Notes under the pieces: model-generated | Seen by the model: only the letters and a program-made list of their open reading frames with translations | Databases searched by the model: none | Told to the model about the DNA's origin: nothing | Assembly: GCA_037189525.1 (NCBI GenBank) | Contig: JBBCJC010000005.1 | Span: forward strand, 992,001-1,056,000 | Source of the DNA: Gemmatimonadales bacterium | GTDB taxonomy: Bacteria > Gemmatimonadota > Gemmatimonadetes > Gemmatimonadales > GWC2-71-9 | Length of the DNA: 64,000 bases | Reading direction: 5' to 3' | Translations under genes and position numbers: made by a program | In this document: positions 1 through 64,000 of the stretch, piece after piece | Layout of the letters: every line of letters begins with the position of its first letter | How positions within the stretch are numbered: the stretch's first letter is position 1

Positions 1-2655
1 CTGGCGCCGCTGGCTGAGCCCGCCTTGATCGCTCCGCAGCTGGCGAATGGATTCGGACTGATGGAAACGGCGGGTCATTCACCCGTCGACCTGATCCGGC
101 GGGCCGTCGGCAACGAGCGGGTCCTCCTGATCCTGGACAACTGCGAGCATCTGATCGATGCAATCGCGCTCCTGGTCGAAGAGTGTCTGGGCGCGGTGCC
201 CGACCTCAGTATCCTGGCCACGAGCCGTGAAGCACTCGGCGTCCAGGGCGAAACGGCCTGGCTGGTTCCGCCCCTCGGCGATGCCGAAGCGGCGCAGCTG
301 TTCGTAGAACGTGGCCGGAGTGTCTCGCCCGGCTTTTCCATGACCGACGCCACGCGTCCCGCCATCGAGACCATCTGCCGGCGTCTCGACGGTATCCCGC
401 TGGCCATCGAACTGGCGGCCGCGCGGGTTCGGGTCATTGCCCCCGACCAGATTGCCGAGCGGCTGTCGGATGCGCTCCGGCTGCTCAACGTGGGCAGTCG
501 CACGGCGCTGCCCAGACAGCGCACCTTGCGTGGCACGCTCGACTGGAGCTTTGCGCTCCTGACGGACTTCGAACGCTGCCTGCTCGAACGGCTGGCCGTC
601 TTTCCCGGAACCTTTTCGCTCGAGTCCGCCGAGGCCGTCGCCGCCGACGATCGCGTGGCCACGGAAGAGGTACTCGACGGAATCTCGGCGCTGGTCGACA
701 AATCGCTGATCGTGCTCGACATCAACGACACCGGGACCCGGTATCGCTTGCTGGAAACCGTCCGCCAGTATGGTGAAGAGCGGCTCCGGGCCTCCAGCGG
801 ATGGGACGCGGCACGCCAGCGTCACGCCGCCCATTTTCTGGCCAGCGCGGAGGCGGCGGCGCCTTATGTCTTCGGCGGCGCCTCAGACCCGGCCTGCATG
901 GCGCGTCTGGCCGCCGATACGCCGAACTATCGCGCCCTCGCCGAGTGGGCCGCCGAGCGGAACGATCGGGCGGAGTACTCCCTGCGGCTGGGCTGGGCAC
1001 TGCACTGGTTCTGGTTTGCCCGCGGTTCCTTCGAAGAGGGACGGCTCCAGCTGCGCAACGCGCTGACCGGAGCGGAAGGCGCTGCCGTCCAGTGGCGAGC
1101 TCGCGCGTCCCTCGCGCTGGCGCATGTCGGCATCTGGCAAGGATGGCGGAGCGGCATCACGCCGTTGATGGCGCACGCCGCCGAGGGCCTGGAAGCGGCT
1201 GGCCACCAGTTCGATCTGGCCTATGCCCTGGTCGGATGGGGCGCTGGCTTCATCATCGAAGGCAATCCGGCAGAGGCCGCGCCACGGCTCGACCGGGCGG
1301 AGGGCCTGCTGGCGGGATATCCTCCGCACGTCCTGCACTCCCTGCTCAACTTCTGGCGCGGGCTCGCTGCGCAGCATCTGGGCGATCTGCGCAGTGCTCG
1401 CGCTGCCTTCGTGAACGCCGGCGACAACGGGCGGGCGATCGGCCATCAGCCGGCCATAGCGTACCCGATGGCCATGCTCGGTAGCATCGATCTCTCCGAA
1501 CAGCAGCCCCAGGATGCCCTGCGGCACTATGGCGACAGTCTGTCCATCCACGAGGCCATCGACGATCGCTGGGGCATGGTTCGCGGCCTGGAAGGAGTCG
1601 GGATGGCAGCCGGCATGCTTGGTAACGCATCCGATGCCGCAGTCCTGCTCGGCGCGGCGGAACGATTCCGCGAGCGGTACGCCATTCCGCACGCGACCGG
1701 CGAGGTGGCCGACTATCAGGCCGCGGTGGCACGCGTGCGCAGTGCTCTCGGAGCCACCGCCGAGGAGTTCTGGCAACGGGGTCACGACCTGAAACTGCGC
1801 GATGCAGTCGCCCTCGCACGCGGGCTCGTGAAGCCGCCCAGCGAGCAAGAAGCGGCACCGTCCGTTGCGTCGATCGAGGCCGCTACTTCGCAAGCGGCGT
1901 GTGCTGACCTTGCGATCTACACATTGGGAACGTTTCGCGCCGTGGTCCGCGGTGCCGAAATCGAGTCGTCTGCCTGGGGATCTGCCCGGCCCCGGGAACT
2001 CCTGGCTTTCCTTGCCCTGCATCCCAATGGGGTGTCACGAGAGCAAGCCGGGGCGGCCATGTGGCCTGAAGCGTCGGCAACCCAGGTTCGCAACAACTTT
2101 CACGTGACGATGCACCGGCTCCGCAAGGCGTTGGGCAACAGCGAGTGGATCGTCGTCGATCAGGATCGCTACCGCATCGACCCCGCGCTCACCGTTTCCT
2201 TCGATGTCCACGCATTGGAGTCGGGCGTTGGTACGCTCGCGCTCGATGACCCGGCAAACGTCGCCAGCCTGGCAGCGTTGTTGGATGGCTATCGTGGAGA
2301 CTTCCTCGCGGGCGAGCCGGCCGGCCCCTGGCGCCAGGGCATTGCCCAGCGACTGCAACGCGTCTACATCGAGGGGCAGCTCGCGCTGATCGGATGGTAT
2401 CACGCGCACGGGCACATCGAGCCGGCCATCGAGGCGTCTCGCCGGATCATCGCTCGCGATCCGCTCAACGAAGAGGCCTGGCGGTGGCTGATCCGTTGCC
2501 AGGCCGATCAGGGCAATGCCGCACCGGCGCTCGCCACCTATCGCCAGTTTACCGACCTGCTGCAGAACGAAGTCGGCGCCGCGCCGGACGACGCTACCAG
2601 GAGCCTGGCGGACCGGATTGCGGCGAGGCTTCAGCAGACCGCCGCTACGAGTTGA
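1..2655 (+). CDS. ATPase (NB-ARC-like)/TPR protein with C-terminal winged-helix + BTAD (SARP-type) domain; 5'-partial
   Basis: Frame open from base 1. Walker B-like LLILDNCEH, ICRRLDGIPLAIELAAAR, RYRLLETVRQY, TPR-like helices, then RPRELLAFLAL...RLRKALG and DPLNEEAWRWLIRC (BTAD). Confidence 0.85.
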   Translation: MAPLAEPALIAPQLANGFGLMETAGHSPVDLIRRAVGNERVLLILDNCEHLIDAIALLVEECLGAVPDLSILATSREALGVQGETAWLVPPLGDAEAAQLFVERGRSVSPGFSMTDATRPAIETICRRLDGIPLAIELAAARVRVIAPDQIAERLSDALRLLNVGSRTALPRQRTLRGTLDWSFALLTDFERCLLERLAVFPGTFSLESAEAVAADDRVATEEVLDGISALVDKSLIVLDINDTGTRYRLLETVRQYGEERLRASSGWDAARQRHAAHFLASAEAAAPYVFGGASDPACMARLAADTPNYRALAEWAAERNDRAEYSLRLGWALHWFWFARGSFEEGRLQLRNALTGAEGAAVQWRARASLALAHVGIWQGWRSGITPLMAHAAEGLEAAGHQFDLAYALVGWGAGFIIEGNPAEAAPRLDRAEGLLAGYPPHVLHSLLNFWRGLAAQHLGDLRSARAAFVNAGDNGRAIGHQPAIAYPMAMLGSIDLSEQQPQDALRHYGDSLSIHEAIDDRWGMVRGLEGVGMAAGMLGNASDAAVLLGAAERFRERYAIPHATGEVADYQAAVARVRSALGATAEEFWQRGHDLKLRDAVALARGLVKPPSEQEAAPSVASIEAATSQAACADLAIYTLGTFRAVVRGAEIESSAWGSARPRELLAFLALHPNGVSREQAGAAMWPEASATQVRNNFHVTMHRLRKALGNSEWIVVDQDRYRIDPALTVSFDVHALESGVGTLALDDPANVASLAALLDGYRGDFLAGEPAGPWRQGIAQRLQRVYIEGQLALIGWYHAHGHIEPAIEASRRIIARDPLNEEAWRWLIRCQADQGNAAPALATYRQFTDLLQNEVGAAPDDATRSLADRIAARLQQTAATS

Positions 2656-3097
2656 TTCGCTCGACGACCACCACTTCGAAGAGTTCCTCATTGCAGCGGA
2701 ACCGCCGGGTGATGGTCTGCGTCGAACCGGGCAGCTGCATCCGATAGTCCGACCCTTCGACCACGACAGGTAAGCCCAGCTGGCACGGCGCGGGCAGCAA
2801 TCCCTTGAGGTTCCCCCCGACCACGTTGGTCAGCTCGGCCAGCGCGTCCTGGAGGTCCTGAGGGGTGACCCCTTCGTGGGGCGTGGCAAACATCGAACTG
2901 GCGGCCTGACGCCCCATCCCTTCCGTAACGAAGAGACCGATTGCGCCTTCCCACTCTCCCGATATCGTGACGACACCGGCGTAGGGCAACGCGACACCCC
3001 GCGACGCATCGATGTCCTCTTCCCACGCGGGGAGCTGCAACATGCTCTCCCAGGTACCCTGTACGATCGGTAAAATCGATTCCTCGAGCTCAGGCAT
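2645..3097 (-). CDS. cheX: Chemotaxis phosphatase CheX
   Basis: DALAELTNVVGGNLK (ExxN motif). ATG at 3097 with AAGGA RBS. Last gene of the che operon. Confidence 0.85.
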   Translation of the reverse strand: MPELEESILPIVQGTWESMLQLPAWEEDIDASRGVALPYAGVVTISGEWEGAIGLFVTEGMGRQAASSMFATPHEGVTPQDLQDALAELTNVVGGNLKGLLPAPCQLGLPVVVEGSDYRMQLPGSTQTITRRFRCNEELFEVVVVERINS

Positions 3098-3935
3098 ACT
3101 GTGTCCTTGCACTAGGTGCGGTGTACTGGTAGACGACCGCCGACCCGACCGGCGCGCGCACGAACGCGTCATCGAGCGCCATGGTCGTCTCGGCGCTGCC
3201 AAGCATGAGGTATCCGTCGGGGGCGAGAGTTTGCCTGACCTTGCGGAAGATGTCGCGCTTCATGGTCGTGTCGAAGTAGATCAGGACGTTCCGCATCAGA
3301 ATCAGATCCATGGGCGGCAGGACCGGCCACGGTGTCGCCAGGTTCATGACCTGGCAGTCGATCATGGCCCGGATATCCTCACGCACCAGCCAATCGGTGC
3401 CCACCTTGGTGAAATACTTGAGAAGCATCGGAGCCGGCAGACCACGATTGACCTCGAGCTGCGAGAAGCGGCCCGTCCTGGTGCGCTCGACCATGACGCT
3501 CGACAGGTCGGTTGCCAGCAGGGTTACTCGCCAGTTCGCCAGCTCGGGAAAATGCTCCTTGATCAGCATCGCGAGCGTCACCGGCTCCTGCCCCGACGAG
3601 CAGGCCGCCGACCAGATGGTCAGCCGCCGAGTCGCCGCACGAGCTGCGATCAAACGCGGAAGGATGACGGTCTTGAGTGCCTCGAACGGATGGAGGTCGC
3701 GATAGAACGTGGTCTCGTTGGTCGTCATGGCCTCGACCACCTTGGTGTGCAGCGGGCTCACCGCGGTCGCTGCGAGGCGCTGCACCAGGTCATCGATGGT
3801 CTTGAACCCCTCGGCACGCGCCAGCGGCGCCAGTCGGGATTCGACCAGGTACTCCTTACCCGGATCGAGCACGATTGCCGCGCGCTTGTGAACCAGCGTG
3901 CGGACAAACTCGAAGGTCTGCGCCTGAATCGCCAT
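3090..3935 (-). CDS. cheR: Chemotaxis methyltransferase CheR
   Basis: MTTNETTFYRD, IWSAACSSGQE, MRNVLIYFD motifs. Confidence 0.95.
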   Translation of the reverse strand: MAIQAQTFEFVRTLVHKRAAIVLDPGKEYLVESRLAPLARAEGFKTIDDLVQRLAATAVSPLHTKVVEAMTTNETTFYRDLHPFEALKTVILPRLIAARAATRRLTIWSAACSSGQEPVTLAMLIKEHFPELANWRVTLLATDLSSVMVERTRTGRFSQLEVNRGLPAPMLLKYFTKVGTDWLVREDIRAMIDCQVMNLATPWPVLPPMDLILMRNVLIYFDTTMKRDIFRKVRQTLAPDGYLMLGSAETTMALDDAFVRAPVGSAVVYQYTAPSARTQYA

Positions 3936-3940
3936 GGACG

Positions 3941-5056
3941 CTACCGCCCCGCCGAAGCCGTCGTGGTGTCGAACGGTCGCCGGCCAACGGCGACGGTCCT
4001 GGTGATCTCGCCGGCAATCCGGTCGAGCGGCAGCACCGCATCCGCCAGCCCAGCAGACGCAATGAATCCGGGCATACCCCAAACCACCGAAGTGGCCTCG
4101 TCCTGCACGAGAATGCGTCCATGCGCACCGCGGATCTGCTCGGCGCCGCGCAGACCATCCTGCCCCATCCCGGTCAGCACCACACCAAACGTGCCGGCGC
4201 CATAGATCGCGGCCGCCGTACGAAACATCGGATCGACCGCGGGGCGGCAGGAATTTTCCGGCGGATCCTGTGTCAGCTCGATGCGCACACGGGCGCCGTC
4301 ACGAACCAGCAGCAGATGCCAATCGCCCGGCGCAATCCAGCCGGCGCCCGGGGTCAGAACGGCGCCATCGGTGGCCTCATGAAAAGGGATCCGGCAGCGC
4401 GCCGTCAGCCGTTCTGCCAGCAGCCGCGTGAACATCGGCGGCATATGTTGGGTAACTACGATGGGGACCGGAAATGCCTCGGGCAGGTCCGCCAAAACGG
4501 TTTGCAGAGCATTGGGGCCGCCCGTCGACGCGCCGATGGCCAGCAGGTCGATCCGGCGCGCCGCGCGATCCACCGCGGCTCCGGGCCGCGGCAACGACGG
4601 CATCGGACGAATTGTCGAGACGAGATTCGGCGCCGCGATCCCGGCCACGCGCGCAGCCAGCGCCTTGACCTTCGGAATGACTTCATCCCGAATCCGCTGC
4701 TGCGCAATACTGACGCTGCCTACATTGGCGGGTTTGGTCACGTAATCCGACGCCCCGCGAGCCAGCGCATCGAGCGTAGTACCCGCCCCGCGCTCGGTCA
4801 GCGTGCTGAACATCAAGACCGGGAGCCGAGGCCAGGTTTTCCGGATTTCGACCACCGTTGCCAGACCGTCGAGTTCGGGCATTTCGACATCGAGCGTCAC
4901 GAGGTCCGGATTGACCTGCGAAATCTTCTGAAGGCCGATCCGCCCGTTAGGCGCGGTGCCGACGACCTCGATATCCGGGTCAGCCGCCAGCACGTCGGTC
5001 AGCATGCGACGCACCACCACTGCGTCGTCGACGACCAGCACACGGATCTTTCGCAT
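3941..5056 (-). CDS. cheB: Chemotaxis methylesterase CheB (REC + methylesterase)
   Basis: VLVVDD...LDVEMP receiver; GASTGGP, QHMPP, LTGMGQDG. Confidence 0.96.
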   Translation of the reverse strand: MRKIRVLVVDDAVVVRRMLTDVLAADPDIEVVGTAPNGRIGLQKISQVNPDLVTLDVEMPELDGLATVVEIRKTWPRLPVLMFSTLTERGAGTTLDALARGASDYVTKPANVGSVSIAQQRIRDEVIPKVKALAARVAGIAAPNLVSTIRPMPSLPRPGAAVDRAARRIDLLAIGASTGGPNALQTVLADLPEAFPVPIVVTQHMPPMFTRLLAERLTARCRIPFHEATDGAVLTPGAGWIAPGDWHLLLVRDGARVRIELTQDPPENSCRPAVDPMFRTAAAIYGAGTFGVVLTGMGQDGLRGAEQIRGAHGRILVQDEATSVVWGMPGFIASAGLADAVLPLDRIAGEITRTVAVGRRPFDTTTASAGR

Positions 5057-5067
5057 GGTCAGGTAGC

Positions 5068-5439
5068 CTACGCCGCGACCAGTCCGAGGATGCCGAGTTT
5101 TCCCTGGAGCGACTCCTTGGTAAACGGCTTCATCAGATACTCATTGGCGCCGGCCGCCATCGCATCGTTGACCTGTGACGCCTCCGTTTCCGTCGTCGCC
5201 ATGACGATCTTGATGTCGGCATACCGCCCATCCGCCCGGACCGCCTTGACGAGTTCGAGTCCGTTCATCTCCGGCATGTTCCAGTCGCAGAGGATTACGT
5301 CAGGCATCGGCCCTTCACCAAGTTTACCGAGTGCATCTTTACCATGGCCCGCCTCGGCGCACTCGAAGCCCAACTCCCCCATGAACCGCGACAGCATGAT
5401 CCGCATGGCACGCGAATCGTCGATAATCAGTGCCCGCAC
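5068..5439 (-). CDS. cheY: Single-domain response regulator CheY
   Basis: IIDD, CDWNMPEMNG, KPF; position in che operon. Confidence 0.92.
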   Translation of the reverse strand: MRALIIDDSRAMRIMLSRFMGELGFECAEAGHGKDALGKLGEGPMPDVILCDWNMPEMNGLELVKAVRADGRYADIKIVMATTETEASQVNDAMAAGANEYLMKPFTKESLQGKLGILGLVAA

Positions 5440-5457
5440 GCGTTCTTCTCCTCGCGA

Positions 5458-7329
5458 TCAGATCGTGAACCGCTGAACCAGCCGCTGCAACTCGGCCGAC
5501 ATCCGAGACAACTCCGCCGACGCCTTGAGCGAGTCCGTGGCGCCCTGGGAGGTCGAGGATGCTGCCTGCGCAACGCCCGAGATGTTCTGGGCAATCTCCG
5601 ACGACCCCTTGGCCGCTTCGCCCACGTTGCGACTCATCTCGTTGGTCGTCGCAGTCTGCTCTTCGACGGCGCTCGCAATCGTCGCCTGGATCTCGGCAAT
5701 CCGGTTGATCACGCTGGAGATTTCCTGGATCGCCGTGATCGACCCCGCGGTATCCTGCTGAATCGCTTCGATTTTCTGGCTGATGTCTTCGGTGGCCTTG
5801 GCAGTTTCCTTGGCCAGTTCCTTGACCTCGTTGGCCACGACGGCAAAGCCCTTCCCGGCCTCGCCGGCGCGCGCCGCTTCGATCGTCGCGTTGAGCGCGA
5901 GGAGATTGGTCTGCTGGGCAATTGACGTGATGACCTTGATGACCTTGCCGATCTCGGCGCTCGATTCGCCCAGCTTGGCAACGGTTGCGTTGGTCGACTC
6001 CGCAATCTTGACCGCATGCCCGGCAACCCGCGACGCTTCCGAGGCATTGGAGGCGATTTCCCGGATGCTGGCGCTCATCTCTTCCGTACCGGTCGCGACC
6101 GTCACGACGTTCTTGCTGACCTGTTCCGATGCCGCCGAGACGACACCCGCCTGCGCCGACGTTTCCTCGGCGTTAGCGCTCATCTGCTGGCTGACCGCGT
6201 TGAGCTCTTCGGCTGCCGCGGCCAGCGCGGTCGCGTTCTGCCCGATGGCCTGCATGCTTCCCCGCAGGTCATCGAGCAGCTTGGCCAACCCGCTGCCCAT
6301 CCGCCCGATGGCGTCGGTACCGGAGACCGTCACATCCCGGGTGAGATCGCCGGTCGATGCGGCGTCAACCACAGCCAGCATCGAGTCCACTTTCTCCCGG
6401 AGTTCCTGCGCAGCCTGCTGCTCCCGCTCGGCCGCCTCCCGGATCTGCCGCTCGGCGGCAAGCCGCTGCGTGATCACGTCCCAGGTGACCATGGGACCGA
6501 CATAGGCGCCGGTGGCGTCATAGATCGCGCTCACCAGCAGATCGAGCGTCTCGGGGCCAACTGCAATTTCGGCCCGATGCGGAAGGTTCTTGGGATCTGC
6601 CAGCAAGCGGCGCTGATGCGACGGGACTTTGTGGAAGATGTCGATGTTCTGGCCCAGCATCTCCGCCGCCTTGATCGGCAGATGCTGCTCCAGGGTCTGC
6701 AGGGTGCGGCTCGAAGCCGGATTGAGGTACCGGATACGCAGATCCCGATCCGCCATCATGACGTTGACCGGCGCATTCTCCAGCATCGTCATGGCCAGCG
6801 CCGCCTGCTTGGTCGCCGAGATGTCGGATGCGAATTTGACGACCTTGACCGGACGACCGTGCTCGCCAATGATGGGATTGTACGAGGCCTGAATCCAGAC
6901 CTCCTTACCACCTTTGCCGAACCGCTTGTACTCCGCGGTTTGCGACTTGCCGGAACCGAGATCGTGCCAGAACGCCTGATACTCGCGCGACGCGGCATAC
7001 TCGGGATCGATGAAGATCCGATGGTGCTGGCCGCGGATCTCGTCGAGCTGATAGCCCATCACGGCCAGAAAATTCTCGTTGGCCGCGACGATGGTCCCAT
7101 CCAGCTCGAACTCGATCACCGCCTGGGTCTTGTCGACGGCATCGAGCTTCGATCGGAGTTCATTCAACTCCTCTGCTCCGACCTCGATCGTCGCGTGAGC
7201 CCCTGTCAGCTCTGCCACTCCCTTGGCGATATCCGACACCCGGCGGTTCCGGGCCGGCGCTGCGGCATGCTTCATAACTTCCCCTTTTCCGGTCTGGCCG
7301 GCTTTGATGTGAGCGATACGACGCGTCAT
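5458..7329 (-). CDS. Soluble methyl-accepting chemotaxis protein with two PAS domains and HAMP (alternative start 7275)
   Basis: [30 protein letters not shown] signalling tip; two PAS domains; no transmembrane segment; ATGA overlap with the upstream gene. Confidence 0.93.
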
Positions 7330-7781
7330 GGCAACGCCGCCCCCGCGGCGGAGATTCTGGTGGGTTCGGTCAGACGTTCGACGGCAGGCGCCTCCGCGTA
7401 TTGCGGCTCCGGCGACGCGATCATGTAGCTGGTGGCGTAGTTGGCCACGCGAAGGACGACGAAGGCCATGCCGAGGTACCGATGGGCCAGGTGCGACGAA
7501 GTTCCTGAGCGCAGCTTGCGGATGCCCAAGCCTACCTGCACGAGATAGATGATGAGCACGAGCACCGATGCTACGATATGGAACGTCAGCACCGGACCGA
7601 GCGGCGCCGTCCTGACCGTCTCGACAGCCGATCTGGTGATTTCGATATACAGCACGAGCCCCAGGTCAACCGCCAGTGCCATGACCATGAGACCGAGGTG
7701 CAGCCGCGTGCGGCGGCGGTAGTAGAGGCCCGCACCGATCAGCACCAGGACCGCGGTCGACAAGAGATGGAGCATGCTCAT
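7326..7781 (-). CDS. 4-TM membrane protein, DUF420-like, with four helix-start histidines
   Basis: Four hydrophobic segments; His5, His28, His68, His100; ATGA overlaps at both ends. Confidence 0.7.
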
Positions 7782-8224
7782 TTGGACCCGACCGCCTCGA
7801 GATTGGTCGCGCAGGCCCGATCGAGCACGAGCAAGAGACGATCAGACAGCTTGTAGACCCCGCGGATCAGATCCTTGGCCGTCGGCGGCATCGTTTCCGG
7901 GGTGCGCTCGAACGAGTCGTCGTCCGTTTGAATCACGTCCCCGATCTCATCGACCCAGAGACTGATGGCGCCATCCTCGGTGCGCACTACGACGTTCATC
8001 GGCTCGACCCCATCCGGCCGCGGAGCGAGTCCGAGCCGAGTGCGCAGGTCGATAGCCGTGACGATCTGGCCACGCAGATTGATCAGGCCATGCACGGCGG
8101 GAGGCGCGAGCGGCACCCGGGTGGCCTCGAGACCTCTGATCACCTCCTGCACCTGGAGGACATCGACCCCAAAGTAGAGGTCATCAACATAGAAGGTGCA
8201 GAACTGCTGAGTCGCCATGGTCAA
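7778..8224 (-). CDS. cheW: Chemotaxis coupling protein CheW (alternative start 8218)
   Basis: FGVDVLQVQEVI, GLINLRGQIVTAIDL, VDEIGDV. Confidence 0.95.
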   Translation of the reverse strand: MTMATQQFCTFYVDDLYFGVDVLQVQEVIRGLEATRVPLAPPAVHGLINLRGQIVTAIDLRTRLGLAPRPDGVEPMNVVVRTEDGAISLWVDEIGDVIQTDDDSFERTPETMPPTAKDLIRGVYKLSDRLLLVLDRACATNLEAVGSK

Positions 8225-10518
8225 CGCTCCGTTCCTGCGCCCGCCAGCGCCTCGTCGTCTTCCCGGACCAAACCGGCCAGGCCGAGGACCGCTCGAATGT
8301 CCAGCAGATCAGTGACCTTGTCCTGGATGACCGCCGAACCCGAGACCGCGCGCCCATGCGAACGCCGCTCGACTGTGATGTCCTGCTCGGCGATATCCGT
8401 GATCTGGTCGACGACGAGGCCGATGCTCTCGCCGCGGTGCGCGTAGACGACGACCTGGATCGGATCGCTGACCGTCTCGTTCCGAACCACCCCGTCGACC
8501 AGTTCGTCCAGGTGCACCAGAGGCATGATCTCGCCGCGATACTGGACCACACGCCTGGTCCCTGCGACTTCGATCGCGCGCTGAGGGAACTCCTCCAGCC
8601 GCGCAATTTCGGAGAGCGGAACGGCCAGCCGATGATCTCGCCCGGCGCGGAACAGGAGCAGCGTGCGCCGCTCACCCGAGCCGGCAGCCGACGCCACCAC
8701 GTTCTCTTTCTGAGCGCGATCTCGGGCTGCCTGCAGCACGCCGGCCTGCTGGGCCAGCCCTCCGACATCGAGGATCAGCGCCACCTTGCCGTCGCCCATG
8801 ATGGTGGCACCGGCAAAGGCTGCAATGCCCTTGAGTTGCTTGGCAAGCGGTTTGACTACGATCTCTTCGGTATCGTTGATCTCGTCGACTACCAGGCCGA
8901 AGGACACGCCATCCGCCTGCAATACCACCACGTTGACCGCGTCGTAGTCGGCCCGCCACCGTTCGGCGGTAAAGCCGAGTGCATGATTGAGGACCACCAG
9001 CGGGAGCAGATTCCCGCGCAGCCGATAGACCGGCGCGCCATAGATCAGCTCGATGTTCTGGGCCACCTCTTCACCTTCGAGACGTACCAGTTCGAGCAGA
9101 CTGACCTGCGGAATCGCATAACGATCGCCGCGCGAGGTGACGATGAGGCCGGGAATGATGGCCAGCGTGAGCGGTATCCGAATCCGCAGCGTGGTGCCCT
9201 TGCCCGTATCGCTGCTGACGTCGACGGTGCCGCCGATCTTCTCGATGTTGGTTCGGACCACGTCCATCCCGACACCGCGCCCGGAGACGTTGGTCACTTT
9301 GGCCGCCGTCGAAAAACCTGGCGCGAAGATCAGATTGAATGCTTCCCGATCGCTGAGGCGACCCGCCTGCTCCGCGGTCAGGAGCCCTTTCTCAATCGCT
9401 TTCTGGCGTACCGCGGCAGGATCGATCCCGCCTCCGTCATCGGTAATCTCGATGTTGACCTGGCCACCCTCGTGAAAGGCCCGCATGAAGATCCGGCCCT
9501 CCGCCGGCTTGCCCCGGGCCATCCGGACCTCCGGCGGCTCGATACCGTGGTCGGCCGAGTTGCGGACGATGTGGGTGAGTGGATCCTTGATGGCTTCGAT
9601 GATGGTCTTGTCGAGCTCGGTTTCCTTGCCCTCCATCTCGAGCCTGATCCGCTTGCCGCATCCCGCCGCAAGGTCCCGCACTACCCGCGGAAACTTGCTC
9701 CAGACGTTGCCGATCGGCTGCATCCGCGTCTTCATGACGCCTTCCTGCAACTCCGTCGTGATCAGGTTGAGCCGTTGCGAGGTGGCCGACAGCGTCTGGT
9801 CCGCACTGGTGGCGAGATGCTGGAGAATCTGATTGCGGGCTAGCACGAGCTCGCCCACGAGGTTCATCAGCTTGTCGAGCAGGCCGACATCGACCCGAAT
9901 CGTGCTATCGCTCACGGAGACAGCGCCGCGTCCCCCCTCGGCCGCCTGACTCTCGAGGACTTCGGCAATCGCCTGAAACGGGACGTGCGCTTGCTCGACC
10001 AGGATCTCCCCGATATGGCGCGGATCGCCCTGCAACTGCTGCTCGGCCGCATCGCGCACCGCCTCGGGCGTCACCAGGCCGCGCGCGACCAGATGCTCAC
10101 CCATGTTCATCGGCGGCGCACCGGAGACCGCATCTTCTTCCTGCAGTGCGGTGAGACGCGCGATCAGCGGACCATAGTCGCCATCGCCCTCGGCTCCGGT
10201 CACTTCGATACTCGTCAACATCTGACGCAACGCATCGACCAGTTGCAGCAGGCCGCTGGTCCGCTCCGGCGTCAGATCGCGCGCCCCGTCGCGCAGCAGC
10301 GTCAGCAGATTCTCCCCGACATGGCTGACCGACTCGAGCTTGCCCAGACCCAGAAAACCGCAGGTGCCCTTGATGGTGTGCACACAACGGAAGATTCGCG
10401 CGAGCAGCTCATGATCCTTGGGTCGCTGTTCCAGCGCGACCAGATCACGATCGAGCTGATCGAGTCCTTCATTGCTCTCGACGAGAAACTCACGCGTGAT
10501 GTCATCCAGTTCGTGCAT
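8221..10518 (-). CDS. cheA: Histidine kinase CheA (Hpt, MshEN-like insert, dimerisation, HATPase, two CheW domains)
   Basis: IFRCVHTIKG, HIVRNSADHGIE, GFSTA...SGRGVGMDVV, two CheW-like C-terminal domains; GGAGG RBS. Confidence 0.96.
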   Translation of the reverse strand: MHELDDITREFLVESNEGLDQLDRDLVALEQRPKDHELLARIFRCVHTIKGTCGFLGLGKLESVSHVGENLLTLLRDGARDLTPERTSGLLQLVDALRQMLTSIEVTGAEGDGDYGPLIARLTALQEEDAVSGAPPMNMGEHLVARGLVTPEAVRDAAEQQLQGDPRHIGEILVEQAHVPFQAIAEVLESQAAEGGRGAVSVSDSTIRVDVGLLDKLMNLVGELVLARNQILQHLATSADQTLSATSQRLNLITTELQEGVMKTRMQPIGNVWSKFPRVVRDLAAGCGKRIRLEMEGKETELDKTIIEAIKDPLTHIVRNSADHGIEPPEVRMARGKPAEGRIFMRAFHEGGQVNIEITDDGGGIDPAAVRQKAIEKGLLTAEQAGRLSDREAFNLIFAPGFSTAAKVTNVSGRGVGMDVVRTNIEKIGGTVDVSSDTGKGTTLRIRIPLTLAIIPGLIVTSRGDRYAIPQVSLLELVRLEGEEVAQNIELIYGAPVYRLRGNLLPLVVLNHALGFTAERWRADYDAVNVVVLQADGVSFGLVVDEINDTEEIVVKPLAKQLKGIAAFAGATIMGDGKVALILDVGGLAQQAGVLQAARDRAQKENVVASAAGSGERRTLLLFRAGRDHRLAVPLSEIARLEEFPQRAIEVAGTRRVVQYRGEIMPLVHLDELVDGVVRNETVSDPIQVVVYAHRGESIGLVVDQITDIAEQDITVERRSHGRAVSGSAVIQDKVTDLLDIRAVLGLAGLVREDDEALAGAGTER

Positions 10519-10721
10519 GCATCCTCCACAGAGACGCGCTCGGCAGCTGCTCTTTCGTGCGTACCTTCCGACTGACCCCGTCAGGCCGATCGTCGAGATG
10601 AAGCGATCATGAAGGCGTCGACATGAACATGTGACACCTTGTTTGTTACTCAGGAAATCTTCGTGCCACAGTTTGCATCACTCACGATTCCTGCGCGGCA
10701 GGACATGCATGCCGTTGCGCT

Positions 10722-12023
10722 TCACGACTCCGGCAGAACACGCAGGCCGACCAGCATCTGCTCACCGGATACCGAGCGGAATGCTGCGACTTGCGACCAC
10801 GAAGTCGCAGACAGGGCCGAGATATCGATACTGCCCGACGGGAGTCCCATCTTGAGGTCGAGATCCCGGGTCAGCAGTGAAGCGCGAATCCGTCCGGCAA
10901 CCGTGTTGGTCAGTTCGTTGAGCACATCGGCAGCGCCTTCGTCCATCGACACGTCCATCCCGAGCATCTTGGCAGAAAGCCGAAGCACAGAGGATTCATC
11001 GCTGAGGAGCGACACCTCGAGCCGAACACCGCTCTCGGCCGTTCCCAGCACCAGCGTCGAACGGACCGGCAACTCGAGACGGGCGGTTTCGTCCGGGCCG
11101 AGATGTGTCGCGTCCTGGCCGGTCAAAACGCCGATGGTCTGCTGGGTCGCAGAGAGCACCTCCGGCAACAACTCCCCGGCCAGCAACTCGCGCAGACGAT
11201 CGATCGGCGCGACCAGCTTGAGCACCCCTCGTTCGAGCGCGCTGGAGAATTGCTCGGGGACGAAGGTCTTTCTGAGCACGCCATGGAACTGACTGGCCTT
11301 GTAGGGCTCGATCGGATCACTATTCGTCAGCAGATAGATTTCCGGAGGATCGGCTTTGTGCTTCGCGGCAATCCGTCGGAGCGTGGCTGCCATCTGCAGT
11401 TCATCGATAACCGGCAATGCCTCCGGCAACAGCACCACCCGCGGGAGCGGATTCCGCTCCTGAAACAGCATCGCAGCCCGCGGCGCTGAGGTCGCTTCGA
11501 TCACCTCGAAATGCGCCCCGAGCAGCGGCTTCGCAAAGGCCAGGAAATTCGGATCCGGCTCGACGATCAGCAGTTCCGCGGCGGCCCGCGCCGGCGCCTG
11601 CTGCCGGCGTCGATCGGCGTTCCGGAGCACCGTCCGGAAGCGCGGCAAGGCAAAGTCGTGCCGAACCGGTTTGAGCAGCAGGTCGCTGACACCGATCTCG
11701 ATGACTTCGCGAATCACACTGTTGTCACCGACCGCCGAGGTACAGACGACCGGCATGTTGCGATACTTTTCCGACGCCCGGATCGCCCGCAACGTTTCGA
11801 CGCCGTTCATGATCGGCATATCGATGTCGACAACGACGAGATCGGCCTTTGCGCTTCCCTCTTCGAGCATGTAGAGCAGCTCGAGACCGTTCTCAGCTTC
11901 CAGCGCCTCGACATCGAGCTGCTGCAGGACGCGCCGCAGCACGGTACGCATACCGCGCTCGCCGTCGGCAATCAGTGCAATCACGCGCCGTCTCCTCTCC
12001 AGATCGTTAGGTGGCCACGGCAA
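10722..12023 (-). CDS. REC + degenerate REC + CheX-like phosphatase fusion protein
   Basis: VVDIDMPIMNG...KPV receiver; second receiver-like fold lacking the phospho-Asp; C-terminal DVLNELTNTVAG. Confidence 0.8.
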   Translation of the reverse strand: MPWPPNDLERRRRVIALIADGERGMRTVLRRVLQQLDVEALEAENGLELLYMLEEGSAKADLVVVDIDMPIMNGVETLRAIRASEKYRNMPVVCTSAVGDNSVIREVIEIGVSDLLLKPVRHDFALPRFRTVLRNADRRRQQAPARAAAELLIVEPDPNFLAFAKPLLGAHFEVIEATSAPRAAMLFQERNPLPRVVLLPEALPVIDELQMAATLRRIAAKHKADPPEIYLLTNSDPIEPYKASQFHGVLRKTFVPEQFSSALERGVLKLVAPIDRLRELLAGELLPEVLSATQQTIGVLTGQDATHLGPDETARLELPVRSTLVLGTAESGVRLEVSLLSDESSVLRLSAKMLGMDVSMDEGAADVLNELTNTVAGRIRASLLTRDLDLKMGLPSGSIDISALSATSWSQVAAFRSVSGEQMLVGLRVLPES

Positions 12024-12035
12024 GTTACAGGCTAG

Positions 12036-12062
12036 CTATCGGAGAGATTCCGCTGCGCTTGA
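12036..12062 (-). promoter_or_regulatory. Putative sigma28 (FliA) promoter
   Basis: Minus strand TCAA-N15-TCCGATAG, 12 nt before the TTG start at 12023. Confidence 0.6.
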
Positions 12063-12238
12063 GCAGTGCAAGCAGATACGTTACGAATTCATCGATGCGT
12101 CATGATCCCTTCATGAAGCACCAGTCATCAACGCACAGACCGCGAGGCTTCTTTGCAATGCGCAGGTAGTGAAGTGTTCACGGCAACAATCTCGAAGACT
12201 GCACGCCGGGTGACTCCGCTGTATCATTCGGCGGGTGG

Positions 12239-12703
12239 ATGGATCGAGCATTCCCGCGCCATGGAGGAATCGTGCAGGAAGGGGTGAGACCTGCGGAGAC
12301 ACCGATGCCGGGCCGAACCCTTTCGAGGCCGGCACGGATCGGACTACAGGTTATCGGATTGGTCTGTGTCGCCCTGGGCGGGCTGGGCGTCCTGCTGCCC
12401 GGCCTGCCCACGACGCCGTTTCTACTGATTGCCGCCGCGGCGTTCGCGCGCTCGTCGCCCAGCCTTCATCGACGGCTGCTCGACAACCGGGTCTTCGGTC
12501 CGTTGATTCGGGACTGGCAGGCCAACCGTACCATCTCACCCGGCGCCAAGCTCAGCGCGGTGGCATCGATTGCGGTTTTGGGGGGAGCGACATTGGTCTT
12601 CCTGGTACCGCGCACGGCGGGGCGTATCGGGCTCGGGGCCATCATGCTGACGGTCGTCATCTGGTTAGTGACACGACCGTCGACACCGCGGAATCGACAG
12701 TAG
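12239..12703 (+). CDS. ybaN: YbaN/DUF454 family inner-membrane protein (true start may be 12272 or 12305)
   Basis: GVLLPGLPTTPFLLIAAAAFARSSPSLHRRLL...FGPLIRDW signature. Confidence 0.85.
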   Translation: MDRAFPRHGGIVQEGVRPAETPMPGRTLSRPARIGLQVIGLVCVALGGLGVLLPGLPTTPFLLIAAAAFARSSPSLHRRLLDNRVFGPLIRDWQANRTISPGAKLSAVASIAVLGGATLVFLVPRTAGRIGLGAIMLTVVIWLVTRPSTPRNRQ

Positions 12704-12713
12704 CGAGAACGTC

Positions 12714-13628
12714 CTACCGGGTGAACTGCCGCGCGCGGTCGCCGATCGCGCCGACCTCCACCAGGAACGCGTCCCGGCTATCCGGAGCAATGTCCAGTCG
12801 CTCGAACACCTCGGCCGGGGCTACATCGCCGCTCCCTTCCTGCGCCAGTTCGAGCCCGGCCGCGGTACAGAGCGCCTCGGCGCCCCACACGATGGCGGCC
12901 AGCGCCGCGGCTTCAGCGGGCGCATCCTCGGGCCGGTGGTGACAGGCCACCGACCACTGCACCACCGCAGGCAGCGCCCACCGTTCGAGCATCCGCCCGC
13001 CGATGCCTCCGTGGTCCATCCCGAGCAGGTCGATCTCGACCCGATACCGCGGCGCCATGTCCGCGTCGGTCGCCGACTGGACCTCCGCGAAATCCCCGCT
13101 GAAGAACTGGTCCTCGATCAGGAGCCCCACGTCGTGCAGCAGACCGGCCGTATAAGCCTCACCATCATCGACCGAGCCATATCGGCGGCTCAGCCCGGCC
13201 AGCCGCTCGGCCACGAGCCCGACCGCCGCCGAGTGCTCCCAATAGCGGGCATGGTCGAGCCCACCGGCGTTCTGTCCGAAGGCCCGCACGATTCCCACCG
13301 TCAGACACAGGGCTCGCACATTGGCGATCCCCAGCCGCCCGATGGCATCCCGCACGGTGGTCACGGCATCGCCCCGCGAGAACGCGGTTGAATTGGCCAC
13401 CCGGAGGACCCGCGCGGTCAGCGCCGGGTCCCGTTCGATGATCGCCCCGATGTCCCGAAGGCCGGACATCTCGTTGGCCAGGGCACGCTGTACTTCGAGC
13501 ACCAGACTCGGCAACGTCGGCAGCTGCTTACCACTGGTAAACAGGCCCTCGAGCCGGGTCGGAAATGTGGTCACGGATCCTCGCATTACTCTCAACTTTG
13601 TCCCAACGTTCTCAGGCCAGCCCATCAC
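12714..13628 (-). CDS. HDOD domain protein (start uncertain)
   Basis: LPTLP...IERDPALTARVLRVANS, YWEHS, TAGLLHDVG, DHGGIGG...W.LP. Confidence 0.9.
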   Translation of the reverse strand: MMGWPENVGTKLRVMRGSVTTFPTRLEGLFTSGKQLPTLPSLVLEVQRALANEMSGLRDIGAIIERDPALTARVLRVANSTAFSRGDAVTTVRDAIGRLGIANVRALCLTVGIVRAFGQNAGGLDHARYWEHSAAVGLVAERLAGLSRRYGSVDDGEAYTAGLLHDVGLLIEDQFFSGDFAEVQSATDADMAPRYRVEIDLLGMDHGGIGGRMLERWALPAVVQWSVACHHRPEDAPAEAAALAAIVWGAEALCTAAGLELAQEGSGDVAPAEVFERLDIAPDSRDAFLVEVGAIGDRARQFTR

Positions 13629-13794
13629 GGAAAATCAGGCTCGCCTCCTTCCATACCCGAACAAACACCTTCCCGTTCCCCCCATTCAACTGCAGGTTAC
13701 GGGCCGCCGCTGGGGTCATTGTCGGGCGGGTTGGGCCCCCGAGCAACTCGGCAGTAAGTTTCCTCCTGACAGTCCACGCCCATCGGAGACTCCC

Positions 13795-16410
13795 ATGTCT
13801 GATCTTCGGCCCCGCGCCTTGCGGGTCCTGTTGCTGCTCGCAGCAATCGCCGGCCCGGTATCCGCCCAGGCACCGACCACCGGAAAAGCAACCTCGACCG
13901 ACGAGGCGATCCGGTCCGAACTCTTCGTCGCCCCGCCCGACTCCATCGGCGCGGCGGTGCTTGCTCCGCGATACCTCAACATCTCACCGACCAACCCGAG
14001 CCCCGACAAGCTGCGCTTTGTTCATGAGGTGAGCGACGGGCCCGTGAGTATGGAGACCTTTTCCAAGCCATACGATGAGTTGGGCGGGCTCTTCATCGAC
14101 TTTGCCGCCAATCGGAACCGCACCCTGACTATCCGGAACTCGATGCGGATCGATCTGGTCTCGGCAACGGACGGACGGATCACGCGGGTCGAGACGCCGG
14201 CAGGCACGCGGGTATCGAACCCGACCTGGAGTCCCGACGGAAAGCAGCTGGCCCTCTACGTCCACACCCCGGACGCTACGCATATCTGGGTGGCCGATGC
14301 GGCAACCGGACGGGCCCGTCAGGTTACCCGTACGCCAGTCCTGGCCACGCTGCTAACCGACTTCAGCTGGACTGCAGACAGCCGCCAGATTGCGACGGTC
14401 CTGATTCCGACCGCCCGTGGCGCTCGACCCACCGCGCCGAAGGTACCGGTCGGGCCCCAGGTCAAGCTGGCCGAAGAAAAAGACAAGAACATGTTGCGCA
14501 CCTATCAGAGCCTGATGGCGACGCCCACCGATCAGGCGGTACTCAAGTGGCATACGACGGGTCAGCTCGCGCTGATCGACGTCGGCAGCCGCGCCGTCAC
14601 GCCGGTCGGCGCGCCGGCGATGATCCGTACCATCGAGGCCGGCTCGGGAGGGGCGTACCTCCGGGTTACCCGGATGGTGGAGCCTTTCTCCTATGTGGTA
14701 CCGGTCTCGAGCTTCGGAACCGTCGACGAAGTCTGGAATACCGATGGTACCGTCTTGGCGACCATCGATCGCCAGCCCTTGAACCTGGGCGTCGACACCA
14801 CCCGCACCCCATCCGCACCTGGCGTGGGCGGTGGCGATGGCAACATCCGGCGTCGTGAAATTGCCTGGCGGGCCGACGGCAAAGGCCTCTCGTTCCTGGA
14901 GCAGGAACCGGCCGCCGAGGGAGCCGACAGCGCCCGAAGCACCGAGGACGGCACCCCCGCATCCCGGCGGCGGGATCGGGTCATGCTGTGGCCGGCGCCG
15001 TTCGACAGCACCAAGGTGACCGTGGTGTACTCGACGACCGGCCGGATCACCAACCATCGGTTCTCTCCGGACCACAGCGTGCTGTTCGCGACGGAGCGCA
15101 CCGGGCAGAACATTCACGAATATGCCGTGGTGCTGGCCGACCCCGACAAGAAGATCACGCTGGCTCGCTATCGCGCCGACGACGTGTACAGCAATCCGGG
15201 CAACCTGATCCTGGCCAAGAGCGCGGTGCAGGCGCCCAATACGTTCGCCTTCCAGTTCGGCGGGGGCCCGCGTGGCGCCCGCGTGGTTGAGGTCTCGCCC
15301 GATGGGCAGAGTGCGTACTACTACGGCGTGGCTTACGACAAGAACCCGCAGGCCGTGGGGCCTCGCAGCTTCATCGACCGCGTCGGGATCCGCGACGGTA
15401 AGAAGACCCGCGTCTTCGAGAGCGACAACGCCGGCACCTTCGAGCGCGTGCTCGCTACGCATGACATCGAAGCCCGCCAGCTGGTGGTGTCCCGCGAATC
15501 GCAGACCGCCGTTCCCCAGGCATTCGTGCGTGACGGCGATCGCCTGACGCAGATCACCCGGAACATCGACTATACGCCGGACCTGACCAACGCGCCGCGC
15601 GAGAGCTTCATCGTCGAGCGGCCGGACGGCTTCAAGTTCAAGGTCAACGTGACGCTTCCGCCCGGCTACCAGCCCGGTACGCGGCTGCCGGCCATGTTCT
15701 GGTTCTACCCGCGCGAGTTCACGGGGCAGGACGAGTATGATCGCGGGGCGCGGACGTTCAACAAGAACGAGTTCCCGAACTTCAATCCCCGCTCGATCCA
15801 GTATCTGGTCCGGCTGGGCTACGCGGTGGTCGAACCCGATGCACCGATCGTGGGGTCGACCGGGCAGCAGAACAACAACTACGAGAACGACCTGCGCAAC
15901 AACCTGGCGGCGGTGATCGACGAGGTCGACCGGCGGGGCCTGGTCGACCGGACCCGCTTAGGGATCGGCGGACACAGTTACGGGGCGTTCTCGACCGTGA
16001 ACGCGATGTCTCACACGCCGTTCTTCAAAGCCGGTATCGCCGGCGACGGCAATTACAACCGGACCCTGACTCCGCTGGCCTTCCAGACCGAGCGGCGGAC
16101 CCTGTGGGAGTCACGGGACACCTATCTCAGCATGTCGCCCATCCTGCACGTCAACAACCTGACGGGCGCATTGCTGATGTATCACGGAATGAGCGATCAG
16201 AACGTGGGGACCGAGCTGTCCAACTCGCCGAGACTGTTCCATGCCTTGAACGGGCTGGGCAAGGTCACCTCGCTCTACCTCTACCCGTTCGAAGATCACG
16301 GCCCGGCCACCAAGGAAACCCTGCTCGACCTCTGGGCCCGGTGGTCGGCCTGGCTCGACAAGTACGTGCGCACGCCCGCACCAGCGGAAAGTAAGCCGGT
16401 TTCGGAATGA
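13795..16410 (+). CDS. Exported S9 family (prolyl oligopeptidase-like / glutamyl) peptidase
   Basis: Signal peptide ending VSA-Q; beta-propeller WSPDG repeats; GGHSYGA nucleophile; YPFEDHG. Confidence 0.88.
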   Translation: MSDLRPRALRVLLLLAAIAGPVSAQAPTTGKATSTDEAIRSELFVAPPDSIGAAVLAPRYLNISPTNPSPDKLRFVHEVSDGPVSMETFSKPYDELGGLFIDFAANRNRTLTIRNSMRIDLVSATDGRITRVETPAGTRVSNPTWSPDGKQLALYVHTPDATHIWVADAATGRARQVTRTPVLATLLTDFSWTADSRQIATVLIPTARGARPTAPKVPVGPQVKLAEEKDKNMLRTYQSLMATPTDQAVLKWHTTGQLALIDVGSRAVTPVGAPAMIRTIEAGSGGAYLRVTRMVEPFSYVVPVSSFGTVDEVWNTDGTVLATIDRQPLNLGVDTTRTPSAPGVGGGDGNIRRREIAWRADGKGLSFLEQEPAAEGADSARSTEDGTPASRRRDRVMLWPAPFDSTKVTVVYSTTGRITNHRFSPDHSVLFATERTGQNIHEYAVVLADPDKKITLARYRADDVYSNPGNLILAKSAVQAPNTFAFQFGGGPRGARVVEVSPDGQSAYYYGVAYDKNPQAVGPRSFIDRVGIRDGKKTRVFESDNAGTFERVLATHDIEARQLVVSRESQTAVPQAFVRDGDRLTQITRNIDYTPDLTNAPRESFIVERPDGFKFKVNVTLPPGYQPGTRLPAMFWFYPREFTGQDEYDRGARTFNKNEFPNFNPRSIQYLVRLGYAVVEPDAPIVGSTGQQNNNYENDLRNNLAAVIDEVDRRGLVDRTRLGIGGHSYGAFSTVNAMSHTPFFKAGIAGDGNYNRTLTPLAFQTERRTLWESRDTYLSMSPILHVNNLTGALLMYHGMSDQNVGTELSNSPRLFHALNGLGKVTSLYLYPFEDHGPATKETLLDLWARWSAWLDKYVRTPAPAESKPVSE

Positions 16411-16895
16411 TTCGATCGTACGCGATGCGGCAGGTCCGCATTCTGATGGCATTGACCCTGGCCCTCGGAGCCGCTTCGTGCGGCTCCGACTCCTCCGGTC
16501 CCGACGTACCCGATATCGAAACGACGACCTTTGCCGCGTCGTTAGGCGTCGATCTCGGTGCGATGACCAGGACGGCTTCCGGGCTCTACTGGAGGGACTT
16601 GGCGACCGGCACCGGGACGACCGTCACCGTCGGGCGGCAAGTGACCGTTTTCTATACCGGCTGGCTGGCCAACGGCACCCAGTTCGACTCGAACATCGGG
16701 GGCAATGCCCTCGGATTTCGCGTCGGACTGGGAGAGGTCGTACCCGGATTTGACGAGGGCGTCCGCGGCATGGCCGTGGGAGGAGAACGTCAGATCATCA
16801 TTCCTCCGGCGCTGGGCTACGGCGCCTCCGACAACAGCAGAATTCCTCCCAACTCGATTCTGGTATTCCGTGTCAGGCTCGCCTCGGTACAATAG
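16407..16895 (+). CDS. FKBP-type peptidyl-prolyl isomerase, lipoprotein
   Basis: Lipobox-like LGAAS-C; YTGWLANGTQFDS, VVPGFDEGV, IIPPALGYG, IPPNSILVF. Confidence 0.92.
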   Translation: MIRSYAMRQVRILMALTLALGAASCGSDSSGPDVPDIETTTFAASLGVDLGAMTRTASGLYWRDLATGTGTTVTVGRQVTVFYTGWLANGTQFDSNIGGNALGFRVGLGEVVPGFDEGVRGMAVGGERQIIIPPALGYGASDNSRIPPNSILVFRVRLASVQ

Positions 16896-16898
16896 TCT

Positions 16899-17930
16899 CT
16901 ACTCGCCAAGCGGCCGATGGATCGCATCGGCCGCCTGGCCTGCCCGGCTCCGCGCCGACGAATCCCCGAATATTTTCTCACCGTCGTAACGGCCGTTCTC
17001 GATGAAAACCTCGGAAATGAACTTCCCCGCCGTCAGACTCCCCGCGAGATAGACGCCCGGCACATTGGTCTCGAGCGTCACGGGATCGTGGGTCGGCCGG
17101 CCCGTCTCCGGATCGAGTTCGATGCCGATCCGCTGCAGGAGTCCGAAGTCGGGCCGGTAGCCCGTCAGCAGAAACACACGATCCGCAGCTAGCGTCTCAT
17201 CGCCGTCGGGACCCTGGACCGTTACCTGCTGCCGGGTGATCTCGGCCACCGTCGTATTCCAACGCACCGCGATTTCCCCCGCGGCGACCCGATTCAGGAA
17301 ATCCGGCCTGAGCCAGTACTTCACGCTCGGCTTGAGTTCGGGACCCCGATGGACCACCGTGACCTTCGCACCGACCCGAAACGCCGCCAGGGCGAGTTCG
17401 ATGGCCGAGTTCTTGGCGCCGACGATCACGACAGCGAGCCCCGCCAGGGGATGCGCTTCCTCGGGATAGTGCGTCACATGCGGGAGGTCCTCGCCGGGCA
17501 CGTCGAGCCGGTTGGGATGACCGAAATAGCCGGTCGCCAGAACCAGGCGCTCGGTCACGACCAGCTCAGGCCGTATTTCGCCTAACGTGCGCTCCAGGAA
17601 GCAGTGGATCGTCCCGTCCCGCCGTTGGGCGCCCACCAGCCTGGTGTACGAGTGGACCCGGAGTCCTTCGACCCGGGCCACACCGCGATAGTACATCAGG
17701 GCATCCTCGCGCGTGGGTTTCGCGCCCGAGGTGACGATCGGATGATTGCCGATCTCGAGTCGCTCCGGCGTCGTAAAAAAGGACATCCCATTGGGATAGC
17801 GAACGATCGATTCGGCAATCGCCCCGGCATCGATGACCGCCGGGTCGAATCCCCGCCGTTTGGCGGCAATGGCCGAGGCCAGCCCGATAGGCCCGGCGCC
17901 GACGATGAGGACTGGTTCATGTGGATGCAT
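16899..17930 (-). CDS. ypdA: YpdA family putative bacillithiol disulfide reductase
   Basis: GAGPIG, YPNGMSFFTTPERLEIG, KPTREDALMYY, KYWLRPD, FIENGR. Confidence 0.88.
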   Translation of the reverse strand: MHPHEPVLIVGAGPIGLASAIAAKRRGFDPAVIDAGAIAESIVRYPNGMSFFTTPERLEIGNHPIVTSGAKPTREDALMYYRGVARVEGLRVHSYTRLVGAQRRDGTIHCFLERTLGEIRPELVVTERLVLATGYFGHPNRLDVPGEDLPHVTHYPEEAHPLAGLAVVIVGAKNSAIELALAAFRVGAKVTVVHRGPELKPSVKYWLRPDFLNRVAAGEIAVRWNTTVAEITRQQVTVQGPDGDETLAADRVFLLTGYRPDFGLLQRIGIELDPETGRPTHDPVTLETNVPGVYLAGSLTAGKFISEVFIENGRYDGEKIFGDSSARSRAGQAADAIHRPLGE

Positions 17931-18054
17931 GGCTGCAAAAATAGCGACCCGGCCGCCTCAACGATCGGGCCCCCGACAGCGTATTATTAAGATGGGCCTA
18001 TTGGCCCGCCCCCTTCAAATCCCTGTTACGCCCCTGCCTCTTCCGAGGAACCGT

Positions 18055-20976
18055 ATGTCTCGTTTTACCCCCTGGATTCGCCTTGCCACCCTGGCCGTCC
18101 TCGCCGTCGGCGGGGCCGCCCCGGCGTCGGCCCAGTCAGGCCAATCCGTCGACCAGGAATACACCCGCCTGATGCGGGAGTATCTGCGCGACCCCCGCGT
18201 GACCACCGAGCTGGTCGACCCGATGCCTGCCTCCTCGACCGTGCCGACGCCGCTCAAGTTCCTGGGCCGGATCGTCGGTACCCCGGGCGAGCTGACCTAC
18301 ACCAAGGACATCTACCGCTACTTCCGGGCGCTGGATGCGGCCTCCGATCGGGTCACCGTCTGGAGCATCGGACAATCCGAAGAGGGGCGCGAGATGATCG
18401 TGCTGGCGGTGTCCGACGCCGCCACGATCAAGCAGCTCGAGAAGTACCGGGGCATGCTGGCGCAGCTCACCGACCCGCGTAAGACGACCGAAGCGGAAGC
18501 GCGCCGCCTGATCGGTTCGGCCAAGCCGTTCTACTGGATCACCACCGGCCTGCACTCGCCCGAAACGGGCGGGCCCGAGGTCGTGATGGAGCTCGCCTAC
18601 CGGCTGGCCGTGACGGAAACACCGTACGTCAAAGCCATTCGAGACAACGTCGTCACCTTCATCACGCCCGTCCTCGAACCGGATGGCCGCGACAAACAGG
18701 TCGACACCTACTACTACAACAAGGCCCTCCCCGCCGGATCCCAGCGTCTGCCGCTGATGTACTGGGGCAGATATGTCGCCCACGATAACAACCGGGACGG
18801 CATGGGACAGTTTCTGGCGTTGACCCGGAATTCCACCAAGTTCCTGCTCAACTGGAAGCCGACCGTGATGCACGACCTGCACGAGTCGGTGCCCTACCTC
18901 TACGCCTCGACCGGCACCGGCCCGTACAACGAATCGATCGACCCGATCACGATCGACGAGTGGTGGCTGATGTCGAAGACGGAAGTCGTCGAGCTCACCA
19001 AGCGGGGCGTGCCTGGGGTCTGGACCTACGGCTTCTACGACGGCTGGGTCCCGAACTATCTCTTCTTCCTGGCCCACAGCCACAACTCCATCGGCCGGTT
19101 CTACGAGGTCCAGAGCTACGGCCCGGACACCAGCACGGTGCGCAACCCGCCGGCGCGCACCAGCCGCGAATGGTTCCGCGGCAACCCGCCGCTTCCGTCG
19201 ATTGCCTGGGGCCCCCGCAACAACGCCAACATCCAGCAGTCGGCGCTGCTCGTCGTGCTGAATCACGTGGCCAAGAACCGCGAGATGTACCTCGAGAACT
19301 ACTGGATCAAGAACAAGCGGGCAGTCGACAAAGGCCGTAACGGTCCCAACCACGCCTGGGTGGTGCCGGCCAACCAGCGCCGGAAGGCCGATGCCGTCGC
19401 GGCCATCAACGAACTCTGGAGACAGGGCCTCGAAATCCATCGGGCCACCAGCGCATTCACAGCCGGGAAGGTGTCGGTCCAGCCGGGAGACTTCATCATC
19501 CGCGGCGACCAGCCCTATCACACCCTGGCCGACATGTACTTCTCGGTCCAGAATTTTCCGCCCGAGAATCCGCGGCCGTATGACGATACCGGGTGGACCT
19601 TCCCGCTGATGCGGAACGTGGTCATCACCCCGGTCGGTGACAAGAGCATTCTGACCCAACCGATGGCTCCGGTCACCGGCGAGTCGCGCGCACCTGGCGG
19701 CATCGAAGGCAGCGGATCGGTGGTCGTGGTCGACCATACGACCGACAACAATCTGATGACCTTCCGGTACCGCCATGCCAATGTCGCCATGGACGCGGCG
19801 CAGGAAGGATTCACCGCGGGCGGCCGGCAGTTCCGCGCCGGCTCGTTCATCATCCGCAATGCCGACCTGGCCGCGCTCGGTAAGACCCTGACCGACCTGG
19901 GCCTGACCGGCTATGCCGTGGCCTCGGCGCCAACGGTCAAGACCCACACCATGGACCTGCCGCGCATCGGGTATGTCCATGCCTGGCAGCGCACCCAGGA
20001 CGAGGGCTGGATTCGCGCCGCGCTCGATACCTATGAGGTTCCCTACACCTACTTTGCCGACCAGAAGCTCCGCGACGGCAACCTGCGTAGCAAGTACGAC
20101 GTGATCATCTATCCGCACGTCGGCGGCACCCCGGTAGCCCAGATCAACGGCATCGCCAAGGTCGACGACCGGCCGCTGCCCTACCGTAAGACCGACAAGA
20201 CGCCCCATCTCGGCGTCAACGATCAGAGCGACGACATCCGGGGCGGGATGGGTCTGGAAGGACTGGCGGAACTCGCCAAGTTCGTCCGCGACGGCGGCAC
20301 CCTGATCGTCGAGGGCGCCACCTCCACCATTTTCCCGGCGTTCGGCCTCACCTCCGGGATCACCATCGAGGAGCCGGCGGACCTGTTCGTGCGCGGCTCG
20401 ATCATGCGCGGCATCGTCTCCGATCGCACCAGTCCGATCGCGTACGGCTTCGATGCCCAGCTGCCGGTCTACTTCAACCAGGCCCCCGTGCTGAGCACCG
20501 GCGGTGGTGGCGCCTCCGGACTGGCGGCCGTCTTCAGCGGCGCCAACAGCGGCCCGGGACAGAATGTGACGCCGATGGCCTCACGGCTCACTCTCTCGCC
20601 CTGGATTACCGATTCCTCAGCGCACACCGGCGCGCCCCGGACCGGACCGGGCCAGGACGAGCAGGTCGCCCAGTTCCGGCAGATGGCCCGCCAGTTCGGG
20701 CTGAGCACCGAGTCGGCCGACCCGCGCGTCGTGATGCGCTTCCCGACCAACCCGAACGACATGCTGCTGTCAGGTACGCTGGCCAACGGTCAGTACCTCT
20801 CGAACCGGGCGCAGGTCATCGATGCGCCGGTCGGCAGCGGACATGTGGTGATGTTCGGCATCCGTCCGTTCTGGCGCTGGCAGACTCACGGAACCTTCTT
20901 CCTCGGGTTCAACGCGATCCTGCATTGGAACGATCTCAACGCGGGACGCAACGGCCCGGCCAACGCGGGACAGTAG
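18055..20976 (+). CDS. Exported M14 family zinc carboxypeptidase
   Basis: Signal peptide; LHSPE (HxxE), DNNRD, HDLHE. Confidence 0.85.
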   Translation: MSRFTPWIRLATLAVLAVGGAAPASAQSGQSVDQEYTRLMREYLRDPRVTTELVDPMPASSTVPTPLKFLGRIVGTPGELTYTKDIYRYFRALDAASDRVTVWSIGQSEEGREMIVLAVSDAATIKQLEKYRGMLAQLTDPRKTTEAEARRLIGSAKPFYWITTGLHSPETGGPEVVMELAYRLAVTETPYVKAIRDNVVTFITPVLEPDGRDKQVDTYYYNKALPAGSQRLPLMYWGRYVAHDNNRDGMGQFLALTRNSTKFLLNWKPTVMHDLHESVPYLYASTGTGPYNESIDPITIDEWWLMSKTEVVELTKRGVPGVWTYGFYDGWVPNYLFFLAHSHNSIGRFYEVQSYGPDTSTVRNPPARTSREWFRGNPPLPSIAWGPRNNANIQQSALLVVLNHVAKNREMYLENYWIKNKRAVDKGRNGPNHAWVVPANQRRKADAVAAINELWRQGLEIHRATSAFTAGKVSVQPGDFIIRGDQPYHTLADMYFSVQNFPPENPRPYDDTGWTFPLMRNVVITPVGDKSILTQPMAPVTGESRAPGGIEGSGSVVVVDHTTDNNLMTFRYRHANVAMDAAQEGFTAGGRQFRAGSFIIRNADLAALGKTLTDLGLTGYAVASAPTVKTHTMDLPRIGYVHAWQRTQDEGWIRAALDTYEVPYTYFADQKLRDGNLRSKYDVIIYPHVGGTPVAQINGIAKVDDRPLPYRKTDKTPHLGVNDQSDDIRGGMGLEGLAELAKFVRDGGTLIVEGATSTIFPAFGLTSGITIEEPADLFVRGSIMRGIVSDRTSPIAYGFDAQLPVYFNQAPVLSTGGGGASGLAAVFSGANSGPGQNVTPMASRLTLSPWITDSSAHTGAPRTGPGQDEQVAQFRQMARQFGLSTESADPRVVMRFPTNPNDMLLSGTLANGQYLSNRAQVIDAPVGSGHVVMFGIRPFWRWQTHGTFFLGFNAILHWNDLNAGRNGPANAGQ

Positions 20977-20998
20977 CCGCCGGGCAGTACCGGAACAA

Positions 20999-21037
20999 AA
21001 CGCGGGGCGCGGACGGATTTCGTCTGCGCCCCGCGTT
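20999..21037. terminator. Hairpin between convergent genes, probable terminator
   Basis: AACGCGGGGCGCGGACG / CGTCTGCGCCCCGCGTT stem. Confidence 0.7.
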
Positions 21038-21057
21038 GCTTGGTCCGGATGGAAGGT

Positions 21058-21822
21058 CTATCGGACTCGGCTCCAGATTACCAGCACCCCGCACACCGCC
21101 CCGTCCAACTGGAACATCAACGGAACCTGGGCCGAGCCGCGATAGTATTCGACTCCGGCAAGATGACGAATCGGCGGGAGATCCCGCAGATACAGCGTGT
21201 CACGGTTCCAGTTGAGCAAAGCGCCATCGAGAATGACGCGCGCGGGACAAGTCCGCTGCTGCATGCTCGACGATCCTCGCGACTCTGCCGCATAAGCGCC
21301 GCGCCGCCCGTACTCGATTGGAACGCCCAAATCCCTGAGAGCGCTTTCGAGGCTCTGTCCTTCCTTTTCGGCAAGCTGATAATGATCGAGAAACCGGCCG
21401 GCGCCCTGCTTCAATCGCTGGTCGAAGCCGGCCATCATCGGATTGGGCCACGTCAACTCGTCGGCGCGCACCGTTACGGAATCGAGGATGATGGGAATCT
21501 CGATCAGTCGCAGTCCGACCCGCACGACTTCATCCGCTCCGAAACGAATCCGCTGCCGCAGCGGACGGTACCCGATCCGGCGGACCAGGATCTCATGCTG
21601 GCCGGGCCGAATCCCCTCGATTCGGAACTGGCCCGTCGAATCGGTGACGGCGCCCAGCTCGAGCCCCCGAATCTCGACCAGCGCACCAAGCAGAGGTCCG
21701 ATCGGCGTTCCGCCGGCGACCCGGCCGGTCAAAACGGCCTGCCCGTGAGCCGGCTCCGACCAGAGCACGGTCACGCAGCAGGCCGCGATCCATCCGAGCC
21801 GTGCCCGGGTCAACACCGGCAT
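21058..21822 (-). CDS. Exported carboxypeptidase-regulatory-like domain protein with TonB-plug-like C-terminus
   Basis: Signal peptide; TDSTGQFRIEGIRPG...VRRIGY; AGVEYYRG...CGVLVIWS. Confidence 0.7.
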   Translation of the reverse strand: MPVLTRARLGWIAACCVTVLWSEPAHGQAVLTGRVAGGTPIGPLLGALVEIRGLELGAVTDSTGQFRIEGIRPGQHEILVRRIGYRPLRQRIRFGADEVVRVGLRLIEIPIILDSVTVRADELTWPNPMMAGFDQRLKQGAGRFLDHYQLAEKEGQSLESALRDLGVPIEYGRRGAYAAESRGSSSMQQRTCPARVILDGALLNWNRDTLYLRDLPPIRHLAGVEYYRGSAQVPLMFQLDGAVCGVLVIWSRVR

Positions 21823-22012
21823 CGACGACGCTCCCCATCGTCCATCTGCATTGCCTCTCGTATATCAGGCCCCGTAACAACACGAGGGGCAAATCCTTCG
21901 CGGCAAGCTCGGGTTATTTCCACGAACGCAGTCGGTGGATTTCCTACTGAATCCACGTCCGGATCACGGTCACGGCCGCCCATGCCCGACCCGATCCGCT
22001 CATGGGCATCTC

Positions 22013-23449
22013 CTAGCGCAACCCCACCGTTCCCTTCACCGACGCAATCAGCTTGGCCGAGTCGTAGCCGACCCCTTCGCGGAACACGAGGGTCACGTTC
22101 CGAATCTCTGCGGGGCGAGCGATCGGATCGCCGTTCATGACCACCAGATCGGCGTACTTCCCGGGTGTAATCGTGCCATACTCGGCGTCCGCGCCAAGGA
22201 TCTTGGCCCCGTTGGCCGTCATGACCTGGATCGCCTCGACCGGAGTAAAGCCGCCTTCGAGGAACAACTCGTAGTTGCGCTGGTTCCCGAACCCGGCGAG
22301 AATTCCTCCGATTCCCGTCGGATCGACACCGGCCCCGAGCAGCCCCCCTGACCGCACAAAGGCCAGCTCGTACTCGAGCAACTTCTTGAAGCCCGCATCG
22401 GTCACAGCGGCAGCGCGACCTTCCGGCGTGGCCAACGCGGTCCGAGCCTGGAGATACGCTTCCCGCGCCGGCGGGTACAACGCGTCCAGCGTGCGCTGCT
22501 CGATCGGAGGACGCCCCACCATCAGCCCCTCGAAGATCACCACGGTCGATGTCATGGCGACCTTGTTGGCCACCATGTCCTTGAACGTCGCGCGCACCGC
22601 TTCACCATTGATGTCGAGCGACTCGAACACGCTCATCTTGACACCGGGGCACTGATCAGGCCGCTTGGCGGGATCGTACTCCTGGTTGGCATAGAGACCA
22701 TGCTCGACCGCATCCATGCCGGCAGCGACCGCCTCACGATAGCCCACCGAGCAAAGGTGCCCCGTCACCTTCACGCCGTGCTTGTGCGCTTCTTCCACCA
22801 GCGCCTTGAGTTCCGCGCGGGCAATCCGGTCGTACACTTTGAGCCAGCTCGCTCCCTCCGCAGCCCAATACGACGCAATCCGCCGGGCAGCCTCTGGCGT
22901 GCTGACCTCGTGCATGATGCCGTGATTGCCACCGGGGCCGGTGATGTACGGGCCGGTCACGTACATCCGTGGGCCCGCTTCCGCTCCACTCTCGATGGCG
23001 CGTTTGAGGATCAGATCCTGATATGGAGCGTTCGACCCCGTGGTCCGGATGGTCGTGACGCCCGACGCCAGGTAGAGTCGCGGCGCGCTGACCGGCTGAT
23101 GGACGAACGGCCACGGCCCGCCTCCATAGAAGGTGTGATCGTGGAGACCGACCATACCCGGCATGACCGTATGACCCTGCAAAGCAAGCACCCGCGCATT
23201 GGCCGGGACTTTGGCCGACCCGCTCGGCCCCACCCAGCTGATCCTGCCTCGTTCGATCACGATGGTTTGATCGTCTCGCGGCGCGGCGCCGGTTCCATCG
23301 ATCACTTTGACGTTGGTGAGCGCCACCACCGGCGCATCGACCGACACGAAGTCCCGCGCCGACTGGGCCGAGACGGCCACGGGCGCGATTGCCGCCAGCG
23401 AAAGTACGTACCACGCCCTGCGCACCGATGAGGTCACGTGACGCTCCAT
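22013..23449 (-). CDS. Exported amidohydrolase family protein
   Basis: Signal peptide; PGMVGLHDH, GVTTIRT, EHG, GVDP, PGKYADLVV. Confidence 0.88.
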   Translation of the reverse strand: MERHVTSSVRRAWYVLSLAAIAPVAVSAQSARDFVSVDAPVVALTNVKVIDGTGAAPRDDQTIVIERGRISWVGPSGSAKVPANARVLALQGHTVMPGMVGLHDHTFYGGGPWPFVHQPVSAPRLYLASGVTTIRTTGSNAPYQDLILKRAIESGAEAGPRMYVTGPYITGPGGNHGIMHEVSTPEAARRIASYWAAEGASWLKVYDRIARAELKALVEEAHKHGVKVTGHLCSVGYREAVAAGMDAVEHGLYANQEYDPAKRPDQCPGVKMSVFESLDINGEAVRATFKDMVANKVAMTSTVVIFEGLMVGRPPIEQRTLDALYPPAREAYLQARTALATPEGRAAAVTDAGFKKLLEYELAFVRSGGLLGAGVDPTGIGGILAGFGNQRNYELFLEGGFTPVEAIQVMTANGAKILGADAEYGTITPGKYADLVVMNGDPIARPAEIRNVTLVFREGVGYDSAKLIASVKGTVGLR

Positions 23450-23474
23450 CTCGAATTGAAGTGCTCTGATCCGA

Positions 23475-24179
23475 CTACGGGCGACGCGGCAGACCCGGAA
23501 TCCGGCCCCGGCCCGGCAAGCCACCCATATCCATTTTCGTGTACCCAGCAGGAATTTCGAACAACGCCGCATCGAGACTCTTCTTCTCGATCGACTTGAC
23601 CTCCATCACCGTTTCCCGTGCCGAGCCTTTGACCTGCTCGATCTTGAGCGGCTGGAATCCATCCTTGAATCGCTCCGCCAGCTGACGATACTCGAGCGGA
23701 ATCGACGACCCGGCGCCCCGCCCCATCGGCCCCGCGTTGCGTCCCGCATTTCCGAAAAAGCCGAGGCCCTTGGCCGCGCAGACGTCCATCACGTTTTCAT
23801 CCGATGTCACGAGGTAGTGATCGCACTTATGCCCGGCAATCGTCTCGCTCTGACCGGTAGCCTCGATCTTCGGCGCCTTGACCGGCTCGTCCTTTCCGGC
23901 CTCGGCCCCCTGAAACGACATCACCATGAACATCTTCTGCGACGGCATCACCATCGTCATCGATTCCTTCTCCAGATCGAGAATCGAGTAACCCGACTCC
24001 CGCCCCGACTGCATGTCCATACGTGATTTTCCGCCCTTGTGACTGCTGACCATTTCCATGGCCGGCTTGCCACGGCTGAACATCTGAGTCACGATGGTGC
24101 CTTCGAACTGCTGCGCGGACAGGGGGACCGACCCCACGACAGCCAGCCCAACCACACCTACCAGCATCGCTCGCAACAT
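23475..24179 (-). CDS. Exported DUF4412-like protein
   Basis: Signal peptide LSA-QQFEG; TGQSETIAGHKCDHY, LFEIPAGY. Confidence 0.7.
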   Translation of the reverse strand: MLRAMLVGVVGLAVVGSVPLSAQQFEGTIVTQMFSRGKPAMEMVSSHKGGKSRMDMQSGRESGYSILDLEKESMTMVMPSQKMFMVMSFQGAEAGKDEPVKAPKIEATGQSETIAGHKCDHYLVTSDENVMDVCAAKGLGFFGNAGRNAGPMGRGAGSSIPLEYRQLAERFKDGFQPLKIEQVKGSARETVMEVKSIEKKSLDAALFEIPAGYTKMDMGGLPGRGRIPGLPRRP

Positions 24180-24269
24180 GGCGCGTCCTCGGAATGGGGT
24201 ATCCCTGCAAAGTACGAGCGGGTGCCCCGTTCGCATAGGGCGGCGGGGGTACGGCGCGGGACCCGACCG

Positions 24270-24794
24270 TCAGCCCTGCCGGACTCCGTAGAGGAACCGC
24301 GCATACCCCAGTTCGGCTGCGTTCTTGGTCAGTTCGATGTTGGCCCAGGCCACCACATCCCCGAACGGGCGGTCGGGAAACGGCCATCGGGTCCGCTCCG
24401 CCGATGCAAACTCGGCATCGGACAGGGCCTCGACCCGCTCACGCCAAGTCCGATACCGCTCCGCCAGCTGCTCACGCACCTGCTCCGCGCTGCCGGGCCA
24501 ACGGATGTCCTCCCGACCAAGCGTGGCATCGCCGAATGAGTGATCGAGCACCATCGACCACCAGAACAGCATGTGCCAGGTGACCCAGCCGGCACTCGGC
24601 GGGCCGATCTCATAGTCTTCCCGCTCGGGCCAATCCGTCACCCAGCGCCCCGCCCCGTCCTCTCGGAGATGGAGCCCTCGGCCGGTCGGACGCCACAGAC
24701 ACTCGTCCGTGGTGAGGGTATCGAGATGATAGCTCGTGAGCATCCAGGCCATATCGAGCTGGCGCAACAGATACTGCCGAGGGGAGTCACTCAT
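24270..24794 (-). CDS. DinB family protein
   Basis: LTTDECLWRP, AGWVTWHMLFWW, NIELTKNAAELG. Confidence 0.75.
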   Translation of the reverse strand: MSDSPRQYLLRQLDMAWMLTSYHLDTLTTDECLWRPTGRGLHLREDGAGRWVTDWPEREDYEIGPPSAGWVTWHMLFWWSMVLDHSFGDATLGREDIRWPGSAEQVREQLAERYRTWRERVEALSDAEFASAERTRWPFPDRPFGDVVAWANIELTKNAAELGYARFLYGVRQG

Positions 24795-24856
24795 GCGAAC
24801 CTACCGATGTCAGGGAAAACATGCTGCCTGCGCCGTGCGGACGCGGCGGGGCCCGA

Positions 24857-26224
24857 TCAGGAGGCGAGAATATTGCCGGGCGCCAGCAGACCAAGCGGAT
24901 CCAGTTCTCGCTTGACGGCGCGGAGCATCCGCTGCTGCGTCCCATCGAACTGAAGCGCCAGCCACTTGGCTTTGACTTTTCCGATACCATGCTCGGCTGC
25001 GACGGTGCCCCCCGCAGCAACCACCTCACGCAACGTCTGCTCGACCACGGACTCGATCCGGGCAACCTCCGCAGGATCCCGGCCGATGTAATTGCAGTGG
25101 GGATGACCGTTCCCGGCATGGCCGAAGATGACGGGCGCCAGCAATTCCGCTTCCTCCGCCCGGCGGCGCACCGACGCGATCGTCTCCGCCAGCTGCCGGT
25201 AGGGCACCGCCCAGTCAGTCGAGATCCGACGCCCTCCTTGGCCGCGAAACACCGTCGCCCGCTCATGCATCTGTGCCGGCACCGCATGCCGCAGCCTACG
25301 AGCTACCGAAAGCGCCGTATCGCCCTCAAAGGCGTTGACCGCATCGACGAGCGCACCATACTGGTCCGCGAGTTCGAGCCACGCCTCGAGCGGCGGCTCG
25401 TCATCTCGCGCTTCCTCGACATAGACGACCGCGCCGACATCGTCCGGCCACACCGCGTCTCCGCCGTCCTGCCGCGCGATGGCCGCCGCCTCCCGATCGA
25501 GAAACTCGAGACACCGCGGAGCAACCGCCGCAGATTCACGGGCCGCGACAATGAAGGCCAGCGCATCGGTCTCTGTCGCGAACGGAATGGCCAGGCCCAA
25601 TTCCACGGCCGGCCGCGGCAGGAGCGCAAGCTCCGCCGCGAGCACCACGCCCAAGGTCCCTTCGCTGCCGACGAACCAGGAGACCAGGTCCTGGAGTGGA
25701 GGATACCCGACGGTGTTTTTCTCGAGCACGGGGCGACGGAGTTCCAGAACTTCTCCGGATGCCAGCGCAACCGTCACCCCCCGCAGATGGGCGCCGGTCG
25801 CACCGTATCGTAAGGTTCTCGGCCCCGATGCGTTGCAGGCAATCGCGCCGCCCACGGTGCACTCCTGCTCGCTGGTCGGGTCCGGCGCAAAGAAGAGCCC
25901 ATGCGGGGCAAGCGCGCGCTGCAGATCGCCGATCAGCACACCTGCCTCGACCCGCGCGGTCCGGGCCGACGGGTCGATGTCGATGATGCGATCCAACCGC
26001 CGGGTCGACAGGAGGATTCCGCGATCCGTAATACTGGCCGCGGTAGTACTCGTCTGCCCACCTGCCGGCGTGACCCAGGTCCGATCGGTGGTGGCCTGGC
26101 GCAACAGCTCGACGACCTCGGCGGCGCTGTCCGGACGCGCCACCGCCTCGGGTACCAGGATCAGCCCGGAAGCATCGGCCGCGAATCCTTCCCGGACGTC
26201 CCGGTCGACGACGAGCCTGCTCAT
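24857..26224 (-). CDS. FAD-linked oxidoreductase (GlcD / D-2-hydroxyacid dehydrogenase family)
   Basis: APDPTS...TVGGAIACNASG, KNTVGY, GSEGTLGVV, FGHAGNGHPH, AEHGIGKVK. Confidence 0.88.
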   Translation of the reverse strand: MSRLVVDRDVREGFAADASGLILVPEAVARPDSAAEVVELLRQATTDRTWVTPAGGQTSTTAASITDRGILLSTRRLDRIIDIDPSARTARVEAGVLIGDLQRALAPHGLFFAPDPTSEQECTVGGAIACNASGPRTLRYGATGAHLRGVTVALASGEVLELRRPVLEKNTVGYPPLQDLVSWFVGSEGTLGVVLAAELALLPRPAVELGLAIPFATETDALAFIVAARESAAVAPRCLEFLDREAAAIARQDGGDAVWPDDVGAVVYVEEARDDEPPLEAWLELADQYGALVDAVNAFEGDTALSVARRLRHAVPAQMHERATVFRGQGGRRISTDWAVPYRQLAETIASVRRRAEEAELLAPVIFGHAGNGHPHCNYIGRDPAEVARIESVVEQTLREVVAAGGTVAAEHGIGKVKAKWLALQFDGTQQRMLRAVKRELDPLGLLAPGNILAS

Positions 26225-27831
26225 GAACCGGCTTTGAAACGGATCACGGAGGCCGATTGCACGTCCGGCAGGGCCATCAGCGTCTCCCGAAGCCCCGGCC
26301 CGCCGGGACCGTCCACCGAGATCACGGCCAGCGCCTGGCCACCCTCCGCCAAACGGGCCTGGTGATACTCGGCGATGTTGACACCCGCGCTGCCGAGCGC
26401 GGTACCCACATGGCCGATGACGCCCGGCACGTCGCGGTTGGTCAGCACGATCAGGGTTTCCCGCGGCGCCACATCGACGTGGAACGGCCCGACCCGAGTG
26501 AGGCGCATGGGAGCATCGAGCGGCGCGACCCCGCCGATCCGCATCTCCTGCCCATCGGCCACCACCACGACTTCCACTGCCCGAGGATGCACCGGCGCGG
26601 CATCCTCGGCCAAACCCAGCGTGACCCCGCGGGAGGCTGCCAGCGCGCGGGCATTGATCAGGTTGAGCCGGGATTCGTCGACGATGCCCTCCAGCACACC
26701 AAGCGCCGCCGCCGAGAGCAGCGTCGTACCGGCGGCGCTGAGGTCGGCGCCGCGCCGGACGGTGATCGACGCCACCGCGCGCGCCCCCCGATCGGCCAGC
26801 AGCGTGCGCGCTACGTCCGCAGCCCGACGGGCCAACTCGACCACCGGGCGCAGCTGGACCCAGTCGCCCGGCGGCATCGTGACATTCAGGGACCGGGAGA
26901 GGTCACCCCGGAGCAGCGCGTTCCGAACCCCTTCACAGGCATCGACCGCGACGTTCCGTTGCGCTTCCACCGTCGACGCCCCGATGTGCGGCGTCAGCAC
27001 GACGCGATCCATCACCTGCCAGGCGTGGTCACCCTGAACCGGCTCCGCCACGAAGACGTCGAGCACAGCGCCGCTCAGATGACCCCGGACAATGGCCTCC
27101 CGCAGCGCGTCGTCATCGACGATCCCGCCGCGAGCCAGGTTGGCCACGATCGCACCGCGCCGCAGCCGGGCCAGATCGGCGGCCCCGATCATCCCGGTGG
27201 TTTCCGCCGTAAGCGGCGTATGCACCGTCAGGATATCGGCCGCATCGCAGAGCGCAGCAAGCGTGGCGACCCGGGTCACGCCGAGCGTAATGAACCGGTC
27301 GTCGGACACATACGGATCATAGGCCAGCACCTTCATGCCGAAGGCCAGCGCCCGGGTGGCAATCGCCCCTCCGATCCGGCCCAGACCCACGATGCCCAGC
27401 GTCCGCCCGTTGAGCTCACTGCCGAGCAGCGCCGACCGATCCCATCGCCCCTCGTGCATCGACAGGTTGGCTCGAGTCAGGTGCCTGAGCAGGGTGAGCA
27501 TCGAGCCGAACCAGAGCTCCGCCACCGCCAGCGTATTACCGGCTGGCGCGTTGATGACGGCAATCCCGAGTTGCGTGGCGACATCCAGCGCCACGTTGTC
27601 GACACCTACACCGGCGCGCCCGATGACCTTGAGACGAGTGCCGGTGCGCAGCAGCGGTTCGGAGATCTTGGTGGCGCTCCGGCCGACGATGGCGTCGTAC
27701 TCCGGAATCCGGCGGAGCAGTTCGTCGGCAGGAAGGGTGGGTACTTCGTCGACGATGAAATCGTCGACGGCTCTGAGGAGGTCGACGCCTTCGCGGTCTA
27801 CCTCGTCGGTTACCAGGATGCGAAACGGCAT
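26221..27831 (-). CDS. serA: D-3-phosphoglycerate dehydrogenase (long form with C-terminal ACT)
   Basis: IGRAGVGVDN, GLGRIG, NLARGG, TPHIGAST, NRDVPGVIG...NIA. Confidence 0.95.
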   Translation of the reverse strand: MPFRILVTDEVDREGVDLLRAVDDFIVDEVPTLPADELLRRIPEYDAIVGRSATKISEPLLRTGTRLKVIGRAGVGVDNVALDVATQLGIAVINAPAGNTLAVAELWFGSMLTLLRHLTRANLSMHEGRWDRSALLGSELNGRTLGIVGLGRIGGAIATRALAFGMKVLAYDPYVSDDRFITLGVTRVATLAALCDAADILTVHTPLTAETTGMIGAADLARLRRGAIVANLARGGIVDDDALREAIVRGHLSGAVLDVFVAEPVQGDHAWQVMDRVVLTPHIGASTVEAQRNVAVDACEGVRNALLRGDLSRSLNVTMPPGDWVQLRPVVELARRAADVARTLLADRGARAVASITVRRGADLSAAGTTLLSAAALGVLEGIVDESRLNLINARALAASRGVTLGLAEDAAPVHPRAVEVVVVADGQEMRIGGVAPLDAPMRLTRVGPFHVDVAPRETLIVLTNRDVPGVIGHVGTALGSAGVNIAEYHQARLAEGGQALAVISVDGPGGPGLRETLMALPDVQSASVIRFKAGS

Positions 27832-27934
27832 ATCTCAATCTAACGGGAGGACCAGCCTCGCCCGGCGGCTACCGGAAGGTCCTTTCGCCCGACGCGAAAG
27901 ACGCGGGCGCTGTCGCAGCGCGCGCGATCCGAGG

Positions 27935-28498
27935 TCAACGCGACCGGCGGCGCGTGGCTGGCGCTGCCGTCGTGGACGCTCGTGACGCGTTCGTTCCGCT
28001 CGACCTTTGCGACTCGGCACAGACGGCTTCGTAGGCCGCCTGCAGCCTGCCAAAGACCGACTCGCGAGGCGCCGGCGCTCCCAGGTGGAGGTGCCGCAGT
28101 TCCTCCATGAACTCGGACCAGAGCTTCGGGCCTCCGTCCTCCAAGATTTTCGCGCGGATCGAGAGCTCTTTCGATGCCGGCGTGTGGCGCAGGCCCCAGC
28201 CGCCCATGTGGGCCAGCAACGGCACCAGGGCGATGGATGCTTCCGTGAGGCTGTAGATGACCTTCTGTTTGTGGCTGGGATCATCGCGACGGGAGACCAA
28301 TCCGGCTTTCTCCAGGCGCACCAGCCGGTCGGCCAGGATGTTCGAGGAAATCCGCTCCTCCGACCGGCTCAGCAGCTCGCGGAAGTGACGGCGGTTGCCG
28401 AACATCAGATCGCGGATCACGATCAGACTCCAGCGATCCCCCAGGGTCTCGAGCGTCAGATTGATCGGGCAGCCCGAACGTGGGTTGTCCATGCGCAT
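27935..28498 (-). CDS. HxlR family winged-helix transcriptional regulator
   Basis: RSGCPINLTLETLGDRWSLIVIRD, NILADRL, YSLTE. Confidence 0.9.
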   Translation of the reverse strand: MRMDNPRSGCPINLTLETLGDRWSLIVIRDLMFGNRRHFRELLSRSEERISSNILADRLVRLEKAGLVSRRDDPSHKQKVIYSLTEASIALVPLLAHMGGWGLRHTPASKELSIRAKILEDGGPKLWSEFMEELRHLHLGAPAPRESVFGRLQAAYEAVCAESQRSSGTNASRASTTAAPATRRRSR

Positions 28499-28506
28499 AC
28501 CCCCAA

Positions 28507-28568
28507 AACCGGTTGCGATATGAGATCGGTTGATCTAACTTACAACCGGTTGCATTCTGCAATCAGAA
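28507..28568. promoter_or_regulatory. Two repeated imperfect palindromes, putative HxlR operators
   Basis: AACCGGTTGC at 28507 and 28544, each followed by a partial inverse half-site, between divergent genes. Confidence 0.55.
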
Positions 28569-28601
28569 CTATGGGTGCACCGCACGAGGAAAGGAAGTGG
28601 T

Positions 28602-29132
28602 ATGGCCAAGCTCGTGTTCGGAATGAACCAGTCCCTGGACGGTTACGTCGACCATATGCGGTTTGAACCGAGCCCCAAGCTCTTCCGCCACTTCATCGAG
28701 GAGGCTCGGCAGCAGGCGGGCAGCGTCTACGGTCGCCAGATGTATGAGATCATGCGTTACTGGGACGAGGATTTTCCTGAATGGGGCCCAGAGGAACATG
28801 CCTTCGCGGCCGCGTGGCGGAACCAGCAGAAGTGGGTCGTCTCGCGCTCGTTGGAGTCGGTCGGTCCCAACGCCAGCCTCATCAAGGACGATCTCGAGGG
28901 CGCGATTCGCGCGCTCAAAGCCGAGCACGATGGAGAGATTGAAGTTGCCGGCCCGACCTTGGCGCACAGTCTCACCGAACTTGGCCTGATCGATGAGTAT
29001 CGCATCTACCTGCACCCCGTCGTGCTTGGCCACGGCACGCCATTTTTCGCCGGACCTCGGCCGCCGCTCCGTCTCATGACCCATGATCGGATCGACGAGG
29101 ATGTGCTCAGGTTGAGCTACGTTCCGGCGTGA
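28602..29132 (+). CDS. Dihydrofolate reductase-like (RibD C-terminal) protein
   Basis: NQSLDGY, YGRQMYE, VAGPTLA, LIDEYRIYLHPVVLGHG. Confidence 0.88.
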   Translation: MAKLVFGMNQSLDGYVDHMRFEPSPKLFRHFIEEARQQAGSVYGRQMYEIMRYWDEDFPEWGPEEHAFAAAWRNQQKWVVSRSLESVGPNASLIKDDLEGAIRALKAEHDGEIEVAGPTLAHSLTELGLIDEYRIYLHPVVLGHGTPFFAGPRPPLRLMTHDRIDEDVLRLSYVPA

Positions 29133-29181
29133 TCGCGCGACTCATCGGACAGACACCGCCTCGGGCCGACGGAGCCCGCTG

Positions 29182-30147
29182 CTATTCCGCGATATAACGC
29201 CAGGCAGCGCCCGGCGACTCTCGAGCCCAGATAGTAAAGAACGGAATGGGCGCGCTGCCCGGCTGGTGAGGTCGGATCATGCCGAAGGTAATGCCCAGGT
29301 CGCCGCTCGATGCCACGACAGCGCGATCGGCGTTCCACTCGACCGGGCTGGTACTCGTCGTGTCGCCGCCGCCCACGTGCGCACCGATCGCCTCTGCCCC
29401 GACCACGACCCCCGGAACACCCGGGCCGCCCAAGTTGATCGCGTCGGCCCTGCCCCAGCGAACGAAGGCGCGGCCCAGACCCGCCCGCTGCGCCTCGTCG
29501 GAAAACGCCTGCTCGGCCGCCGCGAGCGACACCGCAAGCTCCGCAAGACGAGCCGTATCGCGAATGGGCACCGCTCCAGACGGCGTGAACGACGGCATCC
29601 GCGTGGCATCGACCTCGCCTGCCATGCGCGGGCGGCGTTTCCAGGCCAGGACGCGCCAGCCCGACGTGTCACGCACCCAGTAGCTGAGATACTTGAGCGG
29701 GACACTGTCACCGCCGGCCTGGTGGAGCGTCATGTACCCGAAGGTGAAGCCGTGGAGTCCATCGCCGGAAACGCCGCCGCGAACCGGGATCCACGAGAGC
29801 CGCGCGCCCGCATGCGCAGGGTTGGCGCGCAGGCCGGCAAGGGCATGCTCGCGACCCTCGAGCCATCCCCGTCCGGGCACTGGCGTCATGACGCCAGCTG
29901 CGAAGATCGGCGGGATCGCGTCCACTACCTCGGTCCGAGCGCTCGCCGCGGCGAACGCTTCGTCCTGCCCCAGCAGCTCGACCACCGCGGTCACGGGGTC
30001 AGCCGGTTCGCCACCGCCTGCTCCGCATGCTGCGAACGCAACGAGCCCGGCACAGACGGCCACACGCCACGGCAACCGGACCCACAGCGCAAGATGCGCA
30101 CAAACGCTGCGACCACGCCCATGTCCGCCGCGGAGGCCACACCTCAT
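29182..30147 (-). CDS. Probable lipoprotein with two NTF2/DUF4440-like domains
   Basis: LVAFAA-C; duplicated pattern VSGDGLHGFTFG...YW...GWR and VASSGDLGITFG...IW...AWR; ATGA overlap with the upstream gene. Confidence 0.65.
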   Translation of the reverse strand: MRCGLRGGHGRGRSVCAHLALWVRLPWRVAVCAGLVAFAACGAGGGEPADPVTAVVELLGQDEAFAAASARTEVVDAIPPIFAAGVMTPVPGRGWLEGREHALAGLRANPAHAGARLSWIPVRGGVSGDGLHGFTFGYMTLHQAGGDSVPLKYLSYWVRDTSGWRVLAWKRRPRMAGEVDATRMPSFTPSGAVPIRDTARLAELAVSLAAAEQAFSDEAQRAGLGRAFVRWGRADAINLGGPGVPGVVVGAEAIGAHVGGGDTTSTSPVEWNADRAVVASSGDLGITFGMIRPHQPGSAPIPFFTIWARESPGAAWRYIAE

Positions 30148-30887
30148 GGCAGCGCGATCTCGGTCATCTTCTGCACCTGGCCGTTCGGGAGAAACACCTC
30201 GCCCGCCACCATGTAGGGCGACTCCTCCACCAGGTACCAATTTGCGAGGTGACGCCCATCCGAAGCACGGTGTTCCTCGACCTTCCACGCCTGCCACTCT
30301 TTCCCTTCCACCATGGTCGGCACCTTGCCGATCACCGTGAAGATCCGCGTTTCCGCCGTGGGCATGTTAGGCCCCCAGATCGGCGCGATGATCACCTTGC
30401 CCGGCGTCATGCCAACCGCGAGCGGCACCAGATCCGACGCCGATGCAATGAAGCCGAGCCGTGGGATTTCCTGATCGACCTGGTGGACGGTCGTGTCCTT
30501 GGCCGATTTCCTGGTGCCCCGCATCCGTTTGCCGTCGATCGCAAGCGCAACCCGGTCGCCGTCACGCGTCTCGCGCCAAAAGCCCAAAGGCGTGAGGGTC
30601 CGCAGGTCGTAGGTCTGCCGGAGCACCGAGCCGGGCTGTCCGTTCGCATCGAAGCGGCCGAGTGTGACCCACCGCATCACTTTGCGGCCGGCCGAGTCAC
30701 CGATGGTGAGCTCGTTGGTCCACTCGTTGACGGGCGGCGTATCGGTGGACCCCAGGTGGACGCGAACCCGGGCACGATGCGGTTTGTAGACGCGGCCATC
30801 CACCGCAGGATCACCCACTTCGACCCGCACCGTATCGGCCGACGGCGCACCGAGCGCCCCGAGTGCCAGAACGAAGGCAGCAAGCAT
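30144..30887 (-). CDS. Exported hypothetical protein
   Basis: Signal peptide; beta-rich sequence; coupled to the downstream gene. Confidence 0.7.
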   Translation of the reverse strand: MLAAFVLALGALGAPSADTVRVEVGDPAVDGRVYKPHRARVRVHLGSTDTPPVNEWTNELTIGDSAGRKVMRWVTLGRFDANGQPGSVLRQTYDLRTLTPLGFWRETRDGDRVALAIDGKRMRGTRKSAKDTTVHQVDQEIPRLGFIASASDLVPLAVGMTPGKVIIAPIWGPNMPTAETRIFTVIGKVPTMVEGKEWQAWKVEEHRASDGRHLANWYLVEESPYMVAGEVFLPNGQVQKMTEIALP

Positions 30888-31044
30888 GATGGCTCCGAGA
30901 GGAGGGAGTCCTTCTCCCTACGCGACGATCCTGGGCCAGGATTCGACTTCGGTGTCATGGACGCCGCGAGTGGCCCGCCAGCCGGTCACTCGAAACCCGG
31001 CGCCTCCGGCTTCGTACGCTCTGGTATACCCGCCGGAGACCACC

Positions 31045-32466
31045 GTGATTGCTGCTCTGCGATATGTCGTCGCCGCTCTGACCGCCGCGCCAGCCGTTCC
31101 GCTAGCTGCCCATACGCCCGACCCTGACCTCGCCATCACCAACGTCACGGTGATTCCGATGACAGGAGCCGCCCCCATCACCGGCGCCACGGTGGTGGTG
31201 CGCGACGGCCGGATCGCCGCGGTCTCGACCGGCCGCACCACCGTTCCGCGCGATGCGCAGCTGATCGACGGGCGGGGCCGATTCCTGATCCCCGGCCTGA
31301 TCGACATGCACGCGCATCTCTATGCCGACGAGTGGGTGCCCGACTCGGTTGCTCCGTACGAGCTGGGCGTCTTCCTCGCCCACGGTGTCACCACTGCCCG
31401 GATGATGATCGGTACCCCAACGCACCTTCGTCTCCGTCGCGAGATCCAAACCGGCGAGCGGCTAGGCCCCACGCTCTTCGTCGCGTCGCCGCACGTGACG
31501 GGGCCTGGCGGCACCAATGCCCTGCCCGCTCGCACCGCGGACGATGCGCGGCGCGCCGTCCGTCACGCGGTCGACGCCGGCTACGATTTCCTCAAGGTTA
31601 CAACGGACATCACGCCCGAGGTCTACGATGTGCTGGTAGCGGAGTCCGGCAAGCTGGGCATCCGCATGGTCGGGCATGTCGATCCGAGAGTCGGCGTCGC
31701 GCGGGCGCTGGCTGCGGGGCAGGAGATCGAACACTTCGACAATTACATGGAGGCAGCACTCGCCGACTCGGCGCCGATGAAGACTTCGGTGTCCGACGTC
31801 GCGGCATATCGGGCCGCTAACTGGCGCTCGCTCGAGTACATCGACCTGCGCAAGATCGATGCGCTTGCCGGGGCTACGGCGCGGGCCGGCGTGTTTATCA
31901 CGCCGACGACGGCATTCTTCATCTCGTGGTTCGCGACCGAGTACACTGACGCCGAGATCGAGGCTCGGCCCGATTACCCCCACATCCCGCCCGCCATGCG
32001 CGACCTCTACCTCAAGTCACGCCGCTACTACTGGAACAACCCGCCGTCACGCGAGCTCCGGGCCCGCTACGTCGAGATCCGGAACCGCTTGGTGCGCGCG
32101 TTTGCCGACTCGGGAGGTAAGATTATGGCGGGGTCGGACGGGCCCGGCGGCCTGATGGGCTACGGCTGGATGATGCACCGCGAGTTGGAGGGATTGGTAC
32201 GCGCCGGACTCACACCAGCTGAAGCCCTGCGCGCCGCGACGGTCGTGCCCACCGAGTTTCTCGGCCAGTCGGCCGAGGTTGGGACCATCGAGCCCGGCAA
32301 ACGAGCGGACCTGGTGCTCCTCGCCGGCAACCCGCTCGCCGACATCCGCCACACCAGCCGCATTGAGGGCGTGGTAGTGGGCGGCCGCTGGCTCGACCGC
32401 CCCACACTCGACGGCATGATCGACGCCGCCGGGCGACGCCTCAACCCAGGCGGCTATCGACCGTGA
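31045..32466 (+). CDS. Exported amidohydrolase family protein
   Basis: GTG start with GGAG RBS; PGLIDMHAH, GVTT, EHF, AGSDG, PGKRADLVLL. Confidence 0.88.
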   Translation: MIAALRYVVAALTAAPAVPLAAHTPDPDLAITNVTVIPMTGAAPITGATVVVRDGRIAAVSTGRTTVPRDAQLIDGRGRFLIPGLIDMHAHLYADEWVPDSVAPYELGVFLAHGVTTARMMIGTPTHLRLRREIQTGERLGPTLFVASPHVTGPGGTNALPARTADDARRAVRHAVDAGYDFLKVTTDITPEVYDVLVAESGKLGIRMVGHVDPRVGVARALAAGQEIEHFDNYMEAALADSAPMKTSVSDVAAYRAANWRSLEYIDLRKIDALAGATARAGVFITPTTAFFISWFATEYTDAEIEARPDYPHIPPAMRDLYLKSRRYYWNNPPSRELRARYVEIRNRLVRAFADSGGKIMAGSDGPGGLMGYGWMMHRELEGLVRAGLTPAEALRAATVVPTEFLGQSAEVGTIEPGKRADLVLLAGNPLADIRHTSRIEGVVVGGRWLDRPTLDGMIDAAGRRLNPGGYRP

Positions 32467-32481
32467 GCCTGACCGCGGTTG

Positions 32482-34422
32482 CTACCGGCTGCGGGGCTCG
32501 ATCGAAGGAGCGCGGTCGAGGGTGCCCTCGATCCGGTCCATCCCGTCGACCACGAGCCGCACCGTGGGCGACGTACCTGACGCGAAGGGATCGGCCGCTT
32601 CGACGATCAGCGTGAAGGCACGCTCCTCACCGGACGAGGCGAGCCGGGCCATCCCGGTAATCGATGCCCAGCCGGCGGCGGTCTGGAGCGTACCGAGCGA
32701 GGTCGCTTCGAGCGCAGCCCCAGCCGGCGCGGTGAGGCGCAGGGTGCCCGCGGCGCGCTGACTCTGGCGCGCCTGGCGAATGTCGAGGGTGAGCGTGCCG
32801 CGGCTTTCACCGCTCAGGACCGCGAAGCCACCCGAAGCACGGACCCGTCGGGCGGCATTCAGGTCCATGGGCCGGCTCGGCATGTTGCCGGTGCGCCGGA
32901 GGATCCGGCCGCCGCGTTCGCCAGTCGCCTTGCCGTCGCGGAACGCGATGGCGCCGTTCACCAGCACGTGACGGATCCCCTCCGACGGCGCGCCAGGGTT
33001 TTCGAAGGTCGCGTGGTCGATCACCGTGGCCGTGTCGAAGACCACGACATCGGCCGCCATGCCGGGTGCGATGAGACCGCGATCGACCAACCCCATCATC
33101 GCCGCGGGCAACCCGCTCATCTTCCGGATCGCGTCTTCCCAGGTCAGCACTCGCTGCTCGCGCACGTAGCGGCCGAGCACCCGCGGATACGTACCAAACG
33201 CTCTCGGGTGACCGCGCTCGTTGGTGGTCGCGCCGCAGTCGCAGGCCACCGCGGTCGAGTGATACTGGAACAGCTTGACCAGATCCGCCTCGATTCCGAA
33301 GCCGAGAATCGCCCACGGGCTTTCCGTTTCCAGCACCTTGACGACGGCCTCGCCGGGCGTAGCGACACCCTGCTCGCGCATGATGTCGGAGAGCTTGCGA
33401 GTGCCGAGTACCAGGATGGTTTCGGGACCGTTGAACCGGGCTTTGATGGCCTCGTTGGACTCCTGGATGATCCGGGCCCGAAGGGCGGGATCACGAAACC
33501 GGGCTCGCATCGAATCGGTGCCGCCGTCGGCTGCCCAGCCGGGAATGATCAGTGCGCCGAGCCCGGTTTGTCCCGCCAGGTACGGATACACGTCCGTTGC
33601 AATCCAGCGTCCTTCGGCCGAATGGCGGTTCATCATCTCGAGCACGATGTCGGCGCTGCCCTGCTCATGCCCCTGCACCTTCATGTGCGTAAAGGTCGGG
33701 ACGAGCCCTGCGCGGAACCCGATGTCACGGGTTTCTTCGACACCGGCGCGCGCGCTGAACCCGGTTTCGGGAATGACCCGATCGTGATTGGGAAAGAAGG
33801 TCCGCCAGCGCCGGGCCGGTTCGAGCACGGCGACAACCTCGTCGGTCTTGGCGTAGTAAGCCGGCTTGTAGTCGAGCCCGGCCGATACCCCGAACGCGCC
33901 ACGCGCCAGGTTCGCAGCGACCAGTCCCTGCATCTTTTCGATCTCGGCCGCCGTGGGACGCCGATCGGACAACCCGACCACCTCGCGCCAGATCGAATTG
34001 AATCCGATGCTCGCCGCCACGTTGACTGCGAGCCCGTTCGGCTCGAGCGCGGCAAACTGTCCGTTGAGATCGATGGGACCGGCGCCATCGGCGTTGAGCA
34101 ATTCCGTCGTGACACCCTGGGTCAGCATGTTGACCGCCGTGGGCAGCGCCGATGGCTGCGCATGGCTGTGCACGTTGATGAACCCGGGCGCCACCATCAA
34201 GCCGCGCGCATCGATTTCGGTGGCCGCCTGCACCCGGCCCAGCTGTCCGATCCGCACGATCCTCCCGTCGCGGACCGCCACATCGGCCACGAAGCGGCGA
34301 GCCCCGGTCCCGTCGACCACGAGCCCGCCGCGAAGCACGACGTCATAGCCGGGCTGCTGCCCGGTCGGGACGCTCACGAACAGCGCCGCCATGGCAAGCA
34401 TACCCGAACGCACCACCGTCAT
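32482..34422 (-). CDS. N-acyl-D-amino-acid deacylase family amidohydrolase with C-terminal extension
   Basis: APGFINVHSH, DVYPYLAG, HPRAFGTYPRVLG, AIRKMSGLPA. Confidence 0.85.
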   Translation of the reverse strand: MTVVRSGMLAMAALFVSVPTGQQPGYDVVLRGGLVVDGTGARRFVADVAVRDGRIVRIGQLGRVQAATEIDARGLMVAPGFINVHSHAQPSALPTAVNMLTQGVTTELLNADGAGPIDLNGQFAALEPNGLAVNVAASIGFNSIWREVVGLSDRRPTAAEIEKMQGLVAANLARGAFGVSAGLDYKPAYYAKTDEVVAVLEPARRWRTFFPNHDRVIPETGFSARAGVEETRDIGFRAGLVPTFTHMKVQGHEQGSADIVLEMMNRHSAEGRWIATDVYPYLAGQTGLGALIIPGWAADGGTDSMRARFRDPALRARIIQESNEAIKARFNGPETILVLGTRKLSDIMREQGVATPGEAVVKVLETESPWAILGFGIEADLVKLFQYHSTAVACDCGATTNERGHPRAFGTYPRVLGRYVREQRVLTWEDAIRKMSGLPAAMMGLVDRGLIAPGMAADVVVFDTATVIDHATFENPGAPSEGIRHVLVNGAIAFRDGKATGERGGRILRRTGNMPSRPMDLNAARRVRASGGFAVLSGESRGTLTLDIRQARQSQRAAGTLRLTAPAGAALEATSLGTLQTAAGWASITGMARLASSGEERAFTLIVEAADPFASGTSPTVRLVVDGMDRIEGTLDRAPSIEPRSR

Positions 34423-34545
34423 GAGAGCATCCTCGATCGGAGAGGGTGACATCAACTAGTTGAAAACGCTGACAGAGAATAATGCCGTGGGGCGAGCGAT
34501 GGGACGAACCTGAAGGGCGACGACCGGCGGGTGTCGCCCCTGAGC

Positions 34546-34986
34546 TCAACACGATAGGGAGATTGCAGGAAACCAGTTTTCGACGAGAAGACCGGGCACC
34601 CGCTCGAACTCGCGGACGTTGCCGGTGGCCACGACGAATCCGTTGGCGCGCGCGATACTGGCGATGACGAGATCCCGCTCGCCGATCGGTGAGGCCCGAA
34701 GCGCCAACCGAATCTCGGCGTGATGCGACGCCGCGGCTCGATCGAAGTCGAGCAGGAGGATACCGGTTGCCAGGATCGAGTCGACCTGGTTCAGGCTCGC
34801 CTCGGGATCGCGGCTCCGAAGCGCGCCGTACCTGAGTTCCGCCTCGGTCATCGCCGTGATCGCGAGGTCGCCGGGCGACAGCGCGCGGAGCCGCTCGGGA
34901 ATGCCACGCCGGCGGCGGAGCCACTCGATACAGATATCGGTATCGAGGACCCACGGCCCCGCGCCGGCCACGACGTCAGGCTTCAT
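34546..34986 (-). CDS. vapC: VapC PIN-domain toxin
   Basis: VLDTDICI, TEAELRYGA, DLVIASIA, TGNVREFERVPGL. Confidence 0.92.
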   Translation of the reverse strand: MKPDVVAGAGPWVLDTDICIEWLRRRRGIPERLRALSPGDLAITAMTEAELRYGALRSRDPEASLNQVDSILATGILLLDFDRAAASHHAEIRLALRASPIGERDLVIASIARANGFVVATGNVREFERVPGLLVENWFPAISLSC

Positions 34987-35251
34987 CGCTCCATTGCTCG
35001 ATGGCGCGATCCCGATGCGGCGTGGGAGGCAGGGGCTCGGGCACCGTGAAGTCGTCACTGACAGGACCGGCCTTGTCGAACCAACTCCAGAACGCCGCAG
35101 GCCACTTGGGCTTTTCCAAAGGCTCCAGAATCACTCGATTACCCTCCCTTCTGATGCGAACGTATCGTCCCGGGAAACGAAAGGCGGCCGGAAGCCGAAC
35201 GGCCTGACTGCCTCCGGTCATGAACAGAGCCGCGCGAAGTTCTTCGGCCAT
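34976..35251 (-). CDS. vapB: VapB antitoxin (AbrB/MazE-type)
   Basis: LFMTGGSQAVRLPAAFRF...IRREGNRVILEP; overlaps vapC. Confidence 0.9.
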   Translation of the reverse strand: MAEELRAALFMTGGSQAVRLPAAFRFPGRYVRIRREGNRVILEPLEKPKWPAAFWSWFDKAGPVSDDFTVPEPLPPTPHRDRAIEQWSDEA

Positions 35252-35260
35252 CCGGACACC

Positions 35261-35310
35261 TCCCCTTGACGTATCTACAGTAGATACATCACCGGGATGC
35301 GTCAAGGGGA
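35261..35310 (-). promoter_or_regulatory. vapBC sigma70 promoter with overlapping operator palindrome
   Basis: Minus strand TTGACG-N17-TACTGT; perfect palindrome GTATCTAC-A-GTAGATAC (35271-35287) over the -10. Confidence 0.8.
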
Positions 35311-35434
35311 AAGCGACAGATCGGGAGCGCGGCGGCAGCGCAGAAAGGATCGGCATAGTCATGCTGGCAACCTATCGAGGTGGGACCCCTGCCAAGTAGC
35401 CGAAAAAACGCAGACATCATCTTTTTTACGCTAG

Positions 35435-37468
<2,034 letters not shown>

Positions 37469-37486
37469 CCTCCTTTCCCAGCAAGC

Positions 37487-37522
37487 AAAGAGGCCCCGCC
37501 GTCAGGCGGGGCCTCTTTTTTT
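37487..37522 (+). terminator. Rho-independent terminator (possibly bidirectional)
   Basis: AAAGAGGCCCCGCC-GTCA-GGCGGGGCCTCTTT followed by a T run. Confidence 0.9.
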
Positions 37523-37548
37523 CCTCTCGACGATCCTGTTGACCGACT

Positions 37549-38796
37549 CTACAGCGCCGCCGGCTCCGTCGAGACCACCATGTTGCCGATGGTCACGTTG
37601 GCATTGTTCGTCTTGACGAAGTTGAGCTTCCCGGTCACATACGGCACGCTCCAGATCGAAGCCGTCGTCGGATCGGTGCTGCTGTCATAGAGCGCGCGAT
37701 CCAGCGTGAGTGTCGCCCGCTCCGCGCAGTTGGCTCCGTTGGCACCCGTTGCCCAATAGACCAGCCGGGCCGTTCCGTCGTCGTTGGCGCCCGTGTCGAA
37801 GCAGATCGTCGACGGCCCCGCCGTGAAGAGCGCGTTGCCTCCCGCAGTGTAGCTGTACTGCGTGGTCGAGCCGGTGTTGAAGCGGAACCAGGTCCACGAG
37901 GAACCGGAGTTCGAGCGTCCACCCGTCAAAATCAGCTTACCCGCGGACTGCGCCGGGTTGCCCGTCGGGTTGGCATCCTGGCCGAGCACGGTGTAGAAGT
38001 AGCTGTTGTTGGCGGAGGCCTGGACGCCTTCGAGGCGGACATGGCGAACGGTGCCCACGGCCGGCGTGCACAACTGCTGCCAGTCCGTATTGGTCGCCCA
38101 CGCGGCCGAGCACGTCGTGGCGGCCGCGATGGCGGACGCTTCGAGCACGTGCTCGGTCGACAACGTGACCTTGGGCGAGGTCCCCGCGCTGCTCGATTGC
38201 CGGAAATACGCCTTTGCTTGCTTCGCAACTGCGCCGGTGGTTCCCTGCCAGGTGGCCTGCGCGGCGAAGGCCGTGGCGGCCGTCAGTGTACTGCGGGTCT
38301 CGCAGTCGGCGCCCCGCTGCCCGTCGACCCACAGTACGAAGGCCGGCGCCGTGGTGGCGCTGCCGTCGTGGAGGTCGAAGCAGACCGTCGCACCTGCATT
38401 GATGAATGCGGCGCTGCCATCGAGTACGGCATCGACCGATCCGAAGCTCGCCTGCACCAGCGCCGCAGGAGCGGGCACGCCGCCCCCGTAAAAGAGGACC
38501 CGGAACTGGCCGGCGCCGAGCGCGGCGGTCGGGCTAGTCGGCGCGGCGGTAAAGCCGAAGACGATCTGCGCCGAGGCGTGAGTGGCCGGCGCGCGAAGGT
38601 TTTCGATCCGAACATGCCGCACCGGCCCATCGAGCGCGCAGAGTTCGACGAAGGCGTCGCCCTGCGAAATATCGGTGCTACAGCGGGTCAGGTCGGCGGG
38701 ATCATCCGGGCCAGCGGGGTCGTCGCTGCACCCGATAACCAGCGTAGCCAGACCAATCAGGGCAAGCCTGGCGTACGAAACGGCCGGTAAGTTCAC
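37549..38796 (-). CDS. Hypothetical lipoprotein with two tandem Cys-containing repeat domains
   Basis: LVIG-C lipobox; duplicated VRHVR(I/L)E, T(V/I)CFD, GA(D/N)C..R.TLT. Confidence 0.75.
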   Translation of the reverse strand: MNLPAVSYARLALIGLATLVIGCSDDPAGPDDPADLTRCSTDISQGDAFVELCALDGPVRHVRIENLRAPATHASAQIVFGFTAAPTSPTAALGAGQFRVLFYGGGVPAPAALVQASFGSVDAVLDGSAAFINAGATVCFDLHDGSATTAPAFVLWVDGQRGADCETRSTLTAATAFAAQATWQGTTGAVAKQAKAYFRQSSSAGTSPKVTLSTEHVLEASAIAAATTCSAAWATNTDWQQLCTPAVGTVRHVRLEGVQASANNSYFYTVLGQDANPTGNPAQSAGKLILTGGRSNSGSSWTWFRFNTGSTTQYSYTAGGNALFTAGPSTICFDTGANDDGTARLVYWATGANGANCAERATLTLDRALYDSSTDPTTASIWSVPYVTGKLNFVKTNNANVTIGNMVVSTEPAAL

Positions 38797-38992
38797 AGAG
38801 TCCTCTGGGTACGGAGTACGGGGTATGACGTGGTTGCACGGCTAAAATAGAGAAGCGCCGCAGTCCCGTTAACCGTAGAAATACGGCCCTCCGGCGCGAG
38901 ACCCGGCAGAACCGTGACGACCGATACCCAAACACCCTCGTAGCCCTATCTTCGTTTCTCCCCCTCTCCCGAACCACGGAAGGTCCTGACCC

Positions 38993-39514
38993 GTGAACGA
39001 CTTACGCTATCCCGTCGGCCGGTTCCATCACTCCGGCAACGTCTCACATCAGCAGCTGGCTGCGTGGATCGACGAGATCAGCGCGCTCCCGGTTGCCCTG
39101 CGCCGAGCGGTCGAACCGCTGAATGACGACCAGCTCGACACGGCCTATCGCCCCGGGGGCTGGACCCTGCGCCAGGTCGTCCACCACATCCCGGACAGCC
39201 ACCTCAATTGCTACGTCCGGTTCAAGCTGGCACTGACGGAGGACGAACCGACCATCAAGCCCTACGATGAGGCCCGTTGGGCCGAATTGCCTGATTCACG
39301 GGCGTCGATCGGAGTGAGTCTCTCGTTGACCGAAGCCGTGCATGCGCGGTGGACTATGATGCTCCGCGCGATGTCGGATGCGGACTGGCGCAGACGGTTC
39401 ATCCATCCGGATTCGGGCCCGACCGACCTGGACCGCGCCGTCGGCTTATATGCCTGGCACGGGCGACACCATCTCGCGCACATTACCGGCACGGTGACTC
39501 GACACGGTTGGTAA
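38993..39514 (+). CDS. bstA: YfiT/BstA family putative bacillithiol S-transferase
   Basis: DLRYPVG, YRPGGWTLRQVVHHIPDSH, YAWHGRHHLAHI. Confidence 0.88.
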   Translation: MNDLRYPVGRFHHSGNVSHQQLAAWIDEISALPVALRRAVEPLNDDQLDTAYRPGGWTLRQVVHHIPDSHLNCYVRFKLALTEDEPTIKPYDEARWAELPDSRASIGVSLSLTEAVHARWTMMLRAMSDADWRRRFIHPDSGPTDLDRAVGLYAWHGRHHLAHITGTVTRHGW

Positions 39515-39687
39515 CTTGATCGGACAAGCTGCGACGGTCTATCGGGCCGCAGCTTGGCATGGCATCACGCAAGTCCGATCATCGAAGGCCATGCGTAGCT
39601 GCCGCGCAAACCGAGATACGACGGACTGAGCGCCGAGTACGGGGCGCGCACTAGATTGGAAACACGATCCAAGCTGGGGAGACGGGG

Positions 39688-40065
39688 ATGAAACTCTGGA
39701 CTGGTGTCATTACGGAACGGGTGATCGAATCCCGCGACTTCTATGTCCGCCTGTTCGGCTGCTCCGTCCTCTTCGACAGCGACTGGTTCGTCCTGCTCGA
39801 ACTGGGCGGCGGCGAACTGGGATTCCTCAAGCCGGACCTTCCCGCCCAGGCCACGCCCTTCCGGGGAGCCTACCCCGGCCAGGGAATGTGGGTCACGATC
39901 GACGTCGACGATGTCGAGGCGCACCATGCGCGCCTGGTGTCGCTCGGCGTTCCGATCGAACTGGACCTGCGCACCGAGGAGTGGGGCGACCGGCACTTCG
40001 TGATCCGTGACCCCAACGGGATCGGGGTCGACATCGTCACTCGAGCGGCTGCACCTCCCTCCTGA
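39688..40065 (+). CDS. VOC/glyoxalase family protein
   Basis: SRDFY..LFG, IDVDDV, EEWGDRHFVIRDPNG. Confidence 0.88.
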   Translation: MKLWTGVITERVIESRDFYVRLFGCSVLFDSDWFVLLELGGGELGFLKPDLPAQATPFRGAYPGQGMWVTIDVDDVEAHHARLVSLGVPIELDLRTEEWGDRHFVIRDPNGIGVDIVTRAAAPPS

Positions 40066-40087
40066 TCTGCCCCGGTCGCGATGCTGC

Positions 40088-41131
40088 TCAGCGGAGCGAC
40101 CGCACCGGTTGCGTCCAGGCTCTCCGGCCGCTCGAATCCGTCACACGGGCGCGAACATACCCCTCGCTGCCACTCGGCCGGTAGCGCGCCGTGAGGCCGT
40201 CGACGGTGGCCAGCACCCGCCCACCCGACCCGATGAATTCGGTCCGGTAGCGTCGATCGGCACTCGGCAGCATCTCGATCAGAATCTCGCCTGCGGTAAC
40301 CTGATAATCGCGCAGCGTCACACCCGTCGAACTATAGAAATCGCCTCGGTGCAATGCGCGCACGATGGCCGGCGCCGTCAGGGTATCGGCGCGGACCATG
40401 ATCCATCCGCGCCCAGGCCTCGCCAGGTCCGCATTCTCGGCGTGTTCCGGCCGGAAGCTGTGGCTGTCGTCGTCGGCCACGCCCCAGATTTGTTTGCCGC
40501 GCGACAGGAGGGAATCCCAGACCGCTTCGGCCGACGGCATCGTCCGCCCGGCTCCGTCGCTCCCGCCCAGGTTATTGACCAGGGGATGACCGTTCCAGAT
40601 CTCGAGCAGCGTCGAATCGGGCAAGCCAACCAGCTCACCAAGCGAAACCGACCAACGAAAGTTGGGATGGTTGACCTGGGCCACCCCTCCGGCCTCTCGT
40701 ACTGCCCGCAGGTGGCGCTCATAGGTCGCGGCAATGGAGGTGCCCGTCGCGATGTTCCGCTCGCCCAACGGACGGATGACCCTGGTAGCACCCAGCGCAT
40801 TCACGTGCGCCTGGCGCATTTTGTCGGGATGGGTCGAGTCGGCCACGCGCTGCGTGATCTCCTGCCCCGAGATGACGAGAAAACGATCGGCCGCACCGAG
40901 CAGCGCATCGAGCGGCGCCACATCGGTGATGAACTCGTGATCGGTGATGAAGGTGAAATGGTATCCGTGATCGCGATACCAGCGCACCACGACGTCCGGC
41001 GGACTGTCGCCATCGGTGTTGAGGGTGTGGGCGTGGGTGTTGCCGCGGTACCAGCGTCCCGGCGTGGCGCTCTGAGCCGCGAGGGGCGCCGCGAACAGGA
41101 TCAGGACGGCGAAGCGAAGCAGACTGGGCAT
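40088..41131 (-). CDS. Exported PHP-superfamily (CehA/McbA-like) metallohydrolase
   Basis: Signal peptide; GNTHAHT..DGD, ITDHE, NHP, DDSH. Confidence 0.85.
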   Translation of the reverse strand: MPSLLRFAVLILFAAPLAAQSATPGRWYRGNTHAHTLNTDGDSPPDVVVRWYRDHGYHFTFITDHEFITDVAPLDALLGAADRFLVISGQEITQRVADSTHPDKMRQAHVNALGATRVIRPLGERNIATGTSIAATYERHLRAVREAGGVAQVNHPNFRWSVSLGELVGLPDSTLLEIWNGHPLVNNLGGSDGAGRTMPSAEAVWDSLLSRGKQIWGVADDDSHSFRPEHAENADLARPGRGWIMVRADTLTAPAIVRALHRGDFYSSTGVTLRDYQVTAGEILIEMLPSADRRYRTEFIGSGGRVLATVDGLTARYRPSGSEGYVRARVTDSSGRRAWTQPVRSLR

Positions 41132-41180
41132 GGTCCTAATCTGGACCGCGGCGACAACCGCGTCCAGCCGGGCCGATCGG

Positions 41181-41363
41181 TCAGTCCCGGCGCGGGCACT
41201 GCTGATGCGGGAGCCGGACCGTGACCATCATCCAGGACTCGAGCCGCTGCGCTGCGGAAGATCCCGGCATCGGCAACACCTCCGCAACCGGCGCGGGCTG
41301 GCATGCCGAAGCCAGGAGAACGAACCCAACGGCGAGGAACGGGAAACGCCCTGGCGCGGTCAT
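41181..41363 (-). CDS. Small putative lipoprotein
   Basis: 60 aa; hydrophobic stretch plus LASA-C lipobox; co-oriented with its neighbours. Confidence 0.4.
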   Translation of the reverse strand: MTAPGRFPFLAVGFVLLASACQPAPVAEVLPMPGSSAAQRLESWMMVTVRLPHQQCPRRD

Positions 41364-41439
41364 GTCGGATCAACCAGCAAACTCCATTCCGATCAAGAGG
41401 AAGTGACCAGAAATGGGCCACGGACGGGCCGGGCCGAGC

Positions 41440-41823
41440 CTAACGCTTCCCGGACTCCGCGTGGAAATAGCTGTCCGTATGGTTGATCCAGTCCTGCCGA
41501 GGCGGCGAGAAGATATCCATATCGAGCGTGTCTTCGAGAGCCTCGGCGCGGTGCCAGACCATCGACGGAATGTGCAGGACCTCTCCAGCGCCGACGACGA
41601 CCGTCTCGGCGCCGTCCTCGCCCAGGAAAAACCGCAAGGCTCCGCTGACAATGTAGGTGAACTGCTCGTTCTCATGCTGATGCTTGGGGACGACGCATCC
41701 CTGCTTGAGAAAGACTTGCGCCAGCATGATCCGATCACCGGTAATCAGCTTTCGGTCGAGTTGATCGGTCACCTTCTCGAGCGGGATATCCGACCAGCGG
41801 GACAGGGTGCATCCGGCAGACAT
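41440..41823 (-). CDS. Cupin domain protein
   Basis: PKHQHENEQ...SG, GEVLHIPSMVWH. Confidence 0.9.
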   Translation of the reverse strand: MSAGCTLSRWSDIPLEKVTDQLDRKLITGDRIMLAQVFLKQGCVVPKHQHENEQFTYIVSGALRFFLGEDGAETVVVGAGEVLHIPSMVWHRAEALEDTLDMDIFSPPRQDWINHTDSYFHAESGKR

Positions 41824-42031
41824 ATAGCAGATCCTTGGTTCGGGAAGTCGACCCGCGTCAACCGTTCGGGGGCGGGGTCAATGGAAGATCTCTCCTCCCC
41901 CCAAAAGACGACAGTCCGGGTTCGGGCCTCGCGGAGGATGCGGCAACGGCCCGGCTACGGAACCTCAGTCTGGACCGGCGGAAGGAGGGGAGTGGGGGTA
42001 GCCTGCCGGTTCGATCGTCTAGTATACTGAT

Positions 42032-42142
42032 ATGGTGAACACGCTCAATCACTCCCCCCGACTTATTAGCGTCGTCGGACTGGCCGCAGGGCTCCTCCTT
42101 GCGGTCATTCTTCTCGTCGTTATCGGGACGGGCTGGGTTTAG
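42032..42142 (+). CDS. leu operon leader peptide (36 aa)
   Basis: MVNTLNHSPRLISVVGLAAGLLLAVILLVVIGTGWV*, 18/36 codons Leu/Ile/Val; followed by alternative hairpins and a terminator. Confidence 0.8.
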   Translation: MVNTLNHSPRLISVVGLAAGLLLAVILLVVIGTGWV

Positions 42143-42204
42143 CGCACCATCAAAACCCCTGCCCCTCCGAGGTGATCCGGACAGGGGCAACGCAACACGA
42201 CGCG

Positions 42205-42234
42205 AGGCTCCTTCCGATGGAAGGGGCCTTTTTT
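42205..42234 (+). terminator. Attenuator terminator of the leu leader
   Basis: AGGCTCCTTCC-GAT-GGAAGGGGCCT followed by a T run, upstream of the first structural gene. Confidence 0.85.
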
Positions 42235-42265
42235 CATTGCTCGCGTCGTGAGGCTGAAAAGGGTC

Positions 42266-42553
42266 ATGCGCCACACCGTCAATCTGCTCGTCGAAGAGTT
42301 GCCTGCCGCCCTCCGGCGGACCGCCGATTTCCTGGGTGAGAGCCCCCTTCGACTCGAGCACCTGACCCTTACGCTCGGACGTCCCGCCCGTCTGACGGCG
42401 GTCTTTGCCCCGAATGCAGCCACCGCCGCAGTCGATCGGTTTGCCCAGGCCGTGGGTGGGCGCCCGATCTCGAACGAGGCGACACCGGCAGACACGAGAC
42501 CGGCCCCGTTTCATTGGCAAGCCGACGGCGCGGGAGACGAACATGTCGGCTGA
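42266..42553 (+). CDS. Small ACT-like domain protein
   Basis: HTVNLLVEELPAALRRTADFL...LEHLTL resembles ACT beta-alpha-beta; overlaps the leuA start. Confidence 0.5.
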   Translation: MRHTVNLLVEELPAALRRTADFLGESPLRLEHLTLTLGRPARLTAVFAPNAATAAVDRFAQAVGGRPISNEATPADTRPAPFHWQADGAGDEHVG

Positions 42554-43748
42554 GCCTCCGGTCCCGGTCGTCCAGATTTTCGATACGACGTTGCGCGACG
42601 GCGAACAGGCCCCCGGATGCACGCTGCAGCCCGAATCCAAGATTGCTGTGGCACGTCAGCTCGCCCGCCTGGGCGTGGACATCATCGAAGCCGGCTTTCC
42701 CGCCGCCTCCGACGCGGAGTGGCGGGCCATCAAGACCATCGCCACCTCGTTCGGATCAAAAGGGCCAACCGTCTGCGGCATGGCCCGCGCCATCGAGTCC
42801 GACGTCGACCGGGCAGCGCAGGCATTGCGACCCGCCGCCCGACCCAGAATCCATACCTTCCTGGCAACCTCCGATATCCACCTCGAACACAAGCTCCGCA
42901 TGACCCGAGCGGCTGCCCTCGAACGGGTCGCCTCGATCGTGCGATATGCGCGGAACCAGGTTTCGGAAATCCAATTCTCACCCGAGGACGCGACCCGCTC
43001 CGACCGCGATTTCATGTTTGCGGTCCTCGACTGCGCCGTCGAGTCCGGCGCCACGATCCTCAATATCCCCGACACCGTCGGCTACGCAACGCCCGATGAA
43101 TACGGCAACCTGATCGACGCCGTCGTTTCCCGCTACGCCTCGGCAGGCGTCACCGTTTCGGTCCACTGCCACGACGACCTGGGTCTCGCCGTCGCCAATA
43201 CCATTGCGGGCATCGCCGCCGGTGCACGGCAAGCGGAATGCACCATCAACGGCATCGGAGAACGCGCCGGCAATGCGGCGCTCGAAGAAGTCGTGATGGC
43301 GCTGCGTACCCGGCAGGATCGCCTCAGGCTCGACACCAGGATCGAAGCACGGGAACTGGTTCGTGCCTCACGCCTGGTCGAGCGACGAACCCGGATTCAG
43401 GTCCCGCCCAATAAGGCGGTGGTCGGCCGGAACGCTTTTGCGCACCAGTCGGGAATCCATCAGGCGGGCGTGCTCCGCCATCGCGCCACCTATGAGATCA
43501 TGACCCGGGAAAGCGTCGGGTTCGACCGGGAATCCATCGTGCTCGGTAAGCATTCGGGCCGCCATGCCCTCCGCGCCCGGCTCGAGCGGCTGGGCGTGGT
43601 CCTCGACGACGAGACCCTCGATCAGGTTTTCCCGCGCTTCAAAGCGGTTGCCGATACCAAGCGTACCGTTTCGGATCGGGATCTACGCGACCTGCTCGCC
43701 GCCGCCAACCTCGAGTCCGCCGATGAGGTGGCCGCGCATGCCGGTTGA
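42543..43748 (+). CDS. leuA: 2-isopropylmalate synthase, short form lacking the C-terminal regulatory domain
   Basis: [41 protein letters not shown]; 401 aa; followed by leuCDB. Confidence 0.9.
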
Positions 43749-45192
43749 TCCGACACCGAACCATCCCCGCACCCTGGTCGAAAAGATCTGGGACCGGCAT
43801 ATCGTCGTGCCGGAACGGGATGATACGCCGGCCGTGCTATATGTGGATCTCCATCTGATCCATGAGGTCACGTCGCCACAGGCGTTTGCTGCGCTGGCTG
43901 CGCGCGGACTACGGGTGCGCAGCCCCGACCGGACCATCGCAACCGCCGACCATTCGATCCCGACGTTACCCGGAACCCACGCCGGCACGCTGCCGATCGC
44001 CGACTCGGCCGCCCGCGCCCAGGTCGATCGTCTCACCACCAACTGCCGCGAGTACGGTATCCGCCTCTACGGGCAGGGTCACGGTCAGCAGGGCATCGTC
44101 CATGTGATCGGCCCCGAGCAGGGCTTCACGCAGCCGGGCATGACCATCGTGTGCGGCGACAGCCATACCAGTACCCATGGAGCTCTGGGCGCGCTCGCGT
44201 TCGGCATCGGCACCTCCGAGGTGTCGCACGTGCTGGCCACCCAGTGCCTGTTGCAGCGCAAGCCGCGCTTCATGGAGGTGCGCATCGAAGGCGCCCTCCC
44301 GCCTGGCATCGCTGCAAAGGACGTGATCCTCGCCGTGATTGCCCAGGTCGGCGTGGCCGGCGGTGCCGGACATGTCTTCGAGTATCGCGGCCGAGCCGTC
44401 GAAGCTCTCACGGTCGACCAGCGACTCACCCTCTGCAACATGTCGATCGAAGCCGGCGCCCGCGCAGGTCTGGTCGCGCCGGACGACACGACGTTCGAGT
44501 ATCTGAGCGGACGCGCCGAAGCGCCCAAAGGCGCCGCATGGGATACTGCCCTGGCCCGATGGCGCACGCTTCCGAGCGATGATGGCGCGCGCTGGGATCG
44601 CTCCGTCACGATCGATGCCGCGCGTCTCGCCCCCATGATCACCTACGGGACCACACCGGCGATGGCCATGCCGATCGATTGGGCCATTCCCGAACCGGAC
44701 CAGCTGCCGAACCATGCGGACCGGCAGGCGGTGTCTCAGGCGCTCCGCTATATGGCGCTCCAGCCCGGCCGCCCGCTGATCGGCCATCCGGTCGACGTCG
44801 TGTTTGTGGGAAGCTGCACCAACTCGCGGATCGACGATCTGCGTGATGCGGCCCGCCTGGTGCGCGGACGATCGGTTGCAAACGGTGTGCGGATGCTGGT
44901 CGTGCCAGGTTCGCAGGAAGTGAAGCGCGCCGCCGAAGCGGAAGGCCTCCACCACACCTTCATCGGCGCGGGCGCCGAGTGGCGGGAACCCGGGTGCTCG
45001 ATGTGCATCGCGATGAACGGCGACATGCTCGAGCCTGGGCAATACGCCGTCAGCACCAGTAACCGGAACTTCGAAGGTCGCCAGGGACGCGGCAGCCGCA
45101 CCTTCCTCGCCAGCCCCGCCACCGCCGCGGCCGCAGCCGTGACCGGCCGGGTCACCGATCCGCGCACCTTGCTGGAAGGACGATTCTCATGA
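43738..45192 (+). CDS. leuC: 3-isopropylmalate dehydratase large subunit
   Basis: [47 protein letters not shown]. Confidence 0.97.
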
Positions 45193-45776
45193 CGCGATGG
45201 ACGTCCCCCTGGACCGGTCGGGCCACGTTACTGGCCGCGGATGATGTCGACACGGACCAGATCATCCCCGCGCGCTTTCTCAAAGCCACCACGCGCGACG
45301 GGCTCGGTGCCCACCTGTTTGCCGACTGGCGCAATCAGGCCGACGGCACGCCGAAGTCCGACTTTCCGCTCAATCGCCCTGGCGCTGCCAGCCGGCCTAT
45401 CCTGGTCGCGGGGCGGAACTTCGGCTGCGGCTCGTCCCGCGAGCATGCTCCCTGGGCACTCACCGATTTCGGCATCAGCGCCATCGTAGCGAAATCGTTT
45501 GGCGACATCTTCCGCTCGAACGCGCTCAAGAACGGTCTGCTCCCGATTGCCATCGACGGTGACGACTGGGCCGCAATGGCCCAGACGCTGGAGCAGGCGC
45601 CCGAGACGGAGCTCACCGTCGATCTGCCAGCTCGGCAGCTTCGCATCGGCACCTGGTCTACCACCTTTCCCATCGACCCTTTTGCCCGTTTCTGCCTGAT
45701 CGAGGGCGTCGACGAACTCGGCTTCCTGCTGCAGCAGGAGGCGGCTATCCAGGCATTCGAGGAACAGCACGTATGA
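45189..45776 (+). CDS. leuD: 3-isopropylmalate dehydratase small subunit
   Basis: [26 protein letters not shown]. Confidence 0.97.
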
Positions 45777-46879
45777 AGGCCACCATCGTGACCCTGCCGG
45801 GCGACGGCATCGGCCCGGACGTAACGGCGGAAGCAATCCGGATCCTCTCGACGGTTGCTGATCTGTTCGGGCACCAGTTCTCGTTCGAAAGCGCTCTGAT
45901 CGGCGGCGCCGCCATCGACACGACCGGCACCGCACTCCCGAGCGCCACACTCGACGCTTGCCGCGCATCAGACGCCGTCCTGCTCGGCGCGGTCGGCGGC
46001 CCGCAGTGGGATGCGCCCGATGCGGTCGTTCGACCCGAGCAGGGTCTGCTGGCCCTCCGGAAGGGGCTCTGCGTCTTTGCCAATCTGCGCCCGGTCCGCG
46101 TCGCCGATTGCCTCGCCGACCGATCGACGTTGCGTCCCGAGGTGGTCCGCGGCGTCGACCTCGTCGTGGTGCGCGAACTGACCGGCGGAATGTACTTCGG
46201 CGACAAATCGCGCGGCCCCGGTGAGGGCGGACAGGAGGCCATCGACGTCTGCCGCTACTCCACGGCCGAGATCGAACGTGTGGCGCGACGAGCCGGCCAG
46301 TTGGCGCGCAGCCGGCGGGGTCGGCTCGCCTCGGTCGACAAGGCCAACGTCCTCGAGACCTCCCGGCTCTGGCGTGAAACGGTGACGCGCGTCATGGCGG
46401 AGGAATTTCCCGACCTGATCGTCGAGCACGTCCTGGTGGACGCCTGCGCCATGCATCTGATCCGGAACCCCGGAGGGTTCGATGTCATCCTCACGGAAAA
46501 TCTGTTCGGCGACATCCTGACCGACGAGGCCGCGATGCTGGCCGGGTCGATCGGCCTGCTCCCGTCGGCATCGCTTGGTGCGCCCGGGTCGCCCGGGCTG
46601 TTCGAACCGATCCACGGGTCCGCGCCGACCCTTGCCGGCCGCGATCTCGCCAATCCGTACGGCGCCATCCTCTCCGCCGCCATGCTGCTCCGGCACGGCC
46701 TCGCCCTCGACGCCGAGGCAGACGCCGTCGAACGCGCCGTCGAACAGGCCTGGGTCACCGGCTTCATACCGGCCGACCTGACGGATTCGTCGACCGCCCC
46801 ATATGGAACCCGAGCCATCGGCAGCGCGGTTGCTGCGCTCCTGTCGGAGGCCGCCACCCCCGCCACGACCGCCAGGTGA
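45773..46879 (+). CDS. leuB: 3-isopropylmalate dehydrogenase
   Basis: [32 protein letters not shown]. Confidence 0.97.
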
Positions 46880-47421
46880 GTGAGGACAGTTTGTTACAGC
46901 GTTTGCAGGACTCCGACCGGACCGCATTCGACGAGATCGTCCGCTCCCATGATGCTCGGCTCCGAGCCGTTGCGCATCGCGTCGTCGGATGCCCCGACAC
47001 CGCGGCGGAGGTGGTTCAGGACGTGTTCTTTCGCCTCTGGCGCGACCGCAGCACCATCGAGATTCGCGATCACCTGGGTGGCTATCTCGCACGCGCCGTG
47101 CGGAATCGCGCCCTCGACCGTCAGAAGCGCCTGCGACTCGAGTATCGCTGGCTCGAACGGGAAGTGATGGAAACCGAACAGGCCGAGATCGAACGGATCG
47201 CCGGCAGCCTGACCGACTCGGCAGGCCACGATCGTAGCAGTCAGTTGATGCAGGCGCTGGACCAGCTGCCGGAACGTCGCAGGGAGATCATGCTGCTCCG
47301 GTGGCGGGAGGGCCTCAGCTACAACGAGATCGCCTCTCGACTCGGGCTCTCCGTCAAAACGGTGGAGAACCAGATCAGTCGCGGACTCAAAACGCTCCGT
47401 GCGCTTCTGATGCCCGACTGA
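46876..47421 (+). CDS. ECF-type sigma-70 factor
   Basis: [12 protein letters not shown] (region 2), [32 protein letters not shown] (region 4); GTGA overlap with leuB. Confidence 0.92.
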
Positions 47422-47509
47422 AGCTGCTGCCGTTTGCGGCCTGGTCGGATCGCTGGGGCCGGAGGCGCGTCTGTATCTCCCCACGGAAGGGCCAGAGGCA
47501 TCACGCCTG

Positions 47510-48991
47510 CTACGGTAGCGCAAGAACGACCGCCAGCCGATGACTGGTGACGCGCAGTCCGTCCATGGCAAGCTTGGTGGACGGCGCCGCAATAACACCA
47601 GGGGGATCCAAGACCGTGACATCATCGCCGCCATCGATCAGGCCGAAGTCGAACAGGTTGCCCAGCCGAGTTGCCGTGACGCGCCCGCGATAGTGAAGGT
47701 CGACCCGCCCCAGCCGAAGGGTGACCCCCCAGGAGGGCGTCCACTCGACCCATCGCTCCTGCTGCGACCGATCCACGCCGGACAGATAGTTTCGCTGCTC
47801 CAGATCGTAGTTCACCGAGTACGCCGAAAGACCGAAACGGACCGTTGCGAGGCTACCGTCCGTACCGAGCGGAATTCGGTGAGCTGAGCCAGCCCGAATC
47901 ACGACATTGTGGAACCGGAAACGATTGTCGACGGTTCTCCCGCCGGCCGGAATGACCCTACCCCCTGCCGATGGCACGTCTGTCTCCGCTTCGCCCCAGG
48001 TATGACTGCGAACCGGCTCGAAGACGAACTCGATCCCGGCATCCGACCGCGGCCCATTGTTCCAGAGTCCGAGGCCGAGATTGAAGGCGCTCGTATTCCC
48101 CGGATCTCGTGGGATGTTCTGGAGGACATAGTTGGGAATCTTCGGGTGCCACATCAAGTTCGATGTCGCAATCGCACCGATATGCCAGCGCGTGTCCGGC
48201 AGCGGCTGGCGATACCGCAGGTGCGCACCCCAGACCTCGGTCTGATCGTCGTTCGTCTCCAATCGTGGGACCAGGGCGCCGGCGCGGACTTCCGGGAACA
48301 CCACATCGTGCGACGCCTTGAAACGATTGTGGAGGACCACGGCATCCAGGGTCCGTCCGCCCCACCATTTGGTCATTCCGAGGCGGGCATCGAGCTGGTC
48401 ACCGCGATGCTCGATCCGGTAGCTACCTGCGTACAACAGGTCCACGCCATGAACCCACTGCAGGTCGCTCGCCTGCAAGCGGAAACCGACGGCCAGTTCC
48501 TGCTCTACGAACTGACGGCCAACCGAGGCAGTGAGATATTTGTTACGTCGAGATGGATGGGACGCCGAGAGGAGAAAGCCCCGGTCCAGACAACCCTGAC
48601 AGGCCACTGGCAAGGAGCCACCGACCCACTCGGCATCGACATCCTGCACGGCAACCCCGACGGCGGCAAACCAGGCCCCAAACGAGAACAACCCGCCAAT
48701 CGGGAGCGACGACCCCTGACCCGTGGAACCAAGCACCCGATCGAAGCCGGGAGACAGAAATACCTGCTTGCCCCGGATCATGGCGCCGCGAGCCGGGTTG
48801 ACGAAGGGATCGCGCAGCGAGTCGTCGACGGCGATCGCGAGATCGCCCATCGCCGCATTGAACGACGGGAACAAATCGAACTGATGATGCCTCGGCACCG
48901 GCACTGACCGGACCGAGATCAATTGAGCATGGGCCGGCCCCCCCGGTATCCCGAGCAGCACGACAAGCAGAGCAAGCAGGCGAAGCGCCAT
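47510..48991 (-). CDS. Exported hypothetical protein, probable outer-membrane beta-barrel
   Basis: Signal peptide AHA-Q; AAMGDLAIA...PFVNPA N-terminus as in FadL-like barrels; alternating amphipathic strands. Confidence 0.6.
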   Translation of the reverse strand: MALRLLALLVVLLGIPGGPAHAQLISVRSVPVPRHHQFDLFPSFNAAMGDLAIAVDDSLRDPFVNPARGAMIRGKQVFLSPGFDRVLGSTGQGSSLPIGGLFSFGAWFAAVGVAVQDVDAEWVGGSLPVACQGCLDRGFLLSASHPSRRNKYLTASVGRQFVEQELAVGFRLQASDLQWVHGVDLLYAGSYRIEHRGDQLDARLGMTKWWGGRTLDAVVLHNRFKASHDVVFPEVRAGALVPRLETNDDQTEVWGAHLRYRQPLPDTRWHIGAIATSNLMWHPKIPNYVLQNIPRDPGNTSAFNLGLGLWNNGPRSDAGIEFVFEPVRSHTWGEAETDVPSAGGRVIPAGGRTVDNRFRFHNVVIRAGSAHRIPLGTDGSLATVRFGLSAYSVNYDLEQRNYLSGVDRSQQERWVEWTPSWGVTLRLGRVDLHYRGRVTATRLGNLFDFGLIDGGDDVTVLDPPGVIAAPSTKLAMDGLRVTSHRLAVVLALP

Positions 48992-49070
48992 GGAGTTCCC
49001 CCCATTGGATCTCCGCCAAGCTAGCTCTTTCGTCACCGCGCCACAGTGACGGCCCTCACACTCACCGCCA

Positions 49071-50120
49071 TCAGGCCACGGCGCCCACTGGTCTGCTGGC
49101 GGCATTGGCGGTCAGGAACCGCATCATCTGCCGGAGCCGTGCCCCCACGACCTCGATCTGATGTTCACCCTGACGCCGTCGTTCGGCCAACAGCCGAGTC
49201 CGACCGGACCGATGCTCCGCGAGCCACTCCCGGCTGAACTGCCCGCTGCGCACTTCGGCCAGAATCGCGCGCATCGTGTCGCGGGTCCGCTCGTCGACCA
49301 CCCGTGGGCCAGCCACGTAGTCGCCATACTCCGCGGTGTCGGAGACGGAGTACCGCATCAGACCCAGCCCGCCCCGGTACATCAGGTCGACGATCAACTT
49401 GAGTTCGTGCAGACACTCGAAGTACGCAACCTCCGGCTGGTAGCCCGCTTCCACCAGGGTGTCGAATCCCGCCTGCACCAGCGCCGTTACACCGCCGCAG
49501 AGTACGGCCTGCTCACCAAAAAGGTCCGTCTCCGCTTCCTCGGCAAAGGTCGTGAGCAGGACACCCGCGCGGGTGCATCCGATCGCCTTGGCATACGCCA
49601 GTGCATCGGCCAGCGCGCTCCCAGACGCATCCGCTTCCACCGCGACCAGCGCCGGGACGCCTTCCTCGCTCACAAACAGCTCGCGCAGACGGTGACCGGG
49701 ACACTTCGGCGCCACCAGACTGACATCGACGCCTTTCGGAGCCTGGATCTCGCCGAACCGCACGCTGAACCCGTGCGCAAACATCAGGGTTTGTCCGGGC
49801 CGTAGGTGGGGCTCGATTTCGCGCTCGTAGAGGGCGCGCTGATCCGGATCGGGCACCAGCACCATGATGATCGACGCCGATCGGGTCGCGTCCGCGGTGG
49901 TCGCCACCTCGAGCCCGGCCGATCGCGCCAGATCCCAGCGCGGCGATCCGGGGCGCAAACCGACGACGACCTCGACGCCGCTGTCCGCCAGGTTCTGGGC
50001 ATGCGCGTGCCCCTGGCTCCCGAACCCGATCACCGCCACCCGCCGGCCGCGCAGACGGGACAGGTCGGCATCCTGATCGTAAAACAGCGTCGGCCCGGTG
50101 ACTTCAGGCGGCTTCGTCAT
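49071..50120 (-). CDS. ilvC: Ketol-acid reductoisomerase
   Basis: [32 protein letters not shown]. Confidence 0.97.
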
Positions 50121-50370
50121 GAAGGATCTCCTCGATATCCGTTTGAGAAAGAACGTCGATCAGCCGGGCCAACTGGCGCCGGACCTGATCATGATTGGCA
50201 CTCGTGATCGTCAGCATGAGACGACTGCGCTCGATTCGCTCCGCCGGGTGCACCGCAAATCCTTCGACGTTCACCCGGCGGCGCCGCAACAGACCGATGA
50301 CCCGCTCCAGACCGAGCAAGCCGCCACCCACGCTGACCAGATAGGTTCGTTTGGATAGAGTTTTCATCAC
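50104..50370 (-). CDS. Acetolactate synthase small (ACT) subunit, short form
   Basis: [17 protein letters not shown]...RQLARLIDV; lies between ilvB and ilvC. Confidence 0.75.
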
Positions 50371-52088
50371 ACCACCTCCACGGCAGGCCCGATCATGGCA
50401 TCGATGGCTGCGCCAGGAGGCACCATCGGAAAGACGTTGGCTTCCCGCTCGACCCGGAAGTCGATCAGCACCGACCCACGGACCCCGCTCACATGATCGA
50501 GGACCGAAGCCAATTCCTCGGTATGCTCGACAGCCACGGCCTCGAGGCCATACGAACGGGCCAGAGCGGGAAAATCAGGACCGGACAGCGGCGTCCCGGA
50601 GTAGCGCCGGTCATGGAAGAGCTGCTGCCACTGCCGCACCATGCCCAGGTACCCATTATTGATGACGGCAATGCGGAGGTTGCAAACGCCCTCCTGAACC
50701 ACGGTCGCGAGCTCCTGATTGGTCATCTGAAATCCTCCGTCGCCGACGATGGCCCAGACCGTGGCATCCGGACGCGCGATTGCCGCGCCCAGCGCTGCCG
50801 GCACCGCAAACCCCATCGTACCCGCGCCTCCACTGGTCAGTTGCGTACCTGGCGTGTGCCATGAGAGCCACTGCGCCGCCCACATCTGATGCTGGCCGAC
50901 ATCGGAGACGACTAGCACCGGCTCACCTCCCTGCCACGCAGCATCCAGTGCCCGATAGACCTCCCGAGGGGGCAACGTCCCGCCAGGTCCGGCGTTCTCT
51001 TCCGAACGCCCGCGAGCAACTGCCGTCCCCTCGATTTCCTGCAACCAATCCGAATCACGCCGAACTGGAGCCTGCTCGAGCATCGATTCGAGCACGCTGC
51101 GCGCGTCGCCCACCAGCTCGATTGCGGTTGGGATCGTCTTCCCGATCTGCGAGGGCTCGATATCGAGGTGGATGACAGTTGCGCGCGGAGCAAAGCGCGC
51201 GGCGGGGCCGGTTACCCGATCGTCGAAGCGTGCGCCGATCGAAAAGAGCACGTCGCACGTTTGCAGCGCACGGTTGACCGCAACCGAGCCGTGCATCCCC
51301 GCCAGGCCAATCGAGAGACGATGCTCCTGCGGAATCGCCCCGAGACCGAGCAGCGTCGTGGCCACCGGCAGATCCATCCGCTCCGCGAGCGCGACGACCT
51401 GCCGTGCCGCACCGGACTGAATCACCCCGTGCCCTGCAAGCACGACCGGTCGTTTACCCTGGGCCAACAGCGCAAGCGCTTCCTGGAGGAAGCGTGCGCC
51501 GGGAACCGGCGACCGGCTCCGCTCGACCGCAGCTCGGGATATCAGACGGTCGGTGGACGGACGAGATTGCGCCCGGCCCTGCTGCGCATCTTTCGTGATA
51601 TCGAGCAGCACAGGCCCCGGCCGGCCCTCGGTGGCAATTCGAATCGCCTCCGACACGGCATCCTCGATTTCATCGGCTGCGCACACCAACCGGCTGTGCT
51701 TGACGATCGGCAGGGTGATCCCGATGATGTCGATTTCCTGGAACGCATCCGTACCAAGCAGATGGCTCGGCACCTGACCGGTGATTGCCAGGAGCGGGGT
51801 CCCATCCATCCAGGCGTCGGCAATCGGTGTCACCAGGTTGGTTGCCCCGGGCCCGCTGGTCGCAATGCAGACCCCGATCCGCCCGCTGGCCCGCGCATAT
51901 CCCTGCGCCGCATGACCGGCCCCCTGCTCGTGCCGGCACAATACGTGGCGAAGACCGGCATCCGGCGCACCCAGCGCGTGGTAGAACGGCATGATGGCGC
52001 CGCCCGGGATACCGAAGACCACCTCGACCCCATGCCTGCGTAGCGCTCGGCACAGCAACTCGGCGCCGGTCAGCGTGTCGCCAGCCAT
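50367..52088 (-). CDS. ilvB: Acetolactate synthase large subunit
   Basis: [39 protein letters not shown]. Confidence 0.96.
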
Positions 52089-53797
52089 GCATCCTCCGAA
52101 GGCTGCGGTGCAGGTACAGCGCCAAGCACCGCACCGTCGCTCGCGCTGCCGACCAGGGCCGCGTAGCGCGCCAGCCATCCTCGCCGCGGCATGGGACGGT
52201 CGGAACGGGCCGCCGGGCGCGCAGCAAGCAAAGCTTCACCCCCATCGATATCGATGCGGTGAGACGAGAGATCAATCCGGACCACGTCGCCATCCACCAG
52301 ACGACCGATCGGACCGCCGACCGCCGCCTCCGGACTGATGTGACCGACACAAAACCCACGTGTGCCACCCGAGAACCGGCCATCGGTGATCAACGCGACC
52401 GACGTCGACAGCGGCGACCCCTTGAGGAAGCTGGTCAGCGCAAGCATCTCCCGCATGCCGGGCCCGCCGCGCGGACCTTCGAATCGCACCACTACGACGT
52501 CGCCGGGCTGGATGACACCCGATCGCGCAGCCTCCAGCGCATCTTCTTCGCTCTCGAACACGCGGGCCGGCCCCGCAAACCCTTTGCACCCGGGTTCCAG
52601 CGCACCGGTCTTGATCACCGCGCCATCCGGTGCGAGGTCCCCAAACAGGATCTCCAGCCCACCCGTTCTGGAATGCGGCTCGTCGATCGTACGAACGGCT
52701 CCGTTGCCAGGGCGATCGACCGACTCGAACCGGCTTCGAAGTGGTTCGCCGCTGATGGTCATGGTATCCGGCTCGACCAAACCGGGCTCACGCGACAGTT
52801 CGGCCAGCACGGCGCTGACGCCGCCGGCCAGATGGAGATCCTCGATATGCCACTGCCGATTGCCATCCCAGGCAGGCGCAAGCTTGGCAAGGTGTGGCGT
52901 CCGTCGCGCCACCTGATCGAAGCGGGCCATCGGATACGGGATCTCGGCCTCGCGCGCCAGAGCGAGCAGGTGGAGCACCGTGTTCGAGGACCCGCCAAGC
53001 GCCGCATCCAGCGCCACCGCGTTATCGAGCGACGCCGCCGTCACCACGTCGCGAAAGCGTCGCCCCTCCCGCACTGCCGCGAGCAACGCCTCCGCCGAGC
53101 GGCTCAACAATCCTCGACGCTCATCCGAGATCGCCAGCGCGGTACCGCTGCCGGGCAACCCGAGGCCGAGCGCTTCGACGATGCAGTTCATCGAGTTGGC
53201 GGTGAACATGCCGCTGCAACTGCCACAGGTCGGACAAGCGGAGCGTTCGAGGTCCAGCAGGTCCGCATCATCGATCCGTCCCGCGGCATGCGCGCCAACT
53301 CCTTCGAACACCGAGACTAAGTCGATCGCCTGGCCAGTCCGGCTTCGTCCGGCTTTCATCGGACCACCCGAGACGAACACAGTGGGCAGATCGACGCGCG
53401 CCGCCCCCATCAGCATCCCGGGGACGATCTTGTCACAGTTGGGCAGGCAGATGAGTCCATCGAAACAATGCGCGGCAACCATGGTCTCGACGGCGTCTGC
53501 AATCAGTTCACGCGAAGGCAGCGAATACCGCATACCCTCGTGGCCCATCACGATCCCGTCGTCGACACCGATGGTATTGAACTCGAACGGAATCCCGCCG
53601 GCGGCACGGATCGCCTCTTTGACCAGGCGGCCGAATTCCTGGAGATGGGTGTGCCCCGGGACGATCTCGACGTAGGAATTACAGACGGCAATGAAGGGCC
53701 GCTCGAAATCGGCCTCGCTCTGGATCGCGCCCGTGGCGCGCAGCAGACTGCGATGGGGCGCGCGCGAAGCCCCACGCTTGATACGGTCCGACAACAT
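52070..53797 (-). CDS. ilvD: Dihydroxy-acid dehydratase
   Basis: [44 protein letters not shown]. Confidence 0.97.
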
Positions 53798-53827
53798 GAC
53801 TGAGCCTCGGAGAGCCGGAGCTCCCGG

Positions 53828-53867
53828 AAACGCGAACGGCCCCTCCGATATCTCCGAGAGGGGCCGT
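53828..53867 (-). terminator. Attenuator terminator of the ilv leader
   Basis: ACGGCCCCT...AGGGGCCGT stem with a minus-strand TTCGCGTTT tail, 30 nt upstream of ilvD. Confidence 0.7.
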
Positions 53868-53916
53868 GTCGACTGCTCACCCCTCCCGAAACCGGGGAGG
53901 GGACTGGCTCGCTACG

Positions 53917-54015
53917 TTAGCACAAGCTCGTCTCCGCTCCCCATTGGCCAATGCCAACGACGAGTCCGACGACGAGAATGATGACGGCACCAAGCCGGGC
54001 GCGAATGACGTTCAT
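53917..54015 (-). CDS. ilv operon leader peptide (32 aa)
   Basis: MNVIRARLGAVIILVVGLVVGIGQWGAETSLC*, 14/32 codons Ile/Val/Leu; followed by two hairpins. Confidence 0.8.
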   Translation of the reverse strand: MNVIRARLGAVIILVVGLVVGIGQWGAETSLC

Positions 54016-54058
54016 GTCCAATAGACGATCGAACCGGGCCGCAACCCCCATCCGATCA

Positions 54059-55222
54059 CTACGGGACAATCATGACCCCGGCTCGGCCGCCAAACGAATC
54101 CTCGGTGGTCGATAGCCCGGCAGGAACCTCCAACGACTGGCCATCGACGCGCAGATTGATCAGGTAGACTCCTGACATGAGCCTTAAATGAGCTTCCCAG
54201 CCCTCCGAGCGGCGAACCATGGGAACCGGTTGCCAGGCGGAAAAGTCGCCCACCAACTCCACCTGCACCGCGCTCGGATGGCGAACCCGGATCAGCTGTC
54301 CTTCGGGCAGGGCCTCGAGCTCGAAGCTGGCGACTCGGGCAGCGGGAGACACCGCCGTATCGCGACGCGCAGCGCGACGGCCGCGGTCGACCAACGACAG
54401 GCCGAACGACAACTGACGCGTAAACGGGAGGTAGACGCTGGGACCAGCCGGCGCTCGGCCGGCCGAGAAATGCACGCGGATACCGGCCCACGGTTCGACC
54501 GCCGCGCCGAGCTGCCACCCGCCCCGTCCCCCCGCGGCTCCGGCGCTGACCTCGGCGAGCGGCGAGCGCCGAATCATGCGACCGGACAACTCGAGCACCC
54601 CCAGCGAGAACTGTCCATCGACCAAAACATGGCTGAACGCCTTCGGCTTGCCCCCGGCGGGTGGGACCGGTGTCATCAGCGAGTCCCCAACCGGTAGGCT
54701 GCCTGCGCGATCGCGGGATCCACCAAGTCCGGCAAAGCGACCGAGTTCGCCGGCCAATCGCATCCGCCCGAGAATCAGCCGCGCAGTCGTGATGCCGCCG
54801 ACCGAGGAGCCCGGAGCTCCCACATACGCAGCAGCGCCCGCGCCAGCGCTGAATCCTCCGCGGCGGATCATCAGTCCCAACCCATTGAGCCACTCGCCGT
54901 CGAGACCACCGTGAAGTCGCCGTTCCAGAACCCCACGACCATCGACAAACGCAGCCAGCCCGCGCCCAACCCCACGCTCCCAGCGAACCGCACCGAACGC
55001 CTCGCCACTCCAGGAGCCGTGGGTCGCCGGCGCTCCCGATGCCGAGAGGTCGAGCAGCATCGACGGCCGCTCGCTGCGGAGCTGGCCACCCAGCCAGACC
55101 GCCGGCCCGTTCCAGCCCCAGGCACGATCCAGCAACCGGGTACGTGCCGTCAGCGCGACCTCGTCCTGCGCAGCGAGAGGAGCCACACCGAGGAGGATCG
55201 CCAGCAGCACCCGGGTCCTCAT
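54059..55222 (-). CDS. Exported beta-strand-rich protein with C-terminal CBM48/AMPK-type glycogen-binding domain
   Basis: Signal peptide LAA-Q; VELVGDFSAW...W...GVY.INLRVDG...DSFGG. Confidence 0.78.
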   Translation of the reverse strand: MRTRVLLAILLGVAPLAAQDEVALTARTRLLDRAWGWNGPAVWLGGQLRSERPSMLLDLSASGAPATHGSWSGEAFGAVRWERGVGRGLAAFVDGRGVLERRLHGGLDGEWLNGLGLMIRRGGFSAGAGAAAYVGAPGSSVGGITTARLILGRMRLAGELGRFAGLGGSRDRAGSLPVGDSLMTPVPPAGGKPKAFSHVLVDGQFSLGVLELSGRMIRRSPLAEVSAGAAGGRGGWQLGAAVEPWAGIRVHFSAGRAPAGPSVYLPFTRQLSFGLSLVDRGRRAARRDTAVSPAARVASFELEALPEGQLIRVRHPSAVQVELVGDFSAWQPVPMVRRSEGWEAHLRLMSGVYLINLRVDGQSLEVPAGLSTTEDSFGGRAGVMIVP

Positions 55223-55821
55223 GGCAGGCCCCGATTGACCGTCAGGCGAGTCACTTCGGCGCGGACCGTCGGCAGTACGCCGGCGCCGTCCCGCACCGCC
55301 GCGGCCACCTGATCGCGCAACGACAGAAATCCGGCATCGGACAAACGCGCCGAAAAGAGGCGACCCAAGGCATCGGTGGCTTCGTCGGGCGGCCACCCCT
55401 TGCCCAGCAACTCCGCAGCAACCGCGACCGGCACAGCCACCCCTCGTCCTCCCGCCGACCGATGGACTTGGGCCAGGTGTGCCTCGTTGCCGCCCGATCG
55501 AAGCCAGAGCACGCCGGCCTGCAGTTCCTCAGCCGACGCACCTGCCCCGAGCCCGCGCCGGGCCCGCGCCAGGTCGCCCAAGAGCGCAGCAACCGCGGCC
55601 GCGATCCGATCGCCGGTGGCGCCCTTGGTCTGGCCTTCGAGAGCTTTCTGGATCAGCGGCTCGGTGGGCAACCCGATCCGGCGGGCGGAATCGGTCAGTT
55701 GATCCACTGCCCGGACAGTGACGGCATCGAGCCGGCTTCGCAGCCGGGGATCCTGCGCTTCGAGCCGAGCCGAGCAGGCCACAACCAGCACGATCAGCGC
55801 GCCAATCAATCGCGTCGTCAT
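55219..55821 (-). CDS. Exported hypothetical helical protein
   Basis: Signal peptide LEA-Q; GLPTEPLIQKALEG..KGA; ATGA overlaps on both sides. Confidence 0.75.
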   Translation of the reverse strand: MTTRLIGALIVLVVACSARLEAQDPRLRSRLDAVTVRAVDQLTDSARRIGLPTEPLIQKALEGQTKGATGDRIAAAVAALLGDLARARRGLGAGASAEELQAGVLWLRSGGNEAHLAQVHRSAGGRGVAVPVAVAAELLGKGWPPDEATDALGRLFSARLSDAGFLSLRDQVAAAVRDGAGVLPTVRAEVTRLTVNRGLP

Positions 55822-56282
55822 TGGACCGTCACCATCGAAACCGACTGGCCATAGTCACTGTCGACCGAGAACGGTTGCTGCGGATCGGCTAGCCAGCGCC
55901 GCCCGTCGACGAGAAACGCGTAGTGATAGACGCCGCCGGCCAACACGACCCGGGCACTCCATCGGGTGCCATCCGCGCTACGCATCAGGGGCGTCCTGGC
56001 CCGATCCCAATCGTTGAAATCGCCGACGACGGTTACCGCGGAGGCCGCCGGGAGATCGATGGCAAACTCGACCTCGGTGCCGGGCGCCGGCGCGCGCAGC
56101 AGCTGCGCAGCGCCGGCCAGTGCAAGCGCGACCACACCGAGCCCTGCCCCGAACCCAGCCCACCGGCGACGCCGCACCGAGCGGCGGACGGCACCGAGTA
56201 CCCGCCGGTCGAAGTCCGCGTCGCTTCCGGCCGACGAACGGAGTTCGGCCGAGACGCGCTCGAGCCACTGTTGATCGCTCAT
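55818..56282 (-). CDS. Putative anti-sigma factor: short cytoplasmic domain, one TM helix, CBM48/AMPK-type domain
   Basis: RRRR followed by WAGFGAGLGVVALALAGAAQLL; VTVVGDFNDWD...GVYHYAFLVDGRRWLADP; coupled to the sigma gene. Confidence 0.78.
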   Translation of the reverse strand: MSDQQWLERVSAELRSSAGSDADFDRRVLGAVRRSVRRRRWAGFGAGLGVVALALAGAAQLLRAPAPGTEVEFAIDLPAASAVTVVGDFNDWDRARTPLMRSADGTRWSARVVLAGGVYHYAFLVDGRRWLADPQQPFSVDSDYGQSVSMVTVQ

Positions 56283-56809
56283 ACGGACTCTCCCAGCAGA
56301 TCGCGCATCCGCCCGCAGGCACGGCTGACGCGCATCTTGAGTGCCGCGACCGACGCCCCCGTGATGGCGCTCATCTCGTGATAGCTCAGATCGTCGACGT
56401 GCTTGAGCAGGAACGCCTCCCTTTGCTCCGCGGTGAGCAGCGCGACGGCACGGTCGATCTCCTCGCGCCACGCCGCGCCCGCCGCCGGATGCGGTATCCC
56501 GACCTCCGCGGCCTGCTGCAGCCCGGAGATCCTGAGCCGCCACCAGCGCCGCCGGCGCGCCGCCGTCCGACACCGATTGACCACGATACGGTAGCTCCAG
56601 GCTCCGAATCGCTCCGGCTCGCACTGGGCCAGCGCCCGATGGACCCGCACGAAGGCGTCCTGGACAGCCTCCTCCGCATCTTCGTGCGAACCAAGCATAT
56701 GCCTGGCGTATCGGAGGAACCGGTCCCGATAGCGCGCGACGAGGACGGCAAAGGCGTCGAGGTCGCCTCGTCGGGCCTGGAGTACCAGGTCCACGTCAGA
56801 GGACGCCAC
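56279..56809 (-). CDS. ECF-type sigma-70 factor
   Basis: GDLDAFAVLVARY, DAEEAVQDAFVR, FGAWSYRIVVN, QREAFLL..LSYHEMS; GTG start at 56809. Confidence 0.92.
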   Translation of the reverse strand: MASSDVDLVLQARRGDLDAFAVLVARYRDRFLRYARHMLGSHEDAEEAVQDAFVRVHRALAQCEPERFGAWSYRIVVNRCRTAARRRRWWRLRISGLQQAAEVGIPHPAAGAAWREEIDRAVALLTAEQREAFLLKHVDDLSYHEMSAITGASVAALKMRVSRACGRMRDLLGESV

Positions 56810-56816
56810 ATGAGAG

Positions 56817-56874
56817 GTGACCCGCCGATCGGCGCAAAGGTAACGCGTGACCTCGGGGCCGGCGCTCGGGTCAA
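56817..56874. promoter_or_regulatory. Back-to-back putative ECF promoters
   Basis: Minus strand GTTACC-N17-GTCAC; plus strand GTGACC-N17-GTCAA. Confidence 0.65.
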
Positions 56875-56926
56875 TAGGGACGGACCGCATCGGTCGCTTT
56901 CGATGACGACGACACTGGAGCTTCCC

Positions 56927-57640
56927 ATGGCGACACCCCGCTCGCGAATTACCCTTGCCACCGCCCTCATCCTGCTCGGCGCCTGCACCGATCGCATCAC
57001 GGAACCCGGTCCTCCCGGGTCGACCGCCGAACTCCGCATCGTCCACGTCCGCCAGGGGGTGGGTACGGTCGATGTCGAAGTGGACGGACAGGTCGCGATC
57101 CGCGGAGTGGCCTACGGCTCCAGTTCCTCCGCGGTCCTGGTCAAAAGCGGCGCCCGGCGCCTGACGATCCGGGCAAACGGCGGGGTCGTCGGCACCCTCG
57201 ATGCGAATCTCGACTCCGAACGTCTCAACCATCTGGTTGTCGCGACTCGCGGTCCGCAACTGAGTTCGCGCGTGGAACCAGACACCACCTGGAGCAACGG
57301 CGAATCCGGATCGACCAATCCCAATCGCGCCTACGTGCGCATGATCGAAGTCGCCACCGACAATTCCGCTCCCCCCGTTCAGTTGCAGGCGCTGCTCGTG
57401 GCCCCCGGTACCCGGGCCGACTCGGTGATGCGCTTCGGGATCGACGCCACCGTCGGCCGGCACGGCAGTCTGATGGCCTTCGACCCCGGCACCTTTTTCT
57501 GGAAGTACGTCGCCGCCGGAACGTCGGCCCCGGTGCTCGCTGAAGCCACCTTCGACATCGCCGGAGGCCAGACCAAGGCCATCGTCCTGAGCCGGCGGCC
57601 CGGCGGGGAATACCAGGTCGACGTCGTGACCGAGCCCTAA
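56927..57640 (+). CDS. Lipoprotein, DUF4397-like
   Basis: LLGA-C lipobox; AELRIVH....GTVDVEVDG....GVAYG, with a second similar domain. Confidence 0.72.
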   Translation: MATPRSRITLATALILLGACTDRITEPGPPGSTAELRIVHVRQGVGTVDVEVDGQVAIRGVAYGSSSSAVLVKSGARRLTIRANGGVVGTLDANLDSERLNHLVVATRGPQLSSRVEPDTTWSNGESGSTNPNRAYVRMIEVATDNSAPPVQLQALLVAPGTRADSVMRFGIDATVGRHGSLMAFDPGTFFWKYVAAGTSAPVLAEATFDIAGGQTKAIVLSRRPGGEYQVDVVTEP

Positions 57641-57791
57641 AACTTCCCACGTCCCAACTTGCGACCCCCTTCCCTAGTGGAGCATCCAATGCTTGATATA
57701 CTTAGGGAGGTAGGGGCCCCTCAGGATGAGCGCCGCAGCCCCGACCGGCCCAGATCATCCGCCGGCGCACTATTTGGGACGTGGAACGCCT

Positions 57792-59396
57792 ATGTCCGTA
57801 CGTTCGTTGAATTGGCTCAAGTTCGGTGGCCTGGTGGCCTTTGCCTTCGTCATTGGCCTGCTGTTCGCCAGCCTCCTCGATGTTCCAACGACCAGCCTCG
57901 CCCAGGAGCGAAAACCAGTCACGGGCGAAGTCATTCAAGCCTCCAACCCTCAGTCCGCTGAACGGGTCGCCAACAGCTCGTCGGCCGCGTCGCTGATCAC
58001 CCTTTCCGATGCCTTTGCCGACGTGGCGGAAACGGTCCGGCCGAGTGTCGTGTACATCCGGGCCCGGCGGACCGAACGGGTCATCGATCAGCGCCGGGTG
58101 CCGCAGGGATTCGAGGAGTTTTTCGGGGTCCCCCGCAACCGGGGCCGTAACGAGCCGCAGGTCGAAACCGGATCGGGCTCGGGATTCGTCGTCTCGAAAG
58201 ACGGCTACATCCTGACCAATAACCACGTCGTCGATGGCGCCGACCAGGTCATGGTTCGGATGCTCGACCGGCGGGAATACCCGGCCAAGGTCATCGGGAC
58301 CGATCCGACCACCGACGTCGCCGTGATCAAGATCGAAGCCGCCCGCGGCACCACGCTCCGCCCGGTCCAGCTGGGTTCGAGCACCCGCTCCCGGGTCGGC
58401 GAGTGGGTCCTGGCCGTCGGGAACCCGCTCTCGGAGAACCTGAGCTTCACGGTCACCTCCGGCATCATCAGCGCCAAGGGGCGCGGTCAGTTGCCGCTGC
58501 CCGGCTGGTCCGAACGCTCGATCCAGGACTTCATCCAGACCGATGCGGCCATCAACCGTGGCAACAGCGGCGGCCCGCTGCTCAACGTCCGCGGCGAAGT
58601 GATCGGGATCAACTCCGCGATCTTCAGCCCGACCGGTGTCAGCGCCGGGTACGCCTTTGCGATTCCGATCGACCTGGCGCGCCAGGTGATGGACCAGCTG
58701 ATCTCCAAGGGTAAGGTCGAGCGCGCCGCACTCGGCGTGACGGTCACCGATGCGTCGCCGGAGGACGCGGAGTGGGCCGGACTCGACGGCGTCTACGGCG
58801 CCAAGATCAACGATTTCCCGCCCAACTCCCCCGCGCGGAACGCCGGGCTGCAACAGGGCGACATCGTGATCGGCATCGAAGGTCAGCGGGTCGAGTACGT
58901 GGCCCAGCTGCAGCAGCTGGTGGGCTTCCGGCGGGCCGGTGAATCGGTCAAAGTCGAGGTCGCGCGGAAGGGTGGTACCCGTCGCACCTTCGACGTCCGG
59001 CTGATCGGTCAGGACGCCACCGCGCCCGAAACCCAGGTCGCGGGTGGTACCGCCGAGCCCGGCAACAATGCCTCCTCGGTGCTGCGCGACCGGCTCGGGA
59101 TCAACGGCTCGGCCCTGTCGAGCGAGATGGCCCAGCAGCTCCGGCTGCCCGCGACGGCCAAGGGTGTCGTGGTCGAGTCGGTCGACCCCTATGGTCCGGC
59201 GGATGGCCTGCTGATCAGCGGCGGTCTGATCAACATCATTACGGCGGTCGAAGACAAGTCGGTCGGGACCGAGGCCGAGTTGAGCACGGTGCTCCGGTCC
59301 TACCCGCCGGGCACGGTGGTGTCGCTCAACGTGCTGCAGTACGGTCGGGGCGACGAACGGCCGACCACCAGGATCGTTCGGATCCGGCTCAAGTAG
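57792..59396 (+). CDS. HtrA/DegP-like (Do family) serine protease with two PDZ domains
   Basis: GSGSGFVV, TNNHVV, TDVAVIK, QTDAAINRGNSGGPL. Confidence 0.95.
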   Translation: MSVRSLNWLKFGGLVAFAFVIGLLFASLLDVPTTSLAQERKPVTGEVIQASNPQSAERVANSSSAASLITLSDAFADVAETVRPSVVYIRARRTERVIDQRRVPQGFEEFFGVPRNRGRNEPQVETGSGSGFVVSKDGYILTNNHVVDGADQVMVRMLDRREYPAKVIGTDPTTDVAVIKIEAARGTTLRPVQLGSSTRSRVGEWVLAVGNPLSENLSFTVTSGIISAKGRGQLPLPGWSERSIQDFIQTDAAINRGNSGGPLLNVRGEVIGINSAIFSPTGVSAGYAFAIPIDLARQVMDQLISKGKVERAALGVTVTDASPEDAEWAGLDGVYGAKINDFPPNSPARNAGLQQGDIVIGIEGQRVEYVAQLQQLVGFRRAGESVKVEVARKGGTRRTFDVRLIGQDATAPETQVAGGTAEPGNNASSVLRDRLGINGSALSSEMAQQLRLPATAKGVVVESVDPYGPADGLLISGGLINIITAVEDKSVGTEAELSTVLRSYPPGTVVSLNVLQYGRGDERPTTRIVRIRLK

Positions 59397-59413
59397 CCCC
59401 CGGACCAACGGCA

Positions 59414-59454
59414 AAGAGGGCAGCTCGGCGATGCCGGGCTGCCCTCTTCGTTTT
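59414..59454 (+). terminator. Rho-independent terminator
   Basis: AAGAGGGCAGCTCGGC-GAT-GCCGGGCTGCCCTCTT followed by CGTTTT. Confidence 0.8.
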
Positions 59455-59484
59455 CTCCCCGAGCCGGACGACGCCGGCGCCGGC

Positions 59485-59847
59485 TTACTTCGGCTTGGCG
59501 ACCGGAATGCCGTTGGCCGAGGCCACCGAGTCCCAGAAGTTCCAGCCCCAACCGGCCAGCTTGCCGTTCACGACCACGAGCGGCGACATCTTGCGGTCCT
59601 CGAGATCCTCGGGATCGGTCTTGCCGATCCGGGGATAGAACATCGTCTCGATGTACTGCCCCTGGTAGAGGTAGGGATCGGTGCGCTTGGGCGCGACCCC
59701 ACCCATGACAGCCGAGGCGCTGTCCTTGGAAATGCCGACAGTCAGATCCTTCAGGCGGCGGTCACCCCGCTCGCATCCAATCATCGTCACCACTGCCACC
59801 GCGACCAGCGCTCGAACGGACCACCGGACTGTGATGCGCATCACCAT
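59485..59847 (-). CDS. Small lipoprotein, DUF3192-like
   Basis: TMIG-C lipobox-like; LTVGISKDS....MG and PLVVVNGKLAGWGW. Confidence 0.65.
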   Translation of the reverse strand: MVMRITVRWSVRALVAVAVVTMIGCERGDRRLKDLTVGISKDSASAVMGGVAPKRTDPYLYQGQYIETMFYPRIGKTDPEDLEDRKMSPLVVVNGKLAGWGWNFWDSVASANGIPVAKPK

Positions 59848-59908
59848 TTCCAACGTTGGAAGTCGAAGTCGAACAACCACTTACAGGGCGATGAATCTAA
59901 CACCACCC

Positions 59909-59935
59909 TCAAGCTTTCCTAGTCCGAGCCGATCC
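59909..59935 (+). promoter_or_regulatory. Putative sigma28 (FliA) promoter of the Hpt gene
   Basis: TCAA-N15-GCCGATCC. Confidence 0.6.
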
Positions 59936-59976
59936 TTGAGGAGATTACGCGCATCCATCACCCTGGATGGGATCTC

Positions 59977-60351
59977 ATGGCTCTGGAACTCAACAGCTCC
60001 CGCACGATCATCGATGCGAACATCCTCGATGGCTATCGGACCCTGCAGAGCGAGAGCGATCCCGACATCGTGACCGAGCTGATCGACATGTTCCTTGCCG
60101 ACCTATCGTCCCGCGTGGCAGTGCTGCGCCAGGCAGTGGAGATGGGTGAAGCCGTAGCCGCTCAACGCGCCGCGCATGCGCTCAAGGGCGCGGCCGCTAC
60201 GCTGGGCGCGACCGGGCTGGCCGGCATGTGCAACGAGATTGAGGTCACGGCGCGAACCGGAACCGTGGCAACCGCCGTGGAACTGCTGGATGAGGTAGCC
60301 GCCGAAAGCGAGCGATGCCGAACCGCCCTGCTCCAACATCGCCGGAGCTGA
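59977..60351 (+). CDS. Stand-alone Hpt phosphotransfer protein
   Basis: ELIDMFL...RAAHALKGAAATLGA..L...C.EIE. Confidence 0.9.
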   Translation: MALELNSSRTIIDANILDGYRTLQSESDPDIVTELIDMFLADLSSRVAVLRQAVEMGEAVAAQRAAHALKGAAATLGATGLAGMCNEIEVTARTGTVATAVELLDEVAAESERCRTALLQHRRS

Positions 60352-60449
60352 ACGAGCCTCCCGGTCTTCGAGTTTTTCGCGAAGGTTGCAGGGCGAAACG
60401 ACCTCTCGCGGACACTCATCAAAGCTTGTACTGTTCGAAGACACATCTC

Positions 60450-60531
60450 GCGAACGTGGCGAAACTGGCAGACGCGCAGGACTTAGGATCCTGTCCTTTA
60501 CGGGGTGCGGGTTCAACTCCCGCCGTTCGCA
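60450..60531 (+). tRNA. tRNA-Leu (anticodon TAG), CCA not encoded
   Basis: Acceptor stem GCGAACG/CGTTCGC+A; anticodon arm CAGGA-CTTAGGA-TCCTG; long variable arm; GGTTCAACTCC T-arm. Confidence 0.96.
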
Positions 60532-60600
60532 TCGCCGGGCCCTTCTCGCCGCATAACGAAGACAGATTACGAAGCAGGATTCCTCGTCCGGAGGTGACCA

Positions 60601-60885
60601 TTGGACGCGTTTGCTGAGGGAATCGGAGCATTCGGTACCACGGTGTTTCGGCTGGCAGCCGTTGCCTTCCTGGTGCTCAACGGGGCGGCCATAACCGCGG
60701 TATTCCTGACCCGTAACCGGGAGCTGGTCAATCGCTGGACCGGACGGGTTCTTGCCGCCAACCTCTTGTTGCTGGGTGTCGGGCTCGGGACGCCGGCCGT
60801 GACCTTCTGCCTCAAGATGGTGGTTCAAGCGGTGAGCAGCAGTCAGCCGACCCCCGCCGCGGCCCGAGAGGCACTCGACCCCTGA
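60601..60885 (+). CDS. Small 2-TM hypothetical membrane protein
   Basis: GGAGGT RBS before the TTG start; two hydrophobic segments. Confidence 0.65.
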   Translation: MDAFAEGIGAFGTTVFRLAAVAFLVLNGAAITAVFLTRNRELVNRWTGRVLAANLLLLGVGLGTPAVTFCLKMVVQAVSSSQPTPAAAREALDP

Positions 60886-60967
60886 CCGGCAGCTCCCGGG
60901 CCTGACCCGGAAAGCCCGACCAAGTGGCCCCCCCGGCCCGGGCCCTGTCCCATTATGTTTCCGGGCT

Positions 60968-62215
60968 ATGTCCGACATCACTATCGTAAAGACGGCCGAA
61001 GACGCGGCCTCCAAAGCATTTCAAGTCACGGTACCGGTCGAGCGGGTCAAGGCCGCCGAGGATCGGGCCGTCGTCCAGTACAGCCGGCAGGTTCGCCTTC
61101 CCGGTTTCCGCCAGGGCAAGGCCCCGCTGGCCGTAGTGCGGAAGCGGTTCGGCGAGGCGATCAAGCAGTACGTGGTCGAGGAAGTGCTCCGCGAAAGCTG
61201 GGAGCAGGCTCGTACTACGGAAGACCTCAAGCCGATTGCCGATCCGAGTGTCCGGAACCTCAAGTTCGAAGAGGGCCAGCCGGTCGAGTTCGAGCTGCAG
61301 GTCGAGGTACGGCCCGAGATCAAGGTCGAGCAGTTGAGCGGCTTCTCGGTCCAGCGCACCGTGGCGCCGGTCAGCGACGACATGGTCAACGAGCAGCTCG
61401 ACCAGCTCCGCGAGAGCAAGGCGGCGTGGCTCCCGGTCGAGGATACCGCCCCGGTCGAGGGCAACATGGTCCGCGTGGAAGTCGCCGCGCTCGAAGACGG
61501 CGAGCGGAAGCCGGCCCAGCCCTACACCATCGTGATCGGACAGGGCCAGGCGCTCCCGGCGCTCGAGGAGCAGATCCTCAAGCTCAAGCCCGGCGAGTCG
61601 GCCGAGACCGAGATTCGTTTTCCCGACGATCATCCGGACGAATCACGCCGCGGACAGGCGCGCAGCGTGCATATCACCGTACATGAGGTCAAGCGCCAGG
61701 AACTGCCCGAGCTCGACGACGCGTTTGCCAAGTCCGTCGGCGATTTCGACGATGTCGCGGCCCTGAAGGCGGCGGTGCGCACCGACCTGGAACGGTCGGC
61801 CGAGCGCGAAGCGGATCAGGGTGTTCGCGAAGCATTGATCGAGCAGGTCGTCAGCCGCAACAATATCGAAGCACCGCGTTCGATGGTCGACCGCGCGCTG
61901 CACGCCTACCTGCACGCGTACAACATTCCGCACGAGCAGGAAGAGCGCTTCTACGGCGAGTTCCGCCCGGTGGCCGAGCGTCAGGTCCGGCGTGAACTGG
62001 CGCTGGGCGCCATCGCCGAGGCCAACAAGCTGTTTGCCAATGAAGCGGAGATGGACGAGCGGATCAAAGCGCTGGCCGATGCGCGCGGCGTGTCGTTCGG
62101 CGAAGTGTATGGACAGCTCGAAAAGGCCAAGCGTCTGGGCGAACTCGAGCGCAGCATCACGGAAGACAAGGTGTTTGCCTTCCTGATCGGTCAATCCACC
62201 ATCGACAAGGGTTGA
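60968..62215 (+). CDS. tig: Trigger factor
   Basis: [10 protein letters not shown] ribosome-binding motif; FKBP-like middle domain; [11 protein letters not shown]; upstream of clpP. Confidence 0.95.
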
Positions 62216-62217
62216 GC

Positions 62218-62835
62218 ATGAGCACGACCATGCTGTATCCCCCGTATATCATCGAGCGCTCGCCCCGCGGCGAGCGGAGCTACGATATCTTCTCGCGGCT
62301 CCTGATGGATCGGATCGTCTTTCTGGGCGCCCCGATCAATGACGATGTTGCCAACATCATCATTGCGCAACTGCTCTTTCTCGACGCCGACAATCCCGAG
62401 AAAGACATCTACATGTACATCAACTCGCCGGGCGGTCACGTCCACAGCGGCATCGCGATCTACGACACGATGCAGCATCTGCGGGCGCCGGTGAATACGA
62501 TCTGCATGGGGATGGCGGCCTCGATGGGCGCGTTCCTGCTCGCCACCGGCACCAAGGGCAAGCGGGCTGCGCTGCCGCACGCCCGGATCATGATCCACCA
62601 GCCCTCGGGCGGCTCTCAAGGTACTGCGGCCGATATCGAGATTGCGGCGCGGGAGATCCTGCATACCCGGCATACGATGAACCGCCTGTTTGCCAAGCAC
62701 ACCGGGCAGCCGATCGAAGTGATCGAGCGCGACTCGGACCGCGACCGGTACATGTCAGCCGAAGAGGCCAAGGCGTACGGGATTATCGATCAGATCTTCG
62801 AGCCTCGCGCGGGGTCGACGCCGGACGCTCGATAG
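62218..62835 (+). CDS. clpP: ATP-dependent Clp protease proteolytic subunit
   Basis: [34 protein letters not shown]. Confidence 0.98.
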
Positions 62836-62859
62836 CTCCGCTCTCAACAGCAGATCAGA

Positions 62860-62893
62860 GGCCCGGCAGAGCTCACGCTCTGCCGGGCTTTTG
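62860..62893 (+). terminator. Rho-independent terminator
   Basis: GGCCCGGCAGAGC-TCAC-GCTCTGCCGGGCT followed by a T-rich tail. Confidence 0.85.
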
Positions 62894-63013
62894 TTCTTGC
62901 TACGCACCCCAAGCATCAACCACGACAGCTCCTCTCGTTACCGCGTAGCACACGTAGTGGCAAGGTCCTGCCGAACGACGCCATCACAATCCCATTTATA
63001 GCCTTACTGCCTC

Positions 63014-63042
63014 TTGACGCTCGGCGCAGCAAGCCGTAGCGT
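63014..63042 (+). promoter_or_regulatory. Putative sigma70 promoter
   Basis: TTGACG-N17-TAGCGT upstream of the ATG at 63110. Confidence 0.55.
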
Positions 63043-63109
63043 GAAAAATGCGAATCTAGCGTCGTGGGGCTTCCGCAGCCCACCTGGCACCGTGACCTCC
63101 GAGGACTCT

Positions 63110-64000
63110 ATGCGCACCATGCTAGTGCTCACATGCGGCACGCTGGTCGGAGCTGCAGCTCTAGGGCGGGTATCTCGACACCTCACCCAGGTCCCCATGG
63201 CGCCGGCGCTCAACGTCGATTCGGTCAACAGCGGCCCGGTTGATCGCCGCGACCTCTGCCTGACGATCCCCCTTACAGTGGACGTGGCCTCGGAATGTGG
63301 TGACCTTCGGATCACGCACACTCTTCCAGCATTCCGCACCATGAATGCAAACCGTGCTCCCACACTCCTCTACAACGCGCAGTTTGCCCACCCGTACCCT
63401 CTGTTTCGCGCGCTCGTCACCTTGCCGGTCGGAGCAGCTGTCCCGGACAGCGTGGTTGCCCGGCTGTGGACGTGCGTCAGCGGCACCTGCACGTTACGAC
63501 AGACGGGCAAGTGGGCCGGTACCGACTGGACGGCGGGAGCGACGCGGCAAGTGGCGTTAAGTTTCAATGGGATTGCCGATTCTACCGGAATCTGGAAAGA
63601 CTCCGTTACCGTCACCAACTGGTACGCAGGCTCGCCGCAAACCACGAGTCGGACACTCGAACGGGTTATCGTGAATCGCTTCAACAGTCCGTTCGGCTTC
63701 GGGTGGTGGATCGCGGGTCTCGAGATGCTGTCGCTGCCCTCCATGACGTGGGTAAGCGGCCGCGGCGACGTGCATCGCTATCAAACTGCTGGTACGAATC
63801 GGTGGGTTGGGCCCAGTATCACCCACCCCGATACCCTTGCCTGGAATCCATCGCTTTCACGCTACATCCGGTTTGCCCCGGGAGGTCTCCAAGTTCATTT
63901 CGATGCGACCGGGCGCCACATTCGAACCGTGAATCGGCAGGGGGATTCCACCTTCTTTACCTATAGCGGCGGCCTGTTGACGGGCATCGGGCTCTCCGGC
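63110..64000 (+). CDS. N-terminus of a probable RHS/YD-repeat protein; 3'-partial and absent from the ORF track
   Basis: GAGGA RBS; open frame MRTMLVLTCG...DLCLTI...ECGDLRITHTLP...NSPFGFGWWIAGLE...FDATGRHIRTVNRQGDSTFFTYSGGLL to the window end. Confidence 0.75.
   Translation, partial: MRTMLVLTCGTLVGAAALGRVSRHLTQVPMAPALNVDSVNSGPVDRRDLCLTIPLTVDVASECGDLRITHTLPAFRTMNANRAPTLLYNAQFAHPYPLFRALVTLPVGAAVPDSVVARLWTCVSGTCTLRQTGKWAGTDWTAGATRQVALSFNGIADSTGIWKDSVTVTNWYAGSPQTTSRTLERVIVNRFNSPFGFGWWIAGLEMLSLPSMTWVSGRGDVHRYQTAGTNRWVGPSITHPDTLAWNPSLSRYIRFAPGGLQVHFDATGRHIRTVNRQGDSTFFTYSGGLLTGIGLSG

Follow-up and report, generated by a model that had tools for sequence, protein, structure and literature searches.

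The 151-aa open reading frame located between cheW and a chemoreceptor gene in the window (the whole stretch of 64,000 nucleotides that was analysed) is a real gene of a flagellated member of Gemmatimonadales, in whose genome its operon (cheA-cheW-X-MCP-cheY-cheB-cheR-cheX) is intact. Judged from its sequence the product is probably a divergent, weakly related DUF420/CtaM-like protein, and sequence and context together suggest, at a rough probability of 40%, that it is an accessory in the membrane which binds heme and supplies it to the soluble, predicted oxygen receptor encoded next to it.

The che operon and its small membrane gene

All genes of the operon are situated on the minus strand, in the order of a receiver-receiver-CheX-like protein (10722..12023), cheA (8221..10518), cheW (7778..8218, with its ATG at 8218), the 151-aa open reading frame (7326..7781, conserved core aa 1–122), a soluble chemoreceptor (MCP) of 623 aa (5458..7329), cheY (5068..5439), cheB (3941..5056), cheR (3090..3944) and cheX (2645..3097). 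The genome also contains flagellin and FliM/N genes. Upstream of cheA, the region 10722–13628 encodes the receiver-receiver-CheX-like protein, present also in a paralogous operon and in locus L005, together with an HDOD protein; HDOD genes were found again near related operons in L013, L028, L055, L097 and L101.

The paralogous che operon (L007, G000:C5:940467-950876) is located on the same contig, 53 kb away, and is ~80% identical over the whole operon, while its copy of the small membrane gene is 72% identical to the one in the window. Its receptor lacks a stretch of the HAMP region, it contains a broken ABC1 kinase gene, and a gene of the heme-copper oxidase family is situated just past it (C5:951836-953128). 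Close homologs of the 151-aa protein are from Gemmatimonadales. When comparing the core of the membrane gene with that of L005 and of the paralogue, dN/dS was 0.098/0.807 (~0.12) and 0.148/0.842 (~0.18) respectively, with 0.058/0.612 for cheW as comparison. The membrane gene is under purifying selection, and a pseudogene or a chance open reading frame is ruled out by these values.

The sequence confirmed what an earlier note had stated, namely that the open reading frame lies between cheW and the MCP gene with ATGA at both junctions. The translational coupling to the MCP that the same note had deduced did not stand up to a comparison of junctions, on which obligatory coupling was rejected. A spacer is present at most of the 37 junctions between membrane gene and MCP listed for relatives, with an ATGA-type overlap in L005 and G376; the second ATG of the MCP gene, at 7275, has in front of it a strong ribosome site rich in purines; and in the paralogous operon a gap of 91 bases is followed by a start at the Met matching 7275. 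The overlap is probably incidental and not the real start of the MCP, for which 7275 is the likely position. On the cheW side an overlapping start is backed by the paralogue and by G015. In relatives the membrane gene usually begins with Met-Leu-His, at or a few bases past the cheW stop, and from the sequence the gene in the window could start at either Met1 (7781) or Met3 (7775).

Helices, histidines and distant relatives of the membrane protein

The predicted model of the membrane protein consists of four helices (aa 3–20, 25–54, 63–92 and 97–122; mean pLDDT 75) and a tail (aa 123–151) of low confidence (pLDDT ~50–57). In agreement with the earlier description of four transmembrane segments with a His near the start of each, H5 (7767-7769), H28 (7698-7700), H68 (7578-7580) and H100 (7482-7484, all on the minus strand) are found near the helix starts of the model. 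A profile built from six sequences retrieved 206 relatives, and in the best 120 of these the four residues are kept in 119, 120, 120 and 120 cases respectively, a pattern that is not due to chance. H97 was rejected as a ligand, a His being present there in 5 of the same 120. An exhaustive search at E 0.001 gave 627 clusters, and when the best 150 of these were analysed together with the query, H28 was found in 142/142, H68 in 151/151 and H100 in 145/149 rows, but H5 in only 49 of the 139 rows with a residue at that position, all four His occurring together in 44/138. On a poorly resolved tree of the 138 distant rows H5 changes 33 times, while among the rows with known genomic context it is kept in 51/55 and all four His in 50/55. 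The alignments thus point to an inner pair (H28/H100) that is universal and an outer pair that is conditional.

Loop charges in the best 120 of the 206 relatives (mean K+R of 3.4 in loop 1 and 3.9 in loop 3; in loop 2 a mean of 2.6 K+R and 1.0 D+E) suggest, by the positive-inside rule, that H28 and H100 face the cytoplasm and H5 and H68 the outside. D39, E47, R50, G86, R111, N114 and T117 are also conserved in the family. Among the best 120 of the 206 relatives the first His is located at residue 3, as part of the Met-Leu-His start, in 94/119, while the copies from Gemmatimonadales have it at position 5, and a further His at position 51 is present in 96/120 and absent from the window copy. Either the residue-3 or the position-51 His could be a candidate outer-face ligand.

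Family assignment is weak for the protein itself. Its match to PF04238 (DUF420), at E 0.0025 and 18.5 bits, is below the cut-off of 30.5, and no match over the cut-off was found anywhere in the source genome; among distant relatives 3/25 passed it. DUF420 was the best family, at E ≤0.1, for 100 of the best 120 of the 206 relatives. Alignment by hhalign to two canonical-looking members from the phylum gave probabilities of 70% (E 3.9e-5) and 20% (E 0.0011), and these alignments cover H28 and H100 but are weak, with H68 not cleanly aligned in one of them. Like the DUF420/CtaM proteins (YozB, PF04238) the family has four transmembrane helices within ~120–135 aa and His at the starts of helices 2–4; it differs in having its own motifs (D39, E47-x-x-R50 and R111-x-x-N114), an extra N-terminal His and a place in chemotaxis-globin operons instead of beside oxidase or heme A genes. 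CtaM is described in passages of PMC4958251 and PMC9145763 as an assembly factor for heme-copper oxidases and as a proposed heme-insertion chaperone. DUF420 has been proposed as the ancestor of heme A synthase (a passage of PMC8239418), a homology disputed in a passage of PMC12808453.

It could also be that the protein handles a metal (copper or iron) or is a generic factor of the CtaM kind, carried in the operon as a passenger and performing no service for the receptor, a reading that we consider improbable. The conserved D39, E47, R50, R111 and N114 could provide a site for a metal or an ion, and the Met-Leu-His start of the 94 close relatives resembles what we take to be an N-terminal copper-binding motif, against which stands the His at position 5 in Gemmatimonadales. 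The DUF420/CtaM proteins are themselves tied to oxidase assembly, and the review PMC9145763 favours CuB assembly or another late step for CtaM; no oxidase genes were found beside the membrane gene in the metagenome loci inspected, which speaks against such a role here.

The earlier note had read the protein as a di-heme cytochrome b. The four His of the close relatives fit heme binding, but since H5 is often missing in the wider family and the fold searches do not discriminate, they do not establish the protein as a fixed di-heme cytochrome b. A possible though rather unlikely version, ranked second and close behind the hand-over of heme proposed below, is a minimal, b561-like cytochrome that takes electrons, likely from the quinol pool, and re-reduces the globin and PAS hemes of the receptor for O2/NO binding. 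Such a protein would agree with the four His on alternating faces in 50/55 of the context-known rows, resembling the cytochrome b561 core (4O6Y), where His are found near the starts of four successive helices on alternating faces. The first His of the membrane family is not fixed, as its 33 changes on the tree illustrate, while the b561 His ligands are, to our knowledge, fixed, and the family lacks the flanking helices. Among the best 120 of the 206 relatives weak matches to b561 families at E ≤0.1 were obtained for 9/120 (prokaryotic) and 3/120 (eukaryotic), while searching the PDB by sequence, with a close and with a wide profile, produced nothing meaningful for the membrane protein (for b561 background see passages of PMC7828500). 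The predicted model aligns to residues 49–193 of 4O6Y with Z 10.8 and rmsd 3.3 over 124 aligned residues, but this is at rank 24 among generic bundles and not above unrelated helical bundles, the top matches in VIA-align being designed bundles (Z ~14, top 14.2) and oxidase subunit III; Foldseek with the same model gave no match at E 0.001 (E 1.6). With the predicted model, fold searches do not separate the membrane protein from generic four-helix bundles.

A predicted soluble heme receptor and a truncated hemoglobin as neighbours

The MCP has no transmembrane segment, as had been noted before (highest 19-residue hydropathy 1.12), and consists of a FAD-type look-alike PAS (PAS1, 6808..7125, minus strand), an Aer2-type heme PAS (PAS2, 6472..6792, minus strand), a HAMP domain and a signalling domain of ~38 heptads (~37.9 counted from the end of HAMP), which would place it in the 38H receptor class, presumably the F5 chemosensory class. 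PAS1 has its best matches in 3EWK, which we take to be a FAD-binding sensor, and in the E. coli-type Aer PAS (8DIK), and from these matches it may bind FAD. PAS2 matches 6CEQ (E 5.9e-20) and 4HI4 (E 3.7e-16), and its H233 and W283 fall in line with a His and a Trp found in Aer2 structures; H234 is the heme ligand of Pseudomonas aeruginosa Aer2 (a passage of PMC13401364). Binding of heme and O2 by PAS2 is predicted from this homology. Like the Aer2 receptors of P. aeruginosa and V. cholerae, the receptor is soluble and PAS2 keeps the positions of the heme His and distal Trp; unlike them, it scores 166 against a cut-off of 1200 in the NCBIfam Aer2 model and has ~38 heptads, its domains in another order and a PAS of FAD type, with a truncated hemoglobin added in relatives. 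No match to Bac_globin (PF01152) was found in the source genome, and the receptor of the window is without globin. That a soluble PAS receptor of an oxygen or redox type is encoded beside the membrane gene was borne out by these domains.

To place the membrane gene in a wider context a metagenome scan was performed, giving 55 loci, some of them near-duplicates. The gene follows cheW in 39 loci and cheR in 4, only a receptor follows it in 1 and it is located outside che genes in 11, so that 44/55 are in a che context and the position in the window is not unique to this genome. The gene is, as the earlier note had it, no standard che component, and in relatives it turns out to be a conserved accessory gene of che operons, where it co-occurs with PAS receptors. 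Eight of the 55 loci were too short or uncalled downstream, among them L022, in which a globin-like N-terminus breaks off. In the remaining 47 a group I truncated hemoglobin is encoded by the next gene in 32 and one gene away in 1 (33/47); 22 of the 32 are fused to the receptor, 6 are stand-alone in front of a receptor, 2 are cut by the contig end and 2 are fused to a reductase. A PAS receptor without globin follows in 7/47 and neither in 7/47. When clustered at 90% identity (55 rows, 5 of them from genomes), 30/39 informative clusters have a globin-linked member. The linked globin belongs to group I and resembles HbN (E about 1e-31, nearest to HbN-type structures), and a Tyr and a His position, presumably B10 Tyr and F8 His, are conserved in 26/26 aligned copies. 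An Aer2-type PAS was found in 33/34 linked receptors with a visible PAS, with the His motif in 32 (36 of 59 loci), while the N-terminal domain varies between globin, FAD-type PAS and heme PAS.

The gene follows cheR in 4 loci, and in G376 the membrane gene and a globin receptor are located upstream of cheA, from which it appears that the gene moves with the receptor and not with cheW. Globin-less cases, the window included, are scattered over the tree (the branch of the window is long and its placement unsure), which reads as repeated loss of the globin with retention of the membrane gene; purifying selection on the latter persists after globin loss. The passenger reading gains from the 7/47 loci in which the gene is an orphan, but 40 of the 47 readable loci keep it in front of a heme receptor or globin despite rearrangements.

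By source name the relatives belong to Acidobacteriota, Verrucomicrobiota, Planctomycetota and Bdellovibrionota, with a Cyanobacteria label as well. A single-protein search of named genome contigs gave 1 locus, in plasmids neither of two family members was matched and globin-PAS had no full match, and no fusion of the membrane protein was found among proteins of 266–2000 aa (8000 candidates scored; weak evidence). Single insertions between membrane gene and receptor were seen in L032:5525-6385 and L043:899-1507 (DUF3050 and a GPR1/FUN34/YaaH transporter). In the che operons of L097, L098, L105 and L103 as many as four soluble receptors of the Aer2 type are encoded, along with a distinct PAS-PAS protein that has no match to a signalling domain and that includes a globin in three of these operons.

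The earlier comparison with a split sensor of the CetA/CetB kind does not hold beyond a membrane gene lying next to a gene for a soluble PAS protein. According to a passage of PMC13401364, it is CetA that has the transmembrane segment together with HAMP and the signalling domain, while CetB consists of a FAD-PAS only, the opposite domain split to that of the pair in the window. Membership was rejected, the membrane protein having neither HAMP nor signalling domain and the soluble one PAS, HAMP and signalling domains. A looser version, in which the membrane half reports the redox state of the quinone pool to the soluble receptor or anchors it, would agree with the tight and conserved gene order in front of a receptor without transmembrane segment, with the retention of the membrane gene after repeated globin loss and with the likeness of PAS1 to FAD-type redox PAS domains. 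We nevertheless regard it as quite improbable: the receptor has its own sensor domains and, with its N-terminal domain varying, no constant docking surface is evident, the membrane protein has only short cytoplasmic loops, the overlap coupling is not conserved and the gene also precedes a globin-reductase that is no receptor.

A reverse survey covered 401 Gemmatimonadota genomes, given as plain counts since kin are not independent. The membrane gene was found in 3/401, a wider profile adding only 5 weak matches of other kinds, while an Aer2-type PAS is present in 18/401, 15 of these 18 without the membrane gene, and 12 other Aer2-type regions have no adjoining membrane gene. A similar globin occurs in 23/401 genomes (24 matches) but only 2 are inside a PAS receptor; both of these globin-PAS receptors adjoin the membrane gene, as do 0/22 of the other globin loci. 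Going by these counts the gene is the mark of a single receptor lineage, and heme receptors in general can do without it.

Heme supply and a proposed hand-over of heme

Missing from the earlier note is the main context of the gene: its usual neighbour is a truncated hemoglobin, the receptor has a heme PAS of the Aer2 type, and related operons contain hemA. The three together make a servicing of heme more plausible than a separate quinone sensor. Among the 21 loci in which 250 or more bases are visible after the receptor, hemA (glutamyl-tRNA reductase) comes next in 8 (L024, L032, L040, L042, L046, L049, L050 and L064, where the gene in front of it is that of the globin/PAS receptor), with a remnant in 2 more; 6/6 full-length copies scanned exceed the Pfam cut-off. 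As the 8 loci are distributed over four branches of the tree, heme supply appears to have been recruited to the operon. The source genome (98% complete) has ferrochelatase and heme-copper oxidases, but searches for GlutR, ALAD and HemC found none of the three, so heme or porphyrin must likely be scavenged. This apparent porphyrin auxotrophy is patchy across the order; ALAD was found in 2/21 genomes of the same genus and in 23/61 overall, its loss being general in the genus among carriers and non-carriers, which means that carriers of the membrane gene are not singled out.

In the proposed mechanism the protein would pick up heme in the membrane, either newly made or, in hosts without the early pathway, scavenged, and hold it at the cytoplasmic face between H28 and H100, with a looser outer site at H68, and H5 where present. 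The heme may then be passed to the truncated hemoglobin and Aer2-type PAS domains, and the receptor would send its oxygen signal through CheW, CheA and CheY to the flagellum, the latter being the textbook pathway. In the source genome the globin would have been lost, leaving the heme PAS as remaining client.

Hand-over of heme is ranked first because hemA is found in the operon, because the related CtaM is an assembly factor, because the outer site has no fixed pair of His and because the gene once precedes a globin with its own reductase. In L038:5477-7120 and L054:5382-7025, representing one event, a 2Fe-2S ferredoxin-FAD-NAD reductase with a C-terminal truncated globin is encoded directly 3' of the membrane gene (upstream of it in L038 are an MCP, a small GTPase and a roadblock gene). 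The b561-like electron donor would be redundant beside such a globin and leaves hemA unexplained. In its favour, globins of the HbN-like kind need an electron donor (a passage of PMC3820574), and the ABC1/UbiB-type kinases found in 5/55 metagenome loci (4 after the receptor and 1 upstream) and in G015 and G376 hint at quinone. Loading of heme is further supported by the gene being retained, and under purifying selection, after globin losses that are scattered over the tree.

Several observations weaken heme loading. The gene is dispensable for the receptor type, judging from the 15/18 Gemmatimonadota genomes with an Aer2-type PAS and no membrane gene; 7 loci have no heme receptor downstream; and H5 is kept in 51/55 context-known rows, as a true di-heme protein would need. 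The chaperone analogy is also weakened, as Bacillus lacking CtaM is reported to form hemes a and a3 in subunit I all the same (a passage of the review PMC9145763). The Corallococcus coralloides operon Cc-5 (CheA-CheW-MCP[Bac_globin, PAS]-ABC1-ABM-CheB-CheR), a globin-PAS operon known in silico only and proposed for aerotaxis, is likewise described without the gene in the main text of PMC6194562. It resembles the operons of the relatives in its soluble globin-PAS receptor and ABC1 kinase but differs in that the main text of that paper has no membrane gene between cheW and receptor and no hemA, and the receptor of the window lacks the globin. We give low credence to a more elaborate form, a dedicated membrane heme relay in which heme from hemA or from scavenging would be drawn across or out of the inner membrane, from the outer His to the inner bis-His site, and on to multi-heme globin/PAS receptors, the protein being in porphyrin-auxotrophic Gemmatimonadales a tiny heme permease within a chemotaxis operon.

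No description of the membrane gene in che operons was found in the literature searched, most subscription papers lying outside its scope, and the passages on CetA/CetB and Aer2 in PMC13401364 mention neither DUF420, truncated nor cytochrome b. Comparison of sequences and their contexts suggests that a divergent branch of DUF420/CtaM-like proteins was recruited to a heme-rich operon of aerotaxis type. If the membrane protein is a passenger the finding shrinks to an annotation note. The pair bears on how soluble heme sensors obtain heme and stay ferrous, and on the biochemistry of DUF420/CtaM: a relative of ~120 residues comes with a defined, soluble candidate client that can be assayed by colour, the truncated hemoglobin or the Aer2-type PAS, which makes hand-over versus electron transfer directly testable in E. 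coli or in vitro. The analysis also outlines a widespread, only partly described operon of aerotaxis type, with cheA, cheW, the membrane gene, a globin/PAS receptor, hemA or ABC1 and cheY/B/R/X.
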